24,000 bases of DNA from Clostridiaceae bacterium (lineage in GTDB: Bacteria; Bacillota; Clostridia; Lachnospirales; Lachnospiraceae), in NCBI GenBank assembly GCA_018378255.1, contig JAGZXV010000001.1, positions 58,015 through 82,014 of the forward strand, written 5' to 3'. This document shows positions 1 through 24,000 of the stretch, piece after piece. The first letter of the stretch is position 1; each line of letters starts with the position of its first letter. The notes below the pieces were generated by a model. The model saw nothing but the letters and a program-made list of their open reading frames with translations, did not search any database and was not told the DNA's origin. Made by a program: the position numbers and the translations under genes.

Positions 1-8
1 GAAGAATC

Positions 9-1463
9 ATGGTAACGAATGACGCAACAATTTTGAAACTGAAGCATGAGGTGCTGTTTGAAGTGGCAAAGATGGCCTGGGAGGGCGAGCTGGAGCAGCA
101 CAGGGACGAGATTCCATATAAGATGATTCCGGGGCCACAGGCTCAGTTCCGCTGCTGCATCTATAAAGAGCGTGAAATTATCCGCCAAAGGGTACGCCTT
201 GCGGAAGGAAAATGTCCAACTAGCGGAAAAGACACCATCAATGTGGTACAGGTAATCAGTTCCGCCTGCGAGGGCTGTCCGATTTCCCGTTACGTTGTAA
301 CCGATAACTGCCAGAAGTGTATGGGAAAAGCATGTCAGAACTCCTGTCATTTCGGCGCTATCTCCATGGGACGGGATCGTGCCTATATCGACCCTGATAA
401 GTGTAAAGAATGCGGAAAATGTTCCCAGGCATGTCCGTATAACGCCATTGCAGACCTGATGAGGCCTTGTAAGAAGAGCTGCCCTGTGGATGCGATCACC
501 ATGGATGAAAACGGCATCGTTGTAATTGACGAGAGCAAATGTATCCAGTGCGGCGCCTGCGTTCACAGCTGTCCGTTCGGAGCCATTGGTTCCAAAACAT
601 TTATGGTGGACGTGATCAATCTGATCCGGGCAGGAAAGAAAGTGGTTGCCATGGTGGCGCCTGCTACGGAAGGCCAGTTTGGGCCTGATATTACCATGGC
701 GAGCTGGAAAACCGCTCTTAAAAAAGTGGGATTTGCCGATATGGTGGAAGTTGCATTAGGCGGTGATATGACTGCTGCTGCGGAAGCGGCCGAATGGGCG
801 GAAGCATATAAAGAAGGCAAGAAGATGACCACATCCTGCTGCCCTGCATTTGTTAATATGATCAAACAGCATTTCCCAATGCTTTTGGACAACATGTCAA
901 CCACAGTATCCCCTATGTGCGGGGTGTCCAGAATGCTGAAAGCCCAGGATCCGGAAGTGATCACCGTATTCATCGGGCCGTGTATGGCAAAGAAGAGCGA
1001 AACCCTTGATTTAAATATCCAGGGTAACGCGGATTATGCCATGACATTTGGCGAAATCCGCGCTATGATGAGGGCTAAAGGGGTTGAACTGGAACCGGAA
1101 GCCAATACATACCAGGAAGGTTCCGTTTTCGGCAAGAGATTCGGCAACTCCGGCGGTGTTACCGCTGCAGTAGTGGAATGCTTCAAGGAGATGAACGAGG
1201 ACATCACACCGGAAGTTATGAAATGCAACGGCGCTGCCGAATGCAAGAAGGCGCTTATGATGCTGAAGGTTGGCAAACTTCCCGCTGATTTTGTGGAAGG
1301 TATGGCCTGTGTGGGCGGCTGTGTAGGCGGCCCGAGCAAACACAAGACAGAAGTGGAAGCCAAGAAGGCGAGAGACCAGCTGATCGGCGCTGCGGATGAC
1401 CGTCTGGTACATCAGAATCTGGACAATTATGAGATGGATAAGTTTTCTATGCATAGACATTAA
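9..1463 (+). CDS. [FeFe]-hydrogenase catalytic subunit with N-terminal ferredoxin-type Fe-S domains (short monomeric, group B-like)
   Basis: 484-aa ORF. Two classical CxxCxxCxxxCP motifs (CKECGKCSQACP, CIQCGACVHSCP) plus further Cys clusters. H-cluster signatures TSCCP (nt 831-845), GPCMAKK (975-995) and MACVGGCVGGP (1302-1334). No in-frame stop between nt 3 and the ATG at 9, so the true N-terminus could lie left of the window. Confidence 0.85.
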   Translation: MVTNDATILKLKHEVLFEVAKMAWEGELEQHRDEIPYKMIPGPQAQFRCCIYKEREIIRQRVRLAEGKCPTSGKDTINVVQVISSACEGCPISRYVVTDNCQKCMGKACQNSCHFGAISMGRDRAYIDPDKCKECGKCSQACPYNAIADLMRPCKKSCPVDAITMDENGIVVIDESKCIQCGACVHSCPFGAIGSKTFMVDVINLIRAGKKVVAMVAPATEGQFGPDITMASWKTALKKVGFADMVEVALGGDMTAAAEAAEWAEAYKEGKKMTTSCCPAFVNMIKQHFPMLLDNMSTTVSPMCGVSRMLKAQDPEVITVFIGPCMAKKSETLDLNIQGNADYAMTFGEIRAMMRAKGVELEPEANTYQEGSVFGKRFGNSGGVTAAVVECFKEMNEDITPEVMKCNGAAECKKALMMLKVGKLPADFVEGMACVGGCVGGPSKHKTEVEAKKARDQLIGAADDRLVHQNLDNYEMDKFSMHRH

Positions 1464-1483
1464 TCTGTTGTTTTTCTATGCTG

Positions 1484-1520
1484 GGGCTCCGGGAGTTGAT
1501 TCTCCCGGAGCCCATTTGCT
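1484..1520 (+). terminator. Intrinsic terminator after the hydrogenase gene
   Basis: 12-bp GC-rich stem GGGCTCCGGGAG (1484-1495) / CTCCCGGAGCCC (1502-1513) with a 6-nt loop, followed by ATTTGCT (weak T tract). Confidence 0.55.
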
Positions 1521-1610
1521 ATCATAGGATAGGCAGTTATGTTATAATCTGTATAAACGGGGGATGAGAAAACCGCCGGGAGACAAAAACAGTGAAAAGG
1601 AGCGTATAAC

Positions 1611-1991
1611 ATGAGCATGATGGAAATTGAAACAGATACGATATATATCGGATATAAAAGCCTTACTGTATTAAGGAAACTATTGAGCGAGGAGCTGGAG
1701 CGGGAAGGGAAAGAAGCGTTCCTGGGCAGTTATTACACTAAAATCGGTTTTTATACCAAGACGTGGAGATACGCTGAAATAAGATATCTTTTAGCCTTTT
1801 TGGAATATTTAAATCCCCTGTTCCAATATGCAGGGGACATAAATATAGGCAAACCGATTGTAACCGATGAAGACGCATTTGAAAAGATAATGAATGGGGA
1901 TAGTGAGTTATTGGATAAAATCAGAAAGAGCACTCCTTCCGCATTTTTGAAGTATGGGCTGCTGACGGGGAATCCTGAGCTGGCCGGCTGA
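1611..1991 (+). CDS. Hypothetical protein (126 aa), no family recognised
   Basis: ORF with AGGAG 8 nt upstream of the ATG at 1611. Convergent with the DeoR gene, 18 nt apart. No recognisable motif. Confidence 0.5.
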   Translation: MSMMEIETDTIYIGYKSLTVLRKLLSEELEREGKEAFLGSYYTKIGFYTKTWRYAEIRYLLAFLEYLNPLFQYAGDINIGKPIVTDEDAFEKIMNGDSELLDKIRKSTPSAFLKYGLLTGNPELAG

Positions 1992-2009
1992 GAATCCCCC
2001 TGATCCCCT

Positions 2010-2792
2010 TTATATCTGTTCGGAAGTGACACCCAGATGGATTCCGTATTTTTTGAACGCATCCAGATAATCCACAGAAGGCGTCACATCCGTCAGTATA
2101 TAATTAAAATCCTGCAGCTGCCCGAAGGTGCAGAGAGAGGTTTGATTAAACTTGGTATGATCTGCTAAAAGATAAGCTTCCCCGCTGCTTTTCAGAACCT
2201 CTTTTTTAACCTCATACTCTTCATGAGTGGCATTGGAAACTCCGTTGGTTAAAGAAATGCAGGTACAGGCCATAAAAGATTTCCTGATATTGAATTTTTT
2301 CAGAGATTCAATGCAGCTGGAACCGACTAAGGATGCGGTTTTATGATTTAAAACTCCGGGGAGTACAATCAGGCGCAGCATTGGGTAAGACAGCGCCTTG
2401 TGGGCTACTTCAATGCTGTTGGTTATGATGGTTACATTTTCCTTATCTTCGATGTAATCAATGATATTGATCGTGGTGGTTCCTGTATCGATGAAGATGG
2501 AATCACCGCTGGTGATATAGGACGCCGCAAGTCTGGATATCCTGTCTTTGATCTCGTGGTTTTTAATATTGCGTTCATTATAAGAAATGAGCCCTGCATA
2601 TTCTCCGCTTTTTTTCTCCACTGCGGTTACTCCGCCATAAACTTTCTCAATATTTCCCCGCTTTACCAGTTCGTTAATATCGCGTCTGATTGTATTCTTA
2701 GATATATTGAACTTCTCGCACAGGTCTTCTAAGGTGGCTGTTTTATTTTCTATAATATATTCTTCGATCTGGTCAATTCTTTGTACTCTCAT
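2010..2792 (-). CDS. DeoR/GlpR-family transcriptional regulator
   Basis: 260 aa. N-terminal winged-HTH region (TLEDLCEKFNISKNTIRRDINEL) and a C-terminal DeoR sugar-phosphate sensor domain (FIDTGTTT...). GGAGG sits 6 nt upstream of the ATG. Divergent from the catabolic genes. Confidence 0.9.
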   Translation of the reverse strand: MRVQRIDQIEEYIIENKTATLEDLCEKFNISKNTIRRDINELVKRGNIEKVYGGVTAVEKKSGEYAGLISYNERNIKNHEIKDRISRLAASYITSGDSIFIDTGTTTINIIDYIEDKENVTIITNSIEVAHKALSYPMLRLIVLPGVLNHKTASLVGSSCIESLKKFNIRKSFMACTCISLTNGVSNATHEEYEVKKEVLKSSGEAYLLADHTKFNQTSLCTFGQLQDFNYILTDVTPSVDYLDAFKKYGIHLGVTSEQI

Positions 2793-2905
2793 GAGCTTCC
2801 TCCAACTCTGACTAAAATATTATCTAAAGTATAGCATCTTTTTTATATAAACTGCAATAAATATTTAAAATACAATCAAAAATATATCATTTTTTATTTA
2901 TAATA

Positions 2906-2950
2906 TTGACATTGCATAATTATGTGTTAAGATATAATCATAAATTAACC
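2906..2950 (+). promoter_or_regulatory. Promoter region of the first Fe-ADH gene with a putative operator
   Basis: TTGACA at 2906-2911. Candidate -10 hexamers are TAAGAT (2928-2933, 16-nt spacer) or TATAAT (2933-2938). The motif ATATAATCAnnAATTAACC at 2932-2950 recurs at 4427-4445. Confidence 0.45.
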
Positions 2951-2994
2951 ATAATATAACCAAAAAGTAATTAATTAGAGGAGGTATCAGTGCT

Positions 2995-4158
2995 ATGGCT
3001 TGTCAGTTTATAATGCCGAAACAGGTATTTATGGGAGAAGGCGCGTTGGAAATGAGCCGGACGGCTCTTCGGAATCTGGGAAAAAAAGCGCTTATTGTCA
3101 CGGATCAGGTGATGGTTCAGCTTGGCAATGTGAAGAGGCTTACAGACATTCTGGATGAAATCAATGTAAACTATGCTTTGTATCAGGATATAAATGGTGA
3201 ACCAACAGACCGGATGATAGAGGGGGGATTAGCGGTATATCAAAAAGAAGGATGTGACTGTTTAATCGCAGTCGGCGGAGGAAGCCCCATTGATTCCATG
3301 AAGGCAATCGGAGCGGTTGCGGGCAGCGGAGGAAAGATTTCCGATTACATGGGACGGGAAATTAAAGGCCCTGTTCCGCCTATGGCAGCAGTTCCCACAA
3401 CGGCGGGAACCGGATCGGAGGCGACCCAGTTTACAATCATCACTGATACGGAAAAGGATATTAAGATGTTATTAAAAGGCGGCGTTCTGATGCCGGATAT
3501 GGCAATTGTGGATCCTGTTTTTACGATGACGGCTCCGCCCAAGATCACTGCGGCCACAGGTCTGGACGCCCTGACCCACGCCATAGAAGCGTATACTTCC
3601 AGGAAGGTCAATTCCCTTTCCGATTTATATGCGCTTTCCGCTGTTAAGAGGATATTTAAGAATTTGTCTGTCTGTTTCCACGACGGTAGGAACCAGAATG
3701 CCAGAGAAGAGATGTCACTGGCCGCATTCGAAGCAGGAGTGGCTTTTAACAATTCTTCCGTCACGGTAGTACATGGTATGTCCCGGCCAATCGGGGCTTT
3801 ATTCCACGTTGCCCACGGCATTTCCAACGCTATGCTGCTTAAAGCCTGTCTCAGCTATGTGATGGATGGGGCTTATGACAGGTTTGCAGAGCTTGGCAGG
3901 GCCTGCGGCGCGGCCCAAAGCGGTGATTCCGATCAGGAGGCAGCGGAAAAGTTCCTGACAGAGGTAGTGGCCCTTTGCAGAGAACTGGAGATACCGACGC
4001 TTTCCGGCTATGGAATTGATCAGACAGAATTTGTCCGTCTCATGGATAAAATGGCAGATGATGCTTTGGCTTCCGGAAGCCCCTCTAATACCAGAAAGGT
4101 CTTGGGAAAAGAGGATATCCTTAAGATCTATGCAGCTTTGTGGGAGGAAAATGCCTGA
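2995..4158 (+). CDS. Iron-containing (group III) alcohol dehydrogenase
   Basis: 387 aa. Typical Fe-ADH signatures (GGGSPIDSMKAI, TTAGTGSE, metal-binding His region HGMSRPIG...HG). GGAGG upstream. Confidence 0.9.
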   Translation: MACQFIMPKQVFMGEGALEMSRTALRNLGKKALIVTDQVMVQLGNVKRLTDILDEINVNYALYQDINGEPTDRMIEGGLAVYQKEGCDCLIAVGGGSPIDSMKAIGAVAGSGGKISDYMGREIKGPVPPMAAVPTTAGTGSEATQFTIITDTEKDIKMLLKGGVLMPDMAIVDPVFTMTAPPKITAATGLDALTHAIEAYTSRKVNSLSDLYALSAVKRIFKNLSVCFHDGRNQNAREEMSLAAFEAGVAFNNSSVTVVHGMSRPIGALFHVAHGISNAMLLKACLSYVMDGAYDRFAELGRACGAAQSGDSDQEAAEKFLTEVVALCRELEIPTLSGYGIDQTEFVRLMDKMADDALASGSPSNTRKVLGKEDILKIYAALWEENA

Positions 4159-4204
4159 GGCACCAGGGAAAGAAAACAGCAGCGGCTTTTTGTGAAATGA
4201 ATCA

Positions 4205-4250
4205 GCGGTAAAACAGGAATTGATTATATCCTGTTTTACCGCCTTTTTAT
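4205..4250 (+). terminator. Intrinsic terminator after the Fe-ADH gene
   Basis: 13-bp stem GCGGTAAAACAGG (4205-4217) / CCTGTTTTACCGC (4230-4242) followed by CTTTTTATTT. Confidence 0.7.
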
Positions 4251-4399
4251 TTAAGCGGAGAATAAATGGCTGTGGAGCCGCTATGCCCTCAGCGCCGGCT
4301 TTTGCGGCCATTATCTGCTGCCGTATTCCTGTGTCTGGCATTTTTGTACAAAAGAGTAGCAAAAAAACTATAAAAAAATAACAAAAATATAATAAGGTA

Positions 4400-4445
4400 T
4401 TGACAATTAACAATAATAGAACTAATATATAATCAAGAATTAACC
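4400..4445 (+). promoter_or_regulatory. Promoter region of the aldolase-permease-kinase operon with a putative operator
   Basis: TTGACA at 4400-4405, a 17-nt spacer, then TAATAT at 4423-4428 (alternative TATAAT at 4428-4433). Shared motif ATATAATCAAGAATTAACC at 4427-4445. Confidence 0.5.
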
Positions 4446-4496
4446 AAAAGATAATTCAAATATATCCAATAGGTAATCAAAAGTGAGGTGAAAGAT

Positions 4497-5345
4497 ATGC
4501 TGGTTACGATGAAAGAACTGCTGGAGGAGGCATCCCGGTCCGGTAAAGCAGTGGGCGGCTTCAATGTAGGTAATATGGAGATGGTTGCCGGAGCGGTACA
4601 GGCAGCGGAGAAGACAGAAACTCCGGTTATTCTTCAGATAGCAGAGAAGCGGCTGCAGGCGTCTCCCCTCAATCTCATGGCTCCCATGATGGTTCAGGCG
4701 GCGAAAGACGCTAAGGTGAAAGTTGCGGTCCATTTGGATCACGGGCTGACGTTTGAGGTGATAAAACAGGCGCTGGATTTTGGTTTTTCCTCAGTGATGT
4801 TCGATGGCTCAGAATATTCTTTAGAGGAGAATATCAGGAGAACAAAAGAAGTAAAAGAACTTGCAGCCCGGTATGGAGCGTCTCTTGAAGCGGAATTGGG
4901 AGCTGTAGGGGGGAATGAAGGAAACGGCGATAAGGCTGTCTCTTATACCAATCCCGACGATGCGGAGTTATTTTTCAACGCTGTAGGGATGGACGCCCTG
5001 GCGGTGGCTATAGGCAATGCCCATGGGCATTACACATCCGTTCCGCAGCTGAGGTTTGATGTGCTGGAAGAGATTCATCAGAGAATCCGGGTGCCATTGG
5101 TGCTTCATGGCGGAAGCGGGATTTCATTTGAAGAGTTCCGGAAAACCATAGGGCATGGAATCCGTAAGATCAATATCGCGACTGCCAGCTTTGATGCGAT
5201 GACAGAGGCGGACAGAGAGTATCTGGAAAAGAATCCGGATGGGAATTATTTTGGCTTGTCCTCGTCAGGAATCAGAGGGGTTTATGAAAATGTAATGAAA
5301 CACATTCATGTATTTAACAATGAAAAACCATTAAAGGAATTATAA
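4497..5345 (+). CDS. Class II ketose-bisphosphate aldolase, IolJ/FBA-like
   Basis: Strong resemblance to the class II aldolase family, e.g. B. subtilis IolJ (MKELLE..., HLDHG, SVMFDGS, VLHGGSG). The ORF track starts at GTG 4488. ATG 4497 is preferred because GAGGTG lies 6 nt upstream of it. Confidence 0.85.
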   Translation: MLVTMKELLEEASRSGKAVGGFNVGNMEMVAGAVQAAEKTETPVILQIAEKRLQASPLNLMAPMMVQAAKDAKVKVAVHLDHGLTFEVIKQALDFGFSSVMFDGSEYSLEENIRRTKEVKELAARYGASLEAELGAVGGNEGNGDKAVSYTNPDDAELFFNAVGMDALAVAIGNAHGHYTSVPQLRFDVLEEIHQRIRVPLVLHGGSGISFEEFRKTIGHGIRKINIATASFDAMTEADREYLEKNPDGNYFGLSSSGIRGVYENVMKHIHVFNNEKPLKEL

Positions 5346-5364
5346 AACCAGGAGGAAGAATGAT

Positions 5365-6678
5365 ATGATAGGGGTAATCGGAGTATTTCTTGGATTAGCG
5401 GTGCTTATGTATCTGACCTATAAAGGATGGCATATGGGTTTGGTAACAATCGCTGCGGCATTGGTCGTTATTGTTTGTAATGGCATGGGGATTTGGAATG
5501 GGCTTGCGGAAGCCTATGCTACGGCATTTAAAAACTTCGCGGGAACCTGGTTTTTAATGCTGATTTTAGGCGCTACATTTGGTAAAATTATGGAAGAATC
5601 AGGAGCGGCGGCCTCCATTTCTAATTTTATTGTGGGAAAACTGGGGAAGAAACGGATTGTGCTGATTGTTCTCATCACAACGGCGATTCTGGCATATGGC
5701 GGAATCAGCGTGTTTGTCATCATGTTTACCATGTATCCGTTTTGTATGGCACTGTTTAAAGAGGCCGATATTCCGAAAAAGCTGTTTCCGGCCATGTCAA
5801 TTTGTATGGCAGGAACAACATGTATGACATTTTTCCCGGGGTCTCCATCCGTACCGAACCTGGTGCCTACGGAATATCTGGGAACCACGATCTATGCGGC
5901 TCCGGTCATCGGCATCATCGGCGGATTGTTTGTTTTTGTTCTGGATTATCTGTTCCTGACACACTGCATTAAAAAATGTGCTGAAAAGGGAGAACATTTC
6001 GTTCCGGCAGCAGATGACGTAATTGTGGATATCAATGATAAAAAGATGCTGGCCGGGCTTCCTCCGGTTGGAAAGTCTTTTGCACCGATTCTCGTTTTGG
6101 TTGTGGCGGCTTTTGTATTGATGAAGATATTAAATCCTTCAAACTTTGCGGTAGTTACGGCGATGGCCCTTGCATGCCTGGTTGGAATCGTGCTGTTCCA
6201 TGATAAATTCAATGTTAAAAATGCAATTGCTTCCGGCATGGGCAATGGTTTCAACTCACTTATGGTGACTTCGGCAATCATGGGATTTGGCGGTGTTGTA
6301 ACGGCTTCGCCGGCATTTGAATCCTTTACAAACTGGATTTTAAGCCTGCAGATGAACCCGATTCTGTTCGCCTGCGTAGCGATTAACGTGATTTGTGCGA
6401 TTACAGGATCAGCCTCCGGCGGTATCACGATTTTCTGGAATACATTAGCGGATTACATGATTCAGACTGGGTTAAATGCACAGATTATGCACAGAATTAC
6501 TTGTATTGCATGCTCCGGCCTGGATGCCATGCCTCATTCTTCAGGAATTGTGCTGGCAAACAGCGTTGCCAAAACGGAGATGAAAGACAGCTATATCTAT
6601 ATGTTCGTTACCAATGCGGCGATTCCGTTATGCGGGCTCGTCCTGGCGATTATCCTTTACAGCCTGGGGCTGTGCTGA
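5365..6678 (+). CDS. GntP-family (gluconate:H+ symporter type) permease
   Basis: 437-aa polytopic membrane protein. The N-terminal pattern LGATFGKIMEESGAAASISNFIVGKLGKKR matches the GntP hallmark (LG..GK.....G.......L....G.K). RBS AGGAGG upstream. Confidence 0.75.
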   Translation: MIGVIGVFLGLAVLMYLTYKGWHMGLVTIAAALVVIVCNGMGIWNGLAEAYATAFKNFAGTWFLMLILGATFGKIMEESGAAASISNFIVGKLGKKRIVLIVLITTAILAYGGISVFVIMFTMYPFCMALFKEADIPKKLFPAMSICMAGTTCMTFFPGSPSVPNLVPTEYLGTTIYAAPVIGIIGGLFVFVLDYLFLTHCIKKCAEKGEHFVPAADDVIVDINDKKMLAGLPPVGKSFAPILVLVVAAFVLMKILNPSNFAVVTAMALACLVGIVLFHDKFNVKNAIASGMGNGFNSLMVTSAIMGFGGVVTASPAFESFTNWILSLQMNPILFACVAINVICAITGSASGGITIFWNTLADYMIQTGLNAQIMHRITCIACSGLDAMPHSSGIVLANSVAKTEMKDSYIYMFVTNAAIPLCGLVLAIILYSLGLC

Positions 6679-6752
6679 TGATAGAGCGGCGGCGTAGTGA
6701 CGGCGAAAAACCATTTGTTTTAGATAACAGTATATAAAATGGAGGGAAAGAA

Positions 6753-7787
6753 ATGTCAGATTTAATTAAAGATATCATTACATTTGATGAAACAAGAACT
6801 TATGATATGATCCTTTTGGGGCGTGTTGCAATTGATTTTAATCCGATAGATTATTTCAAAACTCTTGGCGAAAGCCAGAGCTTCAAAAAATACATAGGCG
6901 GATCGCCTGCCAATACAGCAGTGGGCCTGGCCCGGCTCGGTAAGAAATGCGGATTTTTCTCCCGGGTTTCGGACGACCAGTTCGGAGATTTTGCCATTGA
7001 CTATTTTAATAATGAAGGAATCGATACCTCCCACATTTTCCGGTGTGAACATGGGGAAAAGATCGGTTTAACATTTACCGAAATCCTCTCGCCTACGGAA
7101 AGCAGTATTTTAATGTACAGAAACCAGGCGGCGGATCTGTCCTTAGACCCTGTGGATATCGATGAAACCTATATCGCATCGGCAAAAATGCTGTTGATTT
7201 CTGGTACGGCCCTGGCGCAGAGCCCATCCAGGGAAGCCGCGTTAAAAGCGGCGGCTCTTGCAAAGAAGACCAATACTCCAATCGTATTTGACATTGATTA
7301 CCGGCCTTATAACTGGAAGAGCGAGGATGAAATTGCAATTTATTATTCATCTGTAGCCAAGGATGCGGATATTATTATGGGGTCCAGGGAGGAATATGAT
7401 CTGACGGAGAGATTTTTAGGTCTGGACGGTGCGGACCGGACTTCGGCTGATTACTGGACGCAGAAGCAGAATGCAAAAATTGTGGTGATTAAACATGGAA
7501 AAGAAGGTTCCACTGCGTATACACGTGATGGAAAGAGCTATTCAATTAAACCATTCCCGGTTAAAGCATTAAAATCCTTCGGCGGCGGGGACGGATATGC
7601 TGCAAGTTTCCTGTATGGCGTGCTGGAAGGCATGGATATTATGGATGCGCTTGAAATGGGCAGCGCTGAGGCGGCTATGCTGGTGGCCAGCCACGGATGC
7701 TCCGCTGATATGCCTGATGTGGCGCAGGTGAAGGAATTTATACGGAAAGAGAAAGAGGAGTATGGGGAGATGGTAGCCAGGGCGTAA
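6753..7787 (+). CDS. iolC: PfkB-family sugar-acid kinase, 5-dehydro-2-deoxygluconokinase (IolC)-like
   Basis: 344 aa. Extended colinear similarity to B. subtilis IolC as I remember it (KYIGGSPANTAVGLARLG, GLTFTEILSP.ESSILMYR, MLLISGTALAQSPSREA, DIDYRPYNW, AIYYS). The symbol rests on family resemblance only. Confidence 0.8.
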   Translation: MSDLIKDIITFDETRTYDMILLGRVAIDFNPIDYFKTLGESQSFKKYIGGSPANTAVGLARLGKKCGFFSRVSDDQFGDFAIDYFNNEGIDTSHIFRCEHGEKIGLTFTEILSPTESSILMYRNQAADLSLDPVDIDETYIASAKMLLISGTALAQSPSREAALKAAALAKKTNTPIVFDIDYRPYNWKSEDEIAIYYSSVAKDADIIMGSREEYDLTERFLGLDGADRTSADYWTQKQNAKIVVIKHGKEGSTAYTRDGKSYSIKPFPVKALKSFGGGDGYAASFLYGVLEGMDIMDALEMGSAEAAMLVASHGCSADMPDVAQVKEFIRKEKEEYGEMVARA

Positions 7788-7810
7788 TTTCTTTTTTTTT
7801 TTACATGAAG

Positions 7811-7840
7811 CGTGAAGGCATTTTTGAAAATGCCTTCACG
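7811..7840. repeat. Hairpin core of dispersed ~64-nt repeat, copy A (probable operon terminator)
   Basis: CGTGAAGGCATTTT (7811-7824) / AAAATGCCTTCACG (7827-7840), followed by TTTTACTTT. Lies 24 nt after the kinase stop. Confidence 0.7.
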
Positions 7841-7868
7841 TTTTACTTTAAAAGCCCAGGTCATTAGC

Positions 7869-7912
7869 AGTAAAAGGTGAAGGCATTTCGCGAAATGCCT
7901 TCACCTTTTACT
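7869..7912. repeat. Hairpin repeat copy B, a perfect 44-nt palindrome
   Basis: AGTAAAAGGTGAAGGCATTTCG / CGAAATGCCTTCACCTTTTACT. All 22 pairs were checked base by base. It shares the GTGAAGGCATTT...AAATGCCTTCAC core and the TTTTACTTTAAAA tail with copy A. Confidence 0.8.
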
Positions 7913-7995
7913 TTAAAAAAATATTTCCCTCCGGTATAGATCCCCTCTTCCGCGTCAATAATCTCACTAACAGAAACAAATAGGAGATGATTAAT

Positions 7996-8379
7996 ATGGA
8001 AAATACCATTTACAGAGGCGACATCTATTACGCAGACTTATCCCCAACCGTAGGTTCCGAACAGGGCGGCGTCCGTCCGGTTCTTATTATACAAAATGAC
8101 ATGGGAAACCGCCACAGCCCCACAGTGATCGTAGCGGCATTAACAAGCAAGAGCACCAAAGCCAAACTCCCCACACACGTAACCCTCCCCAAGATGGCCA
8201 GCGGCCTGCCCTGCGATTCCACCGTTCTCATGGAACAGGTTAGGACGATTGACCAAAAAAGACTTCACGGCTACATAGGACATCTGAACGATCTGTGGAT
8301 GACCCGGATGGACAGGGCTCTTTGCATCAGCATGGGAATTTTGGGGACTGACGCACAGCAGGAGCGGCGCAGGGCCTGA
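7996..8379 (+). CDS. mazF: MazF/EndoA (PemK family) type II toxin endoribonuclease
   Basis: Near-colinear match to B. subtilis EndoA/MazF (GD.Y.ADLSP.VGSEQGGVRPVL.IQND.GNR.SPT.IVAA.T...KAKLPTHV...EQ.RTID..RL). ATG 7996 is preferred over 7987 because AGGAG (7982-7986) abuts 7987 but is 9 nt from 7996. Confidence 0.9.
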   Translation: MENTIYRGDIYYADLSPTVGSEQGGVRPVLIIQNDMGNRHSPTVIVAALTSKSTKAKLPTHVTLPKMASGLPCDSTVLMEQVRTIDQKRLHGYIGHLNDLWMTRMDRALCISMGILGTDAQQERRRA

Positions 8380-8525
8380 ACGGATGTAAACGCAGGTTAA
8401 AACAGGTTTTAAGACACAAATACTCCTTTTTTTCATCACAATTCCTTCATAATTACTGGCTATATTATTAAGTGTAAAGAGGTTATGAGGATTTAACAGA
8501 TAGATAGATGAAAGAAAGGAGCGGA

Positions 8526-9740
8526 ATGATTATGATTAAAAATTTAGCGAAGAAAGCTGCAGGCATTACAGCGGCAGCACTTTTATTTGGTACAGTATCA
8601 GGCAGTGTGATGGCAGGATTAAATGCATGGAGCAGTTCGGTTCTGGAAGTGAAGGAGAGCCGGGCGGTTCCCCAGAAAACGGCGGCGGTCAGCGCCCGGA
8701 ACACCGGAACCGGCGTTTCAGGCGGAACCATTCAGACAATAGGAGTGACCGACGTTTCAGGTATCGTGGAACAGGCCATGCCGTCCGTGGTTGCCATTAC
8801 AGATAAAATGACCGTGGAACAGATGACATTTTTCGGTCCCCAGAGTTATGAGGCTGAAAGCAGCGGTTCCGGCATTATTATCGGAGAAAATGATACAGAA
8901 CTTCTGATTGCGACCAACAACCATGTGGTTGACGGCGCCCAGAACATGACAGTGACATTTGTGGATGAGACATCGGTGGAAGCAGCCATAAAAGGTACGG
9001 ATGCCGCATCGGATCTGGCTGTTATAGCCGTACCGCTGGATAAAATACCTTCTGATACCATGAGCAGGATTAAAGCCGCTAATATCGGAGATTCCGACAG
9101 CTTAAAGGTTGGACAGCAGGTGGTGGCGATCGGTAATGCGCTGGGTGAAGGCCAGTCTGCAACGGTCGGTTATGTCAGCGCTTTAGACCGCAAAGTAAAA
9201 GGCCAGGATGGAACCGAGCATACATTTATCCAGACGGATGCAGCCATTAATCCTGGAAACAGCGGCGGCGCATTATTGGATTTAGCCGGCAACCTGATCG
9301 GTATTAATGCTGCGAAGACAGCGTCTACGGAAGTGGAAGGCATGGGATATGCGATTCCTATTTCCAAAGCAATGGAAATTCTGGATCCGTTAATGACGAA
9401 ACAGACCCGGGTGAAGGTGGATGATGAGAAACGGGGCTGGCTGGGAATTGAAGGAACCAACATTGATGCCCAGGCATCACAGGCATATGATATGCCGGTT
9501 GGAATCTTTGTATATAAGATTCTGGATGACGGAGCAGCCGCTGGCTCGGATTTAAGAGAAAAAGATATTATTACGAAATTTGACGGACAGTCTGTTACCA
9601 CATTGGGACAGCTGCAGAATATGCTGACTTACTATGAGAAAGGTTCTAAAGTGACATTGACCGTCCAGTCCCTGGCAGATGGAGAATACCAGGAACGGGA
9701 GGTAGAGATTACGCTGGGAGGCCAGCAGAATACCAATTAA
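8526..9740 (+). CDS. htrA: HtrA/DegP-family (S1C) serine protease with C-terminal PDZ domain
   Basis: N-terminal membrane anchor, trypsin-like domain with catalytic Ser motif GNSGGAL, and a PDZ-like C-terminus. AGGAG at 8517-8521 makes ATG 8526 or 8532 more likely than the ORF-track start at 8508. Confidence 0.88.
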   Translation: MIMIKNLAKKAAGITAAALLFGTVSGSVMAGLNAWSSSVLEVKESRAVPQKTAAVSARNTGTGVSGGTIQTIGVTDVSGIVEQAMPSVVAITDKMTVEQMTFFGPQSYEAESSGSGIIIGENDTELLIATNNHVVDGAQNMTVTFVDETSVEAAIKGTDAASDLAVIAVPLDKIPSDTMSRIKAANIGDSDSLKVGQQVVAIGNALGEGQSATVGYVSALDRKVKGQDGTEHTFIQTDAAINPGNSGGALLDLAGNLIGINAAKTASTEVEGMGYAIPISKAMEILDPLMTKQTRVKVDDEKRGWLGIEGTNIDAQASQAYDMPVGIFVYKILDDGAAAGSDLREKDIITKFDGQSVTTLGQLQNMLTYYEKGSKVTLTVQSLADGEYQEREVEITLGGQQNTN

Positions 9741-9741
9741 A

Positions 9742-10836
9742 TCATTGTGAATATGTTTCTATAACAGGGTCTTTCATCTCATAGACCCTGTTATATTCTT
9801 TTGTTTCCTGATTCTTAAAGGTTTCGGACCGGTTCATGGACAGGAATTTTATCAATTCATAACAGTCGACCCAGATTTCATTGTTGCCCTCTTTTTGTGA
9901 TTCATCAAAAATAAGCTGAAGGCCGAAATGCAGATGCGGTTCGTCGATATTATTGGTATTTTCCGTCCGGCTGTATCCGGTGCGGCCCAGATATCCGATC
10001 ACATCACCGGCTTTTACAATACTTCCTTCTTTCAGGCTTTTATGATAGGGATAATTCTTTCTCAGATGGGCGTAATAATAGTACCTTTTTTTATCGAAGC
10101 TGCGGATACCCAGACGCCACCCGCCGTATTGGTTCCACCCAATTGCCTCCACATAGCCTGATTCCACAGCTATAACAGGGGTTCCCACCTGCCCCATGAG
10201 ATCATGTCCCAGATGCTGTCTCCTGTAGCCGTAAGAACGGGAGGTGCCGAAATCGTCGAAATCAGTATAGGGGAAATTCTTGGCAATGGGGGAAAATGCC
10301 TTGAGCCCATATTTGGTAAGCCATACATTTTCGGATTCATTTTTTTCTTCCCCGTCAGCGGATTCGGTCAGCATAGAGGCCGGAACCTCGGAAGGAGGAA
10401 CCTGAATTTCATAGAGGCCGACCATACCGCCTAAAACTGCGCCGTAAGCTTCTTTATAATAAGAAAAATATTTCATATCCTTTGTCAATGCTTCCAGGTT
10501 TTCACCGTTTTGCAGTTTTTCTGCAAAGTCCTTCATATCCTGGGAACGGTATTTGGAAAAGTCTCCTCCGTATTTGGCCCCAAGATAGGCCAGCATATCG
10601 ATCCAGTCCAGATGAACGTCTTTTTGATAGCTGTTCATATCCAACTGAAGGGCCATTTTCATGGCTTCTGATGTCACATCAAAATCCACCCATTTAATGT
10701 ATTTCGGGGCATCGGAAGAGGTCGCTGTATTCGTATTAGTGCTGTCTGCAGGATACGGGGCAACGCGGTGCCATAACAGGGACCCGGTCAGCATAAGAAG
10801 CAGCAGACATTCTATGTAAATGATTTTCCGGCTCAT
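9742..10836 (-). CDS. M23-family metallopeptidase (peptidoglycan endopeptidase type), membrane anchored
   Basis: 364 aa with an N-terminal hydrophobic anchor. M23 motifs HLGHD (HxxxD) and PHLHFGLQ (HxH). GAGG RBS upstream. Confidence 0.88.
   Translation of the reverse strand: MSRKIIYIECLLLLMLTGSLLWHRVAPYPADSTNTNTATSSDAPKYIKWVDFDVTSEAMKMALQLDMNSYQKDVHLDWIDMLAYLGAKYGGDFSKYRSQDMKDFAEKLQNGENLEALTKDMKYFSYYKEAYGAVLGGMVGLYEIQVPPSEVPASMLTESADGEEKNESENVWLTKYGLKAFSPIAKNFPYTDFDDFGTSRSYGYRRQHLGHDLMGQVGTPVIAVESGYVEAIGWNQYGGWRLGIRSFDKKRYYYYAHLRKNYPYHKSLKEGSIVKAGDVIGYLGRTGYSRTENTNNIDEPHLHFGLQLIFDESQKEGNNEIWVDCYELIKFLSMNRSETFKNQETKEYNRVYEMKDPVIETYSQ
9761..9806 (+). terminator. Intrinsic terminator of htrA, embedded in the 3' coding end of the convergent M23 gene
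   Basis: Perfect 12-bp stem ATAACAGGGTCT (9761-9772) / AGACCCTGTTAT (9783-9794), followed by ATTCTTTTGTTT. Confidence 0.55.
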
Positions 10837-11023
10837 TTTTACCTCTCTATTCTGCCGTATCCGGCAATTTTATTCGGTCTATTATAGATTCTTCTCCTAC
10901 ATAAAAAATATGCGGTGCGGCTTTCATTTATGCACAAAACAAGGAAGAGGTCCAATAGAAAAAAAGAAATGTTTGATAAATAACAAACAATAATAATAGT
11001 TTACAGAAAATATTGCAAATCAC

Positions 11024-11051
11024 TTGACTGAAATCAGAAAAATGATATAAT
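11024..11051 (+). promoter_or_regulatory. Sigma-A type promoter for the 127-aa gene
   Basis: TTGACT (11024-11029), 16-nt spacer, TGaTATAAT extended -10 (TATAAT at 11046-11051). Confidence 0.5.
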
Positions 11052-11093
11052 GATAAAAAGAGGAGAATCGAATTTTAGAAGGAGGATCGGTCT

Positions 11094-11477
11094 ATGGGAG
11101 ATAGTAAAAACATACCGTTACTGTTATTGGATAGTCAGACGTTATCCTATGTTTTGGGTAATGGTGAATTTCGCTTTACCAACCTGAAGTTTGATGAAGC
11201 AAAGGCGATTATCGAGATGAACGGATTGGAGAATGTAGTCCGGTGCTATATTAACCCGGAAATTGACATGGCCCTGCGCAACTATGTGAAAGTAGAAGAA
11301 ACAGCATTCCCATATCAGGAAACGCATGAAATTATGGTCGGGCAGGATGCAATCGCCATTAAGTTCTATGTAACTGCTTCCGGGACACAACCTATCATCC
11401 TTGGTGACGAAGGACAGCAGGCTAAGAAAATCCGCAATGTTTACGTATACTGCCAGCATGTAATCCGGTTAAAATAA
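11094..11477 (+). CDS. Hypothetical protein (127 aa); N-terminal pattern faintly reminiscent of the DUF1874/STIV-B116-like family (unverified)
   Basis: GGAGG 8 nt upstream of the ATG. The family hint rests only on remembered similarity around LLLLDS..L.....G.FRF..L..DEAKA. Confidence 0.55.
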   Translation: MGDSKNIPLLLLDSQTLSYVLGNGEFRFTNLKFDEAKAIIEMNGLENVVRCYINPEIDMALRNYVKVEETAFPYQETHEIMVGQDAIAIKFYVTASGTQPIILGDEGQQAKKIRNVYVYCQHVIRLK

Positions 11478-11572
11478 GCCTGGATCTCTGAACGAATCAG
11501 AGTTTAAGGTGATTTGGGCGGTCAGCCCCATTTGAGCCCAGTGCCGGTTTGAAAGGTAAATGAGCAAGTGAA

Positions 11573-11622
11573 GATTCGGGAGATCGACATGAAAAGCATT
11601 GTGGATTTCTCGGATCTTTTTT
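11573..11622 (+). terminator. Intrinsic terminator (plus-strand specific)
   Basis: 13-bp stem GATTCGGGAGATC (11573-11585) / GATTTCTCGGATC (11604-11616) containing three G-U pairs. These would be A-C mismatches on the minus strand. Followed by T6 (11617-11622). Confidence 0.6.
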
Positions 11623-11630
11623 GATATAAT
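11621..11630 (+). promoter_or_regulatory. Extended -10 promoter element upstream of the second Fe-ADH
   Basis: TTGATATAAT contains TGnTATAAT (TATAAT at 11625-11630), 45 nt upstream of the start codon. No good -35 was seen. Confidence 0.4.
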
Positions 11631-11674
11631 AGGTTTAATTTCTTTAAAATTATATAGGGATTGAGGAGGTTACG

Positions 11675-12853
11675 ATGAGAAATTTTGAGTTTTGTACTCC
11701 TACCAGAGTAGTATTTGGCAAGGATACGCAGAAGAAGGCAGGAAAATTAATCAAAGACTACGGATTTAAAAAGGTTTTAATCCATTACGGCGGCGGAAGT
11801 GTGATACGTTCCGGTTTACTGGACCAGGTGACGGATTCTTTGAAGGAATCGGGAATTGAATATGTGATGCTGGGCGGAGTTCAGCCCAATCCCACTCTTT
11901 CTCTGGCTAAAGAAGGCATTAAACTCTGCCTGGCAGAAGGCGTTGATTTTATCTTAGCTGTAGGCGGCGGAAGCGTAATCGATTCTGCAAAATGTATTGC
12001 AGACGGTGTGGCAAACCCGGATACCGATGTATGGAGATTTTTCACAGGGGAAGAAAGGCTGAGAAAATCTCTTCCTCAGGGCAATGTGCTGACACTGTCG
12101 GCTTCTGGCAGTGAGATGAGCAACTCCTGTGTAATCACCAATGAGGACGGAGGACTGAAACGTGGGCTCAGCTCCCAGCTTCACCGCCCGTTGTTTGCAA
12201 TCTGTAATCCGGAGCTTACCTATACGGTGAGCAAATACCAGACCGGCTGCGGCAGCGTTGATATCATGATGCATACCCTGGAACGCTATCTGGGCGCGGA
12301 TCAGAATACCCCTCTGACAGACCGGATTGCGGAAGGATTGTTAAAGACAGTTGCGGAAGCGGGTAAAATCGCGGATCAGGAACCGGACAACTATGAAGCC
12401 CGCGCCACTCTTATGTGGGCAGGCAGCCTTTCCCACAACAACCTGACAAGCGCCGGCCGTGACTTCTACATGCAGGTACATCAGATGGAGCATGAGCTGT
12501 CCGGTATGTATCCGCAGATATCCCACGGAGCCGGGCTGTCCGCATTATTCTGCACCTGGGCCAGATATGTATGCCCTTATAATGTGAACCGGTTTGCACA
12601 GCTTGCTGTCCGTGTATGGGGAATTGATATGAACTTCGAAGATCCGATGAAGACCGCTTTGGCCGGTATCGATGCATTTGAGAACTTCTTTAAGAGCATA
12701 GGAATGCCGGTCACAATCGGAGAGCTGGGAGTGGAAGAAGACAAGCTGGAAGAGCTGGCGGAAAAATGTACATTCTTCGGCAAGAGGACTTTGCCGGGAA
12801 TTAAGGAATTCGGAAAAGAAGAAATTCTGGAAGTCTACAGACGGGCTATGTAA
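11675..12853 (+). CDS. Iron-containing alcohol dehydrogenase, NAD(P)H butanol-dehydrogenase/YqhD-like
   Basis: 392 aa. The N-terminus FEF..PTRVVFG..., GGGSVIDSAKCIA and the His-rich metal site are typical of the Bdh/YqhD subfamily. GAGGAGG RBS upstream. Confidence 0.9.
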   Translation: MRNFEFCTPTRVVFGKDTQKKAGKLIKDYGFKKVLIHYGGGSVIRSGLLDQVTDSLKESGIEYVMLGGVQPNPTLSLAKEGIKLCLAEGVDFILAVGGGSVIDSAKCIADGVANPDTDVWRFFTGEERLRKSLPQGNVLTLSASGSEMSNSCVITNEDGGLKRGLSSQLHRPLFAICNPELTYTVSKYQTGCGSVDIMMHTLERYLGADQNTPLTDRIAEGLLKTVAEAGKIADQEPDNYEARATLMWAGSLSHNNLTSAGRDFYMQVHQMEHELSGMYPQISHGAGLSALFCTWARYVCPYNVNRFAQLAVRVWGIDMNFEDPMKTALAGIDAFENFFKSIGMPVTIGELGVEEDKLEELAEKCTFFGKRTLPGIKEFGKEEILEVYRRAM

Positions 12854-12894
12854 AATAAAGGGGAATCTTTATTTGAGTTATTGGTGGGAGTAAC

Positions 12895-13080
12895 GCCTGT
12901 AAGAAGGGAAACCTGGGGCAAAGGGCAAGGCCAGGCGGCCAAAGGGGCGGACCAAAGGTGACGGGGATCTGATTTCGACCGTTAAGTGGAACGGTCTCCA
13001 TAGGATCCCCGTCACCTTTGAACTGTACCCCTTTGGCCGCCTGGCCTTGCCCTTTGCCCCAGGTTCCCCTTCTTACAGGC
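12895..13080. repeat. Long imperfect palindrome E1 (186 nt), unclassified; candidate structured RNA or palindromic repeat element
   Basis: Checked base by base. 53-bp outer stem (12895-12947 / 13028-13080) with one A-C mismatch. Then a 5/7 internal loop, a 17-bp stem (12953-12969 / 13004-13020), a 7/7 internal loop, and a 7-bp stem GACCGTT/AACGGTC with loop AAGTGG. Confidence 0.9.
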
Positions 13081-13219
13081 TGTGTATTGGCTGCATTAAG
13101 GATAAAAAAGATTTTGGAAAAGGGAAAAAAGAAAATATAGTTTGATTGATGGGATATTGGACTTTTATGCGGAACATGACATGGAGATTTGATGTAAATG
13201 ACGTGGGGATTGACATTAA

Positions 13220-13253
13220 AACGTGAAGGCTTTTTCGAAAATGCCTTCACGTT
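13220..13253. repeat. Hairpin core of dispersed ~64-nt repeat, copy C
   Basis: AACGTGAAGGC.TTTT / AAAA.GCCTTCACGTT. The 64 nt at 13198-13261 match the reverse complement of 7801-7864 at 52 of 64 ungapped positions (counted by hand). Confidence 0.8.
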
Positions 13254-13316
13254 CGATGTTAAATTTATTTACAATTCTCAAAATTGTTTTTTGATCCCTT
13301 GCTCCAGAGAAAACCA

Positions 13317-13636
13317 GCAGGGAAGCGGGGAGGGCGGAGAAGCAGGGCGGGAACCTGAACGGAGGAATCAAACGATACAGGGGGCGTGTGGAAACCGTTT
13401 AGTGGAACTTAGGCTTCCAGCATGAAAAAAGGCGGGCAGAAACTGAAAACCGAATCAGTTTCTGAGATGCCCCTGAGCGGTAAAGTCATGAGGAGTTTAC
13501 CGTGAATGGGCATCGCACCGCCTTTTTTCATGCTGGGAGCCTTAGTTCCACTTAACGGTTGGAACCAGATCCCTGTATCGTTTGGTTCCTCCGTTCAGGT
13601 TCCCGCCCTGCTTCTCCGCCCTCCCCGCTTCCCTGC
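13317..13636. repeat. Long imperfect palindrome E2 (320 nt) with three-way-junction apex, unclassified; candidate structured RNA (plus strand favoured)
   Basis: Checked base by base. 66-bp outer stem (13317-13382 / 13571-13636) with a single U-G. A 10/10 asymmetric block (13383-13392 / 13561-13570). A 43-position inner stem (13393-13435 / 13518-13560) with 2 U-U and 1 U-G. An 82-nt apex holding two hairpins. Confidence 0.9.
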
Positions 13637-13675
13637 GTAACTCCTGCGTAACGTTCTCATTTAACTCTCAATTTT

Positions 13676-14482
13676 TTATATTAATTCAATAATTTCCCCA
13701 TCATCAGGAACAAATAATTTCCCTTCATAAAACGCCCGCCCTTCATTAAGATAGCGCTCTTTTCTATTCTCAATCGTCTTATCTTCCGTATGCCACAGCA
13801 CCAGATTCTGGATTCCCATTTCACCGGCCAGCTGGCAGGCGTCTTTTACTGTGCTGTGATGTTTTTCGTATGGATTGAACCGTTCCCTGTCTTCATATAA
13901 GCAGAACGCCTCGTGCAGCAGCCAATTGCTGCCGGAAACATGGGGCTCGCATTTGGGATTGTAGGGTTCATCGCCGGCGCAGGTCAGCTTCCGGCCGTTT
14001 TTTAACGTGGTGGTAAAGCCGTACTGCTTCGCTTTTGTAGAGTGAATATCGAAGAAAGTCACGTCATAATCCAGGATTTTGCGGGTTTCTCCATCGTGGA
14101 CGGGGATCAGGTGAATTCTGTCACCGATCATTTTATAGAATTTTCCCTGGACTGTGAGCCTGCATAAGGTATCGATGGTTGAAGTCAGGTCTTCGTGGCA
14201 GTAGATGTTGAGATCGCCCTCGTAAATTCCGTTTTTCATCCGGGTGGCAATCATTCGGATCATCCAGATGATGCCCAGAATGTGATCGGTATGTTCATGA
14301 GTGATGAAGATATGGTGTATCTGTTCCATTTTAATGCCCATGTCTTCCAGAATACGCAGGATTCCGTTGCCGCCTCCTGCGTCAACCATAAAAAACTGTT
14401 CATCGTCTTTCAACGCAAAACAGGTATTGTAGCAGCGGGTAACGGTGGCGTTGCCGGTTCCTAACACATATAATTGTTCCAT
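13676..14482 (-). CDS. MBL-fold metallo-hydrolase
   Basis: HxHxDH motif (THEHTDH). The start is taken at MEQLYVLGTG (ATG 14482) because AGGAG lies 10 nt upstream. The ORF-track start at 14542 has no RBS. Confidence 0.85.
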   Translation of the reverse strand: MEQLYVLGTGNATVTRCYNTCFALKDDEQFFMVDAGGGNGILRILEDMGIKMEQIHHIFITHEHTDHILGIIWMIRMIATRMKNGIYEGDLNIYCHEDLTSTIDTLCRLTVQGKFYKMIGDRIHLIPVHDGETRKILDYDVTFFDIHSTKAKQYGFTTTLKNGRKLTCAGDEPYNPKCEPHVSGSNWLLHEAFCLYEDRERFNPYEKHHSTVKDACQLAGEMGIQNLVLWHTEDKTIENRKERYLNEGRAFYEGKLFVPDDGEIIELI

Positions 14483-14672
14483 GTCCTTATTTCTCCTTTC
14501 AATCCCTTTTGGGGAGCTTGTACCCTCGTAAAAACTTTCCATTTAACCGATTCTATGGTACTATAAACTTATTATAAATGCAACTGCTCTTGAATTTCCG
14601 CCCGATTTCCATTGCCCCAGGGCTCTTAAAAGACGGGCGGAAGGCTGAGAACTGCTGTGAGGGGAGGTACGC

Positions 14673-16613
14673 ATGATGCGTGATTTGGCTTATTTAAAAC
14701 TCCTGGCAAGAGAGTATCCCACCATTAAGGCTGCATCCAGCGAGATCATCAATTTGATGGCCATCTCAGGGCTGCCGAAAGGGACGGAGTATTTTTTCAG
14801 CGATCTTCATGGTGAACATGAAGCGTTTATCCATTTGCTGAAAAGTTCTTCCGGTATTATACGTGAGAAGATAAAAGAGACATTCGGGCATATTATTCCG
14901 GAGGAGGAACAGGTTGAACTGGCGAATCTGGTCTACTACCCGGAACGGATGCTCAATAAGATAGTCGTTTCAGATAAAGATATCGATGACTGGAAGAGGA
15001 TCACCATTTACCGGCTGGTCCAGATCTGCAAAGAGGTTTCCTCCAAATACACCAGGTCCAAAGTGCGTAAAAAAATGCCGGCCGAATTTTCCTATATTAT
15101 CGATGAGCTGCTTCATGTAGACTATAATGATGATAATAAGAAAGTATATTACAGCGAGATCATACGCTCGATCATCGATATACAGATGGCGGATAAGTTC
15201 ATTATCGCGTTATGTGAACTGATTCAGAACCTGACCATTGACAACCTTCATATTATAGGAGATATATTTGACCGGGGACCCAGGGCTGATTTGATTATGA
15301 ATGCTTTGATGCAGTTTCACGATGTGGATATCCAATGGGGCAATCACGATATTTCCTGGATGGGAGCGGCTACGGGGAATCCGGCCTGTATCTGTAATGT
15401 TTTGAGAATAGCCATCAGTTACAACAGCTTTGATGTGCTGGAAGATGGATATGGAATCAACCTCAGGCCGCTGTCCATGTTTGCAGCGCATGTCTACCGG
15501 GATGATCCGTGTGAGCGTTTTATACCCAAGATTTTAGATCAGAATATTTATGATGCTGTGGATCCGGGGCTGGCGGCCAAGATGCATAAGGCCATTGCCG
15601 TCATCCAGTTTAAGGTGGAAGGACAGATTATCAGGCGTCATCCCGGATATCTGATGGACGACAGAATTCTGCTGGAGGCTGTAGATTATAAAAATGGAAC
15701 CGTAACCATTCAGGGCAAAGAATATCCCCTTTTAGACACCCGGTTCCCCACCATTGATCCGCGGCATCCGTTAAAGCTGACAGCTGAAGAGGAAGAACTG
15801 CTGAACACTCTTATTTTATCATTTAAGCACAGTGATCTTCTCCACAAACATATAAAATTCCTGTATTCCCATGGCGGAATGTATAAATGCTACAACGGAA
15901 ACCTGCTGTATCATGGCTGCATCCCGATGGCCCAGGACGGAACTTTTGAAAAAATGATATTTGACGGCGAACCCTGCTCTGGAAAAAGTCTGATGGACCA
16001 TATTGACCAGAGGATTCAGAATGCTTATTTCCTTCCGGAAGATACTAAGGAAAAGGAAGATGCCAAAGACTTCATGTGGTATTTGTGGTGCGGGGCCAAA
16101 TCGCCTGTGTTCGGTAAGGACAAGATGACCACATTTGAACATTATTTTGTGGCTGAAAAATCACTTCAAAAGGAGAATTTGAATCCGTACTATAAATTCT
16201 GTGAACAGGAAGAATATTGTAATAAGATTATAGAAGAATTCCATCTGCCCATGGACGGTGCCCATATCATCAACGGGCATGTGCCTGTAAAGATTAAAGA
16301 CGGAGAGAAGCCGGTAAAGGCCAATGGAAAACTGTTTATCATTGACGGCGGACTTTCTAAGGCATACCAGTCTAAAACAGGAATTGCGGGGTATACTTTA
16401 ATCTATAATTCCAGGCATCTGGCATTGGCGGAACATAAACCATTTAACCCTGAAACTGAGAGCACTCCCAAGGTCTATATTGTGGAGAAGATGAAAAACA
16501 GGGTGATGGTGGGAGATACCGATTTGGGAAAAGAGCTGGCCTGCCGGATATCGGATCTGAAAGAGCTGGTTGCCGCTTACCGGGAAGGTGTCATTAAGGA
16601 GAAGATAGTGTGA
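14673..16613 (+). CDS. fbp: Fructose-1,6-bisphosphatase class 3
   Basis: 646 aa. The length and N-terminus (LKLLA..YPT...A..EIINL.AI..LPKGTE.F.SD.HGE...F) are characteristic of the Firmicutes class 3 FBPase. GGAGG RBS upstream. Confidence 0.92.
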   Translation: MMRDLAYLKLLAREYPTIKAASSEIINLMAISGLPKGTEYFFSDLHGEHEAFIHLLKSSSGIIREKIKETFGHIIPEEEQVELANLVYYPERMLNKIVVSDKDIDDWKRITIYRLVQICKEVSSKYTRSKVRKKMPAEFSYIIDELLHVDYNDDNKKVYYSEIIRSIIDIQMADKFIIALCELIQNLTIDNLHIIGDIFDRGPRADLIMNALMQFHDVDIQWGNHDISWMGAATGNPACICNVLRIAISYNSFDVLEDGYGINLRPLSMFAAHVYRDDPCERFIPKILDQNIYDAVDPGLAAKMHKAIAVIQFKVEGQIIRRHPGYLMDDRILLEAVDYKNGTVTIQGKEYPLLDTRFPTIDPRHPLKLTAEEEELLNTLILSFKHSDLLHKHIKFLYSHGGMYKCYNGNLLYHGCIPMAQDGTFEKMIFDGEPCSGKSLMDHIDQRIQNAYFLPEDTKEKEDAKDFMWYLWCGAKSPVFGKDKMTTFEHYFVAEKSLQKENLNPYYKFCEQEEYCNKIIEEFHLPMDGAHIINGHVPVKIKDGEKPVKANGKLFIIDGGLSKAYQSKTGIAGYTLIYNSRHLALAEHKPFNPETESTPKVYIVEKMKNRVMVGDTDLGKELACRISDLKELVAAYREGVIKEKIV

Positions 16614-16870
16614 CATATAATCCCGACGGCTTATTTGTCACACCTGAATTTGTGCAGGAACCATAAATATGAATCACAGCTGAGAATTTCAAATTCTCAG
16701 CGCGTGTCTGCCTAACACAATACTTGTGCACAAGCGCTCCGGCATGCAGGGTTAGAATAAATCCTGGTCATAAAAACTTTAGAATTATTTTAGGGTGGAT
16801 TTATTTACCAATCTACAATATGGTGTTACAATAACTGGGATTACTTCTAAGAAAAAACAGGGGGAATTCT

Positions 16871-17344
16871 ATGAATAGGGAAGAGTTTCTGAGAGGATTG
16901 AGACAGGCGCTGGAGGGCAATGTATCCCCTTCGGTCATTCAGGAAAACTTACGGTACTACGATAATTATATATCAGAAGAGATTAGAAAGGGAGCCAGGG
17001 AAGCTGATGTGATAGCTGAGATCGGTGATCCCAGATTGATTGCGAAGACAATAGAAGATACTTCGGAAGACGGCACCGATCCGGTCCGGGGCGTTTATGA
17101 GGAGGGGGATACCCGCAGCGGTTCAGGATATGAGCAGGAACCGTTTGGGGGCAGAAGCACCGTTCATTTTTATGACCTCAATAAGTGGTACTGGAAGCTG
17201 CTGTTTGGAGTGGGCGTGGTACTGATCCTGTTTTTGATAATTGCGGTGATAACAGGAATTTTTACTTTGATCGTTCCGCTGATTTTACCATTTATTTTCA
17301 TTTGCTGTATTATTTATTTTATAAAATCCATCACCCGGCGGTAG
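16871..17344 (+). CDS. DUF1700-like membrane protein
   Basis: The N-terminus (EEFLRGLRQAL.G.VS...I.E.L.YY..YI.EE...G..E..VIAE.GDPR.IAK.I) is typical of DUF1700. C-terminal hydrophobic segment. AGGGGG RBS upstream. Confidence 0.7.
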   Translation: MNREEFLRGLRQALEGNVSPSVIQENLRYYDNYISEEIRKGAREADVIAEIGDPRLIAKTIEDTSEDGTDPVRGVYEEGDTRSGSGYEQEPFGGRSTVHFYDLNKWYWKLLFGVGVVLILFLIIAVITGIFTLIVPLILPFIFICCIIYFIKSITRR

Positions 17345-17629
17345 CGTGTGTTTGAATATGTATTCCCGTTATCTGCACGCCCTGCTTTGCGGTATATCAG
17401 GCCCCAATGCAGTGAGCGCAGCCTGCTGTGCTTTCTTTGCTGGGGCCCAATTTTTCGAAAAAGCGTGAAGCCAGTTGACGGATGGGCATTACGGACTATA
17501 CGGACACATCATGATAAAGCGGGAAAATACCGGGGCCGGCAGACTGTGGATACTGTTCCATGGCAAGACGGCAGCCCGGTATTTCTGCCTTCCTGTGCGG
17601 AAACTGTTCTGTTCAATGAGATTCTGGTC

Positions 17630-17658
17630 TTGACAAAACTGTGTAGATATATTACAAT
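17630..17658 (+). promoter_or_regulatory. Sigma-A type promoter for the NlpC/P60 gene
   Basis: TTGACA (17630-17635), 17-nt spacer, TACAAT (17653-17658). Confidence 0.5.
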
Positions 17659-17738
17659 ATGTAACATATTTAACATTTGTGTAACAATTGTATGAAAATC
17701 GTAAAAAATAGGACAGATAATTGTCAGGAGAAGAATCT

Positions 17739-18449
17739 ATGGTGAAAGAGGCAGTCAGGCTGCTGGCTCTGGTTGGGATTTGTGCCGGGATATTAACGGC
17801 GTCACCCAAAGAGGCGAGAGCGGCAGAATCTTATTGCGCAGGAGTTGAGACGACCACTTCCTATGTGGTGAAGGTGGATGCGCCTACAACTGATGTACAT
17901 ATCTTGGCGTCTGCTGACGGCGCGGTATTTACCCGCGTATCTCAAGGTGAAACTTATCAGGTGCTGGAAGAGGAAAACGGCTGGGCAAAGATTAAGACGG
18001 ATGCGGGAATTGGATATATCCGGCTGGCCGGGAATGCCACTATGGTGGAGACTACCAGGGAAAAAGTAGATGCGTCTGCAGTTAAGAGGAACGAGATTGT
18101 TAACTATGCGATGCAGTTTGTAGGCGGCCGCTATGTATATGGAGGCAATGATCCTCATACAGGCGTGGATTGTTCGGGATTTACCAGATATGTGATGCAG
18201 CATGCGGCGGGGATTTCTTTAAACAGAAGTTCTGCCGGACAAGCTACCCAGGGGAAGCAGATTTCTCTGGATCAGATCAGGCCGGGAGATTTGATTTTTT
18301 ATGCCAGCGGTTCGGGCCGGATCAACCATGTGGCCCTCTATATCGGAGACGAGAAGATTGTTCATGCGTCTACGGAGAAGACGGGAATTAAGGTGTCATA
18401 CTGGCAGCACAGAAAACCGGTAAAGGTGATCAGTGTTGTGGAAGGATAA
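17739..18449 (+). CDS. Secreted SH3-domain + NlpC/P60 (C40) peptidoglycan hydrolase
   Basis: Signal peptide (LLALVGICAGILTASPKEARA), bacterial SH3-like segment, and NlpC/P60 catalytic motifs DCSGF and HVALYIG. ATG 17739 is preferred (AGGAG 8 nt upstream) over the TTG at 17721. Confidence 0.88.
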   Translation: MVKEAVRLLALVGICAGILTASPKEARAAESYCAGVETTTSYVVKVDAPTTDVHILASADGAVFTRVSQGETYQVLEEENGWAKIKTDAGIGYIRLAGNATMVETTREKVDASAVKRNEIVNYAMQFVGGRYVYGGNDPHTGVDCSGFTRYVMQHAAGISLNRSSAGQATQGKQISLDQIRPGDLIFYASGSGRINHVALYIGDEKIVHASTEKTGIKVSYWQHRKPVKVISVVEG

Positions 18450-18458
18450 AGAAGATAC

Positions 18459-18495
18459 GAAAGAGGATGCTGTTTGACGGCATCCTCTTTCTTTA
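18459..18495 (+). terminator. Intrinsic terminator after the NlpC/P60 gene
   Basis: 12-bp stem GAAAGAGGATGC (18459-18470) / GCATCCTCTTTC (18480-18491), followed by TTTAC (short T tract). Confidence 0.55.
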
Positions 18496-18582
18496 CTGTA
18501 TACAATGATTATGGTAAAATAAATATAAACATGGTGTAGGACCAGACTTCGGCAGGAGATGCCGGCGGGGCAGGAGAAATAT

Positions 18583-19611
18583 GTGAAAGAAGAAAAGTTC
18601 AGGAATAAGATTTACTGGTTTATCTTTGTTTTCAGTTTGCTGGTAATTTGGGTTCATTCTTATAATGCCAAGCTGTTTTTAGGAGCGGGAAGAACGGCTG
18701 AACTGGTGGACCGCGGAGAGCGGCTTTTGGGTGACGTGGTCGCCCAGGTTGCTGTGCCGGGATTTTTTATCATATCCGGATACCTGTTCTTCCGCAATTT
18801 TACAATGGACCGTTTATGGAACAAATGGAATTCCAGAATCAAGACGGTTCTGGTTCCGTTTGTCGTTTGGAACACCATTTATTATGTCGTATATGCGGCC
18901 GGCAGCCGTATTCCCTGGCTGCGCGACGTGCTGGGGAAAGGGATCATTCCGGTGAGCTTAAATGCGCTTGTGGATGCGGTGCTGCATTACCGCTATAATT
19001 ATGTGTTTTGGTATCTGTACCAGTTGATCCTGCTGGTGCTTCTGGCTCCTGTGATCTATTTTTTTCTGTCCAAACGGCATGTGAGATGGATTTATCTGGC
19101 AGGTGTGTTCGCAGGCCTTCTGGCCGGAGTGAGCCTGTCGCCTTTGAATATAGACGCCCTGTTTTTCTACTCCGTGGCGGCCGACAGCGCGCTGAATAAT
19201 AAAAAAATGACAGAAGCCCCATGGTCTAACATGCGGTTTCTGTCAGGCGCGGCCATTTTAGCGGCCGCATGTGCTGTTTATCTGTATTCCATCCGGTATT
19301 TCAGTGTATCAGGAATCGCTATCTACCGTTTTCTGGTTCCGGCAGCCCTGTGGTTTATGGTAAACGAAAACTGGCTGCCGGAGGCGAAGCCCTGGATGAA
19401 GATCAACTTCTTTTTGTATGCTCTTCATTTCCTGCTGGTCCGGTTTATCAATAAAGCGGCCGCTTTATACGTACCAGGCATACCGGCCGTACCCGTTTTC
19501 CTCTATCTTCTGATGCCGGGCATTGTACTGATGGTCAGTTATCCCGCGGCAGTGCTCCTGCAGCGCCGTCTCCCTCTGCTTTGGCGGCTCCTTACAGGCG
19601 GAAGGAATTGA
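18583..19611 (+). CDS. Acyltransferase family 3 integral membrane protein (O-acyltransferase type)
   Basis: Polytopic membrane protein with the family-typical N-terminus (...FRNKIYWFIF...WVHSYN). The GTG at 18583 has AGGAG 6 nt upstream. The ATG at 18559 abuts its AGGAG, so the start is uncertain (18559 or 18583). Confidence 0.8.
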   Translation: MKEEKFRNKIYWFIFVFSLLVIWVHSYNAKLFLGAGRTAELVDRGERLLGDVVAQVAVPGFFIISGYLFFRNFTMDRLWNKWNSRIKTVLVPFVVWNTIYYVVYAAGSRIPWLRDVLGKGIIPVSLNALVDAVLHYRYNYVFWYLYQLILLVLLAPVIYFFLSKRHVRWIYLAGVFAGLLAGVSLSPLNIDALFFYSVAADSALNNKKMTEAPWSNMRFLSGAAILAAACAVYLYSIRYFSVSGIAIYRFLVPAALWFMVNENWLPEAKPWMKINFFLYALHFLLVRFINKAAALYVPGIPAVPVFLYLLMPGIVLMVSYPAAVLLQRRLPLLWRLLTGGRN

Positions 19612-19621
19612 CCTGTCTGAC

Positions 19622-20488
19622 CTATTGATCCGTTGACCAGCGTCCGGATGCGCCGCAGGGCAGGACCAGGCCGGTTTTAGTGACCGGAAGCCCCACTTCT
19701 TCGGAATTGACAGAACCTTTATACCTGGGGCATATCTCCGTAGCCAGCATATAAGTCAGGACGGACGGGGCCAGGCCGGTGGTATAAGAATTTACAAGGA
19801 AGAATAAAGGATTGTCCGATAAAAGCTGGACACATAGCCGGATCAAAGGATGAATCGCATCTTCAATCTTCCAGATCTCGCCCTTAGGCCCTCTTCCATA
19901 AGAAGGAGGATCCATGATGATGGCATCATAGTGATTGCCTCTGCGTATCTCCCGTTCCACGAATTTCATACAGTCATCTACAATCCAACGGATCGGAGCA
20001 TCTTCCAGTCCGCTGGATTTTGCATTTTCTTTGGCCCATGCGACCATGCCTTTGGATGCATCCACATGGGTTACATGAGCACCCGCCTGAGCGGAAGCCA
20101 GCGTCGCTCCGCCGGTATAGGCGAACAGGTTTAAAACCTTTACCGGCCGGCCGGCTGACTTGATTTTATTTCCAAACCAGTCCCAGTTTGCTGCCTGCTC
20201 GGGAAAAAGACCGGTATGTTTAAAGCTGAATGGCTTCAGATTAAATGTCAGTTCTTTATAATGAATGGTCCATTGTTCCGGAAGGTCAAAGAACTCCCAT
20301 TCCCCGCCGCCTTTGGCGCTTCTGTGGTAATGGCCGTTCATATGCCGCCACCGCTTGTCTTCTTTTGGAGTATCCCATATTACCTGGGGGTCGGGACGGA
20401 CTAATATATACTTCCCCCAGCGTTCCAATTTTTCGCCCTCAGAGCAATCTATTACTTCATAATCTTTCCAACCGTCTGCTATCCACAT
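19622..20488 (-). CDS. Class I SAM-dependent methyltransferase (RlmI/RlmK-like catalytic domain)
   Basis: 288 aa. SAM-binding motif LNLFAYTGGATL, acidic loop HVDAS, and DPPSYGRG motif IV. Confidence 0.8.
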   Translation of the reverse strand: MWIADGWKDYEVIDCSEGEKLERWGKYILVRPDPQVIWDTPKEDKRWRHMNGHYHRSAKGGGEWEFFDLPEQWTIHYKELTFNLKPFSFKHTGLFPEQAANWDWFGNKIKSAGRPVKVLNLFAYTGGATLASAQAGAHVTHVDASKGMVAWAKENAKSSGLEDAPIRWIVDDCMKFVEREIRRGNHYDAIIMDPPSYGRGPKGEIWKIEDAIHPLIRLCVQLLSDNPLFFLVNSYTTGLAPSVLTYMLATEICPRYKGSVNSEEVGLPVTKTGLVLPCGASGRWSTDQ

Positions 20489-20608
20489 GGCTTTACCGCC
20501 CTTTCTTCCTATTAAATATATCGATCATTCAACGTGATTATAACTTGACAGAGTTATCTCGTCAAGTAACGATCCGGTCATTGTAATAGAATTGAAAGAT
20601 TATTTTTG

Positions 20609-20637
20609 TTGAATTATCAGAAAGTAATTGATACAAT
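20609..20637 (+). promoter_or_regulatory. Sigma-A type promoter for the cell-wall-binding repeat protein
   Basis: TTGAAT (20609-20614), 17-nt spacer, TACAAT (20632-20637). Confidence 0.45.
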
Positions 20638-20681
20638 GTACTATAGGAATACAATGGGGAGAACCTTAAAGGAGCGAAGAT

Positions 20682-22037
20682 ATGAAAAAAGGAAAATTGG
20701 CAGTGCTCGTACTTGCTGCTGTATTATGTGCGGGAACTATGGCGTTTTCAGCATATGCCGCAGATGGATGGCAGCAGTCCAACGGCAATTGGGTATATTA
20801 TGATTCGAATGGCAATAAGCTGACCAACGAGTGGAAAAAGGGCGCGGACGACCTGTGGCGCTATTTGGGAAGCAACGGCGAGATGGTGTTGAATACCTGG
20901 GTTGAGGATACCTATTATATGGATTCCAACGGCATTATGGTTACGAATAAGTGGCAGAAGCTGAGTGATTCCAGCGGCACAGAATCCTACTGGTATTATT
21001 TCACCCAGAACGGAAAAGCTGCTACGGACGGTTGGAAGAAAGTGGACAACAAGTGGTATCATTTTGATGATGAAGGCAGGATGGAAACCGGCTGGGTTGA
21101 CGATGAGATGTATTATACCGGTGATGACGGTGTGATGAAGACCGGCTGGCAGAAGCTTTACCCGCCGGATGAGGATTACGATGATGACCGCGTTACTCCG
21201 GCCAGTGAAGACGGAGACGGAAAGTACTGGTTTTACTTTACAAACTCGGGAAAGAAGTACTGTGCGGAGAATAACAGTGATTATGAGGTTAAGAAGGTTA
21301 ACGGTGTATATTATTGCTTCGACAGCGACGGTGTGATGCAGACCGGCTGGGTGAATGTCGGAGATGATCCGGATGAGAACGCATCCATCGAAGATTACCG
21401 TTACTACGGAAGCGACGGTAAGGTGAAGACCGGATGGCTGTCCATAGAGCCGCCGGAGCCGATTTCAGGTGAATATGAGGATGAGGTAGAGTGGTTTTAT
21501 TTCAGCAACCAGGGTAAGCCAAAGGTAGGCCCCAGGGAAGGCGATGCCAACACCGGCGATTTATTCAAGCTGAACGGCCGCACCTATCTGTTTAATGACA
21601 AGGGAAATCCTGTTTATGGCCTTCAGAAGCTTGAATTAGCGGAAAGCGGCAGCTATACCGCATACTATTTTGGGGACAAGGCAACCAGTTCCGTAGTTAA
21701 GGGAAAACGTAAAGTGGAAGAAGATGACGGCAACGTGAGCGAATTTTATTTTGCGGATACCGGCAAAGGCTACAATGGGGTGAAAGACGGATACCTGTAT
21801 TACATGGGTAAACTGCAAAAAGCTGAGAGCGGTACGAAATATCAGGTAATCACCATTGACGGCAAGAATTACGTAGTGAATACATCAGGAAAACTTGCCA
21901 AATCCACAACTGTTAAGAACGGAGACGGAGTTAAGTATAAGACGAACGGTACGGGAATCCTGGTTAAAGAAGATGATGAAGAACCGGCAAGTTCTTATAA
22001 TGAACCATTTGAGCCGGTTTGGTCCAGCCATTATTAA
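20682..22037 (+). CDS. Secreted protein made of putative cell-wall-binding (choline/glucan-binding type) repeats
   Basis: Signal peptide, then many ~20-aa aromatic repeats (GW...NG.WYY.D.NG.M.TGW). AGGAG RBS upstream. Confidence 0.85.
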   Translation: MKKGKLAVLVLAAVLCAGTMAFSAYAADGWQQSNGNWVYYDSNGNKLTNEWKKGADDLWRYLGSNGEMVLNTWVEDTYYMDSNGIMVTNKWQKLSDSSGTESYWYYFTQNGKAATDGWKKVDNKWYHFDDEGRMETGWVDDEMYYTGDDGVMKTGWQKLYPPDEDYDDDRVTPASEDGDGKYWFYFTNSGKKYCAENNSDYEVKKVNGVYYCFDSDGVMQTGWVNVGDDPDENASIEDYRYYGSDGKVKTGWLSIEPPEPISGEYEDEVEWFYFSNQGKPKVGPREGDANTGDLFKLNGRTYLFNDKGNPVYGLQKLELAESGSYTAYYFGDKATSSVVKGKRKVEEDDGNVSEFYFADTGKGYNGVKDGYLYYMGKLQKAESGTKYQVITIDGKNYVVNTSGKLAKSTTVKNGDGVKYKTNGTGILVKEDDEEPASSYNEPFEPVWSSHY

Positions 22038-22056
22038 TTAGGAAGAAACAGAAATC

Positions 22057-22115
22057 AAAAGAGCAGAATCTGACGGATGATAACCGTTGGGTACTGCTCT
22101 TTTTAAATTTTTTTT
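22057..22115 (+). terminator. Intrinsic terminator after the repeat-protein gene
   Basis: 10-bp stem AAAAGAGCAG (22057-22066) / CTGCTCTTTT (22094-22103) with a structured loop, followed by a T-rich tail TTTTAAATTTTTTTT. Confidence 0.6.
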
Positions 22116-22239
22116 GAGCAGGAGAAAAAACGGTCTCAATGGGGTTATAATTTTACTGAATATGGAAATAATCTTAACACGTTGGTTTACATCCATGTGA
22201 AAAGTCCTGAAACTTTACCGCTTTTCCGCCGTCAGAACG

Positions 22240-22294
22240 GTTACGAAAAATAAATAAAAAAATACTTGCAAATAAAAGGAAAATGTGATATGCT
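22240..22294 (+). promoter_or_regulatory. S10 operon promoter with A-rich UP-like element
   Basis: A-tract AAAAATAAATAAAAAAATA, then TTGCAA (22266-22271), a 17-nt spacer, and TGaTATGCT (extended -10, 22286-22294). Confidence 0.55.
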
Positions 22295-22529
22295 AACAAA
22301 GCTGTGGCATGATAGCTGTGAAGCGTGAGGTTGCTGCCCGATGTGGTAGGTGTTCCGTGGAGCGAATGTCAAGTTAGGAAACTGGCGACAAGTCACTGTA
22401 CAATTTACTAAAGTTCTAGCAGATATGTGGGAATTTGTGTGTGGATCTATGAGGACACACACGGGAACGTGTACAGTCACCGCTTGTCGTACTTCGAGTA
22501 ATAAGTGCGAAAAGGAGGCGACTTTTTTT

Positions 22530-22847
22530 ATGGCAAGTCAAGTAATGAGAATCACATTAAAAGCTTATGATCATCAGTTAGTAGATCAGTCAGCTGGAAA
22601 AATCATCGAGACTGTAAAAAAGACAGGATCACAGGTGAGCGGACCGGTGCCGTTACCAACTAAAAAAGAAGTGGTAACAATCTTAAGAGCGGTTCACAAG
22701 TACAAAGATTCCAGAGAACAGTTCGAACAGAGAACTCATAAGAGACTTATCGATATCATCACACCAAGCCAGAAAACAGTTGATGCATTATCAAGATTAG
22801 AGATGCCAGCTGGTGTGTACATTGATATCAAGATGAAAACCAAATAA
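22530..22847 (+). CDS. rpsJ: 30S ribosomal protein S10
   Basis: [17 protein letters not shown]......I......G....GP.PLPT... is unmistakable S10. AAAGGAGG lies upstream of ATG 22530. The ORF-track extension back to 22350 is untranslated leader. Confidence 0.97.
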
Positions 22848-23023
22848 GGTTTTCGGTGGACAAGGTAATATCCTGAAGGGTTATATATAGAAGCAACACT
22901 CTTTCCTGAAGAGGAATCAACATCTCCCGCAAGGGGGTCATAGTGTTCCACGTATATTTGACTGTTCTAGGATGAACGCGTTAAGCGTTCCGCTGTAGAT
23001 CAACAAACAGGAGGTAATTAGTT

Positions 23024-23656
23024 ATGAAGAAAGCTATTTTAGCTACTAAAGTCGGAATGACTCAAATCTTCAATGAAGACGGAGTTTTAACTCCAGTAAC
23101 AGTTCTTCAGGCTGGCCCATGTGTAGTTACACAGGTTAAGACCGTTGAGAACGATGGTTACAAAGCAGTGCAGGTTGGTTTTGTTGACAAGAGAGCGAAA
23201 TTAGTCACAAAACCGGTAAAAGGCCATTTTGATAAGGCCGGAGTTGCTTACAAGAGATTTGTAAGAGAATTCAAATTCGAGAACGCTGAAGAATATTCAG
23301 TGAAAGACGAAATCAAAGCAGATATCTTCGCAGCTGGCGACAAGATTGACGCAACAGCTATTTCCAAAGGTAAAGGTTTCCAGGGTGCTATTAAGAGACA
23401 CGGACAGTCCAGAGGACCTATGGCTCATGGTTCTAAATTCCATCGTCATGCTGGTTCAAACGGTTCTTGTTCAGATCCTAGTAAAGTATTTAAGGGTAAG
23501 AAGATGCCTGGCCAGATGGGTAACAAGAGAATCACCATCCAGAACCTTGAGATCGTCAGAGTTGATGCTGAAAACAACCTGATCTTAGTTAAGGGCGCTG
23601 TACCAGGACCTAAGAAGTCTTTAGTAACACTGAAAGAAACAGTAAAAGCATGCTAA
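23024..23656 (+). CDS. rplC: 50S ribosomal protein L3
   Basis: [16 protein letters not shown]...G...PVTV....PC.V.Q.KT...DGY.A.Q.GF. and the FKG.GFQG..KRH region. AGGAGG RBS upstream. Confidence 0.97.
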
Positions 23657-23685
23657 TGCTTTTATAGGAAAGGAGGAACACACAG

Positions 23686-24000
23686 ATGGCAAACGTATCT
23701 GTTTACAATATTGAAGGTAATGAAGTTGGAACGTTAGAACTGAATGATGCTGTATTTGGTGTTGAAGTGAATGAACATCTCGTACACATGGCAGTTGTAG
23801 CCCAGCTTGCAAACAAACGTCAGGGAACACAGAAAGCTAAAACCCGTTCTGAAGTTTCCGGTGGTGGAAGAAAACCATGGAAGCAGAAAGGAACCGGCCA
23901 CGCAAGACAGGGTTCAACAAGATCCCCACAGTGGACAGGCGGCGGAGTTGTATTCGCTCCAACACCTAGAGATTACACAATTAAGTTAAACAAAAAAGAA
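23686..24000 (+). CDS. rplD: 50S ribosomal protein L4, 5' partial (runs off the window)
   Basis: Not in the ORF track because there is no stop in the window. Hand translation from ATG 23686 gives [25 protein letters not shown]...[54 protein letters not shown] lies upstream. Confidence 0.95.

Follow-up and report, generated by a model that had tools for sequence, protein, structure and literature searches.

A pair of long hairpins forms the arms of a single copy of a dispersed, hitherto undescribed repeat of about 0.8 kb in a few related gut Clostridia

The dispersed bacterial repeats ERIC/IRU, BOX, RUP, Correia, and Bacillus bcr1 measure 100 to 200 nt and usually carry short terminal inverted repeats with a target-site duplication; co-transcription is frequent, compensatory substitutions occur in some of them, and their function is mostly unknown or modulatory. 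None of them is known to have near-perfect stems of 70 to 130 bp, a three-way-junction apex, or paired outward-facing modules. REPINs and BIMEs are doublets of REP sequences, thought to be mobilized by RAYT tyrosine transposases. REPINs span ∼70 to 110 nt, with two REP palindromes of ∼20 to 35 nt and a GTAG-type head, and compensatory changes in a mobile hairpin are already known for them (PMC3116915). Integron attC sites (57 to 141 nt) are sequence-variable, structure-conserved hairpins in which a few conserved unpaired bases mark the functional strand; a recombinase recognizes them as folded single strands of DNA, and they form same-orientation cassette arrays beside intI, with conserved R''/L''-L'/R' boxes at the base. 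Lastly, quasipalindrome template switching perfects an imperfect inverted repeat by copying one of its arms from the other as DNA is synthesized (PMC7202029, PMC3820800). This process predicts mirrored substitutions and indels, and individual short loci are known as its mutational hotspots; it has not been described as the upkeep of a repeat family with arms of 70 to 130 bp.

We analyzed a 24,000-nt stretch of genomic DNA (the window), in which an earlier note had described two long hairpins, E1 and E2; the strings that it quoted are all present where it placed them. Both hairpins belong, as its arms, to a single copy of a dispersed, hitherto undescribed repeat of ∼0.8 kb that occurs in a few related gut Clostridia. 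The repeat represents either selfish DNA of a new kind or a large structured RNA of a new type. The gap between two convergent genes, Fe-ADH (stop codon at 12851-12853) and an MBL-fold hydrolase (stop codon at 13676-13678), is filled by one 822-nt composite consisting of E1, a 236-nt spacer, and E2. Positions 12854-13675 are best read as one copy of a lineage-specific dispersed composite repeat, of which E1 and E2 are the two modules, always facing outward from the shared spacer. Its parts are as follows (MCC353 stands for Clostridium sp. MCC353).

12854-12894, minus strand: outer tail of the b-type module, beginning directly 3' of the ADH stop; it is the 3' tail in sense orientation
12895-13080, minus strand: E1, b-type giant hairpin without apex (fold and self-complementarity)
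12895-12948/13027-13080, minus strand: E1 outer stem
12952-12969/13004-13021, minus strand: E1 second stem; the purine-rich internal loop is also present in E1
12977-12983/12990-12996, minus strand: E1 core helix
13081-13219, minus strand: b-side leader, the AT-rich half of the central spacer (similarity to MCC353 spacers)
13220-13253, no strand: small palindrome (SP) AACGTGAAGGCTTTTTCGAAAATGCCTTCACGTT, a separate short repeat that provides the -35 box
13246-13275, plus strand: sigma-A/sigma-70-like promoter match TTCACG-18-TACAAT, directed into E2 (consensus match)
13254-13316, plus strand: a-side leader (leader alignment), with AAAATTG and TTTAATT-type segments able to pair with the tail
13317-13636, plus strand: E2, full-length a-type giant hairpin (fold and covariation)
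13317-13383/13570-13636, plus strand: E2 outer stem, 67 bp
13384-13392/13561-13569, plus strand: E2 asymmetric purine-rich internal loop
13393-13409/13544-13560, plus strand: E2 core helix
13411-13435/13518-13542, plus strand: E2 inner variable stem
13436-13517, plus strand: E2 apical three-way junction, with hairpins 13437-13464 and 13466-13514
13637-13675, plus strand: outer tail of the a-type module, ending at the MBL stop and containing ...CAATTTTTT

The b-type tail holds a mini-hairpin (AAATAAAG/CTTTATTT) and the family-wide motif GCGTAAC (GTTAC on the plus strand, 12890-12894), which is duplicated in the a-type tail region (13633-13643 and 13644-13654, then ...CAATTTTTT). The b-side leader is 74 to 76% identical over its full length to the composite spacers of four MCC353 loci (L002, L004, L007, and L019). 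SP also occurs as solo copies, at 7795-7921 of the window, in L009, and at the empty site of Clostridium sp. chh4-2. Judged by eye, the a-side leader may pair with the tail, with one compensated variant in the b-like module of chh4-2; the pairing does not appear in the minimum-free-energy fold of the window. The E2 hairpin at 13466-13514 contains a CUGAR/YGAAU tandem G.A motif.

We then compared the two hairpins. E1 has 53-nt arms with 98% complementarity and fold energies of -167.9 (plus) and -170.7 (minus) kcal/mol (z of about -20), and E2 has 119-nt arms with 91% complementarity and fold energies of -271.3 (plus) and -254.4 (minus) kcal/mol (z of -26 and -24); for neither hairpin did any shuffle fold to as low an energy. 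They share a core, ACCGTTAAGTGGAAC, found at 12978-12992 on the plus strand and at 13545-13559 on the minus strand, with a one-mismatch copy at 13394-13408, where 0.39 matches with three or fewer mismatches are expected by chance. This core on opposite strands, together with an inverted match of 51 nt (78% complementary), bears out the proposal that E1 and E2 are related in inverted orientation. The further proposal that E1 is an E2-type element lacking its interior also proved right: contig L142 of a sister strain, whose ADH protein is identical to that of the window, has a full-length hairpin with its apex at the same site. E1 is thus a recent apex deletion, and further apex-less derivatives lie in L012 (2940-3130) and L004 (2354-2410). 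The asymmetric purine-rich loop is retained in both hairpins, as had been observed, but the sizes of 7/7 and 10/10 are approximate, since the minimum-free-energy fold has loops of 2 to 4 nt interrupted by 2 bp. Likewise, the outer stems are self-complementary and divergent without being unrelated, as they fall into alignable subfamilies, named a (E2-like), b (E1-like), c, and d, with ∼75% identity within each and ∼57% across all copies.

A scan of 185,579 species representatives with a 24-nt core pattern returned 18 loci, all in MCC353, which together hold ∼30 hairpins, and diverged relatives of the repeat are present in two further species. The core is no local one-off, being widespread in related genomes, and the copies in MCC353 and in a related MAG lie in unrelated contexts. 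The 18 MCC353 loci have no recurrent neighbor gene, and an all-against-all ORF comparison of them found no conserved neighboring protein. The MCC353-type apex pattern had no match in the JGI metagenomes. Two other searches were set aside: the cross-species apex pattern gave a single JGI match, GC-rich and with no hairpin, which we attribute to chance, and a viral scan with the 15-mer core gave at least 120 chance matches, many apparently in one recurrent long ORF.

Dozens of copies in independent assemblies and isolates leave almost no credence for a local one-off inverted duplication or an assembly artifact, and we think equally little of a small protein gene in the apex. Most copies do carry an antisense open frame of ∼51 codons across the apex, annotated as hypothetical proteins in MCC353, but 1-nt loop indels break it in 3 of 20 copies (L015_a, L016_b, and L019_b) with pairing kept, and by eye the frame is closed in the L150 homologue. 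We count 54 such spurious apex-derived ORFs, in at least 25 loci of MCC353 and no fewer than 7 of the related MAG. The apex sequence CTGATGA was also considered as part of a hammerhead ribozyme and rejected, since the terminal loop that contains it varies between copies (CTCATGA and TTTATGG variants) and no Rfam ribozyme matches.

In line with the note's failure to place the family in any RNA class, we found no real Rfam match to the repeat at gathering or permissive thresholds. The sole Rfam 15 match in the window is the S10 leader (22310-22391), and the permissive search added only plant and animal miRNA-precursor models (85.8 bits against a gathering threshold of 137, on both strands), a generic artifact of long hairpins.

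Intact modules measure ∼330 to 410 nt and composites 0.75 to 1.3 kb, with an AT-rich spacer holding a small palindrome. Each module consists of a GCGTAAC tail, a foot, a stem of 50 to 100 bp, a purine-rich internal loop, a core helix, and a branched apex. Tail, foot, loop, and apex are conserved among modules, and the mid-stem sequence is copy-specific and nearly perfectly Watson-Crick paired within a copy. The note had contrasted this pattern with that of MITEs, whose ends are conserved and whose interior varies. The contrast was overstated: the apex is indeed conserved, but so are the hairpin foot and the ∼30-nt tails outside the hairpins, and only the mid-stem is variable. The outer tails of the composite are imperfect inverted repeats of ∼30 nt (AAT..ATTT..TTGG..AAGTTACGC) followed by homologous hairpins, which is what is expected of MITE terminal inverted repeats.

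By analogy, the composite resembles a REPIN or BIME, several times larger and modular. Like these, it is multicopy and intergenic, joins two related inverted palindromic units through a linker, can form a hairpin when single-stranded, be it DNA or RNA, shows long vertical persistence with turnover, and has conserved ends around a variable, compensated interior. Unlike REPINs, it has modules of 330 to 410 nt, a GCGTAAC foot motif and no GTAG, a conserved branched apex, purine-rich internal loops, an internal promoter-like site, and a Firmicute host; neither the window nor the MCC353 loci examined contain a RAYT (Y1 transposase) gene. With ERIC/IRU, BOX, RUP, Correia, and bcr1, it shares a dispersed non-coding nature, a location at gene ends, and stable hairpins, theirs having much less perfect stems. 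The likeness to attC sites lies in the variable sequence, conserved structure, and strand-marking unpaired bases; the attC size, array arrangement, and boxes do not hold here, the conserved parts being placed differently and the window containing no integrase and no array. A retron msr-msd, which has its reverse transcriptase gene directly behind the hairpin RNA, does not fit either, as the neighbors are Fe-ADH and the MBL-fold hydrolase and the window has no reverse transcriptase.

It is very improbable that the hairpins form the ends of a known mobile element, or are what is left of one (IS110, IS200/IS605, a MITE of a known IS, a prophage, or an integron site). In L157, an IS110-family transposase gene adjoins a hairpin apex, and the conserved GTTAC at the hairpin foot resembles TTAC, the target of IS608. 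By eye, neither junction of the window copy, of L007, or of L019 shows a target-site duplication or direct repeat, a lack that would be compatible with IS110 or IS200/IS605 chemistry. However, the L157 element breaks the apex mid-helix, after CAGTTTCTGCC; since it interrupts the apex, the hairpin is its target and not an IS end. The window contains no DEDD transposase of the kind that goes with an IS110 bridge or seek RNA, nor any other transposase, reverse transcriptase, or integrase, and none recurs beside the ∼30 MCC353 copies (∼140 kb), where no autonomous IS with the same ends was found either, in these regions or in the window. The asymmetric features, on opposite strands in the two modules, are unlike IS200/IS605 ends. 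Finally, the copies belong to no known IS, prophage, or Rfam family, and the whole unit has no BLAST match in plasmid and phage collections.

Comparison of orthologous sites showed that the repeat is gained and lost. Between ADH and MBL, the window has 822 nt, whereas chh4-2 has 111 nt and both L154 and L152 have 110 nt. The same ADH junction bears a c-type module in MCC353, where the tail follows the ADH stop exactly as in the window, and a diverged module in L150, which has a single module within the 3' region of MBL. The b-type tail is kept in MCC353 b, c, and d modules and is missing from the chh4-2 empty site. The pattern is reversed in the PfkB-PemK gap, with a hairpin in chh4-2 and small palindromes only in the window and MCC353. 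Comparing filled (window) and empty (chh4-2) sites, we found that the entire intergenic segment is replaced, which is not a simple insertion. We saw no transposition event, and that one site is occupied in three species may result from ancient vertical inheritance followed by loss, or from replacement, rather than from insertion. The element is a multicopy repeat of gene ends that sister species either have or lack at orthologous sites, and it decays by apex deletion.

A rival reading is a cis role at gene ends, either as a bidirectional transcription barrier or as a 3'-end mRNA stabilizer, as proposed for REP/BIME, ERIC, and BOX, with spread being secondary. We judge this distinctly unlikely. 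Element ends adjoin flanking stop codons in 13 cases (gaps of -29 to +4 nt), the window copy lies between convergent genes, L150 has its module in the MBL 3' region, and the hairpins are extremely stable on both strands. Against this stand nine ends that face gene starts and the ∼110-nt gap between the same genes in chh4-2 and more distant relatives. Moreover, a scan of 12700-13800 for intrinsic terminators returned no hairpin-plus-U-run site (tails end in a T-run in some copies only), and a cis role leaves the conserved apex, loops, and outward orientation rule unexplained.

We next looked at stem covariation. In the alignment, 95.9% of cells are paired versus 80.8% in shuffles, and double changes occur in 73 of 127 base pairs; slid controls give 38 to 54%. 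Across species, double changes affect 54 of 96 pairs, apex helices included. Compared pairwise, copies are 75% identical in their outer stems, 96.6% at apex pairs, and 96% in the loop. Stems evolve more than six times faster than the apex and probably faster than the unpaired leader too. Yet within a copy the outer stems are 97 to 100% paired: the arms are gap-free although they range from 64 to 105 bp between copies, mismatches per arm amount to 0 to 2 transitions per copy, indels of 8 to 20 nt are mirrored on both arms, and G.U intermediates are very rare. We propose that substitutions and indels are mirrored because the arms are templated from each other. In some strains, GG is replaced by AA at 12923-12924 of E1, and templating predicts CCTTGCTTTTTGCCCC as the E1 3' arm there; the contigs traced for that arm end inside the repeat.

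As regards the strand, E2 on the plus strand has four G.U and no A.C pairs, and across 16 a and b copies G.U outnumbers A.C by 40 to 8 (20 to 5 in the outer arms). The note had foreseen that copies might show no strand bias in their mismatches, as self-templated palindrome repair would leave them; the bias is present. Its assignment of E2 to the plus and E1 to the minus strand is borne out by this wobble bias, and E1 folds slightly better on the minus strand. In L150, the energy difference is reversed, with the opposite strand slightly better, so the wobble evidence is suggestive, not decisive. On the opposite strand, the conserved G.A-rich loops would turn into pyrimidine mismatches, and together with the wobble bias they suggest that the outward-reading strand is the marked one. 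We discarded replication-strand bias as the source of the G.T excess: both members of divergent pairs are biased in their own sense orientation, so the bias is not set by replication direction.

Every a-type module examined has an upstream promoter-like site directed toward it (TTGACG-18-TATAAT, 10 to 11 of 12 consensus matches). The element is thus probably transcribed, at least from this site. A promoter scan of the b, c, and d modules gave no match; the b side offers just a TGnCATrAT-like motif of weak conservation, which the scanner did not call and we did not retain.

These data bear on whether the modules are true non-coding RNA genes, that is, promoter-driven rod RNAs with a protein-binding apex and loops, multiplied by duplication, with stems selected as RNA (for instance, as an RNase III stalk). 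We take this seriously but think it improbable. The promoter match conserved upstream of all a-type modules, the restriction of the wobble bias and the G.A motifs to the outward strand, the covariation that reaches short apex helices across species, and a CUGAA[helix]UGAAU motif seen by eye in two otherwise unrelated apex types all speak for it. The modules share with RNase III stalks and pri-miRNA-like hairpins a long perfect duplex of free sequence flanking a conserved structured part. On the other hand, the stems evolve fast while remaining almost free of G.U and carrying mirrored indels, and selection on single pairs of a 75-bp helix is too weak to have produced this. The persistence of apex-less derivatives, the b, c, and d modules with no recognizable promoter, and the dozens of copies per genome with presence/absence turnover also argue against RNA genes.

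We lean toward a lineage-specific composite repeat, gained and lost, that combines spread or exchange at the DNA level, arm-to-arm templated stems, a selected apex and loops, and outward transcription. It would spread or be exchanged as DNA by some non-duplicating mechanism, candidates being a recombinase or transposase that recognizes the folded single strand, or homologous replacement between copies. Intrastrand templated repair, in the form of quasipalindrome template switching or arm-to-arm conversion, would keep the arms complementary, rather than selection on each pair. The apex and loops would be under purifying selection on the outward-reading strand, as a site read by a protein. This model calls for both processes, because templated repair on its own should remove the conserved internal loops and U.U mismatches as well, leaving it to selection to bring them back. 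Transcription of the outward strand, starting at the least at the a-type promoter, would yield a rod-shaped RNA of ∼0.35 to 0.45 kb.

A bolder version, which we consider quite doubtful, makes the modules self-contained, promoter-bearing mobile genes for rod RNAs of ∼0.4 kb: the stalk would be copied arm to arm at the DNA level, and RNase III cutting would free a branched apex RNA, which might bind a dedicated protein through its G.A-rich loops, with small GA-rich/CU-rich duplex RNAs perhaps released. If true, bacteria would have their own equivalent of pri-miRNA-like or SINE-like RNA elements, and the family would found a new class of genome-propagating large structured RNA.

For gut Clostridia near Enterocloster, the hosts of the repeat, our analysis would add a large structured element with 73 covarying pairs among the copies of one genome, absent from Rfam, IS, and MITE catalogues. 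Stems of 70 to 130 bp that diverge at a neutral-like rate yet stay perfect, with mirrored indels, point to genome-wide arm-to-arm templating, so far studied at single mutational hotspots only. If outward transcripts exist, they would offer a new protein-RNA or protein-single-stranded DNA recognition system in a cultivable isolate, MCC353. On the practical side, such repeats place dozens of spurious "hypothetical proteins" in RefSeq-type annotation, and they break short-read assemblies: of the six contigs that carry this ADH, five terminate within the element, and in MCC353 the orthologous contig breaks off in a hairpin apex.

Two giant hairpins, E1 and E2, lie between two convergent genes that flank the pair:

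11675-12853, plus strand: iron alcohol dehydrogenase (ADH) gene, convergent with the MBL gene
13676-14542, minus strand: MBL-fold hydrolase (MBL) gene, convergent with the ADH gene

All sequence strings and coordinates of the earlier note proved correct when re-read in the window. E1 (12895-13080) has 53-nt arms with 98% complementarity, and E2 (13317-13636) has 119-nt arms with 91%. Their fold energies on the plus and minus strands (-167.9 and -170.7 kcal/mol for E1, z of about -20; -271.3 and -254.4 kcal/mol for E2, z of -26 and -24) were equaled by none of the shuffled controls. The plus strand carries the core ACCGTTAAGTGGAAC in E1 and the minus strand carries it in E2; a copy with one mismatch is on the opposite side of the E2 stem, and chance expectation is 0.39 matches, even allowing three mismatches. 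This, together with a 51-nt inverted match (78% complementary), bears out the proposal that E1 and E2 are related in inverted orientation. Directly 3' of the E2 stem (13633-13654), the 11-nt tail motif is duplicated in tandem (CTGCGTAACTC / CTGCGTAACGT). The remaining genes of the window are housekeeping genes, and no transposase, integrase, or reverse transcriptase was found among them. At gathering thresholds, the sole Rfam match in the window was an S10-Clostridia ribosomal protein leader (RF03136, 22310-22391, 87.3 bits), away from the hairpins, a family that assigns the window to Clostridia. With permissive thresholds, miRNA-precursor models of plants and animals were the only ones matched by the hairpins; these matches lay on both strands and far under threshold, and therefore reflect the long-hairpin shape alone. 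BLAST with the whole unit against plasmid and phage collections gave no match.

We then looked for other copies. Scanning one genome per species with the 24-nt core pattern gave 19 matches, 18 in Clostridium sp. MCC353 and one due to chance, and reading the MCC353 loci revealed ∼30 giant hairpins. Searching with a spurious frame that crosses the apex returned 54 predictions annotated as "hypothetical proteins". Among their sources, MCC353 accounts for at least 25 loci and a metagenome-assembled genome labelled Clostridiaceae bacterium for at least 7; many metagenome contigs of 0.5 to 0.8 kb supplied others. Since 1-nt loop indels shift this frame in 3 of 20 copies with the pairing intact, the frame does not represent a gene. 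We regard an artefact or a small gene as a scarcely credible explanation of the family. Frames inside hairpins have been called as hypothetical proteins in the window (13409-13531, minus strand; 13198-13425, plus strand), in MCC353 (at least 25; proteins P0126-P0173), and at the window locus in scaffold L140 (75 aa); they are annotation artefacts, yet provide handles for finding copies in protein databases. No recurrent protein family was found adjoining the copies. Neither of two JGI metagenome scans found a true match, so the family appears to be confined to a small clade, with data only in NCBI, ENA, and Logan assemblies.

E1, E2, and the 236-nt spacer between them form a single composite, since the spacer is 74 to 76% identical over its full length to those of the MCC353 copies. 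Each module consists of one giant hairpin and a tail, and its sense strand is defined as the E2 plus strand, with the GCGTAAC tail at the 3' end. Stem and apex define the subfamilies a (E2-like), b (E1-like), c (variant apex), and d, the last having a wholly different branched apex on the common foot and tail and stems of up to ∼130 bp. Two d-type modules of MCC353 (L005 7045-7405 and L018 6311-6718) keep the foot, tail, and orientation rule of the other types, with an unrelated apical three-way junction. Three copies lack the apex (E1, L012 2940-3130, and L004 2354-2410). Modules are paired as a+b (window and MCC353 loci L004, L007, and L019), a+c, b+c, d+b, and a+d, and in every pair both sense strands point outward from the spacer, which explains the inverted orientation of E1 and E2. 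The ∼30 nt outside each hairpin are also conserved, giving the composite imperfect terminal inverted repeats. Composite ends lie within a few nucleotides of stop codons (13 cases) and 34 to 162 nt upstream of gene starts (9 cases). A cis-acting barrier or stabilizer at gene ends is a reading that we judge decidedly unlikely.

The spacer contains a small palindrome (SP) of 28 to 34 nt, GTSAAGGCATTTTCGAAAATGCCTTSAC, with palindromic flanks of up to ∼60 nt:

Window 7795-7921: SP, solo
Window 13220-13253: SP in the spacer
L009 (MCC353 locus) 3152-3249 and 6483-6579: SP
L146 (another contig) 992-1073: SP
L148 (another contig) 5714-5824: SP

This palindrome is a short repeat in its own right, found singly or in tandem after genes and at the center of every composite. 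In the related genome of Clostridium sp. chh4-2, it is present at sites without giant hairpins. SP may be a terminator repeat resembling REPs, or else the site at which the giant modules land.

Orthologous sites differ in their content. Between ADH and MBL, the window has a gap of 822 nt, versus 111 nt in chh4-2 (ADH 93% identical), where it holds only two SPs, and 110 nt in two further lineages. MCC353 (ADH 95% identical) has a c-type module at the same post-stop junction, on a contig that ends within the apex, and a GC-richer species (ADH 83% identical) has a single diverged module at this site in the same orientation. In this GC-rich relative (L150), a direct repeat (two copies of GAGGGGATCGCATGAGCTGGGG, 6524-6575) lies between the diverged hairpin and the MBL stop codon, and the site has no SP, spacer, or second module. 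The PfkB-PemK gap shows the reverse pattern, with a b-like giant hairpin beside SPs in chh4-2 and SPs only in the window and MCC353. Five of the six contigs encoding the exact window ADH end inside the element, the usual sign of a repeat. The analysis shows a modular, multicopy hairpin repeat, specific to one lineage, that undergoes gain, loss, or replacement at gene ends.

IS110-family elements favor repeated palindromes. One (DEDD_Tnp_IS110 and Transposase_20) is inserted in a giant-hairpin apex right after CAGTTTCTGCC on the 2-kb contig L157 (JAGZSD010000047.1, 1-191 and 611-1888; labelled Anaerostipes sp., possibly mis-binned). In this single such case, the element splits the apex in mid-helix, so that the hairpin is the target of the insertion sequence and not its end; we regard it as very improbable that the hairpins are ends of a known insertion sequence.

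The pairing is strongly conserved. RNAalifold predicted 127 pairs from 20 copies, 73 of which have changed on both sides. Paired cells amounted to 95.9%, versus 80.8% with partners shuffled and 38 to 54% with partners slid; among 500 shuffles scored by five measures, the observed value was reached by 0/500 on four and by 1/500 on the fifth. In a comparison of four species, covariation was seen in 54 of 96 pairs, including those of short apex helices and of the core recognized earlier, itself a helix. Between a-type copies, the outer stem has 75% pairwise identity and the inner stem 88%; apex pairs reach 96.6% and the asymmetric loop, which had rightly been described as retained, 96%. The outer stems had been called self-complementary and unrelated: the former holds, with 0 to 2 transition mismatches and no gaps between the arms of each copy (64 to 105 bp across copies), and the latter does not, as the stems fall into subfamilies with ∼75% identity within a subfamily and ∼57% across all copies. 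Segments of 8 to 20 nt are gained or missing on both arms (e.g., L011, L018, and L010_c in MCC353), and one-sided (G.U) states are very rare. Selection on single pairs of a 75-bp helix would be unable to keep the stem perfect at such a substitution rate, or to mirror indels; a DNA-level process in which one arm is the template for its partner could explain both. This process is quasipalindrome template switching, which is documented at single loci (PMC7202029, PMC3820800).

On balance, we lean toward a DNA repeat, selfish or domesticated, that is of the REPIN/BIME/ERIC kind but several times larger, in which arm-to-arm templating by quasipalindrome template switching would keep the stems paired, selection would act on the apex and loops as the site that a putative protein recognizes, and transcription would probably run outward, at least from a-type modules. 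REPINs are the system whose working is most similar; their size and head motif are not matched here. The target-site duplication of classical MITEs was not seen at the junctions read, and the family likewise lacks the hallmarks checked for Rfam families, attC sites, retrons, bridge RNAs, and intrinsic terminators. Compensated hairpins in mobile DNA have already been described for REPINs (PMC3116915); of note here are how extensive the covariation is, that the arms evolve in concert, and that a new large RNA is possible.

The strong structural conservation comes with a defined functional strand. In sense orientation, outer-arm mismatches comprise 20 G.T versus 5 A.C (binomial p of ∼0.004), and the whole structure of 16 a/b copies has 40 G.T/G.U versus 8 A.C, in agreement with the wobble-based strand assignment of the earlier note. 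Divergent pairs have the excess in each member, in that member's sense orientation; it thus does not follow replication direction, which is ruled out as its cause. On the sense strand, the parts that are conserved and unpaired are rich in purines; read on the other strand, they would be pyrimidine mismatches. A GGA/GGA 3x3 loop adjoins the core helix, with a closing pair covarying between A-U and G-C. One apex arm contains a CUGAR/YGAAU tandem G.A motif whose flank covaries and which is kept in MCC353, chh4-2, and L150. By eye, the CUGAA[helix]UGAAU arrangement also occurs in the unrelated d-type apex, and the apex thus looks like an exchangeable module on a shared foot and tail. Counter-evidence on the strand comes from L150, whose hairpin has a slightly better fold in the opposite sense.

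Promoter-like sites, matching the consensus TTGACG/TTCACG-18-TATAAT/TACAAT, precede every a-type module examined and point into it; besides the sites listed here, further examples were read:

Window 13246-13275: promoter-like site by consensus match, toward the a-type module
L014, L018, and L019 (MCC353 loci): promoter-like sites by consensus match, toward the a-type module

Their -35 box is the end of SP. No such site was evident at modules of types b, c, and d, and the scan for canonical terminators found none in the window, so that transcription of the modules is plausible only. The leader (AAAATTG..TTTAATT) can pair by eye with the tail (AATTAAA..CAATTTT), outside the minimum-free-energy fold of the window, and the b-like module of chh4-2 has, also by eye, an equivalent pair with a compensated change. 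That the family consists of true RNA genes, to which the strand bias and these sites are relevant, is possible but unlikely in our estimation.

E1 had been proposed to be an E2-type element lacking its interior. The sister-strain contig L142, encoding exactly the same ADH, carries a full-length b hairpin at the E1 position; by this sequence comparison, E1 is a recent, strain-level loss of the palindromic interior. The deletion junction is GGAAC/GGT, with AAC microhomology, and the clean removal indicates that such sequences form hairpins in vivo. Strains that differ by 0.5% over 3 kb upstream already show differences at 2 to 3 of the first 100 positions of E1, which are small numbers. In the E1 5' arm, an adjacent GG-to-AA difference (12923-12924) distinguishes strains with identical ADH, in a comparison of the window with contigs L141, L142, L144, and L145.
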